A stretch of 64,000 nucleotides of DNA, taken from Hyphomicrobium sp. (GTDB taxonomy: Bacteria > Pseudomonadota > Alphaproteobacteria > Rhizobiales > Hyphomicrobiaceae). The notes under the pieces are model-generated. The model was not told where the DNA came from and made no database searches. It worked only from the letters and a program-made list of their open reading frames with translations. The DNA lies in assembly GCA_030148725.1 (NCBI GenBank), contig JASBSU010000003.1, forward strand, positions 31,553 through 95,552, read 5' to 3'. Within the stretch, counting starts at the first letter, position 1; each line of letters starts with the position of its first letter. The translations under genes were made by a program, and so were the position numbers. Below, in pieces: positions 1 to 64,000 of the stretch.

Positions 1-2
1 CG

Positions 3-251
3 GTTCTCTCCGGCGGTGAGAAGCAGCGCGCCGCCATCGCGCGCGCCGTCATCGGGAAACCCGAGCTGCTGCTCGCCGACGAGCCGACCGGTAACGTCGA
101 CCCGCAGATGGCCCGCCGCCTGCTGCGTCTCTTCATCGAGCTGAACCGGCTCGGCACCTCGGTGCTGATTGCCACCCACGACCATCAACTCATGCGGCAG
201 TTCAAGGCGCCGCGTCTGGAGCTGCACGACGGTCATGTCCGGATCGTATGA
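3..251 (+). CDS. ftsE: Cell division ATP-binding protein FtsE, C-terminal part (truncated by window start)
   Basis: Frame from nt 3 reads [33 protein letters not shown] (ABC signature, Walker B, H-loop); TGA at 249-251; lies directly upstream of ftsX. Confidence 0.92.
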
Positions 252-1338
252 CAGACCGACGGGGCGTCGGGATCAGTCCTCGCAAGGGACGAGCAACTTC
301 GATCTATACGACACCGTGTTGACCGGACCGGCGGGCCCGAGCGACCGCTATGCGTATGAAAGCACGCAGACCGGCGCGCTTGACGATACGCCGGCGCGGA
401 AGTTCGCACCCTCGCGTGGCCGCAAGCCGAAGGCCGAGCCGACCAACACGCCGGTCGTCCCGCCCGACAGCGTCACCGGCCGCTCGCTGACCCTCGTCAT
501 CTCGATCATGTGCTTTCTCGCCTGTCTCACCGCCGGCGCCGTCTACATGATCAACGAATCCGCCAGTGCCTGGCTGAAGGACATCGCCAGCGAAGTGACG
601 GCCCAGGTCGAGCCGCGCGACGGCATCAACATCGAAAAGACCGTCGCCGACGTGGAAACCTTCCTGCGCGGCACCAAGGGCGTCACGCGGGCCAACGCCC
701 TCAGTCTCGACACGTCCGCCAAGCTGCTCGAGCCCTGGCTCGGCCAGTCCGACGTGCTCGCGGCGCTCCCGGTACCACGTCTCATCGCCGTCGAGGTCGA
801 CCGCAACGACCCTCCCGATATCGACGAGCTACGCACTGAGCTGACCAAGAAATTCCCTTCCGCCTCGCTCGACGACCACCGCCGCTGGCAGCGCCAGATC
901 CGCACCGTGACACGCTCGTTTGCGCTCGGCGGAACTGGTATTCTCCTGTTGGTCTGCGCGGCGACGACAGCGATCATCGTCTCTGCCACGCGCGCCGCCC
1001 TCGCCTCCAACCGCGAGATCGTCGAGGTCCTGCATTTCGTGGGCGCGACCGACCGCTATATCGCCCGCGAGTTCGAGCGCCACTTCCTGCGCCTCGGCAT
1101 CCGGGCCGGCATCGTTGGGGCCCTATCCGCCATGACGGTCTTTCTCGCCATGCCGACCGTCATGCAAATGCTTGGCGGCGGTCCAACGGCAACCGCCGAG
1201 ATGCACCGCCTGATCGGCACCGGCGGCCTCGACGCCTTCGGCTATGCGCTCCTCGGTATGGTCGTCGTCACGATATCGGGCCTGTGCATGCTGACCTCCC
1301 GTTTCGGCGTGTTCCGCATCCTGAACTCCAAAGCCTGA
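235..1338 (+). CDS. ftsX: Cell division permease FtsX
   Basis: Multi-TM FtsX layout with [17 protein letters not shown] motif; follows ftsE; ATG at 235 preferred over the ORF-track start at 169. Confidence 0.9.
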
Positions 1339-1647
1339 CCCTCGGTCCCCGTCGCAGCTCGGGCGCCTTTTGGGGTACCTCCGAGCGACGAAGAGCCTGT
1401 CGCATCTGGCTTCAAATCGGCTAGGGTGCTGGCCGGATAGTCCGCCACGTTCGTTGCGGCCGGGTCGAGAAGCGGACTTCGCGATCTGAATTGCGCTGGC
1501 ACCTCTGTCGCCCTGGCGTCCTTCAGACCACGAAACCGTTCGATAACCGCCGCAAAAGGTGACGATTTTCGCGGTCGAAAGAAGCGTGCGCCTGTGACAC
1601 CGTTTGGTGGCTGGGCGACTGGGGACATGCTGGGCGGCAGCCTTGAA

Positions 1648-2307
1648 ATGAGCAGCTTGCGGCGAGCGATGATACTCGGGGCAGGAGCCGTGACGGCGCT
1701 CCTCGTCCTGGGATTCTTCTTGTTCGCCAGCATCGTTACCCGCGAGCCCGCCGATGCCAATCCGCACGCAGACGGGATCGTCGTGCTGACCGGAGAGGGC
1801 CGACGCATCGCTGAGGGCGCGCGCCTGCTCGATGAAGGTCGCGCCCAGCGCATGCTGATTTCGGGCGTCTTTCACAAAACCGGTAAAAAGGAGCTGATCG
1901 AGATCTCCGGGCTCCCTGCCGATAAATTCGACTGCTGCGTCGACATCGGCTATGCGGCACTGGATACGGTTGGGAACGCCAGCGAGACGCGCAACTGGGC
2001 GCAGTCCCGAGGTTATGACAGCCTCATCGTGGTCACGGCGAGCTATCACATGCCGCGCAGCCTCGCCGAGTTGTCACTGGCCATGCCGGCCACGGCGCTG
2101 ATCCCTCATCCGGTCGTTCCGACCAATTTCGCCCCCAGTCGCTGGTGGCTGAACCCATCTGTGACCCGCACGCTGGTGTCGGAATATTTCAAGTTCCTGC
2201 CGACCGTGGCGCACTTGGCCATCACCCGGCTGCTGCATGCGCGACCGCAGAGTTCGGTTGCTGAGGCACCCGATGAAAGCCGGTCGCCCATGCCGAAAAT
2301 CTTCTGA
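1648..2307 (+). CDS. YdcF/DUF218 family envelope protein
   Basis: N-terminal TM, GIVVLTG, LISG, LIVVTASYHMPRS and SEYFK motifs typical of DUF218; start approximate. Confidence 0.85.
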   Translation: MSSLRRAMILGAGAVTALLVLGFFLFASIVTREPADANPHADGIVVLTGEGRRIAEGARLLDEGRAQRMLISGVFHKTGKKELIEISGLPADKFDCCVDIGYAALDTVGNASETRNWAQSRGYDSLIVVTASYHMPRSLAELSLAMPATALIPHPVVPTNFAPSRWWLNPSVTRTLVSEYFKFLPTVAHLAITRLLHARPQSSVAEAPDESRSPMPKIF

Positions 2308-2316
2308 GTTCCGCCC

Positions 2317-3096
2317 GTGCTGCTGCTGCGCTCGCTCATATTCGCGCTGGTCTTCTACCTTAGCACCGCCATCTTCGTGGTAGGCGGCTCCTTCCTGCTA
2401 TTTGGCCCTCGCCGCTGGGCCATGGCCGGCCTCAAGGCCCACGCCATCGTTTCGCTTTGGCTGCTGCGCTGGATCGTCGGCACCCGCATGGAGGTTCGCG
2501 GCCGGGAGAAGCTCCCCCTGCCGCCCTACCTCGTCGCTTCGAAGCACCAGTCGGCCTGGGACACCTTCGCCCTGATCCCCATTTTCTCCGACCCGGCGAT
2601 GGTCATGAAATGGGAGCTGTCTCTGATCCCCTTCTACGGCTGGTTCTCGCGCAAGTTCGAGCACGTGTTCGTGCGCCGCGACCGTGGCCCCAGCGCCTTG
2701 CGCGATCTCATTCGCGACGCCAAGGACCGCGCTGCCGCCGGGCGCGAGGTTGTTATCTTCCCCGAGGGCACGCGCAAATCGCCGGGCGCCGAGCCGGACT
2801 ACAAATCGGGCGCCGTGGCGCTCTATGAAGGGCTCGGGCTTCCCTGCGTACCCGTGGCGCTGAACTCAGGGCTCTATTGGCCGCGCCGCAAGCTGCTGCG
2901 CTATCCGGGCACCATCATCGTCGAGATCCTCGACCCTCTGCCGCCCGGCCTGCCGCGCCGCGAATTCAAGCACCTGCTTCAAGATCGCATTGAGACCGCG
3001 GCGGCCCGCCTGATCCTGGAAGCGGAGCAGGCACCGAACCCGCCGCCGATCGCGCCCGAAGCGCTCGCGCGGGCCCAAGACGCCGCGTCGCGCTGA
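2317..3096 (+). CDS. plsC: 1-acyl-sn-glycerol-3-phosphate acyltransferase
   Basis: KHQSAWD (HX4D) and IFPEGTR acyltransferase motifs. Confidence 0.88.
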   Translation: MLLLRSLIFALVFYLSTAIFVVGGSFLLFGPRRWAMAGLKAHAIVSLWLLRWIVGTRMEVRGREKLPLPPYLVASKHQSAWDTFALIPIFSDPAMVMKWELSLIPFYGWFSRKFEHVFVRRDRGPSALRDLIRDAKDRAAAGREVVIFPEGTRKSPGAEPDYKSGAVALYEGLGLPCVPVALNSGLYWPRRKLLRYPGTIIVEILDPLPPGLPRREFKHLLQDRIETAAARLILEAEQAPNPPPIAPEALARAQDAASR

Positions 3097-3227
3097 CAGA
3101 CCTGTCAGTGCTCACATCTGGCTTCAGAAGAGATGATTTAGTGCATTGGATTTTAACGGATTAATTAATTTAAACAGTTGCCTGTTCTTTTCGATAAAAA
3201 TCTAGGAAACGAACATCGCCAAAACGT

Positions 3228-3253
3228 AAAAGCGCCGCCCTGACGGGCGGCGC
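3228..3253 (-). terminator. Intrinsic terminator for the minus-strand small gene
   Basis: Perfect 9-bp stem GCGCCGCCC-tgac-GGGCGGCGC (3232-3253); read on the minus strand it is followed by TTTT. Confidence 0.75.
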
Positions 3254-3311
3254 ATTCACTTCCTGCACCGCAATAATTTCGAGATGCAGAAAACTGAACC
3301 TAATTCGACAA

Positions 3312-3461
3312 CTACTTTTTCTTCGCCGGAGCCTTAGCCTTTGCGGCAGCCGCCTTGGGCTTGGCACGCTCCACGACGGCCGTCTTCGCCTTGGCGGAGG
3401 CAGGAGCAACGAACTTACCTGTAGAGGCCTTTGCGGCGCTCTTGGTGGAAGCTTTGGCCAT
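3312..3461 (-). CDS. 49-aa Lys/Ala-rich histone-tail-like small protein
   Basis: MAKASTKSAAKASTGKFVAPASAKAKTAVVERAKPKAAAAKAKAPAKKK; GAGG 6 nt upstream of ATG; AAG/GCC/GCT codons; terminator about 60 nt downstream. Confidence 0.72.
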   Translation of the reverse strand: MAKASTKSAAKASTGKFVAPASAKAKTAVVERAKPKAAAAKAKAPAKKK

Positions 3462-3657
3462 GTCGAACCTCATCGATCTGGATTTCGAACGCAAGCGTCG
3501 CAACCACTCGAAAACGCACGAACAGCACGAACCTGAGATGTGGTGCTGCGAGTGCGGCTGTATCACATTCTATCAATGGTCCACCGGCGCCATTCAGTGC
3601 GCAGCGTGCAAAGTTGTGCAGAACGGCTTCGAGTTGCCTTCGCTGCCATCGACATGA
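3460..3657 (+). CDS. 65-aa zinc-ribbon-like small protein
   Basis: MSNLIDLDFERKRR...WCCECGCITFY...IQCAACK; two Cys knuckles; mostly G/C third positions; GGTGGAAG upstream as a weak RBS. Confidence 0.6.
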   Translation: MSNLIDLDFERKRRNHSKTHEQHEPEMWCCECGCITFYQWSTGAIQCAACKVVQNGFELPSLPST

Positions 3658-3693
3658 CATGCGCGTTCTGACAGTACGGGCCCTCCTCGGACA

Positions 3694-3720
3694 GAACATA
3701 AAAGGAATATAGAGAGAACA
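3694..3720. promoter_or_regulatory. Tandem alphaproteobacterial LexA (SOS)-like boxes
   Basis: GAACAtaaaagGAATAtagagaGAACA: three half-sites at 11-bp spacing, matching GAAC-N7-GAAC with one mismatch per box. Confidence 0.6.
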
Positions 3721-3725
3721 TTTGG

Positions 3726-3754
3726 TTGACAGGCGGGCGCGACAACCCCATATT
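3726..3754 (+). promoter_or_regulatory. sigma70 promoter of nrdJ
   Basis: TTGACA (3726-3731), 17-nt spacer, CATATT (3749-3754); ATG follows at 3781. Confidence 0.7.
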
Positions 3755-3758
3755 GAGG
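3743..3758 (+). promoter_or_regulatory. Putative NrdR box overlapping the -10 element
   Basis: caaCcccATaTtGagg partially matches acaCwAtATaTwGtgt; located where NrdR boxes usually sit at nrd promoters. Confidence 0.45.
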
Positions 3759-3780
3759 GGCCTAGTGCAGGATAGTGCCC

Positions 3781-6156
3781 ATGCCCGGAGCGTCACCCCC
3801 AGACGAGTTCGATGCCCCCATCTCCCGCCAGATATGGGACCTGAAGTATCGCCTTCGGAGCCCTGACGGCGCAGCAATTGATTCGACGCTCGACGACACC
3901 TTCTGGCGCATCGCCCACGCCGCTGCCGCCAACGAGAAAGGCGGCAAGCGGGCAAAGGATCGTTGGGCCACCCGCTTCCATGACGCCATGTCCGATCTCG
4001 GCTTCCTTCCCGCAGGCCGCATCTTGGCTGGCGCCGGGACGGGCCGCGCTGTCACCCTCTTCAACTGCTTCGTGCTCGGCAAGATCGAGGACGACCTCGG
4101 CGCCATCTTCGACGGCGTGAAGGATGCCGCTCTGACCATGCAGCAGGGTGGCGGCATCGGTCATGACTTCTCGACCTTGCGCCCCAAAGGCGCCCGCGTT
4201 GCCTCGATCGGCGCCGACGCGTCTGGCCCGGTCAGCTTCATGAATGTCTGGGACGCGATGTGCCGGACCATCATGTCGGCAGGCAGCCGCCGCGGCGCCA
4301 TGATGGGCGTTCTGCGTTGCGACCACCCGGACATCGACGAGTTCATCGCCGCCAAGGCCGACGCGACCCAGCTGCGCAATTTCAATCTGTCGGTGCTCGT
4401 CACGGACGATTTCCTGGCCGCGGTGCGCGAGGACCGGCCGTGGGACCTCAAGTTCGGCGGCAAGGTCTACCGCACGCTCCCCGCCCGCGCGCTGTGGGAG
4501 CGCATCATGCGCGCGACGTACGATTACGCCGAGCCCGGCGTCGTCTTCATCGACCGCATCAACGCACGTAACAACCTGCGTTACTGCGAAGAGATCCACG
4601 CGACCAACCCGTGCGGCGAGCAGCCGTTGCCGCCCTTCGGGGCGTGTCTGCTCGGGTCGATCAACCTCGCAAGCCTGGTCGAGCACCCATTCACGAACAG
4701 CGCGCATATCGACGTTGAAAAGCTCAAGGAGCGCGTGAAGGTCGCCGTGCGCTTCCTCGACAACATCATCGACATCTCGAACTATCCGCTGCCCGCCCAG
4801 CGGCAGGAGGCGTTGAGCAAGCGTCGCATCGGCCTCGGGATCACCGGCCTCGCCGACGCTCTGATCTTTTCCGGCCTCCGCTACGGAACGCCCGAGGCTG
4901 CAAAGCTTTCGGCGTCTTGGATGACTGTCATCCAGAACGCGGCCTACCTCGCCAGCGCCGAACTCGCTGCCGAGAAGGGCGCATTCCCGCTCTTCGACGC
5001 GGAACGCTTCCTCACCAGCCCCAACGTCGCGCGGCTCGACGCGGAGGTCCGCGCGGCGATTGCCGAGCACGGCATCCGCAACGGTTGCCTCACCTCCATC
5101 GCTCCGACCGGCACGATCTCGCTGCTGGCCGGCAATGTCGCCTCGGGCATCGAGCCGGTGTTCGACTATCGCTATTCACGTCGCCTGCTTGCCCGTGACG
5201 GGACCAATCACGAGGAAATCGTCGAGGATTATGCCCACGCCAAGTTCCGCCGCGCGTTCGGCGCGGCAGCGCCGCTTCCCGAAACGTTCGTGCGCGCCGG
5301 CGATCTGACGCCCGCCCAGCATCTGGCCATGCAGGCCGCGCTGCAGCCCTACGTGGACAGCGCCATCTCCAAGACCATCAACTGTCCCGAAGGGATTTCC
5401 TTCGAGGACTTCAACAATGTCTATCTCGAAGCACATGCGCTCGGCCTCAAAGGCTGCACCACGTATCGCCCGAACCCGGTCACGGGCGCGGTGCTGCAGT
5501 CCCTGGCGGAGCCCGCGCCCCCGCACGCAGGGGAAAAAGCAGCTGCAAAGCCCTCGCCCGCGGACCCGGTTCTTCCTGTTGCCGGACGCGATGGTGTCGT
5601 GTTCCTCGCCCCGCCGCTCGAGCGTGATGGGATCCTCGCCGGCTTCACCTACAAGCTCAAATGGCCCGGCAGCGACCACGCCATCTACGTCACCATCAAC
5701 GACATCGAGCAGGGCGGACGACGCCGTCCGTTCGAGATCTTCATCAACACCCGCAACCTGGAGCACTACGCCTGGACCGTCGCGCTGACGCGCATGATCA
5801 GCGCCGTCTTCCGTCGCGGCGGTGACGTCACCTTCGTCGCCGAGGAATTGAAAGCCGTGTTCGACCCGCAGGGCGGCCACTGGGTTGCCGGACGCTATGT
5901 GCCGAGCCTCCTCGCCGCCATCGGCGAGGTCATCGAGACGCACATGCGCCGCACCGGCTTCCTGCAGTCGGGCGAAGCACAGCTGGAACTCGCCGACGTG
6001 CAACAGCGGCAGCACGACGCAGCCGCACCCGGCGCCAGCGGACTCGCGCGCGCCGGTGTGAGACCGAAGCTTTGCCCCCGCTGCTCCTCCGCCGACTACG
6101 TGCAACGCGAAGGCTGCTGGTCCTGTAATGTCTGTGGATTTTCGCGCTGCGGGTGA
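3781..6156 (+). CDS. nrdJ: Adenosylcobalamin-dependent class II ribonucleotide reductase with C-terminal TSCPD and Zn-ribbon region
   Basis: PAGRIL, TLFNCFV, GGGIG, TNPCGEQPL (thiyl radical Cys), SIAPTGTISL, KGCTTYRP; terminal CPRC..CxxCGFSRCG. Confidence 0.95.
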   Translation: MPGASPPDEFDAPISRQIWDLKYRLRSPDGAAIDSTLDDTFWRIAHAAAANEKGGKRAKDRWATRFHDAMSDLGFLPAGRILAGAGTGRAVTLFNCFVLGKIEDDLGAIFDGVKDAALTMQQGGGIGHDFSTLRPKGARVASIGADASGPVSFMNVWDAMCRTIMSAGSRRGAMMGVLRCDHPDIDEFIAAKADATQLRNFNLSVLVTDDFLAAVREDRPWDLKFGGKVYRTLPARALWERIMRATYDYAEPGVVFIDRINARNNLRYCEEIHATNPCGEQPLPPFGACLLGSINLASLVEHPFTNSAHIDVEKLKERVKVAVRFLDNIIDISNYPLPAQRQEALSKRRIGLGITGLADALIFSGLRYGTPEAAKLSASWMTVIQNAAYLASAELAAEKGAFPLFDAERFLTSPNVARLDAEVRAAIAEHGIRNGCLTSIAPTGTISLLAGNVASGIEPVFDYRYSRRLLARDGTNHEEIVEDYAHAKFRRAFGAAAPLPETFVRAGDLTPAQHLAMQAALQPYVDSAISKTINCPEGISFEDFNNVYLEAHALGLKGCTTYRPNPVTGAVLQSLAEPAPPHAGEKAAAKPSPADPVLPVAGRDGVVFLAPPLERDGILAGFTYKLKWPGSDHAIYVTINDIEQGGRRRPFEIFINTRNLEHYAWTVALTRMISAVFRRGGDVTFVAEELKAVFDPQGGHWVAGRYVPSLLAAIGEVIETHMRRTGFLQSGEAQLELADVQQRQHDAAAPGASGLARAGVRPKLCPRCSSADYVQREGCWSCNVCGFSRCG

Positions 6157-6371
6157 GCTTTGCTCATGCTTTCTTCATCCCGGTTTCGAACCCGTTGCAG
6201 CCGCGCGACACGCCGCAACATCGCGTTCACTCTGCCGCAAAAACACTGAGATGGGGTCACAATTCAGCTCGAAACCAGGGGCAACGTTAAGCAATGGGGC
6301 ATAGGCTGGCAAAAAACGATAAAGGCGTCGAACAAAGCGTAGGCCGCAAGGCCGCGAAGGGATCTGCAGTA

Positions 6372-6803
6372 ATGGTCGCGCGTATCATCGAGCTCGCCGT
6401 GTATAGGGCGCAGCGCACCCTCGCTCAGGAAGAGATGGCCCAGCGCGCCGAGCGCGCCAGTGAGGCCACCCGCTTCCACTTCTGGACCGGCGCGTCTGGC
6501 GCGCGCTACGTCCACAGCGTCTATGACCTCGTCGAGTGTCCGGCGCTTCCGGCCGCCAACTACGTGTTCGTGCGTCGCAACGCCAACGGCCGCCCCGAGG
6601 CGCTGTCGATCGGCCGCGTGACGAGCAGCGTCCCCTCGCTCAACCTCGCCGAGATCCGCCATCGCGGAGCCGAGCTTGGCGCGACCGAGGTCCACGTGCA
6701 TCTGCTCGCCGACAACGCGAAGGTCGGCAAGCTGATCGAATTCGACCTGCGCACCGGCCAGGTCGAAGCCGACATGACACGCGCCGTCGGACGCGCCAAC
6801 TAA
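6372..6803 (+). CDS. Hypothetical protein, possibly degenerate GIY-YIG-like fold
   Basis: WTGASGARYVHSVY..PAANYVF..LSIG..GATEVHVH..IEFDL pattern; good codon bias; start could be 6294. Confidence 0.6.
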   Translation: MVARIIELAVYRAQRTLAQEEMAQRAERASEATRFHFWTGASGARYVHSVYDLVECPALPAANYVFVRRNANGRPEALSIGRVTSSVPSLNLAEIRHRGAELGATEVHVHLLADNAKVGKLIEFDLRTGQVEADMTRAVGRAN

Positions 6804-6826
6804 CGGCGCCTCCGCTCACCGCGGCT

Positions 6827-7513
6827 CTAATCCTTGGCAGTCAATATCTGGCGGTAAGCGAAGCGATGCGTATCGCTCGCGTTGAGCCGCGGCGCCACCG
6901 CCGGAACGCGGCCGAACACCCGCACCATCGCCGCCGCCGTTGCGCGCGTATGTCGGTCACCCGGCCCTCGTGCCGCAAACGTCCCAACCAACGTCTGCAG
7001 CCGCTCGAGCTCCCGCTCCCGGATGCCGAGCTGATGAAGGTGCGCCAGCGTCGACGCCAGATAGTCTATGTTGTTGCCGGACCGCCCGAGCCCGCCGCGT
7101 ACGAAGTGCGCCTGCTCAGCCAGCGATAGCTGGCCGGCGTAGCTCGGATGCGCGCGCTCGACCAGGAACGCCAGCGCAGTCACCTCTGCATGATCGCGCG
7201 ACATCAGCGTCACCGGCACCAGCGCCTCACGGTAGACGCTGCCTACCTGCTCGCGCTCGCGCAGATAGCGCAGCGTCTCGCGCGCATTTTCGGCCGCGAC
7301 GCGAAACACCAGCCCCTCGCACACACCCCCGCGATCGAGCCCCAGTACGAGCCCCGGGCGCCGTTTGGAACCGCGATGGTAGCGCGAGTAGATGCAGAAG
7401 CTGCGACGCCAGCCGACGAGCCGGGCATGATGCGTCTCCGCAGCTTCGAACCCCGGCCGCCACATCAGCGACCCGTAGGCGAAGACCCAGAGATCGCGCG
7501 TGCCCGTCATCAC
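6827..7513 (-). CDS. chaC: Gamma-glutamylcyclotransferase, ChaC family
   Basis: WVFAYGSLMWRPGF, HRG..RPGLVLGLDRGG, YLREREQ motifs. Confidence 0.9.
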   Translation of the reverse strand: MMTGTRDLWVFAYGSLMWRPGFEAAETHHARLVGWRRSFCIYSRYHRGSKRRPGLVLGLDRGGVCEGLVFRVAAENARETLRYLREREQVGSVYREALVPVTLMSRDHAEVTALAFLVERAHPSYAGQLSLAEQAHFVRGGLGRSGNNIDYLASTLAHLHQLGIRERELERLQTLVGTFAARGPGDRHTRATAAAMVRVFGRVPAVAPRLNASDTHRFAYRQILTAKD

Positions 7514-8472
7514 TATTTGCGTGCCTTTGGGTCGGCTTCTCTCTTTGCCGCCACCTGCGATGGACCGCGTCCGAAGTCGGGCGCAGCAGTATCCTGTCCC
7601 GCCGCCACGATGCCGCGCCGGATCGCTCGCGCCTCGGCGAAACGGCGATAGAGCACGTCGCCGTCACCGCTCTCGATGGCGGCTTTCAGCTCCTCGAGGT
7701 CGCGTGAGAAACGCCTCAGCATCTCCATCACGCCTTCCTTGTTGCCGAGGAAGATGTCGCGCCACATGGTCGGATCGGAGGCTGCGATACGCGTGAAATC
7801 GCGGAAGCCGCCCGCTGAGAACTTGATGACCTCCTTGTCGGTCACGCGTTCTAGGTGCTCCGCCGTGTTGACGATGTTGAAGGCGATGAGATGCGGCAGG
7901 TGACTGGTGATCGCGAGCACCATGTCGTGGTGCTGGGGATCCATCACCTCGACCTTGGCGCCGAGCGCCTCCCAGAAAGCACGCAGCTTCTCGACCGCCG
8001 CGCCATCGGTGTGCGCCTCCGGCGTCAGGATCGTCCAGCGGCCATCGAACAGTTCCGCAAATCCGGCTTCAGGACCGGATTGCTCGGTGCCGGCGATCGG
8101 ATGTCCCGGCACGAAATGCACGCCCTTTGGAATGTACGGAGCCATGTCGCGAACCACCTGCGCCTTTACGGATCCAACGTCCGTGACAATGGCACCGGGC
8201 TTGAGATGCGGTGCGATCTCCGCCGTGATGGGTCCACACGCGCCGACCGGCACGCTGAGGATGACGAGGTCTGCGCCGGCCACCGCCTCCGCCGCGTTGT
8301 CATAGCCCTTGCTGATCAAACCAAGATCAAGGGCCGTATCGACGGTCGCCTTGGTGCGCGCACTGCCGACGAGCTCTTTCGCCAGTCCCTTGCGGCGCGC
8401 CGCATGACTGATGGAGGAGCCGATCAGGCCGATACCGATCAGCGCCACGCGCTCGAACATCGGTTCCGTCAT
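7513..8472 (-). CDS. tyrA: Prephenate/arogenate (cyclohexadienyl) dehydrogenase
   Basis: GIGLIGSS Rossmann motif, [34 protein letters not shown]. Confidence 0.92.
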
Positions 8473-9575
8473 GCTGACCGCCCTGCAACGAAATCAGCGA
8501 GAGTTGCGGCGACGGCGCGATTATCCGCCTCGGTGCCGATGGTCACACGCAGGCAATCCGGCAACCCGTAGGCGCCGACCTTGCGCACGATGATGCCGCG
8601 CTGCTTGAGAAACTTGTCGGCGAGGTCGGCCGTCTTCCCGCCGTCCTTCGCGAAGTGAACGAGGACGAAATTGGCAACGCTCGGCGTCACCTTCAGGCCG
8701 AGCTTTTCCAGTTCGCCGCCGAGCCACGCCAGCCAGCGCTCATTGTGTACGGCCGACGCTTCCTCGTGGTCCTTATCGAGGATCGCCGCCGCCCCGGCCA
8801 CCATCGCCGGCACCGACACGTTGAACGGTCCGCGGATGCGATTGAGCACGTCCGCCACCTGCTCCGGGCAGTACGCCCAACCAATCCGCAAGCCAGCGAG
8901 ACCATGGATCTTCGAGAACGTGCGCGTCATTACCGTGTTCGGTGTCGTCGCGACGAGCTCGATGCCGGACTCATAATCGTTGCGCCGCACGTATTCGGCA
9001 TACGCAGCGTCGAGCACCAGAAGCACGTTCGACGGCAGCTGCGCCCGCAGCGAGCGGATCTCGTCGAACGAGATGTAGGTGCCCGTCGGATTGTTCGGGT
9101 TGGCGAGAAACACCATTCGCGTGCGATCCGTCACCCGTTCCAGGATCGCGCCAACGTCCGTTTGATAGTTGCGCTCCGGCGCAACGACGGGCGTTGCCCC
9201 GTTGGCCAGCACGATGATGCGATAGAGCAGGAAGCCATGCTCGGTGAAGATCGCTTCATCGCCCGGGCCGAGATAGGCATTCGCCAGCATGGTCAGCAGT
9301 TCGTCCGACCCAGCCCCGCAGATGATCCGTGCCGGATTGAGACCGAAGCGGCCCGCAATGGCGCCGCGCAGATGCATCGCCGCACCGTCCGGATAGCGCT
9401 CCAGCTCGCCCGCGACCTCACGGAAGGCGGCAATCGCCTTCGGGCTCGGTCCAAGCGGCGTCTCGTTGGAGGACAGCTTGATCGGCTTGACGCCCGCCGG
9501 CAGCTTGCTTTCGCCGGGAACGTAGGGATCGATATCGAGGATGCCGGCTTTCGGCCGGGGAAGGGCTGCGGTCAT
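8469..9575 (-). CDS. hisC: Histidinol-phosphate aminotransferase
   Basis: [42 protein letters not shown]; start MTAALP at 9575. Confidence 0.93.
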
Positions 9576-9713
9576 TAAGGGCGTCCAGACTGGGATCATG
9601 CCTGCCGACGCAGGCGCCGCAAGTGATACAGAGCCGCCCCGCGTAAGGCAAAGGAAGGAACGCGCACGGCTGCTATCTCTCGTCGGCGTGAAGCTGGAGC
9701 GGACGTGCGCCCC

Positions 9714-9741
9714 TTGACGTGAAGCCGCGCGTCCCGATATT
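9714..9741 (+). promoter_or_regulatory. Probable sigma70 promoter for the SAM-II/metX leader
   Basis: TTGACG at 9714 followed 16-17 nt later by GATATT, just upstream of the riboswitch. Confidence 0.5.
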
Positions 9742-9751
9742 TGCTGGCAGA

Positions 9752-9816
9752 CACGTCGTGGTGATTTGGCCGGCCGGCTTGCAACCACGTTAAATAAGTC
9801 GCTAAAAAGGGCCGCG
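9752..9816 (+). ncRNA. SAM-II (SAM_alpha) riboswitch
   Basis: GTGGTGATTTG..GGCCGGCTTGCAACCACGTTAAATAAGTCGCTAAAAAGGGCC matches the SAM_alpha consensus; upstream of metX. Confidence 0.9.
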
Positions 9817-9820
9817 CGCA

Positions 9821-9875
9821 CCCCGGTTTGTGGATGAGCGGCCTTAGAGGCCAGCTGATCCGGCCGGGTTTTTCA
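9821..9875 (+). terminator. Terminator-like hairpin in the metX leader (riboswitch expression platform)
   Basis: GGATGAGCGGCC-ttaga-GGCCAGCTGATCC stem, extended by CCCGG/CCGGG and followed by TTTTT (9869-9873). Confidence 0.55.
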
Positions 9876-9921
9876 TTTGCGCCCTCGCATCCGCGGGGGC
9901 TGCAGGGAGCGCGCATCTGGG

Positions 9922-11121
9922 ATGTCGACACATCCGACCGTCACGGGCATCGATACGGACACAGGGCGCAATCTGCGTCTTGCCGAGGCCAATAGCCCGT
10001 CGAGCAAAGTGCTGCGCCTGCCCGAAAGCGAGCCGCTCCGGCTGGCCTGCGATCAGCTGCTCGCACCCATTTCGATCGCCTACGAGACCTATGGCGAGCT
10101 GAATGCCGACAAGTCGAACGCCATTCTCGTTTGTCACGCCCTGACCGCCGACCAGTACGCCGCTTCCCAGCATCCGGTGACCAAGAAGCCCGGCTGGTGG
10201 TCGACCATCATCGGCCCCGGCAAGCCCGTCGATACCAACCGCTACTTCGTAATCTGCTCCAACATCCTCGGGGGCTGCATGGGCTCGACCGGCCCGGCCT
10301 CGATCGACCCCAAAACTGGCAGCCCCTATGCACTGAACTTTCCGGTGATCACCATCGGCGACATGGTCAACGCGCAGGCGCGCCTGATCGATCACCTCGG
10401 CATCGACCAGCTTTTCTGCGTCATTGGCGGCTCGATGGGCGGAATGCAGGTGCTCGAATGGGCTGCCAGCCACCCCGAGCGCGTGTTCTCGGCCGTCCCC
10501 ATCGCCACTGCTGCCGGTCATTCCTCGCAGAACATCGCCTTCCACGAGGTCGGGCGCCAAGCCGTCATGGCCGATCCGGACTGGTGCGGCGGCGACTACC
10601 ACAGCCACGGCAAGGTGCCGCGCAACGGGCTCTCCGTGGCGCGCATGGCCGCGCACATCACGTATCTGTCGGAGGACGCCCTGCACCGCAAATTCGGGCG
10701 CAATCTGCAGGAGCGCTCCAAGGTCACGTTCTCGTTCAACGCCGACTTCCAGGTGGAAAGCTACCTGCGCCACCAGGGCTCGACCTTCGTCGACCGCTTC
10801 GACGCCAACAGCTACCTCTACATCACCCGCGCCATGGACTACTTCGACCTTGCAAACGAACGCGGCGACATACTCGCCAACGCGTTTCGCGGCACGAAAA
10901 CCCGCTTCTGCGTGGTGTCTTTCACATCGGACTGGCTCTACCCGACGCGCGAGAGCCGCGAGATCGTGCACGCCCTCAATGCCGTCGCGGCCAACGTGTC
11001 GTTCGTGGAAATCGACAGCGACAAGGGCCACGACGCCTTCCTGCTGGAAGAGCCTGAGTTCTTCGCCACCGTCCGCGGCTTCCTCAGCGCCGCTGGCGTC
11101 AAGCGCGGTTTGAAAGTGTAG
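9922..11121 (+). CDS. metX: Homoserine O-acetyltransferase
   Basis: [31 protein letters not shown] nucleophile elbow, GHDAFLL. Confidence 0.93.
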
Positions 11122-11127
11122 GGCACC

Positions 11128-11763
11128 ATGCTGAAGCCGAACACGCCCGTGAGCGGACCGCACCGCGCCGACCACCTGCTCATTGCCGAGATGGTCGAGC
11201 CGGGCTCGCGCGTACTCGACGTCGGCTGCGGCGATGGCGCGTTGCTCCAGCTGCTGGCTGACACCAAAAACGCCGATGGCCGCGGTGTCGAGCTGTCCCG
11301 CGAGCGCGTGAATGCCTGCGTGATGCGCGGCCTTTCGGTCATCCAGGGAGACGCCGACCGCGATCTGGCCGACTACCCCGACCGGGCCTTCGACTACGCG
11401 ATCCTGAGCCTGACGATCCAGGCGACCCGGCATCCGAAGACGGTTCTGGAGAATCTGCTGCGAATCGGCCGGCGCGCGATCGTCTCATTTCCGAACTTCG
11501 GTCACTGGCGGATCAGGGCCGATCTGCTGTTCACTGGCCGCATGCCGCAGACTGCCAATTTGCCCGACACCTGGTACGCCAGCCCCAACGGGCACCTTTG
11601 TACCATCAAGGATTTCGATGATCTGGCCGCCTTGTTGAACGCCGATGTCGAGGAAGCGGTGGCATTCAACAGCTCCGGCAAGCGCCTCCCGATCCGGCAT
11701 TCGCTGTCCCTTCAGAACCTTCTCGGCGAAAAGGCCGTGTTCCTGCTGCGTCAGCGGACGTAG
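11128..11763 (+). CDS. metW: Methionine biosynthesis protein MetW
   Basis: VLDVGCGDG SAM-binding motif, SFPNFGHW; directly after metX. Confidence 0.9.
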   Translation: MLKPNTPVSGPHRADHLLIAEMVEPGSRVLDVGCGDGALLQLLADTKNADGRGVELSRERVNACVMRGLSVIQGDADRDLADYPDRAFDYAILSLTIQATRHPKTVLENLLRIGRRAIVSFPNFGHWRIRADLLFTGRMPQTANLPDTWYASPNGHLCTIKDFDDLAALLNADVEEAVAFNSSGKRLPIRHSLSLQNLLGEKAVFLLRQRT

Positions 11764-11822
11764 CCTCGCATCCCCGCGGCACTGCGCGGTTTAGCCGTAC
11801 CCTCAAGGAATCCGGCCCTTTC

Positions 11823-11851
11823 TTGACACCCTGTAGGGCCGTCACTATGGT
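11823..11851 (+). promoter_or_regulatory. sigma70 promoter of the Fo atp operon
   Basis: TTGACA (11823-11828), N17, TATGGT (11846-11851). Confidence 0.7.
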
Positions 11852-11917
11852 GCGCGCCGTTGATAGAACCTGCCGTATTGGTAAGCCTCGAAAAGCGCAA
11901 CAGGGCCGGTCAAAATC

Positions 11918-12331
11918 ATGTCGTCGGCAGGGAAAAACGAGCCCCCGGGACATGGCGAAATTAGCCCCGAGGAGCGCGAGGTCTTCCGAAAGCGATCAGA
12001 GGCGATCGGCAAGCAGCTCGACGCGGTGAAAGTCCGACGCGAGCCAGCAAGTCGCTCGTCTGGCGGTACGGTCGACGGAGCAGCCTTTGGCAAGGCTTTC
12101 CGTATGGCCGCGGAGCTTCTGGTCGGTGTCGGCGTCGGCGGGTTTATAGGGTGGGCGATCGATCGCCAGCTCGGGACGGGGCCCTGGCTCCTGGTCTTGT
12201 TCGTCATTCTCGGCTTTGCAGCCGGCGTGTCGAACGTGATCCGCCAAGCTCAGATCGAGCAGAGAAAACAGCAAGCATCGCAGCTTGCATCGCCGTCCGT
12301 TAAGGACGACGAGGACGAAGACGACAGGTAG
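11918..12331 (+). CDS. atpI: ATP synthase protein I (AtpZ/AtpI)
   Basis: Two TM segments with ELLVGV..GW.ID..LGT.PW..F..LGF.AG..NV; first gene of the Fo operon. Confidence 0.88.
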   Translation: MSSAGKNEPPGHGEISPEEREVFRKRSEAIGKQLDAVKVRREPASRSSGGTVDGAAFGKAFRMAAELLVGVGVGGFIGWAIDRQLGTGPWLLVLFVILGFAAGVSNVIRQAQIEQRKQQASQLASPSVKDDEDEDDR

Positions 12332-12342
12332 GGGAGCGGACC

Positions 12343-13098
12343 TTGGCTGCAGAAGGCGCGCATCAGGCTCATGGCCCGATGCAACAGTTCGAGATCAAGC
12401 GGCTCATCCCGATGGAGCTGTTTGGCTACGACGTCTCGTTCACCAACGCTTCGCTCTTCATGGTGCTGGCGCTGGCGGTCATCCCGCTGTTTTACCTCAT
12501 CGCCATGAACCGCCGCGCCCTCGTCCCGGGACGACTGCAGTCGACGGCTGAGCTGAGCTACGAATTCATCGCCAACATGGTGCGTGACATCGTCGGCGAG
12601 AAGGGAATGAAATACTTCCCGTGGATCTTCACGATCTTCATGTTCATCCTCGTGCTGAACCTGCTGGGCCTGCTGCCCTACTCGTTCACGGTCACGAGCC
12701 ACATCATCGTCACCTTCGCCCTTGCCGCCATGGTCTGGCTGATCATCACGGCAATCGGCTTCATGAATCACGGTGTCGGCTTCCTGAAGCTGTTCGTGCC
12801 GGACGGCGTGCCTTTCTGGCTGCTGCCGATCATCGTCGTAATCGAGGTGATTTCCTATCTCATCCGGCCGATCAGCCACTCGGTGCGTCTGTTCGCCAAC
12901 ATGATGGCCGGCCACGCGATGCTGAAGGTTTTCGCCGGCTTCGTCGTGGGCCTCGGCCTACTCGGCGGCTGGGCTCCGCTCGTGTTCCTCGTCGGCTTCA
13001 CCGGCCTTGAACTCGTGGTTGCCTTCCTCCAGGCATTCATCTTCACGGTTCTGACCTGCATCTACCTCAACGATGCAGTGAACATGCACCATCACTGA
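12343..13098 (+). CDS. atpB: F0 ATP synthase subunit a
   Basis: PGRLQS, RPISHSVRLFANMMAGH, LQAFIF; TTG start with GGGGAG RBS. Confidence 0.96.
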   Translation: MAAEGAHQAHGPMQQFEIKRLIPMELFGYDVSFTNASLFMVLALAVIPLFYLIAMNRRALVPGRLQSTAELSYEFIANMVRDIVGEKGMKYFPWIFTIFMFILVLNLLGLLPYSFTVTSHIIVTFALAAMVWLIITAIGFMNHGVGFLKLFVPDGVPFWLLPIIVVIEVISYLIRPISHSVRLFANMMAGHAMLKVFAGFVVGLGLLGGWAPLVFLVGFTGLELVVAFLQAFIFTVLTCIYLNDAVNMHHH

Positions 13099-13198
13099 AC
13101 GCTATGAAGGCCGGATCCGGCGGAGTTCCTCCCTGGCCCGGCTTTCATCGTAACGAACACTGAAGTTCAAAACCAAAACTCGAATGGAGACGACCACT

Positions 13199-13423
13199 AT
13201 GGATCCTCAGGCAGCAAAGTTCATCGGCGCCGGCCTCGCCTGCTTCGCGCTCATCGGCGCCGGTGTCGGCATCGGCAACATCTTCGGCAACTATCTGTCG
13301 GGTGCCCTCCGCAATCCGTCGGCTGCTCCGGGCCAGTTCACCAACCTGCTGATCGGCTTCGCGCTTTGCGAAGCGACCGGCCTGTTCGGCCTGCTGATCG
13401 CCCTGATGATCCTGTTCGCCTAA
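13199..13423 (+). CDS. atpE: F0 ATP synthase subunit c
   Basis: GxGxGxG motif, ALRNP, FALCEA ion-binding Glu. Confidence 0.96.
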
Positions 13424-13456
13424 TTCGGTCGAAGCGCGACCCGCGAGGAGGAAACA

Positions 13457-14008
13457 ATGATCGCAGCTCTCTCAGCGTTGGCCGTGGTGGTTGCCGCGGC
13501 CGCGCACGAGGAAAAGGCGGGAGGTCTGCCGCAGCTCAATCCGGCTGACTTCTCCCCGCAGCTCGCCTGGCTCGCGGTCACCTTTGTCCTGCTCTATCTC
13601 GTCCTGTCGCGCGTGACGCTGCCGCGCATCGGCGAAGTGCTCGAGGAGCGTCGTGATCGTGTGCAGCGCGATCTCGATGCCGCCGAGCGCTTCAAGTCCG
13701 ATACGGATGCCGCGCTTGCCGCTTACGAGAAGGCACTGAGCGACGCCCGCCTGAAGGCGTCCTCGATGGCTAAGGAAGTGCGCGACCGCCTCGCCGCCGA
13801 CACCGAAAGCGAGCGGGCGCGCACCGAGAGCGAGCTGACAGCGAAGCTTACCGAAGCGGAGCAACGTATCTCCGCGACCAAGTCGAAGGCCCTGGCGAGC
13901 GTCGACGAGATCGCCGCCGAAACGGCCAGCGCCGTGGTCGGCAAGCTACTTGGCGAGGACGTGAGCCCCGCCGAGGTCAAGAAGGTGATGCAGCCCGCAG
14001 CCGAGTGA
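13457..14008 (+). CDS. F0 ATP synthase subunit b'
   Basis: GLPQLN..FSPQLAWL, LPRIG..LEER..R..DL; alphaproteobacterial b' position in the operon. Confidence 0.9.
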   Translation: MIAALSALAVVVAAAAHEEKAGGLPQLNPADFSPQLAWLAVTFVLLYLVLSRVTLPRIGEVLEERRDRVQRDLDAAERFKSDTDAALAAYEKALSDARLKASSMAKEVRDRLAADTESERARTESELTAKLTEAEQRISATKSKALASVDEIAAETASAVVGKLLGEDVSPAEVKKVMQPAAE

Positions 14009-14016
14009 GAGCGCCA

Positions 14017-14514
14017 ATGCACTTCGATCTGGCAGATCCGACGTTCTGGGTGATGATCGCGTTCTTCGCGTTCGTCGGCCTCATCCTCTACTACAAGGTC
14101 CCCGCGACCGTCGGCAAAGCACTCGATGCCCGCGCCGATGCCATCCGCCGCGAGCTCGACGAAGCCCGTCGTCTGCGCGACGAGGCCCAGGGCCTCCTCA
14201 ATGACTACAAGCGCAAGAGCCGCGAGGCCGAGACCGAGGCGAAAGAAATCCTCGAGCAGGCCAAGCGCGAAGCCGAAGCGATGACCGAGCAGGCGCGCAA
14301 GGCGCTGCGGGAGTCGGTCGAGCGCCGCACCAAGTCGGCTGAGGAGAAAATCGCCCGTGCCGAGGCTCAGGCCCTGGCAGAGGTGCGCTCGTCCGCCGTC
14401 GACAGCGCCATCAGCGCCGCCGAGAAGATCCTCAAGGCGAAGGCAGCGCAGGCATCCACGGCCGCCGGCCTCGTCGAGCAGGGCATTAAGGACCTCGCCG
14501 GGAAGCTCAACTGA
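14017..14514 (+). CDS. atpF: F0 ATP synthase subunit b
   Basis: FWVMIAF TM, LDARADAIRRELDEA coiled coil. Confidence 0.92.
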   Translation: MHFDLADPTFWVMIAFFAFVGLILYYKVPATVGKALDARADAIRRELDEARRLRDEAQGLLNDYKRKSREAETEAKEILEQAKREAEAMTEQARKALRESVERRTKSAEEKIARAEAQALAEVRSSAVDSAISAAEKILKAKAAQASTAAGLVEQGIKDLAGKLN

Positions 14515-14540
14515 GCCGACCGCAAGAGTTTGGCACTACC

Positions 14541-14575
14541 AAGCGCCCTGGCTTCGGCCGGGGCGTTCTTTTTTA
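14541..14575 (+). terminator. Intrinsic terminator of the atp operon
   Basis: AAGCGCCCTGGC-ttcg-GCCGGGGCGTT followed by CTTTTTT. Confidence 0.8.
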
Positions 14576-14751
14576 GCATCGCTCATTGCCCGCGCGCCTG
14601 CCTCGAATCGGCTCAGTCGTGTCCCGGCCCAGCGCCCACGGTTAACTGGAACCGGCCGCCTTGAGCATCCGGGCCTGAGCTAAAAGCCCGCAATCGCCGC
14701 ATTTGCGCGCGCAGCGCGCTGAAATTCGCCAAGCCTTAACCGCGGGCACAT

Positions 14752-14767
14752 CGGCACAGCGCTTGCA
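14752..14767 (+). promoter_or_regulatory. Putative sigma54 (-24/-12) promoter
   Basis: CGGCAC-agcgc-TTGCA with the exact 10-nt GG-to-GC spacing, about 70 nt upstream of the GNAT gene. Confidence 0.45.
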
Positions 14768-14837
14768 ATTCTGGAACGTGGTTCACTGGCAAGGCGATGA
14801 GGCTCTGCCCACGACGCGGTATTGGGAGACGTTTTAA

Positions 14838-16019
14838 GTGCGCACGCACGCCAGAACGCCGGATGTCGAGATCTTCGCCGGACGCGCAGCGATCGAGCGG
14901 CTCGAATTCGCGAGCCGAGAGCTCGGACCGCGCACCGGCACGCACGACGTCTTCAGCGAGTTGCCGCTCCTCCTCATCGCGGCGGCCGCGGCAGAAGCCA
15001 GCGGTTCCGAACCGCTGCTTGCCCTGACGCGCGATGAGCAGGGCCACGTGCGCAGCATCCTCCCGCTCCGCATGTCGCGCACATACGGCACGAGATTGGC
15101 TCAAGGAATGAGTGCGCCGCTCGGTCAGTACAGCGACGTTGTCGGCGAACCGCTGTCGCCAAATGCGTTCGCCGCCATCGCTCACCAGCTACGGACCGAT
15201 CACGGCGTCGATCTCATGCTGTTCCGCAGGGTGCGCGACGACAGCGGTCTTGCCGACGCGCTGAGCGTTCACGGCCAACCCCAGAACGCCGCCACCACGG
15301 CCCCCTATATCGACCTTGAAGCTTTCGGCTCGTTCGACGAGTACGAAGCCTCGTTCTCCAAGCAGACACGCCGCCGGCGACGCCAGCAGCGCAACAAGCT
15401 CGCTGAGGACCACGGCCCGATCGAATTTTCGGTTCTCAATGGTGCTGCCTCGCTTAATGCCGTCGATCAGGCGATCGCCTGGAAACACGCCTGGCTTTCG
15501 AGCCAGGGTCTGAAAAGCCCCGTCTTCGACAAGGGGCCATGGCAGGAAGCGGCTCGCAAATGCTCCCGCCTGCCCCATGCCGCCGTCTCGGCACTCCGCG
15601 CCGGCGACCGCCTCATCGCCGTTGAACTGGGCTTCCTGTCGCGCGGCGTCTACACGAGCTACCTCGGAGCCTTCGAACCCGAGTTGTCACGCTATGGCGT
15701 CGGCCAAGAACAGCTGCGCCAAACCATCGCCTGGGCGTTCGAGGCAGGCGCCGACCGCTTCGACCTCATGCCCCCCTGCGACGACTACAAGCTGCAGCTC
15801 ATCAGGAACGCAGGGACGGCGATCCCCGTGGAAGATTACGCTGTTCCGTTGAGCACGCTCGGACGCGGCATGGCCGAGGTGCGCCGCTACGCGCGCCCGG
15901 CGGCGCGAGCACTGGTGCTGAATATGCGACCCGAGGTTCGCGCGGTCGGCTCGCTCATAGCCAAGCCGGCAGCAATCGCCGTCACAGCGCTCGGCGTCGC
16001 CGCGCTCATGGCGGAGTAG
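14838..16019 (+). CDS. GNAT family acetyltransferase, CelD/BcsL-like
   Basis: N-terminal LPL..R....LAQG...PLGQYSD, C-terminal GNAT with GVGQEQL..AFEAG..FDL; CelD/BcsL-type length. Confidence 0.75.
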   Translation: MRTHARTPDVEIFAGRAAIERLEFASRELGPRTGTHDVFSELPLLLIAAAAAEASGSEPLLALTRDEQGHVRSILPLRMSRTYGTRLAQGMSAPLGQYSDVVGEPLSPNAFAAIAHQLRTDHGVDLMLFRRVRDDSGLADALSVHGQPQNAATTAPYIDLEAFGSFDEYEASFSKQTRRRRRQQRNKLAEDHGPIEFSVLNGAASLNAVDQAIAWKHAWLSSQGLKSPVFDKGPWQEAARKCSRLPHAAVSALRAGDRLIAVELGFLSRGVYTSYLGAFEPELSRYGVGQEQLRQTIAWAFEAGADRFDLMPPCDDYKLQLIRNAGTAIPVEDYAVPLSTLGRGMAEVRRYARPAARALVLNMRPEVRAVGSLIAKPAAIAVTALGVAALMAE

Positions 16020-16055
16020 TCCGTCTACCGGATTTTTGACCGCGATCGGCTGAAG

Positions 16056-16709
16056 CTAGCCGGCGCCTTGGGCGTTCTGATCGAACCCGACGAACACCTC
16101 GAACTCACCCGGCCGTGTGCCCTCGGGAATGTCGAAGGTGATCGTGCGCACCGTCGAGAAATAGGCGATCGGGTTGTCGACCGCCACCGTCGCATCGACG
16201 GCAACGGTGTCCGCGGTGATCCGGGCCCGCTTGGCATCCGTGACCGAGACGTTGACTGGCAGCCGTACCGTCCCGGCATGTCCACGCGGCCCGAGCAGCA
16301 CCCGACCGGAGAACCCATAGCGGACCGTGACCCGGCCGGGCTCGATCTGGCATTCGCGCGCCGTCTTAGTGATCTCACCGCGATGCATGATCGCGAGACC
16401 GTCACCGGCGCGGCCCGCCTCATAGATCGTCAGGTGCCCACCGTGGGGCGATACCGTGAGGCGAGGACAGCCCGCCGAAACTTCGCCCATCGGAGTACCT
16501 GCGCCACCGTCCTGCTTGGCGGCGGAAAGGAGCTGCTCTTCGTTGACGCTAGCTGGCGGCGTGGATTGCGTGGACGAACTGCCGAAGATGCCGCCGCCTA
16601 GGCCCGATGTCAGGGATGAAATGCCGCAACCGGCGTTCAGCACGGTTAACAGCCCGCACAGGCACACGCATGTCGCAGCGCGCGCAACACTGGTTGCGGA
16701 CTCCCCCAT
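16056..16709 (-). CDS. Conserved hypothetical lipoprotein
   Basis: Lipobox LNAG-C, then CP..G.L.IY..RG.ITKTAREC..RVLLGP.G pattern seen in alphaproteobacterial lipoproteins. Confidence 0.7.
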   Translation of the reverse strand: MGESATSVARAATCVCLCGLLTVLNAGCGISSLTSGLGGGIFGSSSTQSTPPASVNEEQLLSAAKQDGGAGTPMGEVSAGCPRLTVSPHGGHLTIYEAGRAGDGLAIMHRGEITKTARECQIEPGRVTVRYGFSGRVLLGPRGHAGTVRLPVNVSVTDAKRARITADTVAVDATVAVDNPIAYFSTVRTITFDIPEGTRPGEFEVFVGFDQNAQGAG

Positions 16710-16874
16710 ATTCCCCCAGCTCGACCTATAGCTGGCCTCCGTTGCGCCGGGATGTGCCAAACCCCTAGGCCGGCGGCGGAGGCTTCCTGTATTGTCGCTT
16801 CGCAAGCCTAGCACCCCCGACCACCCCGACCAAGCGCCTTGCATCTCAAAGCACTTGGGTAGACAGAGAAAGCG

Positions 16875-17870
16875 ATGCCCGCCGTCTCCGAGAATTCAGC
16901 ACCCCAGAACCGACCGCCGCTCACCGTCTATCTCGCGGCCCCGCGCGGATTCTGCGCTGGTGTAGACCGTGCGATTCAGATCGTAGAGCTGGCTTTGGCC
17001 AAGTATGGCGCCCCCGTCTACGTCCGGCATGAGATTGTGCACAATCGATTTGTCGTCGATTCCCTGCGGTCCAAAGGTGCCGTTTTTGTGGAAGAGCTGG
17101 ACGACATACCAGAGACCGACCAGCCCGTGATCTTTTCGGCACACGGGGTCGCCAAGTCCGTCCCGGCCGCCGCCAAGCACCGCAATCTGTTCGTGCTCGA
17201 CGCCACGTGTCCACTGGTATCCAAAGTTCATAATGAAGCCGGGCGGCACCACGAAGAGGGCCTTCAGATCCTGCTTATCGGCCACGCCGGCCATCCGGAG
17301 GTCATCGGCACGATGGGTCAGCTTCCCGAGGGCGCGGTAACCCTGATCGAGACAGCCGAGGACGCCGAGCGCATTGCGCCCGCCAACCCGGAGAAACTGG
17401 CTTTCGTCACCCAGACCACCCTGTCCGTGGACGACACTGCCGCGATCGTCGCGGTTCTACGCCGCCGCTTCCCGGCCATCGTCGGCCCGCACAAGGAAGA
17501 CATCTGCTACGCGACGACCAATCGGCAGGCCGCCGTGAAGGCGATCGCCCCCAAGATCGGCTGTCTTCTGGTGGTTGGCAGCCCGCAGAGCTCCAACTCG
17601 CTGCGGCTGGTCGAGGTGGCTCAGCGTGCCGGATGTCCCACCGCAAGCCTCATCGAGGGAGCACGCGATATCCCGTGGAGCGACATCGAGGGTTTGGACA
17701 GCGTCGGCATCACGGCAGGCGCATCGGCACCCGAGACACTTGTCGAGCAGGTCATCGACGCCTTCCGCGCGCGCTTCGACGTCAAGCTCGAAACCGTTAC
17801 AACGGCACTCGAGCGTATCGCGTTCAATGTCCCGCGCGAGTTGCGTCCCACCCCGTCGTCCGCCGCCTGA
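16875..17870 (+). CDS. ispH: 4-hydroxy-3-methylbut-2-enyl diphosphate reductase
   Basis: [48 protein letters not shown]. Confidence 0.96.
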
Positions 17871-17906
17871 CCCGCGAAGCGCCAGACCTTCGAAGCGATC
17901 ACACCC

Positions 17907-18878
17907 ATGGCCGTTTACACTGAAGTCAGCGACGACGAGCTGGCGAGCTTTATCGCCAGCTACGGCCTCGGGCAGCTCTTGTCGTTCAAGGGCATCGCCG
18001 AGGGCGTCGAGAACACGAACTACATCGTGCATACCTCGAAGGGCACCTTCATCCTCACGCTCTACGAAAAGCGTGTCGAGGTGGCCGATCTGCCGTTCTA
18101 TCTCGGACTGATGGATCACCTTGCGGCACACGGCCTGAGCTGTCCGACGCCAGTACACGATGCGGCAGGCCGCGCGCTCGGCACGCTCGCCGGCCGTCCC
18201 GCCGCATTGGTGACGTTCCTGGAAGGCTTCTGGGTCCGCCACCCGACGGCCGCGCACTGCGCCGCTGTCGGCCGCGCCATGGCCGAGATGCACCTTGGAG
18301 GCGATGGCTTCGCGTTGCGGCGGGAGAATGCGCTCGGTCTCTCCGGCTGGCGCCCGCTCTATGAGCGTTTCTCAGCCCGCGCCAGCGAGATTGACCCGGA
18401 CCTCTCGGCGCTCATCGAAGGCGAGCTGAACCATCTGGAAGCGAGCTGGCCGCAAAATCTGCCGCAAGGGATCATCCACGCCGATCTCTTCCCCGACAAC
18501 GTCTTCTTCCTCGACGACAAGCTGAGCGGCCTCATCGACTTCTACTTCGCCTGCAACGACGCGTTGGCCTACGACATCGCCGTCAGCCTCAACGCCTGGT
18601 GCTTCGAGAAGGATCTGTCGTTCAACATCACCAAGGGACGCGCCTTCCTGCGCGGCTACGAGGCGGTGCGCAAGCTGACACCGGCCGAGCGCGACGCCAT
18701 GCCGACTCTCGCCCGCGGCGCCGCGATGCGCTTCCTGCTGACCCGCGCCTATGATTGGCTTCATACGCCCAAGGACGCGCTCGTCAGTCCCAAGAACCCG
18801 ATCGAGTACGTGCGTCGCCTACGTTTCCACCAGGGTGTGCGTTCCATCGCTGACTACGGATTGAACGGAGCTTCCTGA
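17907..18878 (+). CDS. thrB: Homoserine kinase (type II)
   Basis: [38 protein letters not shown]. Confidence 0.93.
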
Positions 18879-19349
18879 ATGACCGAGCGCCCACCTATCG
18901 TCATCTACACGGACGGCGCATGCTCAGGAAACCCGGGCCCCGGCGGCTGGGGCGCCATACTGACGTATGGCGATACCTCGAAGGAAATTTTCGGCGGCGA
19001 GCCCCTGACGACCAACAACCGCATGGAGTTGATGGCCGCCATTTCCGCGCTCGACGCGCTGAAGCGGCCGAGTCGCGTCGAGCTGCACACCGACAGCCAG
19101 TACGTGATGAAAGGCATCACGCAATGGATTCACGGCTGGAAGAAGAATGGCTGGAAGACCGCCGACAAGAAGCCGGTGAAGAACGCTGAACTCTGGCAGC
19201 GTCTCGATGAGGCGCGGCGCGTGCACGAGATCGACTGGCGCTGGATCAAAGGTCACGCCGGCCACACCGAGAACGAGCGAGCCGACGAGCTCGCACGCCT
19301 CGGAATGGAAGAGTTCAAGCCCGGCAACAAAAAGAGCCGCGCCGAATAG
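18879..19349 (+). CDS. rnhA: Ribonuclease HI
   Basis: [41 protein letters not shown]. Confidence 0.97.
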
Positions 19350-19367
19350 CGCCGAACAGGCGGGCGA

Positions 19368-19868
19368 CTAACCCAGCGAACGGTCGATCATCGAGCACAG
19401 CGTCGCCGCGCTCGATTTATCGTGCTGGGGAGGAATGTCCTCGACGTTCAGCACCTTGACCACGCCATCCTTGACCAGCATCGCATAACGCTTCGAGCGC
19501 AGTCCGAGACCGAACTGCCCCAGGTCGATGTCGAGCCCGATGGCCTTGGCGAAGTCGCCGCTGCCGTCCGCCAGCATCACGATCTTGCCTTCCGCGCCGG
19601 TGGCCTTCGCAAACTCCGTCAGCACGAAGATGTCGTTCACCGCCGTACAGGCGATCGTGTCGATGCCCTTGGCCCGCAGCTCGGCAGCCCGATCCACGAA
19701 CCCGGGAACATGCTGCTGCTGGCACGTCGGCGTGAACGCACCCGGAACGGCAAACAGCGCGACCGTCTTGCCGGCGAAGATTTCGCTCGTCGATTTCTTT
19801 GCCGGACCATCTGCCGTCATGACCGTGAAGCCGGTGTCCGGCAGTGCGTCGCCTACCTTGATCGTCAT
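19368..19868 (-). CDS. Peroxiredoxin, Prx5 type
   Basis: PGAFTPTC peroxidatic motif, VNDIFV, GLRSKRY. Confidence 0.9.
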   Translation of the reverse strand: MTIKVGDALPDTGFTVMTADGPAKKSTSEIFAGKTVALFAVPGAFTPTCQQQHVPGFVDRAAELRAKGIDTIACTAVNDIFVLTEFAKATGAEGKIVMLADGSGDFAKAIGLDIDLGQFGLGLRSKRYAMLVKDGVVKVLNVEDIPPQHDKSSAATLCSMIDRSLG

Positions 19869-19926
19869 CTGTGTTCCTCGGTGGGATAGGGGTTCAAAGT
19901 CAAAGACGCGCCTGGCGCGCGGCCGT

Positions 19927-20757
19927 TCACTGAAGCGTCACAGCCTCTTCCGACTGCCCCTTATCGGAGACGATCGTTACGGTAAGGGGCTTACCCTTCA
20001 GTGCAGCCAAATCGACATCACGGCTGAGATCGACCTCGAATGTCAGCAGGCCCTTGCCGTCGTCCGCGACCTTTTTCGGCAGCGGCACATAGAGGCCATC
20101 CGGAGCATCGATGAAGACATCTGCGTGCTCGGCGCCAGCAGGAAATTCGGTCTCGAGCACGAGGCGTGGCTTCGCTCCGTCCAGCTCCGCAGCACTGCGC
20201 TTCAATACGGGATCGCCCTCGCGCCGAGCTTTGAGCGGCGCCGGGACTTTGGTCAGCGCCTCGACGAGATCTTCCGGCATCGGGGTACCGGGCGGCAACG
20301 TAAGCGCGAGCTTGGCCTCCGCCGGAATGCAGATGTCCTTGCACACGCCATAGTCCATGGAGATTTTCACATCGATCGGCTTGGAAGGATCCTTCGGCTT
20401 GAGACGCACCGGGAATGTGACGTCGCCTTTGTAGCCAACGGTTTCACCGGATTGATCCGAGAACCGCTTTGGCGCCGGATAGAGCACCTCAGCACTCTCG
20501 AGGTTCTCCGAACCCGACCAGTCGAACGCGGGCGGTACGCCACCGGCGTCCCCCGGCGAGCGCCAATAGGTTTTCCAGCCCTCCGGAAGCTGCAGCTCGA
20601 TGCCAGCCATGTCCGCCCCGCCGATCAACCGCGCACGTGAATTGTGCCCCTCGACCCAGTCGGACGCGATCTCCGTAGCGCTTGCAGCGCCTGCCAGTAT
20701 GACCAACGCGGCAAGACCGCCGAACAGTTTGCCGGGAGCATTTGGAAATCTACGCAT
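19927..20757 (-). CDS. Exported DsbD N-terminal-domain protein
   Basis: Signal peptide, GWKTYWRSPGDAG, GVCKDICIP. Confidence 0.8.
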   Translation of the reverse strand: MRRFPNAPGKLFGGLAALVILAGAASATEIASDWVEGHNSRARLIGGADMAGIELQLPEGWKTYWRSPGDAGGVPPAFDWSGSENLESAEVLYPAPKRFSDQSGETVGYKGDVTFPVRLKPKDPSKPIDVKISMDYGVCKDICIPAEAKLALTLPPGTPMPEDLVEALTKVPAPLKARREGDPVLKRSAAELDGAKPRLVLETEFPAGAEHADVFIDAPDGLYVPLPKKVADDGKGLLTFEVDLSRDVDLAALKGKPLTVTIVSDKGQSEEAVTLQ

Positions 20758-20938
20758 TCATAGTTCCCCACTGGCCAAGATCACGCGCTTCGCGAAGCGT
20801 TGTAGCGCCTCGCTGCTCACTGGCAAATGACGCAGTTCGAACAAATTGGACGAACTGCCCAATAACTGGGCCCATGGTGTCCGACGCCCGCTATTTGACG
20901 GCTTCACACACCCGCCCTCAGCACGATAATCTCGCCCG

Positions 20939-21553
20939 ATGAACATCAAACGCCCCGGCCTCAACCGCGCTTCACCCGAAGGCTACCTCGATGGTCAGCT
21001 GCTCGTGGCGATGCCGGTCATGTCCGACCAGCGTTTTGCGCGGTCGGTCATTTACATGTGCGCGCACTCGGAAGACGGTGCGATGGGCCTGATCATCAAT
21101 CAGCGCGCTTCCCACATTTCGTTTCCCGATCTGCTCGAACGTCTCGGCATCCTGTCGCCGGAGGACGAGACCGGCAGCTTGAGCGTCGGGAACATGTCGA
21201 TCCATGTCGGAGGTCCGGTGGAGACGGGACGCGGTTTCGTACTTCACAGCTCCGACTATTACGCCGACGACTCCACATTGCCGATCGAAGACGGTGTCTG
21301 TCTTACGGCAACGATCGACATCCTGAAGGCCATCGCGGCCGGCAACGGCCCCAACCGTGCGTTGCTGGCGCTTGGCTATGCCGGCTGGTCGCCGGGCCAG
21401 CTCGAAAGCGAGATCCAGGCCAACGGCTGGCTGAACTGTCCAGCCGATCCCGATCTCATCTTCGATCCGAACCTCGAAGCGAAGTACGCGCGGGCGCTGG
21501 CCAAGATCGGCATCGACCCCTCGCATCTCGTGGCCGACGCCGGCCACGCCTGA
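20939..21553 (+). CDS. YqgE/AlgH family protein
   Basis: [43 protein letters not shown]. Confidence 0.92.
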
Positions 21554-21691
21554 GCCCGAGCTCATCGAACACGACGAAAGCGAACTTGCGCACAGCCCTG
21601 AGCTAATCGCGTTGCTTGAGCGCTCGCGAGATCGGCGCTGGCGCCGCGGCTTGCCGAGAGCGAACCAAGCTCCCACCTGATCGTGCTCGCG

Positions 21692-24600
21692 CTAGCCGCC
21701 TTCGCCAGGCGGCGGCCAGGGCACGCCCGCAAGCTTTGCGAGGCTCTCCGCCATGGCCGGCGGCAGTCCGGAGAAATCCGGCTTCGGCTTCTGCGGTACC
21801 GGCTTGGCTCCGTTCGGCGTCCCCGGCGCGGATTGATGCGCGGCCTGCGGCGCACGGGCGCCCGGGTGCGATGGAGGCGCCTGCGGACCGGGCTGCGGCA
21901 TCTGCGGTGGATGCATGTCCGGCTGATGCATCGGCGCGCCTGGCATCGGTGGCATCGGCTCGTCGGTCATCGCCGCGACCAGCGGATTGGCGTCCGGCAT
22001 CATCGGCTGCATCGACGGTTGGCCGAAGTGCTCGAACTGTGGCCCACCGTTCATGACAGGCGGCGGAACATGCATCTGCCCAGCATGCTCGAACTGCCCC
22101 GCCGGATGATCGACCGGCGGCGGACTGAACTGATCGAAATGCAGCGGCGGTGGCGCAGCCGCTCCGTCAGGCGGCGGCGGCTCGAAATCGAATGTCGGCG
22201 GCGCATTGAATACGGGCGGATGCTCCGCATGCATCGGCGGCGGCATTCCCATTGGCGGATGCTCGCCCATTTGTGAATGCTCGAAGTCACCCGACGCGCC
22301 GTTCGCATGGTGCGCATGCTGCATCGGCGGTGGCCCAGGCGGCCCCGCATGCGGTGCTGGCGGCGGCAAACCGCCTCCGTTGGCAGCCGGCGTACGCGTC
22401 ATCCGCCCGAGCACCGACCCGGGGCGAGGGCGTGCCCGCGCTCCGGCGCCATTTGATGCCCCATTCGGTATCGCAGCTGGCTGCGGAGGGAGCGGAGGCT
22501 GCACGCTGATCTGCTGCGGTATGGACTGCTGCGGGACGAACTCCGCCTGCTCGGCCTCCTCCGGCATCACATCCGCATCGTTTGTTTTCTTGCCGCGCTG
22601 CTTGCCCTTCGTTTTCGCGCGGAACAGTCCGCGCGGGCGCAGCTTATTCTCGGCGGTGCGCACCATCTTGAGGAGTTGCAGCACGTCGCGGTCCGACATC
22701 GGCTCGCCGTAGTAGAAGCCCTGCGCATATTGACAGTTGATGGAGCGCAGGAATGCCACGTCCTCGGCGTTCTCGACACCCTCGGCGACGACGCTCTTTC
22801 CGAGCTCGTGCGCCAGCGCCACGATCGACCGCACGATTGCCGAACCCGCACCGCCGCTCTCGCCATGCGCCTGCACCAGCGCCCGATCGATTTTGATTGT
22901 GTCGAACGGAAAACGCTGCAGATAGGCAAGCGAGGAATAGCCGGTGCCGAAATCATCCAGCGCCAGTTCTGCACCTGCCCCGCGCAGCCACTCCAGGATC
23001 TCCGTCGCCTGCTCCGGATTTTCCATCACCAGGCTCTCGGTCACCTCCAACCGCAGCGAGCCTTTCGGCACGATGTTGCGGCCGAGAATGTGCCGAATCT
23101 CCTGGATGAGATTCTGCCGGAATATCTGCCGGCTCGAGATGTTGACGGAAACGAACAGCGGGCGCTCTTCGCGCGGAAGCTCTCGCTGCCAGCGGGCCGC
23201 CTCATGCGCCGCCCTCAGCAGCACATGCGATCCGAGCCGCACGATTAGGTCTGATTGCTCGGCGACCGGAATGAATTCGACCGGGCTCATCAACCCGCGC
23301 TTGGGATGCTCCCACCGCACCAGCGCCTCGAAGCCAGCAAGCTCCTCGGTCGGTAGGTAGATGATCGGCTGATAGAGAACCTTGATCTGGTTCTTCGCCA
23401 GCGCCTTCCTGAGATCGCTTTCGAGCGCCACGCGGTCGTCGCGATCCGAGCGCATCTCCGGCCGGAATATCTCGATGCGGTCCGCCCCCCCGCGCTTGGC
23501 GCGGTACATCGCGATCTCGGCTTCCTTGTAAAGGTCGAGATGCGTCGGCGTCTGCCCGTCATAGACGGCAATGCCGATCGAGCCCGTCAGCACGATCTCC
23601 TGGCCGGCGATCTTGATCGGCGTGCGCAGCGACCGCCGCACGCGCTCCGCCAGACCGGCCAGATCCTGCGGGCTGATTTCCGAAACAAGCAGGATCGCAA
23701 ACTGATCGCCACCGACCCGCGCCAACGTATCCTGCGGTCCAAGGTGGCTCTGCAGGCGCCGCGCCACTGTGAGCAGCAGGCTGTCTCCCACAACGAGGCC
23801 GAACGAGACGTTGACGCTCTTGAACTTGTCGATGTCGATGAAGATCACGCCGGGGCGAACGCCGGCTTCGCTCTTCGTACGCCCGACGGCAACCCCGAGC
23901 CGGTCCAGCACCAGCTCGCGATTGGGCAGACCGGTGAGGCTGTCGTGCACGGCGTCGTGCAACAGGCGCTCATGCGCACGCTTGGCGTCCGTCACGTCCC
24001 GGACAAGCCCGACGCAGCGCATCGCGCGCGCATCGGCATTGGGAACGCTTGCCGCCTCTAGTTCGAACCAGCGGTAGCTGTTGTCCGAGTGGCGCACCCG
24101 GAACTCCGTGCGAATACGCGCCCAGGTTCGTTCCTGGATCGACCACAGGATCATGCGGAAGCGTTCGCGGTCAGCCGGATGCAGGTGTTTGCAGAAGTCA
24201 TCGACCTTCGTGCACAGCTCGCCCGGATTGAGGCCAAGCGAAGCTTCGATCCCCTGGCCGACCATGATCTCGTCGCGCCGCGCGTTCCATTCCCAAACCG
24301 CCGACCCGGCACCGTCGACTGCCAGCGCCCGCAACTGCAGTTCGCTCGGCGCCGCACCGAACAGCGGCTCTAGGGATCGGAACGCGAACTGCGTCACCGT
24401 AAATCCGATCAGAATGAGGATGAGCACCAGGCCCGAGACCAGTCCCTGCACGGCCGCATCGCCCTGCAGACGCCCGGTCAGGACCATCGCGGCGCCGAAT
24501 ATCCAGATGAGGAACAAGATCCACGTCGGGATCAGTGACAGCGCCCGGTCCTGGCCCCGCAAGGCGAGGAACAGCGCGAACGCTCCGCCGACCGCACCGA

Positions 24601-25576
24601 TGATCACGAAGGACATGCGCGCGAACGTCGACGCGAGCCGCGGATCGATCACCGCCACCGCAACAAGGGTCAGCTGGGCGATGATCCACACCGTGAACAG
24701 CATGCGTATGAGGCCGTGCCAGAACGCGATGCGCAAGAACACCGATATGAAGATGACGAGACTGGCCGCCACCGCAGATTCGCTCGCCGCTCGATAGACG
24801 GCGTTGTCCTCTGGTTTGAGCTGGAACAGCTTATGGAAAAAGCCGAAGTCGACACACAGGTAGGCCAGCACGCACCACGAAACGAGCGCAGCGCTCGGGA
24901 AGATGGCCTTGTGGTTCGCGGCGAAGATGGCCGTCAGGAAGATCGCGAGCAGACCCGTCAGACCGATCAGGATGCCGTTCATCAGCAGCCGGTCGCGCGA
25001 GTAGAGCTCGTACTCCAGCGGCTTCCAGAGGTAGAGACGCGCGAGCCGGTCTGACGACAGCTCGACTACATAGGTCACCGTCTGGCCCGGCTCGATGGTG
25101 ATGCGGAAAATGTCCGCGCGGTCGCTTTTGATGCGCTCCGGAACGAAGCCCATCGACGGCGTCACCGCCTCGATGCGTTGAGCGTCGAGGTCCGGCCACA
25201 CCGCACCCGATCCGACGATGCTGTAGCGCGCCGCCGTCAGCCACCGCTCAACCGGCTTGTCGGTCGGATTGGTGAGCGCGAACACCAGCCAGTTCGGACT
25301 GGTCCCCGGCGTTTTCGCGGTGACGGAGATGCGACCGGTCATGCCGTCGGCGGCCGGAGCCGTCTCGACCTGCAGGCTGTCGCCGCGAGAATCGTAGAAC
25401 TCACCCAGCGTCGTCACCTCGACGCGGTCCTGGTCGGGTTCGATGACGATCGGCTTCAGCGCCCATGCGCGGCCGGGCAGCGCGACGATCATCAATAGGA
25501 TGGCGAGCACGAGATAGCCGCCGGCGCCTAAGCCCACGGCCCTCGAAATGCCCGCTCTTCCAGAGCCCGCCCTCAT
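21692..25576 (-). CDS. Membrane sensor PAS-GGDEF-EAL c-di-GMP phosphodiesterase with a long Pro-rich C-terminal tail
   Basis: Periplasmic domain plus several TM helices, PAS, GGDQF, EALVRW, DDFGTGYSS, AEGVE; low-complexity tail of about 300 aa. Confidence 0.88.
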   Translation of the reverse strand: MRAGSGRAGISRAVGLGAGGYLVLAILLMIVALPGRAWALKPIVIEPDQDRVEVTTLGEFYDSRGDSLQVETAPAADGMTGRISVTAKTPGTSPNWLVFALTNPTDKPVERWLTAARYSIVGSGAVWPDLDAQRIEAVTPSMGFVPERIKSDRADIFRITIEPGQTVTYVVELSSDRLARLYLWKPLEYELYSRDRLLMNGILIGLTGLLAIFLTAIFAANHKAIFPSAALVSWCVLAYLCVDFGFFHKLFQLKPEDNAVYRAASESAVAASLVIFISVFLRIAFWHGLIRMLFTVWIIAQLTLVAVAVIDPRLASTFARMSFVIIGAVGGAFALFLALRGQDRALSLIPTWILFLIWIFGAAMVLTGRLQGDAAVQGLVSGLVLILILIGFTVTQFAFRSLEPLFGAAPSELQLRALAVDGAGSAVWEWNARRDEIMVGQGIEASLGLNPGELCTKVDDFCKHLHPADRERFRMILWSIQERTWARIRTEFRVRHSDNSYRWFELEAASVPNADARAMRCVGLVRDVTDAKRAHERLLHDAVHDSLTGLPNRELVLDRLGVAVGRTKSEAGVRPGVIFIDIDKFKSVNVSFGLVVGDSLLLTVARRLQSHLGPQDTLARVGGDQFAILLVSEISPQDLAGLAERVRRSLRTPIKIAGQEIVLTGSIGIAVYDGQTPTHLDLYKEAEIAMYRAKRGGADRIEIFRPEMRSDRDDRVALESDLRKALAKNQIKVLYQPIIYLPTEELAGFEALVRWEHPKRGLMSPVEFIPVAEQSDLIVRLGSHVLLRAAHEAARWQRELPREERPLFVSVNISSRQIFRQNLIQEIRHILGRNIVPKGSLRLEVTESLVMENPEQATEILEWLRGAGAELALDDFGTGYSSLAYLQRFPFDTIKIDRALVQAHGESGGAGSAIVRSIVALAHELGKSVVAEGVENAEDVAFLRSINCQYAQGFYYGEPMSDRDVLQLLKMVRTAENKLRPRGLFRAKTKGKQRGKKTNDADVMPEEAEQAEFVPQQSIPQQISVQPPLPPQPAAIPNGASNGAGARARPRPGSVLGRMTRTPAANGGGLPPPAPHAGPPGPPPMQHAHHANGASGDFEHSQMGEHPPMGMPPPMHAEHPPVFNAPPTFDFEPPPPDGAAAPPPLHFDQFSPPPVDHPAGQFEHAGQMHVPPPVMNGGPQFEHFGQPSMQPMMPDANPLVAAMTDEPMPPMPGAPMHQPDMHPPQMPQPGPQAPPSHPGARAPQAAHQSAPGTPNGAKPVPQKPKPDFSGLPPAMAESLAKLAGVPWPPPGEGG

Positions 25577-26187
25577 GCGTCGGGCACCCCCGCGCTATTT
25601 TCCGAGCGCGCATCGCCATTGATCAGCCCGTGCAGAAGATGGTCCTCCCACACGCCGTTGATCTTCAGCAGCTGCCGCGCGAAACCTTCGCGGCGAAACC
25701 CATTGTGCTCCAGCACCCGGATCGAGGCGATGTTGCTTGGCATCGTTGCCGCTTCCAGCCGGTGCAGGTGCAGCGTGTCGAAGCCGAAGCTGACCGCCGC
25801 CCGCAGCGCCTCGGTCATGAAGCCCTGGCCCGTGTGCGGCTTGCCGATCCAGTACCCGAGCACGCCCGCCTGCGTGACGCCTCGGCGCACATTGGAAAGC
25901 GTCAGCCCACCCACCAGCCGATCGTCGGACTCGGCGAAGATCAGGAACGCGTATCCGAGATCCTCGCGTGCCTCGCGCTGATAGTGCCGGACACGCCGGC
26001 GAAAAGCGCTGCGCGAAAGCTCATCGCGCTGCCACTGCGGCTCCCAAGGCGTCAGATGATCCCGGCTCATGGCCCTGAGCTCGGCCCAGGCGACATAATC
26101 CGCCATCGCGGGCGCGCGCATCCACACGCTGCGGCCTCGCAGCGTCAGCGATGCTTCGTGCCCGGACGAGGATCGCAGGAATGCCAC
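25573..26187 (-). CDS. rimJ: RimJ/RimL family N-acetyltransferase
   Basis: W.ELR..SR..L.PWEP, LSNVRRGV.Q...LGYW, EG.AR..LKING.W.DH. Confidence 0.8.
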   Translation of the reverse strand: MAFLRSSSGHEASLTLRGRSVWMRAPAMADYVAWAELRAMSRDHLTPWEPQWQRDELSRSAFRRRVRHYQREAREDLGYAFLIFAESDDRLVGGLTLSNVRRGVTQAGVLGYWIGKPHTGQGFMTEALRAAVSFGFDTLHLHRLEAATMPSNIASIRVLEHNGFRREGFARQLLKINGVWEDHLLHGLINGDARSENSAGVPDA

Positions 26188-26207
26188 CGCTGACGTCCCC
26201 CGAGAGT

Positions 26208-27476
26208 TCAGTTGCGAACCAGTTCTGCGGCCCGCTCCGCAAACTTGCGAGAGCGCCGGCCGCTACCGACCACCGACACCGACAACCCGCCCTCGATGAG
26301 CTCGGCTGCAAAATCACGCACGTCTTCGGCGCTCACGGCATCGACCTTCGCCATCAGATCCTCGTTGCTGAGGACACGGTTGTGCGTCAGCAGATGCCGC
26401 GCCAGCTGCTCGGCACGCGCGGAGCTGCTTTCCAGGCTCATCAGGAGCCCAGCCTTGAGCTGAGCCTTCGAACGCTGCAACTCTGCCGCCGTTGGCGGAG
26501 CATCGCCTGCTCGCTTCAACTCCACGCCGATCACGTCGATGAGCTGGCTCATCAGTCCTGCCCCTGTCGCTGCGTGAATTCCGAACATTCCCGCGTCACG
26601 CAAACCCCACGTCGTTGAGTAGATCGCGTAGCAGAGGCCGCGCTTCTCACGCACCTCTTGAAACAATCGGGACGACATGCCCCCACCGAATAGCCCGGAA
26701 AAGACCTGCGCGGTGAAAAACGCCTCATCCCTGTACGAGGGACCGGGAAAACCGATCAGGAGATGGCTCTGCTCGAAGGGCTTCTCCGAAACGCGCACGC
26801 CCCCGACGTATTTCGCCGGCCGTTCTCCCGTTGTTCGCTTCTCGTCAGTGAGCCCTCCGAATAGGGCTTCAGCGTGGCGGACGAGTTTTTCGTGGCGGAC
26901 AGCGCCTGCCGCGGAAATCACCATGTTTCCAGGACCATAGCGCCTGCCTAAGAAGCGCTTGAGGTCGCCGGCGGTGAAGCTCGACACGCTTTCCGGCGTG
27001 CCGAGAATCGGACGCCCGACCGACTGCTCCGGAAACGCCGCGTCGTGCAGAAGATCATAGCCGATGTCGTCCGGACTATCGCGTGTGGCGGCGATCTCCT
27101 GCAGGATCACCTGCCGCTCGCCTTCCAGCTCCGGCCGGCCGAATGCAGAGTTCTGCAGAATGTCGGCGATGATGCCGAGCGCGACGCCCTCGTCGCCCTT
27201 CAGGATGCGCGCGTAGTAGGCCGTCGTCTCCATGCTGGTGGCAGCATTGAGCTCACCGCCGACCTCCTCGATCTCCTCGGCGATCTGCTGGGCCGTCCGC
27301 TGCCGCGTGCCCTTGAAGGCCATGTGCTCGAGCAAATGCGAAATGCCGTGCTCGCGGTCGCTCTCATGGCGCGCACCGGTGCCGACCCAAAGCCCGAGGG
27401 ATACCGTTTCGAGATGAGGCATGTTGTCGGTGACAACCCGCAGCCCGTTGCCGAGCGTGGACACCTTGATGCTCAT
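26208..27476 (-). CDS. M16 (pitrilysin-family) zinc peptidase
   Basis: HLLEHMAFKGT (HXXEH), NAATS.E.T.YY, GGGMSSRLFQEVREKRGLCY; start MSIKV at 27476 overlaps the thrC stop. Confidence 0.92.
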   Translation of the reverse strand: MSIKVSTLGNGLRVVTDNMPHLETVSLGLWVGTGARHESDREHGISHLLEHMAFKGTRQRTAQQIAEEIEEVGGELNAATSMETTAYYARILKGDEGVALGIIADILQNSAFGRPELEGERQVILQEIAATRDSPDDIGYDLLHDAAFPEQSVGRPILGTPESVSSFTAGDLKRFLGRRYGPGNMVISAAGAVRHEKLVRHAEALFGGLTDEKRTTGERPAKYVGGVRVSEKPFEQSHLLIGFPGPSYRDEAFFTAQVFSGLFGGGMSSRLFQEVREKRGLCYAIYSTTWGLRDAGMFGIHAATGAGLMSQLIDVIGVELKRAGDAPPTAAELQRSKAQLKAGLLMSLESSSARAEQLARHLLTHNRVLSNEDLMAKVDAVSAEDVRDFAAELIEGGLSVSVVGSGRRSRKFAERAAELVRN

Positions 27477-28885
27477 CCGCGGCGCTCCTGAACCGCTCGC
27501 GTCAGAGCTTCGATGTGCCCCTCGGCGACCCCGATATCGTTGTCGATCGTGGTGAAGTGCTCCTCGTCGGTCATCAGGCTCCCAAGGTGCTCCGGCAGCC
27601 CCGGCCGCACCCCTGTGATGGCCTGCATGGCGTCCGGGAACTTGGCCGGATGCGCGGTCGAAAGAACGATCTGCGGCACCGACGGGTCCTCGCTGAGCGC
27701 ACGCTCGGCCGCAACGATGGCACACGCGGTGTGAGGATCGGCGATGTAGCCGCTTTGCGCCTTCGTGCGAACGATCGCTTCGGCCACATCCTGCTCGCTC
27801 GCCGCCGCAGCACCAAATTCGCGCCGCATCGCTGCGCCGAGCGGACCGAGATCGAAGCTCCCGGTTTCCTTCAAGGCGCGCATCTTGGCGCGGATCAACG
27901 GAGCATCGCGGCCCGACGCCTCGAACAGATACCGCTCGAAGTTCGACGAGATCTGAATGTCCATCGATGGCGATGACGTCGCGACGACCTCGCGCATCTC
28001 GTAGCTGCCGGCGTGCAGCGTGCGCGGCAGGATGTCGTTGACGTTCGATGCGATGACCAGCTTCTCGATCGGCAGTCCCATCCGCTTGGCGACGTATCCG
28101 GCGAAGATGTCGCCGAAGTTTCCGGTCGGCACCACGAACGACACCGGACGGTGTGGCGCTCCGAGCGCCACTGCCGCGACGAAGTAGTACGTCACCTGAC
28201 CTGCAATGCGCGCCCAGTTGATAGAGTTGACGCCCGCCAGCCCGACCCGGTCGCGGAAGCTGTGATCGTTGAACATGGCCTTCACGAGCGCCTGGCAATC
28301 ATCGAAGTTGCCACGCACCGAGATCGCGTGAACGTTGGTTTCGGTCGGCGTCGTCATCATGCGACGCTGCACGTCCGAGACCCGCCCTTCCGGGAACAGG
28401 ATCGCGATGTCGACATGCGGCGAGCCGCGGAAAGCTTCGATCGCCGCGCCGCCCGTATCGCCGGAAGTCGCGCCGACGATGGTCGCCCGCTCCCGGCGCG
28501 CTGCAAGCACGCGGTCCATCAGACGGGCGAGCAACTGCATCGCCACATCCTTGAACGCCAGCGTCGGCCCGTGGAAAAGTTCGAGCACCCAGCGGTTCTG
28601 GCCGACCTGCACCAGCGGCGTCACGGCGGGATGTGCAAAGCGCGCGTACGCCTCCGAAGCCATGCGGCGCAGCTCATCGCGCGGGATTGCGCCACCGGTG
28701 AAAGGCTGGATCACCTCGACGGCCACATCGGCGAAAGGCATGCCGGCGAACGAGGCGATGGTCTCCGGCGACAGGGTCGGCCAGACCTGCGGCACGTAGA
28801 GGCCCCCGTCGCGCGCCAGCCCGGCCAGCACGACGTCCTCAAAGCCCAGTGGAGGGGCCTCACCTCTGGTCGAGATGTAGTTCAA
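27473..28885 (-). CDS. thrC: Threonine synthase
   Basis: YISTRG, GLARDGGLY, ELFHGPTLAFKD, ATSGDTG, NSINWARI, PTGNFGD, STAHPAKF; TTG start with GGAG RBS. Confidence 0.95.
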   Translation of the reverse strand: MNYISTRGEAPPLGFEDVVLAGLARDGGLYVPQVWPTLSPETIASFAGMPFADVAVEVIQPFTGGAIPRDELRRMASEAYARFAHPAVTPLVQVGQNRWVLELFHGPTLAFKDVAMQLLARLMDRVLAARRERATIVGATSGDTGGAAIEAFRGSPHVDIAILFPEGRVSDVQRRMMTTPTETNVHAISVRGNFDDCQALVKAMFNDHSFRDRVGLAGVNSINWARIAGQVTYYFVAAVALGAPHRPVSFVVPTGNFGDIFAGYVAKRMGLPIEKLVIASNVNDILPRTLHAGSYEMREVVATSSPSMDIQISSNFERYLFEASGRDAPLIRAKMRALKETGSFDLGPLGAAMRREFGAAAASEQDVAEAIVRTKAQSGYIADPHTACAIVAAERALSEDPSVPQIVLSTAHPAKFPDAMQAITGVRPGLPEHLGSLMTDEEHFTTIDNDIGVAEGHIEALTRAVQERRG

Positions 28886-29190
28886 AGCAAACCAAACTCC
28901 TTGCGGCGGGTGCATAAAGCACCCCGCACGTGCAGTGATCGGGAGGGCCGCCTTCCGGCAACAGACCGCGGCATCAACACCCCCGACCTCGATCACACCG
29001 GTAAGCTATTGATTCCAGTGCAGCTTCGAGAACGAGGATCGATGTGGCCCCGCTGAGTGGGTCCCTGCGGTTCCCACAATCGGGACACTAGTGCCGTGGC
29101 CCCCGAGCGACAAGCAACCACCGGCCTCGCGGCATGGGCTCCGCACAGTCTTGTGTCAGTTAACCCCAACGCCAGCGGATCGATATGTCG

Positions 29191-29934
29191 CTATCGGGCT
29201 GCCGGAGATCGTAAGCGAACGGCTGCGAAGGCGATGAAAACCGCAAAAAGCGCCGCAGCTAGCCCGTACCATGTCATTGCGTATTCGAGATGCCGATTGG
29301 GCAGCGTCAGCCGCGTCACGCCGCCACTCGGCCATCCACCTGGCGGTTTGGGCTCTGCCTCCGCGTCAACGATGAAGCGATGCACGCGCGCAGCATCGCC
29401 TTCCGCCGCTGCCGCCATCGCATCGACGTCGCGCCAGTACCAGATGTTGCGGGCCACATCGTTCGAGGGAATGAACATGCCCTGCTGGTCAGGATGCCTG
29501 ACGAGCCCGGTCACGGTCACGTCACCCGTCAGCTGCCCGGCAGCACGCCGCGCTGGATCTTTCAGGTCGTTTGGCACGAACCCGCGATTGACCAGCACGA
29601 TATCGCCGCCGGCAAGCCGCATCGGCGTGATCACGTGGAAGCCCGGCGCCCCAGCGTCGCTCAAAGCGTAGAGATGGATCTCTCGGTCGTTGTCGAACAC
29701 GCCGTTGAACGAAACCCGCGTATATTCGATGTCGCCACCCTCGCGCGCCCGCTCTTCCACGACAGCAGGCGACACAGGCTTGGCATGCACGCGCTCGGCG
29801 ATGGAACCGAGCAACCCCTGCTTCCACGCAAGCCGCTGCATCTGCCACGTCCCAAGACCGATCAGCAGCGCGACCCCGACGAGGGTTGCGACACCAGCCA
29901 GAACGAGGCCCTTGTCTCGAAATGCCGCCAGCAC
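29191..29934 (-). CDS. SURF1 family cytochrome oxidase biogenesis protein
   Basis: LGTWQMQRLAWK, VNRGFVP, NRHLEYAMTWYGLA. Confidence 0.92.
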   Translation of the reverse strand: MLAAFRDKGLVLAGVATLVGVALLIGLGTWQMQRLAWKQGLLGSIAERVHAKPVSPAVVEERAREGGDIEYTRVSFNGVFDNDREIHLYALSDAGAPGFHVITPMRLAGGDIVLVNRGFVPNDLKDPARRAAGQLTGDVTVTGLVRHPDQQGMFIPSNDVARNIWYWRDVDAMAAAAEGDAARVHRFIVDAEAEPKPPGGWPSGGVTRLTLPNRHLEYAMTWYGLAAALFAVFIAFAAVRLRSPAAR

Positions 29935-29981
29935 GCTAGTGCGACCTGGAACGGATGCCGGCGATGAGCACGCCCTGTTGA

Positions 29982-30356
29982 TCAGTCATGCTCGAAGCGG
30001 CCCTCCTCGGCCTTGTTGCGATACTGCAGAGCGATCAGCATGGCCTTCAGGAAGCGCAGCAGACCGAGCGCGATCAGTGGCGTTCCGATGCCCCATAGCA
30101 CGACGTGAACCCACACCGGCGGCTCGAACGTGAACTCGACGTAGAGTGCCATCCCGCAGACGAGGAAGCCCAAGATGAAGATCGCGAATATGGCCGGCCC
30201 ATCGCCCGTGTCGATAAACCGGTAGTCGAGCCCGCACCGCTCGCAGCGGGTGCGCAGCTCCAGCACGTTCTTGAACAGACTGCCGTTGCCGCAGCGGGGG
30301 CAACGCGCCGTAACGGCTGCGTAGATCGGAGAGACCCTTCCGGCTTTTTCGGTCAC
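29982..30356 (-). CDS. DUF983 family protein
   Basis: RCPRCG.G.LF..C..CGLDY...D.GDGPA; GTG start with GAGGAG RBS. Confidence 0.85.
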   Translation of the reverse strand: MTEKAGRVSPIYAAVTARCPRCGNGSLFKNVLELRTRCERCGLDYRFIDTGDGPAIFAIFILGFLVCGMALYVEFTFEPPVWVHVVLWGIGTPLIALGLLRFLKAMLIALQYRNKAEEGRFEHD

Positions 30357-30449
30357 CTGGGCGCTCCTCTCGGCATTTCTCTGCGCTACTAATAGCACGG
30401 GGCGGCCCAAGGCCGCCCCGGCGGTAGTTCGACGCTGGCTGGCCAGCGG

Positions 30450-31409
30450 TTAGTGGCCCGCGCCGCCCGCATGCGGACCAGCGCCCCACACGTAGATGGC
30501 AGCGAACAGGAACAGCCACACCACGTCGACGAAGTGCCAGTACCAGGCAGCTGCTTCGAAGCCGAAGTGATGCTTCGGCGTGAAGGCGCCGCGCAGCGTA
30601 CGAATGAGGCAGACCAGCAGGAAGATGGTGCCGATCAGCACGTGCGCGCCGTGGAAGCCGGTCGCCATGAAGAACGTCGAGCCATAGATGTGGCCGGCGA
30701 AGCTGAAGGCCGCGTGCTGGTACTCGTACCACTGGAAGAACGAGAACGTTGCACCGAGCAGCACCGTCAGCACGAGCCCCATTATGATGCCGCGACGGTC
30801 ATTCTTCAGAAGAGCATGGTGCGCCCACGTCACCGTCACACCAGAGGTGAGGAGGATGAGCGTGTTGAGCAGCGGAATGCCCCAGGGATCGAAGGTGTGC
30901 TGGAACACGCCAGGCGTCGGTGCGCCGGTGGCCGGCACCGTCATGCCCGTGCCGTCAGCAGGCACTGGCGGCCACACGCCACCGAGCAGCTGATCGCGCG
31001 TCACCTGACCGACGACGTCGGTCGAGTTGAGCAGGTCATGGATGCTCTTGGGGAATAGCGCCACGTCGAAGTAGGCCCAGAACCAGGCGACGAAGAACAT
31101 CACCTCGGAGGCAATGAACAGGATCATGCCGTAGCGGAAGTGCAGCTGAACGACCGGCGTATGATCGCCATGCTCGCCCTCGCGGATGACATCGCGCCAC
31201 CACGCGAAAGCGCTGGCGATCACGCCTGCGAAACCGAGAGCGAACACCCACGGGCCCGTGATGCCGAACACGCCGGCTCCGTCCGCCTGCGAGCGCATCC
31301 AGATGACCGCGCCGATCATCATGATGAACGCCGAGATAGACGACGTCAGCGGCCAGGGGCTTGGATTTACTAGATGGTAGTCGTGGTGTTTGGCGTGCGA
31401 GGCGGCCAT
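30450..31409 (-). CDS. coxC: Cytochrome c oxidase subunit III
   Basis: [48 protein letters not shown]. Confidence 0.96.
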
Positions 31410-31543
31410 GTCGTGTCTCTCCCGTAGTCCCCGTTGGTGCTCCCGATCCTAATTTTTTGAGGTGTCGGCCCTGCGGGGACCTTCACCTCGCCGCCGCGCC
31501 TGAGGACCGGTCCCTCGACGCGATGGCGGTTATTCGAAATTCC

Positions 31544-32152
31544 TCACCCGCCCTTGCCCGCAGTTCCGACGGAGGCTTGCCCGTTCACCTTTATCGGCGT
31601 GACGGGATAGAAGGAGTAGGAAAGCGTCAGCTCCGGCAAGTTTCGCGTTTCCTCATCGGACGCGAAGCTCGGATCGACGAAAAACGAGACGGGCATCTCG
31701 ACGGACTGCCCAGGTTGCAAGCGCTGCTCGGTGAAGCAGAAGCACTGCACCTTGTTGAAGTGCTGACCTACCGCGTCAGGCGTCACGTTGAACACGGCCG
31801 TACCGACGGTTTCCTGATCGGAGATGTTGGTCGCCCGGTAGAACGCGAGCGTATTCTCGCCCACCTTGACGTCCAGCGACGACTGAATGGGTTCGAACTT
31901 CCACGGCAGGTTCGCCGCCACGTTGGCATCGAAATGCACCCGAACGACCTTGTCGAGAACCACATCCGAGGCTTTTGCCGCGCGCTGCGTCGTACCCTGA
32001 TACCCCGTCACCTGGCAGTAGAGGCGATAGAGCGGCACCGCGGCGAAGGACAGCCCCGCCATCGCAACCACCATTGCGCAGCAGACCAGCGCCACGGCGC
32101 CATGCCGCGGCGGCTTCTGCGTGTCGAGTGGTTGGTGGTTCGAGGACGTCAT
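31544..32152 (-). CDS. ctaG: Cytochrome c oxidase assembly protein CtaG/Cox11
   Basis: AVPLYRLYCQVTGY.GT, KVQCFCF copper motif, MPVSFFVDP. Confidence 0.94.
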   Translation of the reverse strand: MTSSNHQPLDTQKPPRHGAVALVCCAMVVAMAGLSFAAVPLYRLYCQVTGYQGTTQRAAKASDVVLDKVVRVHFDANVAANLPWKFEPIQSSLDVKVGENTLAFYRATNISDQETVGTAVFNVTPDAVGQHFNKVQCFCFTEQRLQPGQSVEMPVSFFVDPSFASDEETRNLPELTLSYSFYPVTPIKVNGQASVGTAGKGG

Positions 32153-32167
32153 AGCCGCGCGTTCACC

Positions 32168-32320
32168 TCAGAAGGGTCTGTTGAAGACGTTGCCGCCGAG
32201 ACGAACGATGGTCGCGACGTAGAACAGAACGACCAAGGCGACGAGAGCCAGAGCGATGGCGAGCGAGCGCATCCGTTGCCGCTTCAGCCGCTCTTTCTCG
32301 TCATTGTTCATGTCCGTCAT
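32168..32320 (-). CDS. 50-aa single-TM protein (CoxF-like), missing from the ORF track
   Basis: MTDMNNDEKERLKRQRMRSLAIALALVALVVLFYVATIVRLGGNVFNRPF; fills the ctaB-ctaG gap. Confidence 0.75.
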   Translation of the reverse strand: MTDMNNDEKERLKRQRMRSLAIALALVALVVLFYVATIVRLGGNVFNRPF

Positions 32321-32342
32321 TGCCAACGCCACCACACGTTCC

Positions 32343-33275
32343 TTACGCGATAAGTCGTGTCACGACGTGCTCGCCGAGCATCACCGCAAACAGCAGGAAG
32401 AGATATAGGATCGAAAATCCGAACAGTCGCTTAGCCACCGCATCGGCCTCGCGGCCCTCGGTAACTTTGCGCACTTGCCAGGCGAGGTAGAGGAACATCG
32501 CGCCAAGCCCGACCGCCGTCACGGCATAGACCGGTCCGGCAAGGCCGACGAACGAAGGCACGACCGCGAGCGGCACCAGCCCCAGCGAATAGAGCCAGAT
32601 CTGACGGCGCGTCTCAGCAGCGCCGGCCACCACCGGAAGCATCGGCACACCAACGCGCTCGTAGTCACGGCAGCGGTAGAGCGCGAGCGCCCAGAAGTGC
32701 GGCGGCGTCCACATGAAGATGATGAGGAACATCACCACGCTTTCGATGCTGACGCCCCCGGTCACCGCCGCCCAACCGATCATCGGAGGGAACGAGCCAG
32801 CCGCACCGCCGATGACGATGTTGTGCGGTGTCAGCCGCTTCAGCCACATCGTGTAGACGAAGAGATAGAAGGCGATCGTGATGGCGAGCAGCGCGCCGGC
32901 CGTCCAGTTGACGAGCACGCCCAGCGTCAGCACCGAGAAGACCGACAGCACCGAGCCGAAGCTCAACGCTTCGTCGGCAGTCATACGGCCGCGCGGAATA
33001 GGCCGGGCGGCCGTCCGCGCCATGCGCGCGTCGATGTCGGCGTCGTACCACATGTTCAGCGCACCGGCCGCACCGGCGCCGATGGTGATCGTCAGCAACG
33101 CGATGATGCCGAGCACCGGATGTATCGTACCCGGCGCCGTGACCATGCCAGTCAGCGCCGTGAAGACGACGAGCGACATCACTCGCGGTTTTAGAAGCTG
33201 CACGAAGTCGCCGACGCTCGCCCCGGAAGTGGGCTCCAGGTGGCCGAGGTTCGTGTCGAGCTGCGTCCCTTGCAT
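32343..33275 (-). CDS. ctaB: Protoheme IX farnesyltransferase (heme o synthase)
   Basis: [38 protein letters not shown]; ATG at 33275 with GGAG RBS. Confidence 0.95.
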
Positions 33276-33442
33276 ATCACTCCACCCCAAAGTGGCCGCG
33301 CATCAGCCGCCGTTTTCGGAGGTCTTGCTTGGCCTTGTCCGCCGCTTCGATCGAAGCCGCGTGGGCCGATCGAGCTGCAGTTTCGGTTCTCGATGCGGCG
33401 GGCAACCGGATAGCCACCCGCCGCTGCTTTAGAGTGCGCGGA

Positions 33443-35097
<1,655 letters not shown>

Positions 35098-35132
35098 TCA
35101 GGCCCGGAGCTCATCTGATTGCGTGGAGAGGA

Positions 35133-36113
35133 TCACTGGCCCTGAGCGGCGCCGCCGTTTTCGGCGAACTTGCGCACACCGGCCTGCTCGAGTGCGGCCT
35201 GGCGAACGATGCTCTTGGCCTTCTCGAGAAGATCCTTCCGCTGCTTCAGCAGCTCCTTACGCTTTTCCTTGTCCTTTTCTGCGCTGGCAGCGCTGCCAGC
35301 AGCGTTCGCCTGCTTCTGCGTATCGACCCACGCGTTGAACACTTCTTCCTTCACGACGCGCACCGCGATCGGCATGAACGCGTGATCCTTGCCGCAAAGC
35401 TCGGAGCACTGGCCGTAGAACACGCCTTCGATAGTGGGCTTGAACCACGTGGAGGTGATGCGACCCGGAACGGCGTCGACCTTCGAGCCGAACGAGGGAA
35501 CGGTCCAGTCGTGGATGACGCCATCGGGCGCAGCAGTGATCAGCGTATTCACCACTTTGCCGACCGGCACGATCACCTCGTTGTCGACCGCGAGGTTGCG
35601 CGGCGCCGGGATGTTCTGCGCGATCATCTCTTCGCGGCTGGCGTCGTCGAGCATCCGCGTCTCGAAGGTGATGCCGAGCTCGGGATAAGCGTGCTCCCAA
35701 TACCACTGATACCCAGTCGCCTTCAGCGTCAGATCAGCCTTCGGGTAGCTGTACTGAAGGTTCAGCAGCCGGAACGAAGGGATGGCGATGGCAACGAGGA
35801 TGAGGATCGGAATGACGGTCCAGGCGACCTCGAGGCCGGTATGGTGCGTAACCGTCGAGGGCGTCGGGTTGGACCGCTCGTTGAAGCGGTACATCACGTA
35901 GATCAGCAGCAGCAGCACGAAAACCGTGATGGCCACGATGATGATGTTCACGAAGTCGTAGAAGGAGTGGATTGCCTCGGCGACCGGCGTCGCCGCGCCC
36001 TGCATACCCATCTCACCCGGCGACGGCTGGCCCATGCCAGCCCACGCGAACGATCCTAGCAACAGCATCGCAAATGCTGCGGCAGGCGCCGAGCAAAGCA
36101 GTCGTCTCAACAT
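35133..36113 (-). CDS. coxB: Cytochrome c oxidase subunit II
   Basis: LEVAWTVIP, GYQWYW, VIHDW..P, GQCSELCGKDHAFMP CuA ligands. Confidence 0.96.
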   Translation of the reverse strand: MLRRLLCSAPAAAFAMLLLGSFAWAGMGQPSPGEMGMQGAATPVAEAIHSFYDFVNIIIVAITVFVLLLLIYVMYRFNERSNPTPSTVTHHTGLEVAWTVIPILILVAIAIPSFRLLNLQYSYPKADLTLKATGYQWYWEHAYPELGITFETRMLDDASREEMIAQNIPAPRNLAVDNEVIVPVGKVVNTLITAAPDGVIHDWTVPSFGSKVDAVPGRITSTWFKPTIEGVFYGQCSELCGKDHAFMPIAVRVVKEEVFNAWVDTQKQANAAGSAASAEKDKEKRKELLKQRKDLLEKAKSIVRQAALEQAGVRKFAENGGAAQGQ

Positions 36114-36294
36114 TCATCCGCTCCCAAGTGCTGCTCGGCCAACGTGGCCGAGGTCCTCCCCAAAGACGGGCGCTGCTTTTAATCAGTTCGCCCGAAAAAC
36201 TGCGCGTCGCTGCCTTTGGCAGCCTGACACAGGACGCACGTCCCCTCGTCAACTATGAGCACAATAGAAAAGCATGGCTCAAGTCAAGCTTGAT

Positions 36295-36309
36295 GCGGCA
36301 TTTACACGC
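36295..36309. promoter_or_regulatory. Putative RegR/RegA (PrrA) box upstream of coxB
   Basis: GCGGCATTTACACGC vs RegR consensus GNGRCRTTNNGNCGC, one mismatch; about 180 nt upstream of coxB. Confidence 0.4.
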
Positions 36310-36435
36310 GTTGTGGGAAGCATTTTTGCGCCGTGCATCAAACGGTTCTGATCTGTATCAGATCCCGATTTTGGCCTGATTCCGGGCACACCACCTTGCG
36401 CGGCGGCTTTCGCCGGCATTCTTCAGGAGCATCGC

Positions 36436-37008
36436 GTGCACGACACAGAAATCGCTGACCGCGCCGCTGGCTGCAGCGCGTCGCAACGCTTCGCGCGCGC
36501 AGCATTGTCGTTGGCCGCAAAAATAGCTTTTGGTGGCGCGCTGCTGATCGCTTGCGCGATGTCGCCGGCCGCTGCGCAGGAAGGCACTGTCAAATCGCAG
36601 CACGGGGATTGGCAAGTGGTCTGCAAGGATCCGCCACCGGGAGCCAAGAACGAGGTCTGCGCACTCGTGCAAAGCGTGACGGCCGAGGACAAGGACAACA
36701 TTGGCCTGACCGTCTACTTCCAAAAATTCTCGAACGGCACGCGCGTTCTGCGCGTCTTCGCGCCACTCGGCATCCTGCTGCCACCCGGCCTCGGCTTGAA
36801 GATCGATGACAAGGACGTCGGCCACGCACCGTTCCTGCGCTGCCATACGTTTGCCTGCTACGCACAGGTCGTCGTCGAAGATCCGCTCGTCGAGCAACTG
36901 AAAACCGGCAAGACCGCGATCTTCATCATCTTCCAGGCGGAAGAGGCCGGCATCGGCATTCCGATTTCGCTCGCCGGCTTCAAGGAAGCGCTGGCGGAGC
37001 TGAAATAG
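36436..37008 (+). CDS. Invasion-associated locus B (IalB) family exported protein
   Basis: Signal peptide, HGDWQVVC..C.L.Q, PLGILLP.G, C....C, SL.GF..A; GTG start with AGGAG RBS. Confidence 0.85.
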   Translation: MHDTEIADRAAGCSASQRFARAALSLAAKIAFGGALLIACAMSPAAAQEGTVKSQHGDWQVVCKDPPPGAKNEVCALVQSVTAEDKDNIGLTVYFQKFSNGTRVLRVFAPLGILLPPGLGLKIDDKDVGHAPFLRCHTFACYAQVVVEDPLVEQLKTGKTAIFIIFQAEEAGIGIPISLAGFKEALAELK

Positions 37009-37105
37009 GTCTGCAGTCCGGTCCCTGAAAAGAACCGAACGCCGTCGCTCCGGGGCCTACGCCATTGCCCCGGCTCGCGAAAAGCTCGTCTAACGTTACG
37101 TTTGG

Positions 37106-37543
37106 CTACGCGGCTTTGCGCTCGCGGCCGGGTCTGCCGGTTCCGGTGTCCTTCGCCTCGGCATCCGGAAAGGCGATGTAATCGTGGGCGTTGCGGACTT
37201 CTTCCGAAACCATCGCGGCAAGGTTCGGAGCGCAGGCGGCCAGTGCGCCCGTCACACGCCCCATGCTCTGCGTGTAGTCTTCATAAGCAGCACGCCAGAA
37301 CTGAGCCTGCGCGGTGGCCAAGTCCTGCGGCGTGCGGCACTGCGCGACGCGTGCAGGAATCTGCATGTAGGCCTGCGCACGGCGATTGAAAAAGCCGAGC
37401 ATTTCTAGCTGCGTACGGGCAATGCCCTTCAAGAAGGGATCATAAGCCTGCCCGAAAGTCTCCAGGCCACCGAAATAGAATTGGAATGGAGAGTTCGCTG
37501 GGGTCTTGCCGTTTGCATGCGAATTCTGGCCATGAGCAACCAT
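37106..37543 (-). CDS. Phasin-family protein
   Basis: Q.E.LGF..RR..AY......L..CRTPQDL...Q..FW..A..DY pattern of Phasin_2 proteins. Confidence 0.7.
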   Translation of the reverse strand: MVAHGQNSHANGKTPANSPFQFYFGGLETFGQAYDPFLKGIARTQLEMLGFFNRRAQAYMQIPARVAQCRTPQDLATAQAQFWRAAYEDYTQSMGRVTGALAACAPNLAAMVSEEVRNAHDYIAFPDAEAKDTGTGRPGRERKAA

Positions 37544-37813
37544 GGTACGTCCTCCCTATTTTTTGGACGGCCTGATTGCGGGGCGGGGGAGCCAGGCTGG
37601 AGGCCGTCTCCATTGAGGGTGTGAAGCAACCCTACAAACAAAATCTTAGCAGACGTCGAAGGCCCGAGAATGACAGAAAACCGCGCGGCGCACATGCGCG
37701 AATCGTCTCGTCGCGCAAACGTTATCGACTCTGTCAACAGCTATGCCGTTGTGTACGCCGTCCACTGTCGTTAATGCTTAGCCTATCGGTTTGCATAAGT
37801 CGGCTTGCGTAGG

Positions 37814-38563
37814 ATGCGGGGATCGCGATCGATCGGCGTTGGAGGAGCGGCGGCCGCAGCCGCCGCGGCGCTGCTCTCGTCGAACGCCGCTGACGCCGGC
37901 CCACAGCCGAAGTACGGCTGGCGCGAAGTCTGGGCAGGCGCCGACGTTTCCAGCCACGTCTGGCTTCTTTATTCGGGAGCAACCGTCGCGCCCTACGGTC
38001 ACGTCTATTCCGACGGCCTTCGTCTGCGCATCGCCGGCGGCTATGGCAAATACTCCTACGTCGGAACGCGTAACGGCGAGCTGAACGCGTTCCATGCCGA
38101 TACCGCCTACGGGGAAGCGCTCGTCGGATATCAGATGGGTTTCGGGCCGCTCACCGCAAAAGCCTTCGTCGGCCTCATCGGCATCGAGCACGACGTCGCG
38201 CCGTTCGACCCGGATAATCCCGTGCGGGGCCAGAAGCTTGGCCCCAAGATCGCGACAGAACTCTGGCTCAACATGGGCCCCGATGCCTGGTCCTCGCTCG
38301 ACCTGTCGTGGACCTCGGCCTTCAACACCGGCGCCGCCCGCCTCCGTACGGGCTACCGCATTTACGACGACGTTTCTCTGGGCGTTGAAGGCGGTATCAA
38401 CGCCAACGACCAAGGCGAGGATGCCCGCATTGGTCTGTTCACCCGCTACGCCTGGGACGGCGGGGAGATTTCGGTCGCCAGTGGCTTTTCGGGGCGCTTT
38501 CTTGAAGACGCCCAGGCTCTGCGCGACCCTTACGTGACCGCCAACTGGCTGACCCAGTTCTGA
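37814..38563 (+). CDS. bcsS: BcsS-like outer-membrane beta-barrel protein
   Basis: Signal peptide, Y.G...AP.G....DG.RLR..GGYG.YSY, alternating strands, terminal aromatic (WLTQF). Confidence 0.65.
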   Translation: MRGSRSIGVGGAAAAAAAALLSSNAADAGPQPKYGWREVWAGADVSSHVWLLYSGATVAPYGHVYSDGLRLRIAGGYGKYSYVGTRNGELNAFHADTAYGEALVGYQMGFGPLTAKAFVGLIGIEHDVAPFDPDNPVRGQKLGPKIATELWLNMGPDAWSSLDLSWTSAFNTGAARLRTGYRIYDDVSLGVEGGINANDQGEDARIGLFTRYAWDGGEISVASGFSGRFLEDAQALRDPYVTANWLTQF

Positions 38564-38714
38564 GTTGCATCAGCTTTGCGACCGGAAAACGTGTGTTCGC
38601 CAAGGGCTTCCCGCCGCCCGCCTAACTCGCGCACCCCTCGGCCAAGAGCGGCGCTTGTGGGATTCAGCGCCCACTCGCAACCACGCCACGAGCGCGCCAC
38701 GATGAAATGCAAAG

Positions 38715-38732
38715 AAAACGATTGTTCGTTTT
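38715..38732. promoter_or_regulatory. Palindromic operator, probable TetR autoregulatory site
   Basis: Perfect AAAACGA-ttgt-TCGTTTT, 49 nt upstream of the tetR ATG. Confidence 0.6.
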
Positions 38733-38781
38733 GTATTGCGGCGTCATAACGCATAGAGCTTGGTTTTTGAGCGGCCACCCG

Positions 38782-39423
38782 ATGCCCAAACTGAAGCCAT
38801 CCACCCAGCGCGCTCGTCGAGAGCACATCCTTGACGCAGCCGAGATCTGCTTTGCGAGATCCGGGTTTCACCGCACCACCATGCAGGACATCTGCAAGGA
38901 GGCCTCGGTCAGCCCCGGCGCGCTGTACGTTTACTTCGCATCCAAGGAAGACCTGATCGCCGGCCTCGCCGAGCGCGACCGCTCCGACTTCGCCGAGCGC
39001 TTCGCCGAAGTCTCTGCCACACCGGATTTCATGCAGGCACTGTCTGGCCTCGGCACGCACTACTTCATCGATGAGCCGGCCCACAAGCGCACGATGTGCC
39101 TCGAGATCGGACTGGAATCGATCCGCAATCCGCGCGTCGGCGAGATCTACCGCTCCGTCGATCGGTTCGTTGCGGAGAGCTTTGAAAAGCTCTTCACGCA
39201 ACTTGCCGAGCAAGGTCGCATCGCGCCCGACCTCGACATCCCGACGCTCACCAAGGTCTTCTCGACGCTGGGCGATGGGATGTTCATGCGTCGCGCGCTT
39301 GATCCGAACTTCGATCCCCAGACGCTCGTGCCCGCAGTCATGGGGCTGATCGGAAAGCTGCTGAACGTCCAGCCGGATGCCAATGCGAAGACGCCCGTGC
39401 AATCGAAGAGTGCGAGCCAATGA
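38782..39423 (+). CDS. TetR/AcrR family transcriptional regulator
   Basis: ILDAA..CF...GFH.TTMQDI.KEA.VS.GALY.YF.SKEDL HTH. Confidence 0.93.
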   Translation: MPKLKPSTQRARREHILDAAEICFARSGFHRTTMQDICKEASVSPGALYVYFASKEDLIAGLAERDRSDFAERFAEVSATPDFMQALSGLGTHYFIDEPAHKRTMCLEIGLESIRNPRVGEIYRSVDRFVAESFEKLFTQLAEQGRIAPDLDIPTLTKVFSTLGDGMFMRRALDPNFDPQTLVPAVMGLIGKLLNVQPDANAKTPVQSKSASQ

Positions 39424-40667
39424 AACGAACGCTCCTCATCGGCGGCGCATTGATCGCCCTCGGCGCAGGCGCATTTGCGCTGGCGCCGCACATGGCGCCC
39501 GAGCTGGTGCCGTACCTCACTGCATTCAGCAACTGGAAGGCCGAGCACAAGCAGGCACGAAAGAAGGAGCCGGCTCCGACGCCGCCACCCGCGGTCACCG
39601 TCGTCAAGGCTGCGGAAGCCGACTTCACCGAGCTCGTCACCGTTTCCGGCTCGCTCGTGCCTCGCGACGAGATTCTCGTCGCGCCTGAAATTGAAGGTTT
39701 CCGCGTCCTCGAGCTGAAGGTCGACGAAGGCGACCGCGTGAAGAAGGGCGATGTTCTGGCCGTGCTCGTGCAGGAGTCGCTCGATGCTCAGCTCGCACAG
39801 AACACGGCCGCGCTCGCACGTGCGGAAGCCGCGATCTCGCAGACCGAAAGCCAGATCACCGAAGCGACCGCCCGCCTCGCCGAGGCCGACGCGAACTTCG
39901 AGCGTGCCAAGCCTCTGAAGAATTCCGGCTACCTGTCCGGCTCGACGTACGATCAGCGCGAGGCTTCCGCCAAGACGGCCGCCGCCCAGTTGAAGGCCGC
40001 GGGGGATGGCTTGAAGCTGGCGCAGGCGGAGAAGCTGCAGGTCGAAGCGCAGCGCCGCGAGCTGAACTGGAAGCGCACCAATACCGCCGTCACCGCTCCG
40101 GCTGACGGGCTCATCAGTCGCCGCACCGCTCGCATCGGCGGCATGGCATCCGGCGTCGCCGAGCCGATGTTCCGCATCGTCGCGCGCGGCGAGGTCGAAC
40201 TCGACGCCGAGGTGATCGAGACGGAACTCGCCAAGATCACCGCCGGTCAAAAATCCCGCGTCGATGTCGCCGGCGTCGGCGAGGTCGAGGGCACCGTCCG
40301 TCTCGTCTCGCCGGAAGTCGACAAACAGACCCGCCTCGGCCGCGTGCGCATCTTCCTCGGCCCCGATCCGCGCCTGCGCATCGGCAGCTACGGCCGCGGC
40401 AACATCGCGACGGCGAAAAGTCACGGTCTCGGCGTGCCGTCCTCCGCCGTCGTATTCGATCCGGCAGGCGCGTACGTCCAGATCGTGCGAGACGGCCGCG
40501 TCGAGCGCCGCAACGTCAAGACCGGCCTCGTTGCGCGCGGCTTCGTCGAGATCAAGTCCGGCGTTTCTGCCGGCGACGTCATCGTAGCGCGCGCGGGGAC
40601 CTTCCTGCGCGACGGAGACCCGGTGCGCCCGGTGATACCTGACCCAAAAGTCAGCGAGGCTCGCTAG
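39420..40667 (+). CDS. RND efflux periplasmic adaptor subunit
   Basis: N-terminal TM, lipoyl halves (V.EGDRVKKG.VL, VTAPADG.I), helical hairpin. Confidence 0.92.
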   Translation: MKRTLLIGGALIALGAGAFALAPHMAPELVPYLTAFSNWKAEHKQARKKEPAPTPPPAVTVVKAAEADFTELVTVSGSLVPRDEILVAPEIEGFRVLELKVDEGDRVKKGDVLAVLVQESLDAQLAQNTAALARAEAAISQTESQITEATARLAEADANFERAKPLKNSGYLSGSTYDQREASAKTAAAQLKAAGDGLKLAQAEKLQVEAQRRELNWKRTNTAVTAPADGLISRRTARIGGMASGVAEPMFRIVARGEVELDAEVIETELAKITAGQKSRVDVAGVGEVEGTVRLVSPEVDKQTRLGRVRIFLGPDPRLRIGSYGRGNIATAKSHGLGVPSSAVVFDPAGAYVQIVRDGRVERRNVKTGLVARGFVEIKSGVSAGDVIVARAGTFLRDGDPVRPVIPDPKVSEAR

Positions 40668-40763
40668 GTGATGACCGACAAACGTGCCATCGCTTGCGCC
40701 ACGCGATCGACGGAATGCCCCGATCAGGGCCGCATGAGAGAAGCCGAGACCGCGGAGCGTTAG

Positions 40764-43700
40764 ATGCGCATCAATATCTCTGCGTGGTCCATCCGCCGCC
40801 CGGTGCCCTCGATCGTTCTGTTCGCCGTTCTGACACTGCTCGGCGTCATCAGCTTCATGACGATGCCGGTGACGCGTTTCCCGAACATCGACATACCGCT
40901 CGTCTCCGTGACCGTGATCCAATCCGGCGCAGCTCCCGCCGAGATGGAAACGCAGATCACCAAGTACGTCGAAGATTCGGTCGCCAACATCACCGGCGTC
41001 AAGCACGTGATGTCCACCGTCACCGACGGCCAGTCGCAGACGGCCATCGAATTCCGCCTCGAGGTGAACCAGGACCGCGCCGTCAACGATGTGAAGGACG
41101 CGATCGACAAGATCCGTCTGCAGCTGCCGCGCGACATCAACGAGCCGATCGTGCAACGCATCGACGTCGAAGGACAGTCGATCCTCACCTTCGCGGCCTC
41201 CTCGCCGGGCATGACGCTTCAACAGCTCTCCTGGCACGTCGACGACGTGATCAAGCGGCAGCTTCAGGGCCTCAAAGGTGTCGGCCGCGTGGAGCGTTAC
41301 GGCGGCGTCGATCGCGAAATCCGCATTCTCCTTGATCCTGACCGTCTCCTCGCCTTCGGCGTCACGGCTGCCGATGTGAACATGCAGGTCCGCGCGACCA
41401 ACGTCGATCTCGGCGGTGGACGCGGTGAGGTCGGCGGACAGGAGCAGGCGATCCGCACGCTTGCCGGCGCTCGCAAGGTAGAGGAACTGGCGCAGACCAA
41501 GATCCTGTTGCCGGGCGGACGCCAGGTGCGCTTGTCCGACCTTGGCCAGGTCATCGACGATGCCAGCGAACAGCGCGCCTTCGCGCGCCTCGAAGGCGCT
41601 CCGGTGGTAACGTTCTCGGTCTTCCGTTCCAAGGGATCGAGCGAGCTTTCGGTCGCGAACGTCGTCACCGCCAAACTCGACGAACTGCAAAAGCGCTATC
41701 CCGAAGTACGCCTCACCAAGATCGACGACGCCGTCGCCTATACGCGCGGAAACTACAAGTCGGCGATGGAGACGTTGCTCGAGGGTGCCGCTCTCGCCGT
41801 GCTCGTCGTGCTCGTCTTCCTGCGCAACATTCGCGCCACGTTGATTGCCGCCATCGCGCTGCCGCTCTCTGCAATACCCACCTTCTGGGCGATGCAGCTC
41901 ATGGGCTTTTCGCTCAACCTCGTCAGCCTGCTGGGCATAACGCTCGTCACCGGCATCCTCGTCGACGACGCCATCGTCGAAATCGAAAACATCGTGCGCC
42001 ACATGCGCACCGGGAAATCGCCGTACCGCGCCGCGGTCGAGGCCGCCGACGAAATCGGTCTCGCCGTCATCGCCATTTCGTTGACCATCGTGGCGATCTT
42101 CTCGCCCGTTTCGTTCATGGGCGGCATCGCAGGACAATACTTCCGCCAGTTCGGTCTGACCGTCGCCGTCGCAGTTCTCATATCGCTGCTTGTCGCGCGC
42201 CTCATCACGCCGATGATGGCCGCCTATCTGATGCGTCCGGTGAAGGAGGAGCACGAAGGCAATGGCCTCGTGATGCGTGGCTACGTCGGTTTCCTCCGCG
42301 CGACCCTCAAGGTGCGCTACCTGACGCTCGTTGCCGGCCTCGGCTTGTTCGCCGGATCGATCTACGCGACGACACTGCTGCCGACCGGCTTCATGCCTGA
42401 CGAGGACACCTCGCGCATTGTCGTCTCGGTCGAGTTGCCTCCAGGCTCGACGCTCGAAGACACCCGCCGCTCAACCGACAACATGGTCACCACGCTGAAG
42501 ACTATTCCCGAGGTGCAGAGCGTCTTCGTGCTCGGTGGCTCGACACCCACCGGTGGGCTGGATGTTCGCAGGTCCTCCCTTTTCATACATCTCGTGCCGA
42601 AGACCGAGCGCACGGTGACGCAAAAGGACCTCAAGATCGTCATCGCTGACAAGCTCGCCGACATCCCTGACACGCGTCTGTGGTACGTCAACGAGCGCGG
42701 CGAACGCGAGCTGTCGTTCTCCATGCTCTCGCACGATGGCGAGGACTTGAGCCAGGCCGTGAAGAAGCTGGAAGGCGCTCTGCGACAGGTGCCCGGCTTC
42801 AAGAACGTCGCAGCCGACGCCGCGATCGACCGCCCGGAACTGCGCGTCGTACCAAGGTTCGATGCCGCGGCGCGCCTTGGCGTTGCGCCGAGCAAGATCG
42901 CCGAGACGATCCGCGTCGCCACCATCGGTGATACCGATGCAAACCTCGCCAAGTTCAATGCCGGCGACCGCATGGTCCCCATCCGCGTGCAGATCCGGGA
43001 GGACGCGCGCACCGACATGCAACGCTTGCGTAACCTGCGCGTGACCAACGCCAATGGCGTTGCAATCCCGCTTGCCGCAGTCGCCGACATAGAGTTCGGA
43101 CGCGGCCCCAGCTCTATCAACCGCTATGACCGCGAGCGTCGCGCGGTGATCGGCGTCGATCTGGAATCGCGTTACGCGATGAGCGATGCGCGAGAGAAAT
43201 TCTTGAAGGTCTTCGAGGACCAGAAGCTTCCGCCCGGTGTACGCCTGCAAGCCTCCGGCGACGCGGAGATCCAGGACGAGGTGGCAACCGGATTCATGAC
43301 GGCCATGGGCACCGGCCTAATGATCGTGTTCGGCGTGCTCGTGCTGTTGTTCGGCAGCGTCGCACAGCCCATCACCATCCTTCTGTCACTGCCTCTGTCG
43401 TTTGGCGGCGTCGTCATTGCGCTTCTCGCGACCAACAACTCCGTCAGTATGCCGGTTTACATCGGCCTGCTGATGCTCATGGGCATCGTGACCAAGAACG
43501 CCATCATGCTCGTTGATTTCGCGGTCGAGGAAATCGCCCGCGGCGTCCCCCGCATCGACGCCGTCATCGATGCGGGACGCAAACGCGCCCGCCCCATCGT
43601 CATGACGACACTGGCCATGGTGGCCGGCATGGTCCCGAGCGCCATGGCGGTCGGCGACGGCGGTGAGTTCCGCGCTCCGATGGCCATCGCCGTCATTGGC

Positions 43701-43901
43701 GGCCTGTTGGTCTCGACGGTGCTGTCCCTCGTCTTCGTGCCTTCGTTCTTCACGGTGATGGATGACGTCGGCAACCTCATCTGGCGGATCTTCTCGCGCT
43801 TCATAGGGCCGACGGACGAGACGCCGGAATACATTGCCGAGCAGGAACGGCAGCGACAGGCCGTCAATAAAACCGCAGCGCACCCAACGCCGGCGGAGTG
43901 A
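40764..43901 (+). CDS. RND efflux permease (AcrB/AcrD/AcrF family)
   Basis: 1045 aa; FP.IDIP, GILVDDAIVEIENI, KNAIMLVDF, RARPIVMTTLAM. Confidence 0.95.
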   Translation: MRINISAWSIRRPVPSIVLFAVLTLLGVISFMTMPVTRFPNIDIPLVSVTVIQSGAAPAEMETQITKYVEDSVANITGVKHVMSTVTDGQSQTAIEFRLEVNQDRAVNDVKDAIDKIRLQLPRDINEPIVQRIDVEGQSILTFAASSPGMTLQQLSWHVDDVIKRQLQGLKGVGRVERYGGVDREIRILLDPDRLLAFGVTAADVNMQVRATNVDLGGGRGEVGGQEQAIRTLAGARKVEELAQTKILLPGGRQVRLSDLGQVIDDASEQRAFARLEGAPVVTFSVFRSKGSSELSVANVVTAKLDELQKRYPEVRLTKIDDAVAYTRGNYKSAMETLLEGAALAVLVVLVFLRNIRATLIAAIALPLSAIPTFWAMQLMGFSLNLVSLLGITLVTGILVDDAIVEIENIVRHMRTGKSPYRAAVEAADEIGLAVIAISLTIVAIFSPVSFMGGIAGQYFRQFGLTVAVAVLISLLVARLITPMMAAYLMRPVKEEHEGNGLVMRGYVGFLRATLKVRYLTLVAGLGLFAGSIYATTLLPTGFMPDEDTSRIVVSVELPPGSTLEDTRRSTDNMVTTLKTIPEVQSVFVLGGSTPTGGLDVRRSSLFIHLVPKTERTVTQKDLKIVIADKLADIPDTRLWYVNERGERELSFSMLSHDGEDLSQAVKKLEGALRQVPGFKNVAADAAIDRPELRVVPRFDAAARLGVAPSKIAETIRVATIGDTDANLAKFNAGDRMVPIRVQIREDARTDMQRLRNLRVTNANGVAIPLAAVADIEFGRGPSSINRYDRERRAVIGVDLESRYAMSDAREKFLKVFEDQKLPPGVRLQASGDAEIQDEVATGFMTAMGTGLMIVFGVLVLLFGSVAQPITILLSLPLSFGGVVIALLATNNSVSMPVYIGLLMLMGIVTKNAIMLVDFAVEEIARGVPRIDAVIDAGRKRARPIVMTTLAMVAGMVPSAMAVGDGGEFRAPMAIAVIGGLLVSTVLSLVFVPSFFTVMDDVGNLIWRIFSRFIGPTDETPEYIAEQERQRQAVNKTAAHPTPAE

Positions 43902-43997
43902 CCCCCGCTTCATGGGGAAGGCGCAACGCGCTTGAAAACAAAAAACGGGCGCATCGGTGAGATGCGCCCGTTTGAAATTCGATACAGCCGAGGACCT

Positions 43998-45107
43998 TTA
44001 CTTGGTCGAGGCCGTCGCGTCGTGCTTGAAGAACACGTCGACGCGCATACCCGTCAGCAGCGGCGGCAGCCCGTCGAGATCGACCAGCGCTTCCAGCACT
44101 TCCACGTCGTTCGGACGGCGCGGGCCGCGCGACACGATGTTCGGCTGCGACAGGGACTGAGCGATGGAGCTCACGCGACCTTCGAAGTCCTGGTCCGGAT
44201 AGGCATCGGCGCGAACGACGACGCGCTGTCCGACATGGATCTTGGCAGCATCGCGCTCTTCGACTTCGGCGCGAACCTTCATGGAGGAGAGATCGCCGAC
44301 GACGAGCAGCGTGTTCTCAGGCGACGGCGTTGCGATCTCGCCTTCCTTGGCGGTGATGTTCAGCACCGTGGCATCGAACGGCGCGCGCACGCGCGTGTGT
44401 TCGACACCCAGCTCGGCTCCGAGAAGCTCGGCACGAGCGACGGTCAGCGCCGACTCCAGACGCGTCGGAAGCGGCATGCCGGACTTGGCGAGCGTCGTCG
44501 TCAATGCCGACTTCTTCTCATCGAGTGCCTTGCGGGCATCTGCCAGCTTCGCGCGGGCGGCGTCGACAGCTTCCTGCGGGCCGTTCTTCTTGCGCTTCTC
44601 ATCGAGCGCATCGTCGAACTCCTGCTGCGCGGCGAATACTGAGCGCTCAGCAGCGGCGACGGCGTCTTCGGCGTTGCGGCGCTCGAGCTGCAGACCGCGC
44701 GCATCCTCTTCGTTGCGCTCGCGAACGCGCACCTGCTCTTCGGCCTTCGCTGCCGCGACCTTCGTCGTTGCGTCATCATCGTCGAGGCGAACCAGCAGAT
44801 CGCCGGCCTGCACACGATCGTTGAGCTCAGCCGCAATATTCACGATGCGGCCCGGCACGTCGGCGGAAATGCGCACTTCGCCGCTCTTCGGCTCGACGCG
44901 ACCCGTGGCCGACGCAGCCCACGTCGGCTGCGGAGCCGGAGCCTGCTTGGCATTGCCCGACTTCGACGCATCGCTCGCCGAAGCCTGCGTGTTCTTCTGC
45001 TCGGCGACCGGACCCCAGCTCACGCTGTTGACATAGAATCCAACGGCGACAGCAAGCAAACCGGCGACCGCGAGAGTAACGGCTGTGGGATTGACCTTGT
45101 TAAGCAT
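43998..45107 (-). CDS. HlyD/DevB-family membrane fusion protein
   Basis: TM anchor, A.GRVEP..GEV.I.A...G, VRAPFD.TVL, LLTGMRVDV. Confidence 0.85.
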   Translation of the reverse strand: MLNKVNPTAVTLAVAGLLAVAVGFYVNSVSWGPVAEQKNTQASASDASKSGNAKQAPAPQPTWAASATGRVEPKSGEVRISADVPGRIVNIAAELNDRVQAGDLLVRLDDDDATTKVAAAKAEEQVRVRERNEEDARGLQLERRNAEDAVAAAERSVFAAQQEFDDALDEKRKKNGPQEAVDAARAKLADARKALDEKKSALTTTLAKSGMPLPTRLESALTVARAELLGAELGVEHTRVRAPFDATVLNITAKEGEIATPSPENTLLVVGDLSSMKVRAEVEERDAAKIHVGQRVVVRADAYPDQDFEGRVSSIAQSLSQPNIVSRGPRRPNDVEVLEALVDLDGLPPLLTGMRVDVFFKHDATASTK

Positions 45108-45852
45108 GGGCCTTCCGTCTCTTTGTAAGATCTGCAATTTCGGGGGCATCGAGCCCCTCGGGCCGGCGTTCCTCGCCGACGATGCGTCCATCCTCGATGC
45201 GCACCACGCGATCGGCGTAGCTGAGCGTACGAGGATCGTGCGTAACCGCCAGGACGCTGCGGTGCTGCTCTTTGGCGATGCGCGCCAGAAGCGCCATCAC
45301 CGCGTGTCCGTTCTCGCCGTCGAGCGCTGCGGTTGGCTCGTCGGCAAGCACGATGGAGGGTGAGGAAGCAATGGCACGCGCCACCGCGACGCGCTGCTGC
45401 TCACCGCCCGAAAGATTTCCCGGATAGCTCTTCAAGCGATAGGCGAGACCGACGTCGCGCAGCACCTCTTCGGAGCGGTTCGCCGCGGCAAAGCCCTTCT
45501 GGCCGCGCACGTCGAGAGCGATGCGTACGTTCTCGAGCGCCGTAAGAGTCGGGAACAGATTGTACGACTGGAAGATGAAGCCCATGTGCTTGCGTCGCAG
45601 GTCGGCCATTTCTTCGGGACCGAGCTTCGTCGTGTCGACGCCGGCAATCCTCAGCGTCCCGGACGTTGGCGTCAGGATGCAGCCGAGGATCGACAACAGC
45701 GTGGTCTTGCCGCTGCCGGACGGCCCCATCAGAAGCGTCAGCTCGCCCGGCACCAGCGTGAGGCTGGCACCCTTGACGGCGCGCACCTTGCCGGCGCCGC
45801 TGCCGAGCTCTTTGACGATGTCGATGGCTTCGAGAACGGGCTCTGAACTCAT
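45100..45852 (-). CDS. ABC transporter ATP-binding protein (LolD/DevA-like)
   Basis: GPSGSGKTT, LSGGEQQRVAVARA, LADEPTAALD, VTHD. Confidence 0.93.
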   Translation of the reverse strand: MSSEPVLEAIDIVKELGSGAGKVRAVKGASLTLVPGELTLLMGPSGSGKTTLLSILGCILTPTSGTLRIAGVDTTKLGPEEMADLRRKHMGFIFQSYNLFPTLTALENVRIALDVRGQKGFAAANRSEEVLRDVGLAYRLKSYPGNLSGGEQQRVAVARAIASSPSIVLADEPTAALDGENGHAVMALLARIAKEQHRSVLAVTHDPRTLSYADRVVRIEDGRIVGEERRPEGLDAPEIADLTKRRKAHA

Positions 45853-46976
45853 CTGTTGAATACCGTTGCAGGATCAATCTTGGTGACTTTAACGATTGCC
45901 GACAGCGCAGAGATGGCGCACATGCCGACGGTCAGCGCGAACAGCCAGAACGCCAACCCAGGCGTCATGACCATGGGCAAGGCCGTATTCCTGCTGAACA
46001 CCAGGATAGTGAGTGCGATCGAGATGCCGAGCAAATAGCCGACCACGGCGCTGATGCCAGCCTGCGCCAGGATTACCTTGTGAATATATCCCGACGATGA
46101 CCCCAGCGCACGCAGCGTCGCGAACTCGCTGAGATGATCCTTAGTGCTCGAATAAAGGGTCTGCGCCACAATCACGGTGCCAACAAGGCTGCCAAGCAGC
46201 GCGCCGCCGATCAGCGCCACGCCGGCGCCGGTCCGGAACAGCCACTGCTTGAGGCTGCGGTCGCGGAATTCTTCATGCGTCAGAACCTCGGCGCCTTCCA
46301 GGCGGCTCGCCAGTTCATGTTGCACTTTCTGAACGTTAGCCCCCGGCTGAAGCTGCACGAGGTAGAACGTGGTGTTGTCGCTGTCGCCGAACAAGGCGCG
46401 TGAGCGATTGAGCGTTGTATAGGCGTAGGGTGACTGCGTGAACGAGCGGACGCCGTCCGTCAGGGCGCGCACGCGCACCCGGCCGTTGGCGATCTGCGCC
46501 GTATCGCCGAGCCCTTTGATACCGAGTTCGTTGAGGTAGGTTTTGTCGACGGCGATGGCTTCCGGTGCCTTGATGTCTTCCCAGGTGCCTTCAACCAGAT
46601 CGAACGGTACCAGACCGCCGTCCTCGGCGTCGGTTCCGACCAGCACGACGCGCGTCGAGCCACCCTCCGGCTTGCGCCATTCAGCGAAGCGCACCACCAG
46701 AGGGATCACGGCCTTTACGCCCGGCGTCGCGAGAGCCTGATGCCGCTCGCGGGGCGTCAGGAGCATGCCGCCATCCTCGAAACTCTTGGCGCCGTAGGCA
46801 GCAATCCAAAGATCCGCTTTGGCGTGATCAATGTTCGCTGTGATCATGTTGCTGGCGCCGAGGTAGAGCCCGAGCTGCACGGCGACAAGAACGATAGAGA
46901 AGAGAATGCCGACGAGCGTGACCGCGAGACGAATGCGATCGTGAAACAGATTGCGAAAGGCAAGCGTCAGGATCAT
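45849..46976 (-). CDS. ABC transporter permease (MacB/DevC-like)
   Basis: LAFRNL.HD..R...T..GI.F, periplasmic core, EFATLRALG, V.KIDPA.VF. Confidence 0.88.
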   Translation of the reverse strand: MILTLAFRNLFHDRIRLAVTLVGILFSIVLVAVQLGLYLGASNMITANIDHAKADLWIAAYGAKSFEDGGMLLTPRERHQALATPGVKAVIPLVVRFAEWRKPEGGSTRVVLVGTDAEDGGLVPFDLVEGTWEDIKAPEAIAVDKTYLNELGIKGLGDTAQIANGRVRVRALTDGVRSFTQSPYAYTTLNRSRALFGDSDNTTFYLVQLQPGANVQKVQHELASRLEGAEVLTHEEFRDRSLKQWLFRTGAGVALIGGALLGSLVGTVIVAQTLYSSTKDHLSEFATLRALGSSSGYIHKVILAQAGISAVVGYLLGISIALTILVFSRNTALPMVMTPGLAFWLFALTVGMCAISALSAIVKVTKIDPATVFNR

Positions 46977-47320
46977 CAGGTCAGTTCCACTCAGTTGGGC
47001 AAATCGGGATCAGCTTGCGCACCGAAGCGCGGCGCGCCGCTCGTAGTCCGCCAACTTGGCCTCGAAATGGCAAACTCATGCTTAAGAGCTGCCCAAGTAT
47101 AACGCGTCAGCGCTCCATTTTCGAAACGTGCGGTGCGCGGTTGCCTACTCGGCGTTAACGCGAAGAGGTCAAGAAAGAGGTAAGATTGAACTGCTATGGA
47201 TAATTCTTCTTTACCTTTTTTCGCAGAGACTTGCGGCTCTCAGAAGCTCCGACCCGGTTTCGCCGCGTTTCGGAGCCTAAATGCGAATCCGATCTCTGAC
47301 ACAATATTGGTGATGCCACC

Positions 47321-47932
47321 ATGCGTCATGATCTTCCTACCATAGAGTCCGGCAAATGCTGGGCCAAATCTATCCTGGCAACGATTGTTGTTGGGCTTGG
47401 CGCCAGCGCCGCCAATGCCTCTCCGCCTTTGGAGCAGGGCGTCTGGATCAATCACACTGGCAAAGGAGCCGTCGAGATCCGCCCCTGCGGAACCTCGGGT
47501 GCGGCTGCTAACCGCTTGTGCGGGTTCATTGTTTGGCTGAAAGAGCCGAACAACGCCAAGGGCCAGCCCCTCACCGACGGGTACAACCCCGACCCGGCAA
47601 AGCGCAGCCGGACGATTTGCGGTCTTCCGGTTCTGGGCTCGCTCCAGCGTGTCAGCAGCGGCTGGGATAACGGATGGGTCTATGATCCCGAACAGGGCGC
47701 CCAGTTCGACGCCGCGATCGTCGCCGGCCGCGAACGTCTCGTTCTGACGGGCTATAAGGGCGTGAAATTCTTCTCCAAGACGTTCTCCTGGCGCCGCGCA
47801 CCGGCCGACCTCCAGCGTTGCGATCAGCCGCGCGAGGCCAAGGCCGCCCCCGCGAGCATCAAGGTCGCTTCGCCCCAGCCACAGATGAAGGTGCCCCGAC
47901 CGGTGCCTGCGGTCCGGCCGACCGTCCAGTAA
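47321..47932 (+). CDS. DUF2147 family exported protein
   Basis: Signal peptide, G.W......G.VEI.PCG....LCG.IVWL..D..NPDP..R.R..CG, G.VYDP..G. Confidence 0.85.
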   Translation: MRHDLPTIESGKCWAKSILATIVVGLGASAANASPPLEQGVWINHTGKGAVEIRPCGTSGAAANRLCGFIVWLKEPNNAKGQPLTDGYNPDPAKRSRTICGLPVLGSLQRVSSGWDNGWVYDPEQGAQFDAAIVAGRERLVLTGYKGVKFFSKTFSWRRAPADLQRCDQPREAKAAPASIKVASPQPQMKVPRPVPAVRPTVQ

Positions 47933-47952
47933 ACAACGCCAAGCTGCACAAA

Positions 47953-47984
47953 TAAAAAGCCCGGCATTTCGCCGGGCTTTTTTT
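47953..47984. terminator. Bidirectional intrinsic terminator
   Basis: AAAAAGCCCGGC-atttc-GCCGGGCTTTTTT between convergent genes. Confidence 0.85.
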
Positions 47985-48012
47985 ATTCGATCGAGTTGGA
48001 TGCAGCGCGCGA

Positions 48013-48933
48013 TCAGGTCGTCGCGCCGCGACCCTCGCCACGGCCCTTGTCGCGCTGCTGCTGAGCGTCGGAGGACGCAACGAGCGCTTCCTCGGCACGC
48101 ACCTTGTCGAGGCGTGCGGTCAGACGGCCCGCGAATTCCTTCACGCGCTCCATCACTACCGGACGCTGCCGGTCGAGCGTGACCATGTGATAGCAGTCGT
48201 CGAGCACGCACACTTCCACGATGCCCGACAGATCACGCTGCAGCTTCATCGCATTGACGAGATCGCTCTGGTCGTCGTGACGCGGATGGAACACCAGCGC
48301 GTGCTGCTTGATGCGATTGAGCAGCGGCTTGACGTTGCGGACGAGGCGCCGGAACTCCAGCACGAGGCCGCCGCCTCGGGCGAACAGGTCCTCGATGGAA
48401 TCCGCTTCCGACTGCACGCTATCCAGAATGAAGCTGCGCAGGCGGTCGTCCTTGATGCCATGCGGCGTACGCGCGGTGAATTTGAAGAGGCGCGCGAACC
48501 ACTTGTTGTGCACGAGGCGGAACAGGCTGAAGTACCACGGGATCGCCCAGCCATTCGGCCAGAACGTCGGAGAGAAGAGCATCAGTCCGTGGATCTTCTC
48601 AGGCCGCAGCGCTGCAAGCCGCAGTGCCAGCATGCTGCCGGCAGAGATGCCGCCGACGATCACCGCATCGCAATGCTGCATGAGCTCGTCATGCGCCTTC
48701 TCGAGCGCTGCGTACCAATCCTGCCAGCTCGAAAGCCCCGAAACGTCGGTGCCGCCCGCCAAGCCCGGAAGAAGCGGGCAATAAACGGTGTATCCGAGCT
48801 GCGCCAGAGTGTGCGCAACGACCTTCAAGTCGATAGGCGAGCCCCCGAGGCTGTGCACCAGCAATACGCCGTTGCGCCCACCCGGCACAAAAATGCTACC
48901 CCAAGCCGCCTTCATTTTCTCGCTGTTCTTCAT
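48013..48933 (-). CDS. Alpha/beta hydrolase (carboxylesterase-like)
   Basis: LLVHSLGG, GGISAG nucleophile elbow, DDQSD, YHMVTLD. Confidence 0.85.
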   Translation of the reverse strand: MKNSEKMKAAWGSIFVPGGRNGVLLVHSLGGSPIDLKVVAHTLAQLGYTVYCPLLPGLAGGTDVSGLSSWQDWYAALEKAHDELMQHCDAVIVGGISAGSMLALRLAALRPEKIHGLMLFSPTFWPNGWAIPWYFSLFRLVHNKWFARLFKFTARTPHGIKDDRLRSFILDSVQSEADSIEDLFARGGGLVLEFRRLVRNVKPLLNRIKQHALVFHPRHDDQSDLVNAMKLQRDLSGIVEVCVLDDCYHMVTLDRQRPVVMERVKEFAGRLTARLDKVRAEEALVASSDAQQQRDKGRGEGRGATT

Positions 48934-49925
48934 CTTTGTAACTTAACTCGCTCGCTTACTAGACGAAGTCGATCGATCCCCAGCAGACTCCTGTCCGCGC
49001 GAGCAAATCATCCGCGCTGACATGAGCTTGTCTTCGAAACTCTCTCTTTTTCGTTTCCTCGAATGAGCAACTGCGCCAATCAATCGCTGGCCAGCCGCCC
49101 TGGTGGGGAATTCGCTTTCGACGAGATCTCGTACCCGCACTGTACGAGCTGATGTGAAGCAGTCTCACTGGCCGGATCAGCCCCGAAGTTCGAGTGGGCA
49201 CCTTGCCGCAGCTGACCGCATGGATCGGAGGCTCGGCAGGTTCGGTTTTGAACGTCACCAGCCGCCCGGCAGCACCGATTTGATGAGTCGCCGCTGCAAG
49301 GCGGCAGCCTTCTGACCGCGCCCTGCGGCGAAAAAATGACCTGATTTCGGTCAGCCTACCGCCTCCCTGGATGGAGCGGGAAGGCATTACGGCATCAGGG
49401 CTTAATTCACTTAGGCTCAGTTTTGGAATCCGGAAAAACATAGAGAAAGCGCCGTTTTCGAATTCGTAACAATACCGTCACAACTCTACTTCGAAGGCGG
49501 CCGCAGCGAAATTGCTGCGCTGCAAACATCATTAACGTAGCAACCCAATGTTGTATCACCGCCACACTTAAGGCAAGACCGAGGCGGGGCTCATGAGGTG
49601 CAGCATCAATCTGGATGACGCCCCACCCGACCGCCCCGGACCACCAATCGCCCCCGCCGCGGACGGTTAATCGATGCAAGTCTGAAAGAATATGTGATCG
49701 CTCTGAACGCCCGTTCCGGTCACTGGGAAGACCTCGGAAAGCGGTCCGGCACACCCGGACAGCAGCAAATCGGCTCCTCGCCCCCCGGTCGGCGACCTCT
49801 ACCGGCCTCGGATCGATCGCCGAACGGCGCCTTTGTCATCCTGCGAGCGCAATCGACACCGCATATTTCAGGTGGTTAGATGGTTAAGCAGTCCCCGGCT
49901 TTGGCGCGGCTGCACACCGAAGGAC

Positions 49926-51731
49926 ATGCCTGCGTTGCTCGCCTCCCTGCGCCGCCCGATCTCCTGCCTCGTCACCTTCGCCATCCTAGCCGGACAGGTC
50001 GCTCCGTCCGCGGCAGAGCCTCTTTCCAAAGCCGAGTACGAAGCGTGCCAGGCGCGCGATGAGGGCGCCTTCCGCACCGCCATTCAAGGCATCTCGGTTC
50101 GGGCTCTGAAGGCCGGCATCGCCAATGTCGACTACCGCACCGCCGTCGGCGACGAGTGGCGCCGCACCGGCATGGACGAGATCATCGATAAGCGCGTCGA
50201 CCTTGCCGTCGAGGAGGTGCGCAAGGAGACGAGCTGGGCCAACCTGCTTCAATCGCTCGCGAGCCAGCAAAAGGCCCAGGAGCTGGCGACCGCCGTCGCC
50301 GAGCGCGTCTATCGCTCGGACGCCATGAAGACCTCGCTGGAACAGCTTGCTGTCGGGGTCGGCCGCGAGATCGGCCGCCAGATGGAGTTCGCCAGCCAGG
50401 ACGCCACCGAGCCGACAGTCGCCTGCCTCAAGGCTTTCGTCGGCGCCCGTTACGGTGAAACCGCAGCCCGCGCCGTCGTTGGGGATGCCAGCAAGGGGAT
50501 CACCGTCGACCCGAACAAGGGCGCCGCGGAGATGTCATCGAGCGCCGTCCTCAAGGAATCAAGCGGCGGCATCGCGGGCGCCGCCGTCCTCCTGATGCGC
50601 CGCCAGCTCTCTAATATGGCGGCGCGCGTCGGCCAGCGCGTCGTGGGGTCCGTCCTCGCCCGCCTCGTATCGGTGGTGGCCGGCGGCGTCGGACTGGTGC
50701 TCATCGCCAAGGATATCTGGGATCTGCGCAACGGCGTCCTCCCGATCATCGCCACCGAGATGAAGTCCACCGAGAACAAGGACAAGGTGAAGGAGGAATT
50801 GGCCAAGACCTTCTCCGAACAGATCTCGGCCCACATCGAAGAGATCGGCGCCGCCACCGCAGACCGCGTCATCGAGATCTGGCGGGATTTCCGCAGTGCC
50901 CATGCGGAAGCTCTAGGCCTTGCTGAGCGCAACCCGAAATTCAAAGCCTTCCTGGACGGCCTGAACCCGACGACGATGCCGCGGCTGGACGAGGTGGTCG
51001 CCCTGACGCTCGCCGCCGAAGGCGAGGCTGGCCTCCTGCGCCGCCTCGATGACGGCACCCTCAATACCGCCGTTAATACTCTTCCGCCGCCGGCCATGGA
51101 TATCGCCCGCGAGATGCGTTCGATCGACACCGGGCTTAAGTGGTCGGCCCTCGCCGGCCAGGATTTGCCGAAGGTCGTCGAACTCAGCCTCTATCGGCGC
51201 ACGACGCCCGACCAGATCAGCCGGCCGACGTTGCAGCGTCTCCTCGCCCTGAACGATCAGCTTGCGATCGTCCGACTTGCGAGCGTCGACCAAGCCGCCC
51301 GCGACACGCTGCTCGAGCTGAACGATTCCGACTTGAAGAACCTTGCGCGCAGCCTCACCGAGAGCGAGCTGTCGAGCCTGTCCCGTTATCTGACCGGCCT
51401 CAAGACCGCCCCCCGGGAGCAGGTGCTCCGCGCCGTAGCCGCCAACCCGGCGGCGATCCACGCCCTGGCATCCGAGCGCGTGCGCACCGCTATCGTCGCC
51501 AGCACCGACCAGGCGGCTGCCGTTACCATGATGCTCCGCACCGGCGGCAACCTCGATGTCGCGGCGATCGGAGAGGACCTGCGCCTCGTGGCCGACGGAC
51601 GCGTCAGCCCCATCCTGATCTGGGAGAAGCACCCCGGCGTCGTGGTTGCCGCGGCCTTGCTTACCCTCATTCTGCTTCTGCTTATGCGTCGTCTGCTGTT
51701 CGCCGGATCTCGCCGCCGCGCTTCCGCCTGA
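49926..51731 (+). CDS. Hypothetical 601-aa helical protein with signal peptide and C-terminal TM anchor
   Basis: Long ORF with strong codon bias and GAAGGA RBS; no family recognised. Confidence 0.75.
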   Translation: MPALLASLRRPISCLVTFAILAGQVAPSAAEPLSKAEYEACQARDEGAFRTAIQGISVRALKAGIANVDYRTAVGDEWRRTGMDEIIDKRVDLAVEEVRKETSWANLLQSLASQQKAQELATAVAERVYRSDAMKTSLEQLAVGVGREIGRQMEFASQDATEPTVACLKAFVGARYGETAARAVVGDASKGITVDPNKGAAEMSSSAVLKESSGGIAGAAVLLMRRQLSNMAARVGQRVVGSVLARLVSVVAGGVGLVLIAKDIWDLRNGVLPIIATEMKSTENKDKVKEELAKTFSEQISAHIEEIGAATADRVIEIWRDFRSAHAEALGLAERNPKFKAFLDGLNPTTMPRLDEVVALTLAAEGEAGLLRRLDDGTLNTAVNTLPPPAMDIAREMRSIDTGLKWSALAGQDLPKVVELSLYRRTTPDQISRPTLQRLLALNDQLAIVRLASVDQAARDTLLELNDSDLKNLARSLTESELSSLSRYLTGLKTAPREQVLRAVAANPAAIHALASERVRTAIVASTDQAAAVTMMLRTGGNLDVAAIGEDLRLVADGRVSPILIWEKHPGVVVAAALLTLILLLLMRRLLFAGSRRRASA

Positions 51732-51911
51732 GACACGCATCCGATGCTGCATCGCACACGCCGCGCGAGCGCGCCATCCCCAGCCTTTTCGCCGCCGCAG
51801 TGTCAGGACGAGTTGCGCCTGCTATAAGCCGACGGGCTTCCGACTCGGCACGATCCGGCCGGAGCTGTGCGCTGCAACATTCGCGCAATGGGCATCTAGG
51901 GGGAATTCGGT

Positions 51912-52088
51912 ATGGCACTCAAAGCGCCTGGCATCCTGACATTCATGCTGTCTGTCATTCTGACGGTCACAGTACTGATCATTAAGTTTTTCGGGGCCGA
52001 GATCCCTTTCATTACCGGCAACGAGTTCTGGGCGCTTCTCGCAGCGCAGATCATTCTCGTCCTCGGCTGCATCATGCGCGGTCTTTAA
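51912..52088 (+). CDS. 58-aa two-TM small membrane protein, missing from the ORF track
   Basis: MALKAPGILTFMLSVILTVTVLIIKFFGAEIPFITGNEFWALLAAQIILVLGCIMRGL; GGGGA RBS-like upstream. Confidence 0.7.
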   Translation: MALKAPGILTFMLSVILTVTVLIIKFFGAEIPFITGNEFWALLAAQIILVLGCIMRGL

Positions 52089-52181
52089 AATTGTTCTTGT
52101 TTGAAGGCATCTGTGTGCGCTTCTGTCGCGCGGCACTCAGCGCTCTGGTTTGACGACTGCGATCGCCCGATCTTCCGCGCC

Positions 52182-52364
52182 ATGAAGTGGAAACTCGAGC
52201 AGTTCGATTCATACGCCGACCGCGTTCGTCGCTCGTCGCGCGAGATCGTCATCGCCGCAGTGCTGACTGTTGCTGCGTGTGCGTTCCTGCTTGCCGCAAC
52301 GGTGGGAAGCGCTGTTGGTCCCAAGGTGGGCTCGGTAGCGTCCGAGCAGACGATCATCAAATAG
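52182..52364 (+). CDS. 60-aa single-TM small protein
   Basis: MKWKLEQFDSYADRVRRSSREIVIAAVLTVAACAFLLAATVG...; terminator directly after the stop. Confidence 0.55.
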   Translation: MKWKLEQFDSYADRVRRSSREIVIAAVLTVAACAFLLAATVGSAVGPKVGSVASEQTIIK

Positions 52365-52365
52365 C

Positions 52366-52394
52366 AAACCGCGCGCCTCGGGCGCGCGGTTTTC
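52366..52394. terminator. Bidirectional terminator
   Basis: AAACCGCGCGCC-tcg-GGCGCGCGGTTTT. Confidence 0.8.
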
Positions 52395-52413
52395 CTTCAA
52401 TCCTCAATGTGTC

Positions 52414-54267
52414 TCACGCGGGAACGTCGACTCGTTCGGCGCGCATCAGTCCGCGCACCGAGTTGCCGAGATAGACCGCATCAGCGGCTTCGAGATCGGC
52501 GAGCGTCAACACCGCTTCGCGTACTCGTCCCTGCGCGATCAATTCCGCGCGTAGCGTTCCCGGCAAAAGCCCAGCGCCAAGCTCGGGCGTCAGAAGTTCG
52601 CCACCGCGCTCGATGAACAGCGTGGTGAAGCTTCCCTCGGTCAGCTCGCCGCGCTCATTCGAATAGATGACCTCATCGCTTCCGACCCGCGCCTGATACT
52701 CCTGACGCTCGCGGTCGTAGACCTCGCGTCGCGTGGTCTTGTGGAAGAGGAACAGATCCGCACTGTCCATCCTCGTCGACGACACGGCAAACCGCATCAC
52801 CGCCTTGGCATCGGCGGCTGGCAACGGCGTCGTCGTCACCGTGATGGTGCCATCCTCCGTCAGCAGCAACCGCACGCGCAAACGTTCCGTCTTCCCAGCC
52901 ACGGCATCCGATAGCGCACCACGCACCGCCGCCTCGTCGTAGACGAACGCGAAATATCGCGATGAGTTGGCGAGCCGCTCGATGTGCCGCTCGAGCAGCA
53001 CGTAGCCGCCGTCATTGGGATCGAACAGCAGCGTCTCGATCAGCTCGAAGCGCTTCACCGGATCGGTGAGGAACTTCATCTTGAGAAGGCACTCGGCGTA
53101 TTCTTTCGTCCCTTGGGAATCGAACACGACACCCGAGCCGATACCCATCTCGCCATCGGCATTGCGCGCGATGACCGCGGTGCGGATCGCCACGTTGAAC
53201 AGCGAGCGCCCCTGCGGAGAGATGTAGCCGATAGCCCCGCAATAGACGCCGCGCGGCTCCGTTTCGAGCTGCCGGATCAGCTCCTGGGCGCGGATCTTCG
53301 GCGCCCCGATCACCGAGCCTGGCGGGAAGATCGCGCGCATCAGATCGTAGATTCCGACGCCCTCGTTGAGCGTCGCCCGCACGCCTGAGGTCATCTGATG
53401 CAGCGTCTTGTAGGTCTCGACGGTGAAAATATCCGTCACCTCGACGCTGCCGATCTCGGAGATACGCCCGATGTCGTTGCGCATGAGATCGACGATCATC
53501 AGGTTCTCGGCGCGCTGCTTCACGTCCTCAGCGAGCTGCCGGCGTGCCACCGCATCGGCCTCCTCGGTGCCGGCGCGTGGCGCAGTGCCCTTCATCGGCC
53601 GTGTGAAGATCGTGCGCCCTTCCTGCTCGATGAACAGCTCCGGCGACGCTGACAGCACCGTCACCGCGCCCGTATCGACGATGCCGCCATAGGCGACGCG
53701 CTGCTTCTGCCGCAGGTCGAGGAAGAAGGTCAGCGGCGATCCGGAAAGTTTGAAGCGCGCCTTGAACGTGAGATTGAGCTGGTAGATGTCGCCGGCGCGG
53801 ATCTTCTCGATGACCTCGTTGAAGCGCTCGACGTATTCCGCCTCGCTCCACGACAGCGACACGTCGGTGAAGCGGAAAGACCCCGAACGCGTATGCGTCG
53901 CCAGCCAGTGCTCGACCTCGACGCTCGTCATATCAGCAGGCGACTTGTAGAGCCCGATCCACAGCAGCGGCACGTTGCGATTGTCGGGCAGCAGCGGCCG
54001 CAGCTTCGGCTCCAGCACATAGCCGAGCTCGTAAGCGAAGAACCCCGCCGCGTAGAGCCCGCTGGCGACGCCATCCTCGATGCGCTTCAAGGCCGCCGGC
54101 ACCTCCTCCGGCGTATTGGCCGAGATGACGTCGACGGGATCGGAGAACAGCAGAGACGGCGGCCCGGACCCCGAGTTGTTGTCGAGCAGGACGAACGTCT
54201 GCGAGAGCGCGGCAACGTCCTCGGACGAACGCATCGCGCCTCCCGGCGTGGACTTTGGCAATGTCAT
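52414..54267 (-). CDS. pabB: Aminodeoxychorismate synthase component I fused to a class IV aminotransferase/ADC-lyase domain
   Basis: GDIYQLN, SPELF, PMKGT, AENLMIVDLMRND, GSVIGAPKIRA, C-terminal HKTT.R, NERGELTEG, GLLPGT.R. Confidence 0.9.
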   Translation of the reverse strand: MTLPKSTPGGAMRSSEDVAALSQTFVLLDNNSGSGPPSLLFSDPVDVISANTPEEVPAALKRIEDGVASGLYAAGFFAYELGYVLEPKLRPLLPDNRNVPLLWIGLYKSPADMTSVEVEHWLATHTRSGSFRFTDVSLSWSEAEYVERFNEVIEKIRAGDIYQLNLTFKARFKLSGSPLTFFLDLRQKQRVAYGGIVDTGAVTVLSASPELFIEQEGRTIFTRPMKGTAPRAGTEEADAVARRQLAEDVKQRAENLMIVDLMRNDIGRISEIGSVEVTDIFTVETYKTLHQMTSGVRATLNEGVGIYDLMRAIFPPGSVIGAPKIRAQELIRQLETEPRGVYCGAIGYISPQGRSLFNVAIRTAVIARNADGEMGIGSGVVFDSQGTKEYAECLLKMKFLTDPVKRFELIETLLFDPNDGGYVLLERHIERLANSSRYFAFVYDEAAVRGALSDAVAGKTERLRVRLLLTEDGTITVTTTPLPAADAKAVMRFAVSSTRMDSADLFLFHKTTRREVYDRERQEYQARVGSDEVIYSNERGELTEGSFTTLFIERGGELLTPELGAGLLPGTLRAELIAQGRVREAVLTLADLEAADAVYLGNSVRGLMRAERVDVPA

Positions 54268-55754
54268 TGCCCCTTGTACCCCGCCAGCGAATAGAACGTC
54301 ACATCCCGTGAGGCATTCTTCCCCGCCGGCAGCGTGCGCACGGCGACCTTTTCAACAGTCGTGAACGACGGCGCGGCGCCACCTGGCCCGTTATCCGCGC
54401 GCACAAGCAGAACCGGCGATGGCGTCGATGCCGTGAAAGGCCGCGTCAGCTCGAAGTGGTCGTGCGGCGCCCCCTCGCGCCAGGCGAGCACCGGCGTCGG
54501 CTCCTCGCGCATGTAATAGAGCAGCTCCGCCGTCAGCGCGCGATCATCACTCAGCACCGCCGCGAACGGTTTTCCGGCCGCCGCGGCCTTGGCGAGCTCC
54601 TGCCGTGTTGCGTCGGCGATCTCGCGCCAGCCGAGCGTACGGGCGAAGGGATCGGACTTCACCGGAAGCTCGAGCCGCCCCGCCGTCGATGTCCCGAACA
54701 CGAGCAGCAGGATGATCACCCCGTGCAGCACGAACGACGCCTTGAGCCATCCCCACGCGCCATCGCGCACCATCGTCGCAACGACCAGCACGCTGGCAGC
54801 GACGTACGCCGGCGCCGCCCAGTTGGCATGCGCGCGCGACAGAAAAGCCTGCACCAGAATGACAGTGATGAGCGGAACCGAGAACGCCAGAAGCATACGG
54901 TCGGGGTCGCTGGGGCGCACGCGCCAGGCCCGCCACACGATGACCAGGAAGGCCGCAAACAGGATCGGCCCGAACACCCCGAACTGCGCGCCGAAGAATT
55001 CCAGCGCCTTGTTGGGATTTAGCAGCGACCCGCCCCAGTTGGCGTTCTCGGCCGTATGCGCGAACGTCGCGAACTTGTGGGAGGCGTTCCAGACGAGATT
55101 GGGCGCGATCATCGCCGCACCGATCACCAGGGCGAGGTAGAGCCGCCAATCGCGCAGAATCCCCCGGCGCGCGGGCGCCACCGCCAGATAGATCGCCGCG
55201 CAGGCGATGAACCACGCCATCGCGTACTTGGCGTTGAGGCCCGCACCCAACGCCACGCCCAAAAGCAGCGCCGGCCATAGATCATCGCTCTCCAGCAGCG
55301 CCGAAAAGCCGACCAGCGCCAGCGCCCAGCAGAGCAGCAGCGGCACATCGGTGGAGATGATGCCGGCCGAAAGCGACACCCCCGGCAACGTCGCGAAGGC
55401 CAGCCCCGATAACGCGCCAATCCGACTGTCGTACAGGCGGCTGCCGAGCCAGTACACCGCCAGCGCCGTTGCGGTATGCAGCACCGGCGACGGCAGGCGC
55501 ACGCACGCCTCCCCCACACCGCAGACCGTGGTCGCGGCGCCGATGAGCCACGCGATCAGCGGCGGCTTCGAGAAATAGCCCAGCGCCGGCTCGGTGCTCC
55601 ACGCCCAATACTGGGCCTCGTCGAAGAAAAGGTCCGTCCCGCTGATATAGAGTGCCAGGAGGCGGACGCACAAAAGCGCCGCCAGCCCGGCAAGAAGCAC
55701 GGCGAACCAATTGTAATCCCGGCTGCGGTCTAAGTGGCCCGAGGCGACTGTCAT
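54264..55754 (-). CDS. ArnT-like GT-C (family 39/83) lipid-phosphate-sugar transferase
   Basis: DEAQYWAW....GYFSKPPL, STDVPLL, KY, PNLVWN; many TM helices. Confidence 0.85.
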   Translation of the reverse strand: MTVASGHLDRSRDYNWFAVLLAGLAALLCVRLLALYISGTDLFFDEAQYWAWSTEPALGYFSKPPLIAWLIGAATTVCGVGEACVRLPSPVLHTATALAVYWLGSRLYDSRIGALSGLAFATLPGVSLSAGIISTDVPLLLCWALALVGFSALLESDDLWPALLLGVALGAGLNAKYAMAWFIACAAIYLAVAPARRGILRDWRLYLALVIGAAMIAPNLVWNASHKFATFAHTAENANWGGSLLNPNKALEFFGAQFGVFGPILFAAFLVIVWRAWRVRPSDPDRMLLAFSVPLITVILVQAFLSRAHANWAAPAYVAASVLVVATMVRDGAWGWLKASFVLHGVIILLLVFGTSTAGRLELPVKSDPFARTLGWREIADATRQELAKAAAAGKPFAAVLSDDRALTAELLYYMREEPTPVLAWREGAPHDHFELTRPFTASTPSPVLLVRADNGPGGAAPSFTTVEKVAVRTLPAGKNASRDVTFYSLAGYKGQ

Positions 55755-55894
55755 TGCGCACTCTGCAAGTGTGCTGAGAGGGATGGGCGGGCGGCGGCGT
55801 CGATCAGCGCCGCCGGCTCATTTACAGGCTTGCGGCGGCCACGGGAAGATGCCCCGGCCAACGAGCTGCCGTTATCTCGCCGCATGGTCCGCCG

Positions 55895-56128
55895 ATGCGC
55901 TGGTTCAGATATGCATTCGCGCTGCTTTTTGCGGGGCTGGGATTATCCTCCCTTGGCCTCTTCTACGATCGCTATTGGCGCTGGCGAGATTGCTTCAACG
56001 AGCTCGGCCGCTGCTTCGATCCCATCTCGCAGGACGTCTACCTGGAGCAGACCGGCCTCGTGTGGGGGACTTTCTACACGCTGTTTTTAGGCACCAGCCT
56101 CGTGCTTCTTATCCGCCGACGCCCTTAA
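55895..56128 (+). CDS. 77-aa two-TM small membrane protein with a Cys pair
   Basis: TM-YWRWRDCFNELGRCFD-TM. Confidence 0.65.
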   Translation: MRWFRYAFALLFAGLGLSSLGLFYDRYWRWRDCFNELGRCFDPISQDVYLEQTGLVWGTFYTLFLGTSLVLLIRRRP

Positions 56129-56249
56129 ATCTGGGGGCGCACCGAATTTACTAGGTTGGTAGACAACTCAGAAGACGGGTATCCTTGCCGCGGCCGAGCG
56201 TTTATGAGGAAGGTCGTCGCGGCGAGTCCTGGTGGGATAGGGGCACTTG

Positions 56250-57059
56250 ATGCGCGTCACCGTGGTCATTCCAGCATTGAATGAGGCAGGCAACATCGGC
56301 CGCCTCATCGAGGAAACGTACGCCGCCGTTCCGGCGCAGCGTCTCGCGGAGGTCATCGTCGTCGACGATGCCAGCGTCGACGACACGCCGGGCGAGATCA
56401 AGGCGCTGATCGCATCGGGCAAACACCCCGGCCTCCGTTACCTGCGCCATCAGGTCCGTAGCGGCCAGAGCTGCGCGCTCCGTTCCGGTGTGCTGGCAGC
56501 GACGAGCCCAATCATCGCCACCATGGACGGTGACGGCCAGAACGACCCCAAGGACATCCCGAACCTTCTCGATGCTCTTGCCGCCCCCGGCACCGACGGT
56601 CCGGCCCTCGTCAACGGCTGGCGCAAGGACCGCAAGGATACCGGCTCCAAGCGTTGGGCCTCGCGCGCCGCCAACAGCATTCGCGACGCGGTCCTGAAGG
56701 ACAACTGCCCGGATACGGGCTGCGGCATCAAGGTCTACTGGCGCGAGGTATTCCTGCGTCTGCCGTTCTTCACCAGTATGCACCGCTACATGCCGGCGCT
56801 GTTTCAGACCTACGGCTATGAAGTCGCCTACGTGCCGGTGAACGACCGTCCGCGACAGGCCGGCGTCTCCAAATACAACAACCTCAATCGCGCCCTCGTC
56901 GGCCTCTATGACCTCGTCGGCGTGACATGGCTGCGCAAGCGCACCAAGGTGCCGCAGATCGCGGAACGCTATCCGGCGCAGACAATCGCGGAGATCGCCT
57001 CGCGGCTCAAACCCGTCAACGACGATGGCGCCAGAGCCAGCGCCGGCGATAAAAGCTGA
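56250..57059 (+). CDS. GT2 polyprenol-phosphate glycosyltransferase (ArnC/RgtE-like)
   Basis: VVIPALNEAGNI, VVDDASVD, GQS.AL..G, DGDGQND, DTGCGIK, HRYMPAL. Confidence 0.88.
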   Translation: MRVTVVIPALNEAGNIGRLIEETYAAVPAQRLAEVIVVDDASVDDTPGEIKALIASGKHPGLRYLRHQVRSGQSCALRSGVLAATSPIIATMDGDGQNDPKDIPNLLDALAAPGTDGPALVNGWRKDRKDTGSKRWASRAANSIRDAVLKDNCPDTGCGIKVYWREVFLRLPFFTSMHRYMPALFQTYGYEVAYVPVNDRPRQAGVSKYNNLNRALVGLYDLVGVTWLRKRTKVPQIAERYPAQTIAEIASRLKPVNDDGARASAGDKS

Positions 57060-57096
57060 TGACTCAGAACACAGCATCCAATCGGGATTGATCGCT

Positions 57097-57474
57097 ATGG
57101 AGTACCTCCATCACGCCGCTGACCTGCTCGGCAATTGGTGGCTGTCCACGCCGACCAGCGAGAAGGTCTGGCTCGGGCTCGGCTTCCTGGCTCAGCTGAT
57201 GTTCTCGATGCGCTTCATCGTCCAGTGGATCGCCAGTGAGCGCGCGCGCCGCTCCATCGTGCCCGAGACATTCTGGTATTTCAGCCTCGTCGGCGGGGCG
57301 ATGCTGTTCGCCTACGCGATCTACCGCATGGATCCGGTGTTCATGCTCGGCCAGGGCATGGGCCTCATCATCTACAGCCGCAACATCTACTTTATCCGCG
57401 AGCACCATCGCAGCATTGCCAACGACACCGCGGCGCCGGCGACCGCAACAGCAGCCGGCCCGGGCGCTCCCTGA
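57097..57474 (+). CDS. Lipid A biosynthesis N-terminal-domain (LAB_N) protein
   Basis: GFLAQLMFSMRFIVQW.ASE....S.VP..FWYFSL.GG..L..YAI.R.DPVF..GQ..Y.RN. Confidence 0.88.
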   Translation: MEYLHHAADLLGNWWLSTPTSEKVWLGLGFLAQLMFSMRFIVQWIASERARRSIVPETFWYFSLVGGAMLFAYAIYRMDPVFMLGQGMGLIIYSRNIYFIREHHRSIANDTAAPATATAAGPGAP

Positions 57475-57497
57475 CCAGAGTACCCGTCAACACGTGA

Positions 57498-57992
57498 TTA
57501 TTCGCTCAACTCGCGCTGCGTCTGCTCCTCGCCTTTGGTGCCGCCCAGCGCCTCCAGCCAGCGCACGGCGACGAGGATGATCGCGGCCAGCGCCGTCGCC
57601 ATGACGGCAATGATCCCGTAGCCCGCGCCGCAGGCAACACCGATCGCGCCCGCGAGCCACAAGCCCGCGCCTGTCGTCAGTCCTTGCACATCGCCGCGCG
57701 AGCGAAAAATGGCGCCCGCGGCGAGAAACGCGACGCCGGCTGTCACGGCCTCGATGATACGAATAGGATCGGTGCTCGGCGCACCCGCCTGCCGCGTGAC
57801 ATCCGCATGGATCTCGGCGGTGATGATCGTGAACAGCGCAGCGGCGAGCGCGACCAGCATGTGTGTGCGCAGTCCGGCCGGGCGTGCGAGCTGCTCGCGC
57901 TCGAACCCGATGACCGCACCCAGCGTCACCGCCAGCAGAAGCCGCAACGCGATCATACCCTCCGACAAACTCGTGGTGAGCGGATCGAACAT
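57498..57992 (-). CDS. MgtC/SapB family protein
   Basis: GAVIGFERE...RPAGLRTHMLV, DP.RI...V..GV.FL.AG, V.GLTT.A.LW. Confidence 0.9.
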   Translation of the reverse strand: MFDPLTTSLSEGMIALRLLLAVTLGAVIGFEREQLARPAGLRTHMLVALAAALFTIITAEIHADVTRQAGAPSTDPIRIIEAVTAGVAFLAAGAIFRSRGDVQGLTTGAGLWLAGAIGVACGAGYGIIAVMATALAAIILVAVRWLEALGGTKGEEQTQRELSE

Positions 57993-58118
57993 GGGACTAT
58001 CCCTTTGCCGGACTTGAAGCGGTGCTGCACTTCCCAATACTCAGGAATGGCGCGCAGCGGTACCGGCGACCAAACGCCCATCCTGGGCATAAGGTTGCCT
58101 GCACCTTGAAGGTCGGGC

Positions 58119-58146
58119 TTCACAGCCGGGTTTTTTGTGCTATAAG
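58119..58146 (+). promoter_or_regulatory. Possible sigma70 promoter of the tRNA
   Basis: TTCACA-N16-TATAAG about 120 nt upstream of the tRNA. Confidence 0.4.
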
Positions 58147-58263
58147 CCGCCCCTCGAAGCCGCTCGGCCACGAGCGGCTTTTCTCTTCGCCCCAATGAAT
58201 TAGGGCGATTTGGCTTCCCGCAGACGATGACATCGTTGCTGCTGCGGGGAGTTTCGTCGGTGA

Positions 58264-58340
<77 letters not shown>

Positions 58341-58440
58341 ACGAATTTGCACGGTAGCTCGTGCCGTTTGCTGGAGGTGGCACCAGCCACCATAATCCCA
58401 AAGCCGACAAGCCGGACCGGTCAGCGCTTCAGCTTCAGTA

Positions 58441-58578
58441 TCAGCCGGGCTCTCGGCGCCACGCGGCACCGCAGGACAGGCATTCGCATTCGCCCGTCCA
58501 CGGCGCTGAAATAACCTCGCGCCCATGCCAGCCCAAACGGCAGCACACCGAGCGGAACCACCGCTGAATACGCATCAT
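58441..58578 (-). CDS. 45-aa Cys/His small protein (prophage DUF1660-like pattern)
   Basis: MMRIQRWFRSVCCRLGWHGREVISAPWTGECECLSCGAAWRREPG; GGAG upstream. Confidence 0.4.
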   Translation of the reverse strand: MMRIQRWFRSVCCRLGWHGREVISAPWTGECECLSCGAAWRREPG

Positions 58579-58668
58579 ATCGCGTTCGCTCCAGCTGCCC
58601 GTACGCAGCCGCATCGCAATGTGGACGCGGGCGGCCACCATCTTAGGCCATGCCCCGCGCCGGTCGAG

Positions 58669-58800
58669 TCACATCGACCATACGTAGGCCGCGCCGATCA
58701 GCGCCAGCATGACGGCCAGCGTGACGGCCTGCCCCAGCAGCAGACAGTCCTCGCCCCGCACGCGCGCAGTCTGACCATTCCGTCGTGACGATGTGCCCAC
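58669..58800 (-). CDS. Possible 43-aa small protein with a C-terminal TM
   Basis: GTG start with G-rich RBS; C-terminal LLLGQAVTLAVMLALIGAAYVWSM. Confidence 0.3.
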   Translation of the reverse strand: MGTSSRRNGQTARVRGEDCLLLGQAVTLAVMLALIGAAYVWSM

Positions 58801-58811
58801 GTCCCAACCCC

Positions 58812-59672
58812 CTACGCAGGATGCCGAACGACGCGGCGCAACGTGTTGTTCGACAGGCAAGACAGCCAATCCGACAAGCCGAGGCGACGCATATTGAACA
58901 TGGCAGCCAATGGCGTGTGCAACGGATTGCCGGTCCAGCAGTGCGGCTTTGGAACCGGAAATCCCCGACGCCCGCGTGAGTGGTCGCCGATCAGGTGGAT
59001 GGAGGAACCGAACCTGATATCGGCGCAGACGATACGCCGCGACAGCCCATAGATCTCAAGCTTGAAGGCCCAAGGCCGGCGGAAATCGGTATCGATCGGC
59101 CAATAGCGCTTCGAGGGTCGCAGGAACTTCTCAGCTCCTGATCGGCTGATCAGATACCCTGTTGTCGTTGCAGGCACCCGCGAATAGCGCACCAGCGAGA
59201 GGCCACAATCCAGCTTCGCCACGACCTTCGTCGCGCGGCACGGATCCTGGCAGATATGAACCAGATCCCACCCGTCCGGCAGATGCTCCAGTATATCCGC
59301 GAGTTCGTCCCCGATATCAGGAGAAAGCATCGCGTCGTCTTCCAGGATTAGCGCGTGCGGCAAGCCGCGATCGACGACCGTCTGCATCGTCATCAGGTGG
59401 CTCGCATAACAGCCGACCTCACCCGGAGTGAGCGATGAGTGCAGCGCTCCGCTGGAAAAGAAGTACGAGCGCAACTCGGATGGCACGAGAACCCCCTCGA
59501 CCGCCTCGATACGCTCGCCGTCGAAACCGAGGTGACAGAGAGCGCGCTCTATGCTCGATCGACGATCGAGGTCGCTCTGACGGTTGATGAAGAAGACGGG
59601 CGCAGGCTCGGATTTTTGCGACGAGCCGTCTCTGCAAACGAGCGGCGATTGCCAATCGAAATCGCGAAACAT
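58812..59672 (-). CDS. Glycosyltransferase family 25 (LPS/LOS-type)
   Basis: FIN...DRR, R.EAV.G, GEVGCYASH, LILEDDA, T.GYLIS..GA, PID; start approximate. Confidence 0.85.
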   Translation of the reverse strand: MFRDFDWQSPLVCRDGSSQKSEPAPVFFINRQSDLDRRSSIERALCHLGFDGERIEAVEGVLVPSELRSYFFSSGALHSSLTPGEVGCYASHLMTMQTVVDRGLPHALILEDDAMLSPDIGDELADILEHLPDGWDLVHICQDPCRATKVVAKLDCGLSLVRYSRVPATTTGYLISRSGAEKFLRPSKRYWPIDTDFRRPWAFKLEIYGLSRRIVCADIRFGSSIHLIGDHSRGRRGFPVPKPHCWTGNPLHTPLAAMFNMRRLGLSDWLSCLSNNTLRRVVRHPA

Positions 59673-60197
59673 GGGCGCTACTCGAAATACATGAAGCCGC
59701 CAAGCGCCCACGCTAGCGGCACGCCCTATCGTTTTCGACAGATTATCGAAAGCAGACAGATGTTCAGCACACGCCGTGACAACCCTGCAACGATGCAACA
59801 AGCGTTGCAGTGCACACGGCGGTTGTCGCTAATGCGCACTGCGGTTGCACTTCCGGAAAACACAACCCCTCGGTCAGTGGCCTCCGCCGCAATCGGAACG
59901 CCCTTCAGGAAAGAACTCGAACGAACAGGCAGGCATAACGCTTTGGCGCGAATGGTCGACGAGAGGATCGCGTTTTGGCCAAACACTTGCGTCGCGCAAT
60001 ACCGAATTGAACGGTTTTCGATCCTGGTTGGCCTTCTCCTATTCCGCCAAACTCGCGCAGGGCGCGCATGACGGCGACAACGCCCGCAAACGGCACCGCG
60101 GAGTCCTGCAATCTTGTAACGCTTCCTTCACTGCCGCAGCCGATAGGGATGCGGTCGGAACGATTGCTAACTGCGCCGAGAGGCCAGTTGAGCGACA

Positions 60198-61496
60198 ATG
60201 CTGAAGCACTCGAGTGGCACCAGCGTTTGCATGCACAGGTTCGGTCTGCACCCAAATCCATCAAGCCGATGCGCCGCTCCAGCGGTGGTCGGACTGCTCG
60301 ACGCTGAGATCGAGCGCTATCAGAACGCCAGTGTCAATCTGCGCTCGCTGGCCCCGTGGTTTGCGCCCAAACTCGAATGCAAGTTCATCACCGACACCAA
60401 CGACGCGCGAAAACGCGACCTCAGCTTTGCGATCGCCCTCGGCAGTTTTTTTTACTTCCTCAGCGCGGTGACCGACATCGCGTTCTTACCCGATGCCGGT
60501 CTTGACGGCTTTTGGCTGCGGCTGATCGCGCTGCCCGTGCTGCTGGCCGCGCTCATCATCGGACCGCGACTGCGCCCACGGCGCCGCGAGTTGCTGGCGG
60601 CAGTTGCAGCAGGTTCGGTCGTCTGTGTGCTGGCCGTAATTCCATTCCTCTCGGCTACTCCCCAAAGCGCATTCGCACTGACGAACGCGATGCTGGCGCT
60701 GGTCTACGCGAACACCACGCTCGAACTTCGCTTTGGCAAGGCGTGCATCTTCACGCTTTTCAGCTCCATATTGATCGTCGCGATGGCAATTTTACCCTCG
60801 CACGGCACAATGGAAATGGGCTTGGCGATAACACTGCAAATTTTCGTCGCCGCCACCTTCAGTCTGATCGCCAATTTTCGCAGCGAACGCCGCGAACGGT
60901 TCACCTATCTGTTGGCGACCCGCGAAGCTCTGCGCGCCGCAGCGCTGGCCGCCGACCGTGAAAAACTCACCACACTATCGAATACCGATGCGTTGACGGG
61001 ACTTCGCAACCGAGGCTCCTTCAACCGGTACTGCCTCGGCACGTTTGCCAATCCGGATTATCGAAACGTCACCGTCGCGGTGATCATGATCGATGTCGAT
61101 CATTTCAAGCAGTACAACGATCATCATGGCCATATCGCCGGCGATGCGTGCTTGCGCGCCGTCGCCCAGCAGATCTCGAGCGAAACCCGCAGCAACGAAG
61201 ACATCGTTGCGCGCTACGGCGGCGAGGAGTTCATCGTCCTGCTCACCCACATCACCCCGGGTCAGGCAGAAAGTCTCGCGCAGCGCATCTGCCTCGCCGT
61301 TCAGGACCTCAAGCTGCTACACTCAGGTCGCAGCGATGGCAACGCCCACGTGACCGTCAGCGTCGGCGTCGCGTCGGGGGTCGTTCCCGCGCCGAGCAGC
61401 ATAGTCGATCTTATCGAAGCAGCTGACAGCGCTCTCTACGCCGCCAAACGCAACGGCCGCAATCGATGCGAGACGGCATTCGCGGAGGCTGCCTAG
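60198..61496 (+). CDS. Membrane-bound diguanylate cyclase (GGDEF)
   Basis: Several TM helices, TDALTGL.NR, MIDVDHFK.YND..GH..GD, RYGGEEF; start uncertain. Confidence 0.88.
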   Translation: MLKHSSGTSVCMHRFGLHPNPSSRCAAPAVVGLLDAEIERYQNASVNLRSLAPWFAPKLECKFITDTNDARKRDLSFAIALGSFFYFLSAVTDIAFLPDAGLDGFWLRLIALPVLLAALIIGPRLRPRRRELLAAVAAGSVVCVLAVIPFLSATPQSAFALTNAMLALVYANTTLELRFGKACIFTLFSSILIVAMAILPSHGTMEMGLAITLQIFVAATFSLIANFRSERRERFTYLLATREALRAAALAADREKLTTLSNTDALTGLRNRGSFNRYCLGTFANPDYRNVTVAVIMIDVDHFKQYNDHHGHIAGDACLRAVAQQISSETRSNEDIVARYGGEEFIVLLTHITPGQAESLAQRICLAVQDLKLLHSGRSDGNAHVTVSVGVASGVVPAPSSIVDLIEAADSALYAAKRNGRNRCETAFAEAA

Positions 61497-61536
61497 CTCA
61501 GCGCGAAAATGGCAGACGCCATCCTGTCGATAGCTG

Positions 61537-62781
61537 CTATCGCCCGACACGGAAAATGTTGCGCGCCCCTTCCACCCACACGACGACGGCGAGCGCAAGC
61601 GCACCCAGCGCGAGGTAGCCGAGCGCCATCGGCAGCACGGACCCGTCGAACAGATGCCCGATGATCCCGCCCGCCAGCGCCCCGACGCCAGTCGACAGGA
61701 ACCCGACGATCGACGACGCCATGCCCGCGTTGTCGCCCTGCGGCTCCATGGCCAGCGCATTGAAGTTCGGCGCGATGAAGCCGAACAGCAGGAACAGCGG
61801 CATCATGAGCCCCATGAAGAGCCAGAAATTGACGCCGCCAGAAAATGCCACTGCGGAAAGAAGCGCCGACGTCGCGGTGAACAGCGCCAGTGCCACGTGT
61901 GAAAGGCGGCGCATGCCGAAGCGCGCCACGAGCATGGCATTGGTGACGGACGCCACCGCGATCATGATCGCGGTCGCCCCGAAAGCGAGCGGAAAGAGAT
62001 CGCCCAACTGGTAGACGTCGACGAACACCTGCTGCGCACTGCTCACGTAGCTGAGGACCGTGCCGAACACCAACCCGCCGGCGAATCCGTAGCCGATCGT
62101 CTGCGGCATCTCGATCACATGCCGCGCCGCCTCTGCCAGTGGCAACGGCTTGCGGCAGTTGTTCGATGCCGTCTCCGGCAGTCTCAACCCCGACCAAAGG
62201 GCGACCACGATCCCCGCGACGAACAGGAAGTCGAACACGAGGCGCCATGACCCGACCTGCAGGAGCCCCTGCCCGATCGACGGCGCCAGCACCGGAATGA
62301 TGATGAACACGGCCATGGCAAACGACATCACGCGCGCCATCTCCCGGCCCGCATAACGATCGCGCACCAGGGCAACCGCGATCACGCGCGGAGCGGCGGC
62401 GCCGATGCCCTGCACGGTGCGTGCAACGAGCATGGTCGCGAACCCGGACGTGACCGCAGCAACGAGCGAGCCCGCGATGAAGATGGCCATACCCGCCAAC
62501 AGCACCGGCTTGCGTCCGTAGATGTCCGACAGCCGCCCGTAGACGAGCTGGCCGACCGAGAACCCCAGCATGTAGATGACGATGACGATCTGCCGGTCGT
62601 TGGCATTGGCGAGCCCCAGCGCATCGCCGATCTGCGGAAGCGCCGGAAGCATCACATCCACCGAAAGCGCGGTCAGCGCCATCATCGTCGCGACCAGCAG
62701 AATGAACTCGCCACGCGACATCGTCTCGTCGAAAGCTCGTGTCTGCGCCGCAAACTGGCGGTCGCCCTGAGGCGCGTTCAT
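61537..62781 (-). CDS. Bcr/CflA-family MFS drug:H+ antiporter
   Basis: ALSVDVMLPALP, YGRLSDIYGRKPV motif A, ARVMS, PSIG. Confidence 0.88.
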   Translation of the reverse strand: MNAPQGDRQFAAQTRAFDETMSRGEFILLVATMMALTALSVDVMLPALPQIGDALGLANANDRQIVIVIYMLGFSVGQLVYGRLSDIYGRKPVLLAGMAIFIAGSLVAAVTSGFATMLVARTVQGIGAAAPRVIAVALVRDRYAGREMARVMSFAMAVFIIIPVLAPSIGQGLLQVGSWRLVFDFLFVAGIVVALWSGLRLPETASNNCRKPLPLAEAARHVIEMPQTIGYGFAGGLVFGTVLSYVSSAQQVFVDVYQLGDLFPLAFGATAIMIAVASVTNAMLVARFGMRRLSHVALALFTATSALLSAVAFSGGVNFWLFMGLMMPLFLLFGFIAPNFNALAMEPQGDNAGMASSIVGFLSTGVGALAGGIIGHLFDGSVLPMALGYLALGALALAVVVWVEGARNIFRVGR

Positions 62782-63081
62782 GAGGTCCACACTCTTGTAG
62801 TTTTGAAGGCCACCTTGTGGGGCCGCGGACGGGCGCTCTTGTAGGTCATCAGGCTTGGCGAATTCGTGGCTTGCGCCGCGCGCCGCCCGCTCCTGAGCCC
62901 AGAGCTCAAAGGCTGGAAGTGCCAAGCCTCATATGGGAGCAGTGCATGGCCAATGCGAGGCGACCAGGATGCCACAGGTTGGCAGATATGCCGCACTAGG
63001 GCCTAAATCCTCCGCGCACGGCGCTGGCCGCTGCGCTATATTTCTCTCATTGCAAATCATAGAGATTCGGAGCCGCCGGCC

Positions 63082-64000
63082 GTGCTTAAATATTCTTCCT
63101 CCGTTGCCTCTGCCCTCTGCCGCCGCGCCCCTTTGACGGCATGCGGCCTCGTGGTTGCCTTCCTGACGACGCTGGCCGCTGACGTGCTGCTGGCCGCGCA
63201 GCCGGCGATGGCGCAGCAGGGCTTCGGGAACTTCTTCACTTACCAATCGCCCAAGCCGCGCCGCGTGGCCAAGAAGAAGCGCGCGACGCCGCAGGAAGAG
63301 ACGCAGCAAGCCACCAAGACTCCCACCGATCCAGCTACGAAGAAGGCAGCCGAAAAGAGCGGCCCCGCGCAACCGGTCTACGTCATCGTCTCCCTGAAGG
63401 ACCAGCACGCCTCGATCTATGACGCCAACGGGTTCGTCACGCGGACGCGCGTATCCACGGGACAGGCCGGACACCGCACGCCCTCTGGCGTCTTCAGCGT
63501 CATCGGCAAGAAGCGCTTCCACCGCTCGAACATCTACTCGGGTGCACCGATGCCCTGGATGCAGCGCATCACCTGGTCAGGCGTCGCCATGCACGCCGGC
63601 GTCGTCCCGGGCTATCCCGCGTCCCATGGTTGCATCCGCCTTCCGGCTGGGTTCGCACCGCAGCTCTACAAAATGACCGAGATGGGCGCGCGCGTCGTCG
63701 TCTCGCCGACGGATGTGCGCCCTGTCGAATTCTCGCATCCGTTCTTGCCGACGCCGAAGATGCACGAGCCCCCCGCGATCCCGGCCTCGCCCGCGCAGCA
63801 AGCGGCAAACGGCACGGCTGTTGAGCTCGCCAGCATGGACACCGCAGCCGTAGGAAGCAGCACCGCTCCCGCCGCCCCGCAGCTGTTGAACCCCATCGCT
63901 TACGCCAAGGCGCTGAAGCAGCGCGCGCTGGCCGACAAGGCCGCAGCCGACCTTACCGCCAAGAATGCCCTTGCCGCGGCGCAGGCCGCGGGCGCCGAGG
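63082..64000 (+). CDS. L,D-transpeptidase (YkuD family), runs off the window end; missing from the ORF track
   Basis: VSTG..GH.TP.GVFSVI.K...H.SNIY..APMP.MQR.TWSG.AMHAG.VPGYPASHGCIRL; GTG start at 63082. Confidence 0.9.
   Translation, partial: MLKYSSSVASALCRRAPLTACGLVVAFLTTLAADVLLAAQPAMAQQGFGNFFTYQSPKPRRVAKKKRATPQEETQQATKTPTDPATKKAAEKSGPAQPVYVIVSLKDQHASIYDANGFVTRTRVSTGQAGHRTPSGVFSVIGKKRFHRSNIYSGAPMPWMQRITWSGVAMHAGVVPGYPASHGCIRLPAGFAPQLYKMTEMGARVVVSPTDVRPVEFSHPFLPTPKMHEPPAIPASPAQQAANGTAVELASMDTAAVGSSTAPAAPQLLNPIAYAKALKQRALADKAAADLTAKNALAAAQAAGAE

What the first reader, a model, noticed from the sequence alone, without database searches (positions are those of the whole stretch)
3228..3657. 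Two small genes start back-to-back on the same palindromic CATG
At 3459-3462 (CATG), the plus-strand ATG (3460) opens a 65-aa Cys zinc-ribbon ORF and the minus-strand ATG (3461) opens a 49-aa Lys/Ala ORF. Each has independent support. The minus ORF has a GAGG RBS, highly-expressed-type codons and its own terminator at 3228-3253. The plus ORF has G/C-rich third positions and a coherent CxCGC..CxxC pattern. If both are real, each RBS and 5' UTR lies antisense inside the other gene's coding sequence, so the two mRNAs must be complementary across both initiation sites. This would be a built-in mutually exclusive (excludon-like) switch. The sequence arrangement is observed; the switch is inference.
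Basis: partly seen in the sequence, partly recalled or inferred. Interest (0 to 1): 0.8.

Follow-up and report, generated by a model that had tools for sequence, protein, structure and literature searches.

The report
Two small genes interlocked at CATG
Two real, conserved small genes (a 65-aa zinc-ribbon protein and a 49-aa very basic protein) start back-to-back on the same four bases, and this tight head-to-head layout recurs in distant bacteria and mobile elements, so their messenger RNAs must overlap at both ribosome landing sites.

Summary
CATG at 3459-3462 opens a 65-aa Cys-rich ORF (+, 3460-3657) and a 49-aa Lys/Ala-rich ORF (-, 3461-3312). The minus ORF has a GAGG Shine-Dalgarno (SD) site 6 nt upstream and its own terminator.

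The layout alone is not unusual: 78 of 274 CATG sites in this window have ORFs of at least 45 aa in both directions. Conservation is what makes it real.
- Both ORFs and the shared CATG occur in 26 of 37 genomes of the genus (Hyphomicrobium), with dN/dS of 0.12 and 0.17.
- 41 distinct pairs fall into 8 clusters below 75% identity, at GC 0.41-0.65. They sit in changing contexts: plsC/nrdJ, nuoAB, IS1595 transposases and a prophage.
- Three further lineages keep the head-to-head layout with a 14-15 nt spacer, too short to hold a promoter.

Neither protein matches Pfam, NCBIfam or PADLOC; only some Zn relatives give marginal PHROG hits.

RNA-run contigs cover both ORFs and cross the CATG, while the flanking genes are bare. 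These contigs carry no strand information.

Both genes are therefore real and their 5' ends are interlocked. The either/or switch remains an inference. I rate it a new variant of the divergent excludon (face-to-face promoter) theme, in an uncharacterised portable two-gene cassette.

The parts
3459..3462 (.). Shared palindromic CATG. The plus ATG is 3460-3462 and the minus ATG is 3461-3459, a 2-nt overlap of the two coding sequences.
   Evidence: Conserved in all 26 genus loci and in 8 clusters of 41 distinct pairs.
3460..3657 (+). Gene for a 65-aa zinc-ribbon protein (pI 5.8). It has an N-terminal MSNLIDL motif, a helix, and W-C-C-x-C-G-C ... C-x-x-C.
   Evidence: dN/dS 0.12. 184 representative clusters in the family. 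AF2 pLDDT 83.6. Invariant Cys30, 32, 47 and 50.
3312..3461 (-). Gene for a 49-aa Lys/Ala-rich basic protein (pI 11.0). It is a diverged member of the MAKKPSGGKARSAVTGKYVKKSYAKxxPxTTVVE small-protein family.
   Evidence: dN/dS 0.17 with frame-preserving indels giving 49-68 aa. Family members listed.
3468..3471 (-). Shine-Dalgarno GAGG of the basic-protein gene. It is the antisense of the Asn3-Leu4 codons (aaC CTC) of the zinc-ribbon gene.
   Evidence: Synonymous diversity of Zn codons 1-6 is 0.02 against about 0.5 elsewhere. 1 of 5 codons is synonymously variable against 46 of 56 in the rest, Fisher p=0.008. GAGG/GGAG sits at the same place in other lineages.
3444..3451 (+). Purine patch GGTGGAAG, 9-16 nt upstream of the zinc-ribbon ATG. 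It is a weak, long-spaced SD-like element and the antisense of codons 4-6 (Ala-Ser-Thr; GGA = antisense of the Ser5 TCC codon) of the basic protein.
   Evidence: conserved cttggtggaagcttt. The Ser5 codon TCC is invariant and pS is 0.13-0.25 for KA codons 1-8. This is only weakly significant, p=0.07.
3222..3253 (-). Intrinsic terminator of the basic-protein gene.
   Evidence: 9 G-C pairs, T-rich tail. Conserved in 22 species.
3254..3311 (-). Conserved 3' UTR of the basic-protein gene.
   Evidence: the block TGCRGAAAACTGAACCTAATTCSACAAC is nearly invariant in the main clade.
3537..3542 (-). Candidate 5' end of the basic-protein mRNA, 76-81 nt upstream of its ATG and inside the zinc-ribbon ORF.
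   Evidence: Unstranded RNA-run contigs end at 3537 in X26 and X28 and at the equivalent of 3542 in X52 on L014. There is a dip in synonymous diversity at Zn codons 28-33. This is an inference, not a mapped TSS.

Best explanation
The locus is a portable, uncharacterised two-gene cassette. One gene encodes a small zinc-ribbon protein and the other a very basic 40-65-aa protein. They diverge from a junction too short to hold promoters (-2 nt here; 14-15 nt in three lineages). Each gene's ribosome-binding region lies in, or directly against, the other gene's first codons, and each promoter must lie inside or beyond the partner gene.

The two mRNAs are therefore perfectly complementary across both initiation sites. 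This should couple their expression negatively through duplex formation, RNase III cleavage, RBS occlusion and polymerase collision.

The basic-protein gene has a good SD, its own terminator, and the strongest RNA signal. It is probably the default product. The zinc-ribbon gene has a weak SD and is probably held low by the basic gene's 5' leader.

Shown: both genes are real, the interlock is conserved, and RNA runs across the junction. Inferred: separate face-to-face promoters, antisense repression, and any functional link between the two proteins.
For: Conservation within the genus:
- Both ORFs and the CATG are present in 26 of 37 genomes of the genus.
- NG86 dN/dS is 0.12 (Zn) and 0.17 (KA), with third-position variability dominant.
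- Indels in KA preserve the frame.

Same CATG pair beyond the genus:
- In another family within a prophage late region, GC 0.41.
- In G296/L075/L076.
- In L126 and L128, where gene callers missed the Zn ORF.
- In metagenomes.
- In total, 41 distinct pairs in 8 clusters.

Orientation and spacing:
- Among 96 distinct Zn-family loci, about 53 have a K-rich partner within 1 kb. It is always on the opposite strand and head-to-head.
- Three lineages have 14-15 nt spacers. In two of them the spacer is the palindrome GGAG..CTCC carrying both SDs.

The pair moves as a unit:
- Flanks differ between clades, so the pair stays together while its neighbours change.

Extra constraint at the junction:
- Synonymous diversity collapses at the junction.

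RNA:
- Declared metatranscriptomes give contigs spanning the KA ORF, the CATG and the Zn ORF, while plsC and nrdJ are uncovered.
- RNA runs hold 0.34-0.68 of the locus's words, against 0.04-0.17 for an equal-length nrdJ control.
Against: - There is no strand information. Every run served was Logan contigs. A single long transcript of one gene running antisense through the other would explain the coverage equally well.
- No convincing sigma-70 promoter was found inside either ORF.
- The synonymous constraint on the KA side is only marginal (p=0.07).
- Each family also occurs alone: L287, L260 and the long viral forms for Zn; L131 for KA. Pairing is therefore not obligatory.
- The word-share control is biased, because the Zn ORF has long nucleotide-invariant stretches shared between species.
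- The X34 high-depth contigs may include DNA, since that run holds a 159-kb contig.
Confidence: 0.55

Rival explanations
1. Frozen compaction. The interlock is a by-product of gene packing on a mobile element. It persists only because any indel at a junction with no spare bases damages a start codon or an RBS. The RNA overlap has no regulatory role.
For: - The cassette is often next to IS1595 transposases or resolvases, or inside a prophage.
- The bare arrangement is common by chance.
- The 14-15 nt spacer variants show that exact overlap is not required.
- Each gene works alone elsewhere.
Against: - Spacing stays within -2 to +15 nt across pairs as low as 38% identical and across GC 0.41-0.65. 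No looser arrangement was ever seen.
- In L126 the Zn N-terminus is remodelled by 5 extra residues, yet the CATG is kept.
- When the partner is absent, the Zn gene acquires a canonical AAGGAGG SD. This suggests that the weak SD in pairs is a tolerated or used feature.
Confidence: 0.25
2. One-way control. Only the basic-protein gene has a nearby promoter. Its long 5' leader covers part or all of the Zn ORF as an antisense RNA. The Zn gene is transcribed only by read-through from upstream genes. The result is a unidirectional antisense brake on the Zn gene, not a mutual switch.
For: - RNA contigs always include the KA ORF plus 50-210 nt of the Zn ORF.
- Contig ends coincide at 3537-3542.
- The Zn gene has only a weak SD.
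- In G045 the Zn gene is co-oriented with phage late genes, and the K-rich gene is the only gene on the opposite strand.
- In L260 and L287 the Zn gene follows a co-directional gene.
Against: - Contigs also cover the distal Zn ORF up to its stop at similar depth (X25 3377-3646; X46 to 15 nt past the stop). A KA transcript starting near 3540 would not explain this.
- The KA terminator is not obviously bidirectional, and no upstream plus-strand promoter was identified.
Confidence: 0.17
3. One of the two ORFs is a non-coding shadow of the other strand, and only one protein is made.
For: - In 3312-3459 the plus frame in phase with the Zn ORF shares its third codon positions with the KA frame. Periodicity there cannot tell the strands apart.
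- Gene callers disagree. The Zn ORF is called at 65, 71, 79, 80 or 95 aa, or missed altogether.
Against: - The two coding regions overlap by only 2 nt, so each is conserved on its own stretch.
- Both belong to families found alone elsewhere with their own SDs.
- dN/dS is well below 1 for both.
- Indels preserve the frame.
- Decay of one partner is visible when it happens (L130, L089, L048), and this shows what a dead copy looks like.
Confidence: 0.03

Closest known systems
Divergent excludons / face-to-face divergent promoters (ExcludonFinder, PMC12288877; Listeria excludons, PMC4179725)
   Same: Neighbouring divergent genes have overlapping 5' transcript ends. This gives antisense pairing, RNase III cleavage and anticorrelated expression. 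Gene pairs that form excludons have short intergenic distances and raised synteny.
   Different: - Described excludons have intergenic regions of about 95-118 nt on average. Here the distance is -2 nt, so both start codons and both RBSs lie inside the duplex and inside coding sequence.
- Transcript overlap is inferred here from geometry and unstranded RNA, not mapped.
CATG-interlocked prophage gene pairs noted earlier in this scan (a RAZR-like zinc-finger HEPN RNase with a small partner; phrog_2266 pairs). These are AI notes. RAZR itself is described in PMC13017515.
   Same: A zinc-binding protein gene and a tiny partner gene on the opposite strand share CATG. The pairs are conserved across many mobile elements, and an either/or logic has been proposed for them.
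   Different: - There is no sequence or fold relationship. The 65-aa protein has no HEPN domain and no PADLOC hit.
- Neither the profile nor the 140-aa relative matches any RAZR chain in the PDB.
- The partner here is a very basic, low-complexity protein rather than a helical one.
- Here the cassette is a stable, strongly transcribed chromosomal locus in a free-living genus.
Type I toxin-antitoxin loci with divergent, 5'-overlapping transcripts (tisB/istR-1, shoB/ohsC, zor/orz). This comparison is from general knowledge.
   Same: Two short divergent transcription units have complementary 5' ends, and that complementarity controls translation initiation of one partner.
   Different: In those loci one partner is a non-coding RNA and the protein is a small hydrophobic membrane toxin. 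Here both partners encode soluble proteins, and neither is hydrophobic.
Generic zinc ribbons (TFIIB N-terminal ribbon, ribosomal eL43/eL37-type, NudC ribbon)
   Same: Two Cys knuckles (CxC and CxxC) flank a short beta-hairpin. The weak Foldseek hits all fall in this class, as do the weak Pfam hits Zn_Ribbon_TF and Zn_ribbon_RRN7.
   Different: No hit is significant (best Foldseek E 0.6). The N-terminal M-x-N-(V/I/L)-(V/I/L)-x-(F/L) motif plus helix is specific to this family.

Membership tests
Divergent excludon | Two adjacent genes on opposite strands, oriented head-to-head | tested here: met
   Conserved in 41 distinct pairs.
Divergent excludon | Transcripts of both strands overlap, shown by strand-specific RNA mapping | tested here: inconclusive
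   RNA-run contigs cross the CATG and cover both ORFs. They carry no strand information, and no raw-read runs were served.
Divergent excludon | Reciprocal (anticorrelated) expression, or RNase III-dependent processing of the overlap | not testable with these tools
   This needs condition-resolved stranded RNA-seq or an rnc mutant.
Zinc ribbon | Four zinc ligands in two knuckles flanking a beta-hairpin | tested here: met
   C30, C32, C47 and C50 are invariant in 31 diverse members. The AF2 model has pLDDT 83.6 with strands 37-39 and 45-47 between the knuckles. Foldseek gives only weak ribbon hits. Metal binding itself was not tested.
RAZR (PD-T7-4) type zinc-finger RNase cassette | HEPN RNase domain fused to the zinc-finger domain | tested here: not met
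   The protein is only 65 aa. There are no PADLOC hits, and the 140-aa relative also has none. Neither the family profile nor the 140-aa relative matches any RAZR chain in the PDB at E up to 1 and 10.
Histone H1-like / known nucleoid-associated basic proteins | Match to a curated family model | tested here: not met
   No Pfam or NCBIfam hit at E up to 1-10 for the window protein, and no Pfam hit for its better-conserved relatives. No PDB hit either. The protein belongs instead to an unnamed family with the motif KARSAVTGKYVKKSYAKxxPxTTVVE.
Type I toxin-antitoxin with 5' overlap | A small hydrophobic toxin plus a non-coding antisense RNA | tested here: not met
   Both partners are coding and under purifying selection. 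Neither is hydrophobic; pI values are 5.8 and 11.0.

The most novel reading that the evidence does not exclude
The interlocked start is a selected, self-contained RNA-level toggle. It travels with a two-protein module on IS1595-type elements and prophages, and it has been domesticated as a highly expressed chromosomal locus in Hyphomicrobium. On this reading the basic protein and the zinc-ribbon protein are functional antagonists or partners, for example a nucleic-acid-coating protein and its zinc-ribbon modulator. The cell is hard-wired to make mostly one of them at a time. The palindromic GGAG..CTCC spacer variants and the CATG variants would be two solutions to the same design.
Probability: 0.25. 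Interest if true: 0.8.

Novelty: new variant of a known kind. Interest (0 to 1): 0.62.

Why it matters
- If the coupling is functional, this is about the smallest possible excludon. It comprises two protein genes, zero intergenic bases, and both start codons and both ribosome-binding sites inside one RNA duplex. A 350-bp natural model would make the long-argued role of 5' antisense overlap directly testable.
- The locus defines two uncharacterised small-protein families. The zinc-ribbon family has at least 184 clusters at 50% identity. The 40-65-aa basic family has no curated model.
- Both families are often missed or mis-started by gene callers, yet they appear among the more strongly transcribed loci of soil Hyphomicrobium.
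- The case adds an independent family to a recurring pattern seen in this scan, in which mobile-element gene pairs are interlocked at CATG.

Tried and rejected
**Family and structure searches**
- Pfam, NCBIfam, PHROGs and PADLOC gave no usable family. The only hits were a marginal phrog_3207 of unknown function and weak generic zinc-ribbon models.
- PDB sequence searches and Foldseek gave nothing significant. The AcrVIA2 hit (E 6e-4 over 17 residues) covers only the CxCGC knuckle and was rejected as homology.
- The first AF2 run used 8 sequences and was poor (pLDDT 59). Only the 31-sequence alignment gave a usable model.

**RNA families and promoters**
- Rfam found only sub-threshold hits on the terminator.
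- Promoter scans found only the nrdJ promoter.
- Two hand-picked candidates inside the Zn ORF were considered: an extended -10 TGATAGAAT at 3567-3575, and TTGATA-N17-ACTCGC. They are not conserved outside the main clade or have poor -10 elements, so I make no claim for them.
- Leaderless transcription of both genes was considered. It was rejected for the basic gene, which has a conserved SD, and is unsupported for the Zn gene, which has no -10 at the right distance, even in the AT-rich G045.

**Sequencing runs**
- No strand-specific reads could be obtained; all runs were contigs.
- The X34 high-depth contigs were not used as RNA evidence. That run holds a 159-kb contig, and the contig breaks are de Bruijn branch points.

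**Other**
- The search for related loci with the broad alignment failed because no conserved stretch was found. It was replaced by degenerate DNA patterns.
- Literature searches for divergent genes with overlapping start codons found nothing specific.

Full report
**1.

The window reads ...gctttggcCATGtcgaacctc... with CATG at 3459-3462.
- The plus ATG (3460) opens a 65-aa ORF ending at 3657, with WCCECGC...CAAC.
- The minus ATG (3461) opens a 49-aa Lys/Ala-rich ORF ending at 3312.
- The minus gene has GAGG at 3468-3471, 6 nt upstream of its ATG. It also has a 9-bp all-GC terminator at 3253-3232 followed by a T-rich tail.
- Flanking genes are a PlsC-type acyltransferase (2317-3096, +) and a class II ribonucleotide reductase (3775-6156, +).

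The arrangement alone means little in a 64% GC genome. 78 of 274 CATG sites in the window have ORFs of at least 45 aa in both directions.

**2. Both ORFs are real genes**

Whole-genome searches found both ORFs in 26 of 37 genomes of the genus. Source names identify the genus as Hyphomicrobium. The match coordinates always overlap by two bases, and extraction shows CATG in every case.
- Nei-Gojobori dN/dS is 0.12 (median; pooled 0.23) for the zinc-ribbon gene and 0.17 (pooled 0.27) for the basic gene. Third codon positions vary 3-4 times more than first and second positions.
- The basic gene varies from 49 to 68 aa through frame-preserving indels. It keeps MAK..., a central TG-x-(F/Y)-V...T-x-V-(I/V)-(E/Q)-R motif, and a C-terminal AAKKK.

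**3. The start codons are the right ones**

Basic gene:
- An in-frame ATG lies four codons upstream (3473, MRFDMAK...). It overlaps the SD and is lost in species whose Zn protein reads NLV (ACGAGG).
- Family members without a Zn partner begin MAK(K) behind their own SD.

Zn gene:
- Upstream in-frame TTG/GTG codons exist, and some gene callers used them, giving 71-95 aa products.
- That upstream frame is merely the wobble-sharing antisense of the basic gene, and its length varies (open frame 81-153 aa).
- Relatives that stand alone or have a spacer start at the equivalent of M1 behind real SDs. These are L287 AAGGAGG-5 nt-GTG, L193 GGAGG-7 nt-TTG and L176 GGAG-9 nt-ATG.

**4. The interlock is conserved well beyond the genus**

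The same CATG pair occurs in:
- G045, from another family with GC 0.41. There it sits between a lysozyme-like and a tail-fibre-like gene of a prophage. A second copy has a Zn ORF broken by TAA.
- L075 and L076/G296.
- L126/L127 and L128/L129. These were reached from the basic-protein side, where annotation had missed the Zn ORF altogether.
- Several metagenome contigs.

In total there are 41 distinct pairs in 8 clusters below 75% Zn identity.

Among 96 distinct Zn-family loci collected with degenerate DNA patterns, about 53 have a K-rich small ORF within 1 kb. It is always on the opposite strand and always head-to-head.

Three lineages replace the overlap by a 14-15 nt spacer:

| Locus | Junction |
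|---|---|
| L176 | CAT-cggagtaattctcc-ATG |
| L193 | CAT-cttggaggtctcctt-TTG |
| L208 | CAT-cttgggctttcctt-ATG |

In L176 and L193 the spacer is a palindrome, GGAG..CTCC, that carries both SDs. The conserved trait is therefore a junction of -2 to +15 nt with no room for promoters.

Flanks change between lineages, so the pair moves as a unit:
- plsC/nrdJ in 22 species.
- nuoA/nuoB or an autotransporter in others.
- IS1595-type transposases, resolvases and DUF3800 elsewhere.

Decayed copies show what loss looks like:
- L130: the basic gene is intact, while the Zn gene has TATG, CCNRGC and an early stop.
- L089: the Zn gene is intact, while the partner is truncated to MAKNSPKKNQR.
- L260: the partner is replaced after 'MA'.

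**5. Dual use of the junction**
- The SD of the basic gene is the antisense of the conserved Asn-Leu codons (AAC CTC) of the Zn protein. The same CTC-to-GAG trick recurs in G045, L126 and L128.
- Synonymous diversity in Zn codons 1-6 is 0.02 against about 0.5 elsewhere. One of 5 codons is synonymously variable against 46 of 56 (Fisher p=0.008).
- On the other side, the Ser5 TCC codon of the basic gene (antisense GGA in GGTGGAAG, 9-16 nt before the Zn ATG) is invariant, and pS for codons 1-8 is 0.13-0.25. That contrast is only marginal (p=0.07).
- The Zn gene thus has a weak, long-spaced SD when paired and a strong one when alone.

**6. RNA evidence**

All runs served were assembled contigs without strand information.
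- In eight RNA or probable-RNA runs, contigs of 118-270 nt at 100% identity lie at 3299-3537, 3334-3537, 3377-3646, 3383-3599, 3280-3455, 3325-3490, 3439-3595 and 3411-3528. plsC and nrdJ are uncovered in these runs.
- On a sister species (L014), declared metatranscriptomes give continuous coverage from just 3' of the basic gene's terminator-equivalent region, across the CATG, to 15 nt past the Zn stop (X46). They also give contigs covering the basic ORF plus 52-81 nt upstream (X51, X52). The flanks are again bare.
- Ends at 3537 (twice) and at the equivalent of 3542 hint at a 5' end of the basic-gene mRNA inside the Zn ORF. RNA over the distal Zn ORF then needs a second transcript or a longer leader.
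- RNA runs hold 0.34-0.68 of the locus's sampled words, against 0.04-0.17 for an equal length of nrdJ. This control is biased by the nucleotide-invariant stretches of the Zn ORF.
- The X34 high-depth contigs were set aside as possibly DNA.

**7. What the proteins are**

The Zn protein belongs to a large unnamed family, with 184 representative clusters at E up to 1e-3.
- It has an N-terminal M-x-(N/D)-(V/I/L)-(V/I/L)-x-(F/L) motif, a basic helix, and then W-x-C-x-C-G-C-x-T-F...G...C-x-x-C.
- There are two size classes, about 55-80 aa and about 130-175 aa. The long form is common on IMG/VR viral contigs and has no CATG partner.
- The AF2 model (pLDDT 83.6) shows a helix at 7-19 and a two-knuckle ribbon. 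Foldseek finds only weak generic ribbons.

The basic protein (pI 11.0) is a diverged member of a family of 40-50-aa proteins, MAKKPSGGKARSAVTG(K/R)YVKKSYAKxxPxTTVVEHDKPKGGKKK. A second subtype reads FKVGRDAxxGxFIxVxEAxxRKxTxIVETIK.

No curated library recognises either protein. The function of both is unknown.

**8. Interpretation**

By geometry, any mRNA of the basic gene contains the antisense of Zn codons 1-5. Any Zn mRNA contains the antisense of the basic gene's SD and start.

The most likely working model (0.55) is a face-to-face pair with negative antisense coupling. The basic gene would be dominant and the Zn gene held low.

| Explanation | Confidence |
|---|---|
| Face-to-face pair with negative antisense coupling | 0.55 |
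| Frozen compaction with no regulatory role | 0.25 |
| One-way brake, Zn transcribed only by read-through | 0.17 |
| One ORF is a non-coding shadow | 0.03 |

**9. Comparison with what is known**
- Divergent excludons are established but have intergenic regions of about 100 nt (PMC12288877). An interlock at the start codons is an extreme variant.
- Earlier notes of this scan describe other CATG-interlocked prophage pairs, several built around RAZR-like zinc-finger HEPN RNases (PMC13017515).
- I tested that link and found none. There is no HEPN domain, no PADLOC hit and no PDB sequence match.
- This is therefore an independent family showing the same architecture.

**Verdict:** It is a new variant of a known kind, with interest 0.62.

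Noticed in passing
window 3694-3754: GAAC-N7-GAAT-N7-GAAC (3694-3719) fits the alphaproteobacterial LexA-box type. It ends 6 nt before a TTGACA-17-CATATT promoter (3726-3754) that drives nrdJ. It is the only such triple repeat in the window (0.01 expected by chance) and is conserved in about 20 species. This suggests SOS control of the class II RNR, or of a minus-strand transcript entering the Zn ORF.
   Followed up: partly
window 3254-3311 (-): The 3' UTR between the stop of the basic-protein gene and its terminator is nearly invariant across the main Hyphomicrobium clade (TGCRGAAAACTGAACCTAATTCSACAAC on the plus strand). It is more conserved than the coding sequence and may be a regulatory or sRNA-like element.
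   Followed up: no
window 3471-3473 (-): An in-frame ATG lies four codons upstream of the MAK start (MRFDMAK...) and overlaps the SD. One database entry (P0169) starts its homologue at the equivalent ATG (MRLVMAKK...). It is absent in NLV-type species, so it is probably not used.
   Followed up: yes
L126 2310-2502 (-), L128 2320-2502 (-): Public gene calls miss the zinc-ribbon ORF entirely at these loci. Elsewhere they extend it to 71-95 aa into the antisense of the partner. This is a systematic annotation problem for the cassette.
   Followed up: yes
L126 1282-2220, L128 1329-2270, L176 4017-4916, L130 5048-5135: IS1595-family transposase genes lie within about 0.3-2.5 kb of the cassette in four unrelated contigs. 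The pair may travel as IS cargo.
   Followed up: partly
L047 402-3001; L048: In G045 (AT-rich, another family) the cassette sits between a tail-fibre-like and a lysozyme-like gene of a prophage. A second copy in that genome has its Zn ORF interrupted by TAA while the basic gene stays intact.
   Followed up: partly
L090-L125 (IMG/VR contigs), L081/L082: A 130-175-aa form of the zinc-ribbon family carries an uncharacterised C-terminal domain (for example ...GGW...). It is frequent on viral contigs and in large alphaproteobacterial genomes. It is always co-directional with its upstream gene and has no basic partner.
   Followed up: partly
L061 / L223: The basic-protein ORF carries a frameshift after codon 17 in one long-read MAG that was binned as Acidobacteriota. 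This is probably an assembly error and a mis-binned Hyphomicrobium contig.
   Followed up: no

Follow-up and report, generated by a model that had tools for sequence, protein, structure and literature searches.

A predicted LexA operator of three direct repeats abuts the promoter of an accessory class II ribonucleotide reductase gene in Hyphomicrobium

The window, by which we mean the whole 64,000-nucleotide stretch of DNA that was analyzed, is a segment (contig C26:31553-95552) of a 96%-complete Hyphomicrobium draft genome of 3.84 Mb and 63.6% GC. It carries a ribonucleotide reductase gene of the short nrdJ type, preceded by a compact array of direct repeats and a promoter (Table 1). The 791-amino-acid product is a class II, B12-dependent ribonucleotide reductase (TIGR02504 NrdJ_Z, 575.6 bits against a cut-off of 400). 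A spacer of 123 nucleotides separates its ATG from the upstream open reading frame (ORF) for a 65-amino-acid zinc-ribbon protein. That ORF, on the plus strand, and an ORF for a 49-amino-acid Lys/Ala-rich protein, on the minus strand, have back-to-back starts on a CATG at 3460-3463. An Rfam scan of positions 3000-4300 returned chance-level matches only, with no riboswitch and no small RNA.

Table 1. Coordinates of the short nrdJ gene and of the features upstream of it, as positions in the window
Feature	Positions	Strand	Remarks
Zinc-ribbon ORF, 65 aa	3461..3657	+	Upstream context only, outside the regulatory element
Three-repeat direct array, 11-bp spacing	3694..3719	+	Two overlapping alphaproteobacterial LexA-type boxes, predicted
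Repeat 1, GAACAT	3694..3699	+	GAAC at least 90% conserved in genus alignment
Repeat 2, GAATAT	3705..3710	+	Degenerate middle repeat; GAAC, GAAT, GATC or GTCC in relatives
Candidate partner NrdR box, AGAGAACATTTGGTTG	3713..3728		Only candidate, at canonical 16-bp linker; rejected
Repeat 3, GAACATT	3716..3722	+	Most conserved element; at least 90% in genus
-35 hexamer, TTGACA	3726..3731	+	From promoter scan; TTGACn kept across families
NrdR-box look-alike, ACCCCATATTGAGGGG	3745..3760		Over the -10; judged non-functional as NrdR box
-10 hexamer, CATATT	3749..3754	+	17-nt spacer from the -35
Shine-Dalgarno sequence, AGGA	3769..3772	+	8 nt 5' of ATG; GCAGGA conserved in genus alignment
Short-type class II ribonucleotide reductase gene nrdJ	3781..6156	+	791 aa, C-terminal Cys-rich zinc ribbon; ATG at 3781

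A preliminary description of this DNA had placed GAAC, GAAT, and GAAC tetramers at an exact 11-bp spacing (3694, 3705, and 3716), with the array ending 6 nucleotides (3720-3725) upstream of a perfect TTGACA, and the sequence bears out both statements. The sigma-70 promoter that it had proposed stands as well: TTGACA-17 nt-CATATT has 10/12 matches, and it is the sole promoter-like site that the promoter scan found on either strand between 3200 and 4000, where 0.2 would be expected from shuffled sequences. Taking the predicted transcription start near 3761, the array lies at about -68 to -42. A fourth in-register repeat, in the form of the TGAC inside the -35 hexamer, was considered and rejected, as the distance from the repeats to the -35 varies between 4 and 6 nucleotides. 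After the -10, a GGGCC around the predicted start (3757-3762) is about 70% conserved in the genus, and in certain other families the -10 lies between the arms of an inverted G/C repeat, as in GGCGGGA...TCCCGCC at loci L081 and L111.

Pairs of the plain form GAAC-N7-GAAC are not rare in this genome (90 observed versus 86 expected), and the weight of the case therefore falls on the triple arrangement, its AT-rich context, the matrix score, and conservation. The pattern GAAC-N7-GAAY-N7-GAAC has two copies in the 3.84 Mb, the other one inside the murG coding sequence, and the hexamer version of the triple array occurs once, with about 0 expected. The triple array exceeds chance expectation. Each of the two overlapping boxes at nrdJ carries one C-to-T mismatch; relatives with three perfect GAAC repeats exist.

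Direct repeats of GAAC or GTTC with a 7-nucleotide spacer are the experimentally defined LexA box of Alphaproteobacteria, GTTC-N7-GTTC being the Caulobacter form (PMC9578287, PMC12700426). The genome studied here has rGAACA-N6-rGAACA boxes in front of ssb, the rSAM_link_UDG repair gene, comM/yifB, and imuA-like and sbcD-like genes, and its recA has the box as GAAC-N7-GTAC. We built a 22-nucleotide LexA matrix from six same-genome sites and two congeneric lexA operators, which together provide only 10 training sites, leaving nrdJ out. Scanned with this matrix, the two adjacent nrdJ boxes scored 17.5 and 16.5 bits and ranked 13 and 17 among 7.7 million genome positions. In four congeners the lexA promoter has the sequence TTGCGGAAC-N7-GAAC-N7-GTAC, whose three tetramers follow the same 11-bp layout as those at nrdJ. 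The LexA box beside comM/yifB is itself duplicated: about 25 bp, ACGCGCAAGAACATTTT[A/G]GGAACA, recur at 50121 and 51168 (contig C41:50095-51195) and flank a low-GC insert of roughly 1 kb with a minus-strand ORF, which looks like an insertion with target duplication.

The lexA gene was not found in the 96%-complete draft, which gave no TIGR00498 match. It is present in all 12 of the congeners searched, and its neighbors in four congeners likewise have no match in this assembly. Since the flanks are missing too, an assembly gap, probably an unassembled segment, is the simplest explanation, if an unproven one, and the well-kept SOS boxes argue for the presence of LexA in the organism.

In an alignment of 34 distinct Hyphomicrobium sequences, conservation of at least 90% peaks at GAACA in repeat 1, GAA in repeat 2, GGAACATT in repeat 3, TTGAC, CCCATATT, and the Shine-Dalgarno sequence, and DNA upstream of 3690 is 30-50% conserved. 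The GAAC tetramers are conserved at their fixed 11-bp spacing and the AT-rich spacers vary. GAACATT, at 3716-3722, is the word at this repeat in more than 90% of the aligned genus sequences, and many further families share it; it is a longer conserved word than is found at the genome's other LexA boxes (GAACACG, GAACAAA, and others). We then scored short-nrdJ upstream regions, 82 unique ones in all, from Hyphomicrobiaceae, Devosia, and other lineages for sites within 150 nucleotides of the start. The LexA matrix gave 12 bits or more in 66 of the 82, versus 0.85% of shuffles. Where the score was 14 bits or more (54 sites), the site always lay on the coding strand, and nearly always 50-95 nucleotides before the start. 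The promoter TTGACn-17 nt-TAnnnT, preceded at 4-6 nucleotides by GAAC, recurs in 52 unique loci from several families. Beyond these lineages, 18 of 30 other alphaproteobacterial families, represented by one genome each, reach 12 bits or more (0.8% of shuffles), and the sampled Rhodobacterales short-nrdJ loci have no LexA-type box. The predicted link between the LexA box and short nrdJ is class-wide, the sampled Rhodobacterales excepted. In some relatives the short nrdJ itself is a frame of 1175-1223 amino acids or a split match (G025:C95, G028:C23; L099, L105, L108, and L111), which suggests intein-sized insertions.

These distributions bear on a reading in which the repeats are not a LexA site but an UP-element-like AT-rich region, or the target of another direct-repeat regulator such as a response regulator. 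An AT-rich region in a 64% GC genome, at the location of an UP element, would suit it; so would the GAACATT extension, conserved beyond the genome's other LexA boxes, and the absence of lexA from the assembly. The alignment, however, singles out tetramers at a fixed distance and lets the AT-rich spacers drift, and the motif equals the recA, ssb, imuA-like, comM, and congeneric lexA operators as well as the direct repeat that experiment has defined for the class (PMC9578287, PMC12700426). We therefore consider a non-LexA identity of the repeats very improbable. Same-genome SOS boxes, matrix rank, the layout of congeneric lexA, and conservation at nrdJ orthologues together argue for two overlapping LexA boxes of the GAAC-N7-GAAC type, as the preliminary description had held.

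The short gene is not alone. A class-wide NrdJ search found a second class II reductase gene in this genome, a long nrdJ of 1253 amino acids (contig C27:172297-176058, plus strand), which rules out the window gene as the sole reductase; class I small-subunit and class III reductase families are absent from the genome. Because a second nrdJ exists, we dropped the argument that an essential gene could be only partially repressed. The long gene occurs in 28 of 31 relatives, with 88-96% identity within the genus; the short gene occurs in only 6 of the 17 genera of the order, with 76-86% identity within the genus, and of 30 sampled genomes with the short gene, 29 carry both. Short nrdJ is thus an accessory paralogue, and long nrdJ is the more widespread and more conserved of the two.

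The leaders of the two paralogues differ in the regulatory sites that they carry. Operators for NrdR consist of two 16-bp boxes with a linker of 15-17 bp, both boxes being necessary and C4 and G13 being critical by mutagenesis (PMC13584703, PMC12051234). We took as key positions C4, A6, A8, T9, T11, and G13, with an AT-rich stretch between C4 and G13. The leader of long nrdJ (about 250 nucleotides; 172030-172296) has TATCTACATCTAGTAT at C27:172044, with 6/6 key positions, followed by a 16-nucleotide linker and a weak second box, the whole operator spanning C27:172044-172091. The same arrangement of a strong and a weak box, with minor variants of the strong one, precedes long nrdJ in most congeners, and in other families of the order the long gene has textbook tandem boxes, for example, ACACAACATGTAGGTG-17 nt-CCACAATATATTGATG. 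NrdR is encoded in the genome (C27:159723-160163; TIGR00244, 162.9 bits, above the cut-off). Just upstream of the NrdR box in the long-nrdJ leader lies a DnaA-box-like TTATCCAAC. Only 1 of 27 long nrdJ loci has an upstream site that reaches 12 bits in the LexA matrix, and the long nrdJ of this genome has no LexA box.

The preliminary description had read an NrdR-like box over the -10 of the short gene and, from it, dual control by dNTP status through NrdR and by DNA damage through LexA. A 16-mer does cover the -10, at 3745-3760, with 5/6 key positions (C4, A6, A8, T9, and G13; T11 is G), 6/8 A/T, and 6/6 key positions in some congeners. Scoring speaks against its being a functional NrdR box. 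With a matrix whose training set came solely from other families of the order, that is, from long-nrdJ operators, it reaches 3.9 bits and the candidate partner at 3713-3728 reaches 6.7 bits, versus 17.3 bits for the long-nrdJ box; the median best single box in the genus is 7.2 bits for the short gene versus 17.3 bits for the long gene. In a wider NrdR matrix the long-nrdJ box ranks first in the genome, and the two short-nrdJ 16-mers score 2.5 bits (3745-3760), with 5,500 genome positions as good or better, and 4.9 bits (3713-3728), with 2,039 as good or better. The left half of 3745-3760 is conserved because it falls on the -10 hexamer; the right half varies among congeners.

For NrdR to act at short nrdJ, 3713-3728 and 3745-3760 would have to form the operator, so that damage and dNTP status would both act on one promoter, with LexA on the array. 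The partner has 5/6 key positions and sits at the canonical linker length, a heuristic matrix based on the consensus ranks the pair third in the genome, the regulator is encoded, and the long-nrdJ operator of the genus likewise has a weak second box. Yet the partner has G at position 4; none of the congeneric sequences inspected has C4 there and most are without G13 as well, and both boxes are needed (PMC13584703, PMC12051234). Nor does the key-position count discriminate, as 97 genome pairs reach the same 10/12 as the nrdJ pair. We also set aside an alternative register that takes the cytosine of GAAC as C4: its linker is 13 bp long and its score is negative. With background scores in the operator-trained matrices and a partner without C4, we rejected the pair as an NrdR operator and consider dual control of short nrdJ unlikely, though with a weak residual possibility, since in this genus a poor second box is seen at the long gene too. 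The case cautions that one -10-like 16-mer is too little for the assignment of an NrdR box. A LexA-type site on the short paralogue and an NrdR-type site on the long one point to split rather than stacked control.

A further proposal was that a TATATT on the minus strand inside the array might serve as a -10 and that LexA could set a back-to-back switch. The hexamer is present, at 3711-3706, and it recurs in relatives whose middle repeat is GAATATA; the promoter role assigned to it fell away. The promoter scan found no minus-strand promoter-like site in 3200-4000, the position of the -35 reads GCCTGT-like, and TATATT is found only with a GAATATA middle repeat and is absent where that repeat is GAACTT, GATCAT, or GAATTT. 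Moreover, the array is kept in many lineages in which no zinc-ribbon gene lies within about 1.5 kb upstream. A LexA-gated antisense transcript running through the zinc-ribbon gene toward the basic-protein gene has, in our judgment, next to no probability, and the switch was abandoned. By its distribution, the predicted operator is an element of nrdJ and not of the small-gene pair.

We think it likely, from this body of comparative evidence, that the array is a LexA operator abutting, from upstream, the strong sigma-70 promoter of the accessory short nrdJ and that its repression is lifted by DNA damage. In undamaged cells, LexA would occupy about -68 to -42 and transcription would be partly repressed. 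The bound repressor would block the contacts that RNA polymerase makes at and just upstream of the -35 through sigma region 4 and the alpha C-terminal domains, the latter placed, in this model, on the AT-rich repeat spacers. Upon DNA damage, RecA-stimulated cleavage of LexA would release the promoter, and the freed short nrdJ would provide more dNTPs for repair and translesion synthesis. We infer all three elements of this model, namely LexA binding, repression as the direction of its effect, and the contacts through which it would act. The perfect -35 fits repression, as a promoter with such a hexamer should need no activator. A third repeat could offer two binding registers or a place for two dimers, and the triple layout shared with lexA suggests, by analogy, that it gives high occupancy.

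The position of the operator bears on the direction of the effect. The recA box of the same genome lies within the core promoter, from -25 to -11 (a promoter called under relaxed rules), a perfect TTGACA precedes the box of the repair radical-SAM gene by 15 nucleotides, and the imuA-like and sbcD-like boxes end 8-11 nucleotides before the start codon. The nrdJ operator lies upstream of the -35, outside the core promoter, a geometry that differs from that of the other SOS genes and is conserved across families; the contrast is drawn from the recA promoter call and from distances to start codons, the other SOS genes having given no promoter call. An operator upstream of the -35 makes full repression less certain and activation conceivable. 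The main alternative for the direction of effect is accordingly that LexA on the array acts positively, like a class I activator at -68 to -42, in which case damage would lower expression. Activators usually bind upstream of the -35, positive regulation by LexA has been reported in M. tuberculosis, and the recA gene of Rhodobacter sphaeroides offers a precedent, LexA being said to both optimize and repress its transcription (reportedly the finding of Tapias et al. in 2002). Against activation, a perfect -35 and 10/12 matches are atypical of an activator-dependent promoter, the last repeat is 6 nucleotides from the -35, so that steric overlap is likely, and it would be physiologically odd for an accessory reductase to supply fewer dNTPs once DNA is damaged. 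We regard activation as decidedly unlikely and retain repression as the preferred direction.

Set beside the SOS box known from Rhodobacter, Rhizobium/Sinorhizobium, and Caulobacter, the nrdJ array has the same tetramer, the same 7-nucleotide spacer, and the same direct-repeat symmetry; it shares its motif with the canonical SOS genes of this genome, and its triple form is that of the congeners' lexA autoregulatory operator. It differs in lying upstream of the -35 and in having three repeats, the middle one degenerate, and a class II reductase is not found among the known alphaproteobacterial LexA targets in the searchable literature. With the Rhodobacter sphaeroides recA promoter it reportedly shares more than one GAAC-type repeat and a LexA that perhaps does not simply occlude the core promoter; that promoter serves another gene, and all of the nrdJ repeats lie upstream of the -35. 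The likeness to tandem-box NrdR operators (PMC13584703, PMC12051234) extends to a 16-mer over the -10, a second 16-mer 16 bp upstream, and an encoded NrdR; it ends at a partner without C4 and at background scores for both 16-mers, the true operator of this genome being the one at C27:172044-172091.

Repair and translesion polymerases depend on dNTP pools that are set by ribonucleotide reductase, and the damage induction of nrdAB in E. coli is independent of LexA. The searchable literature holds no report of LexA control of nrdJ, or of direct control by LexA of any reductase, in Alphaproteobacteria, although an earlier description in older regulon papers is possible. Short nrdJ is, on this evidence, a new predicted member of a known LexA regulon, with an unusual operator position. 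We incline, by a modest degree, to a broader picture that joins the two paralogues: in many Alphaproteobacteria, a long housekeeping NrdJ would be under NrdR, which senses dNTP/ATP, and a short NrdJ would be a dedicated SOS enzyme held by LexA, through an operator just upstream of the -35 with three repeats in Hyphomicrobium and two elsewhere. Were this so, damage would add a second, NrdR-blind source of dNTPs, and short nrdJ would be an old, class-wide, and undescribed member of the alphaproteobacterial SOS regulon. If confirmed, it would bring a metabolic enzyme into the SOS core of Alphaproteobacteria and would account for the frequency with which genomes keep two nrdJ paralogues (29 of the 30 sampled genomes with the short form), and the short-nrdJ promoter would provide a natural case for LexA action from upstream of the -35.
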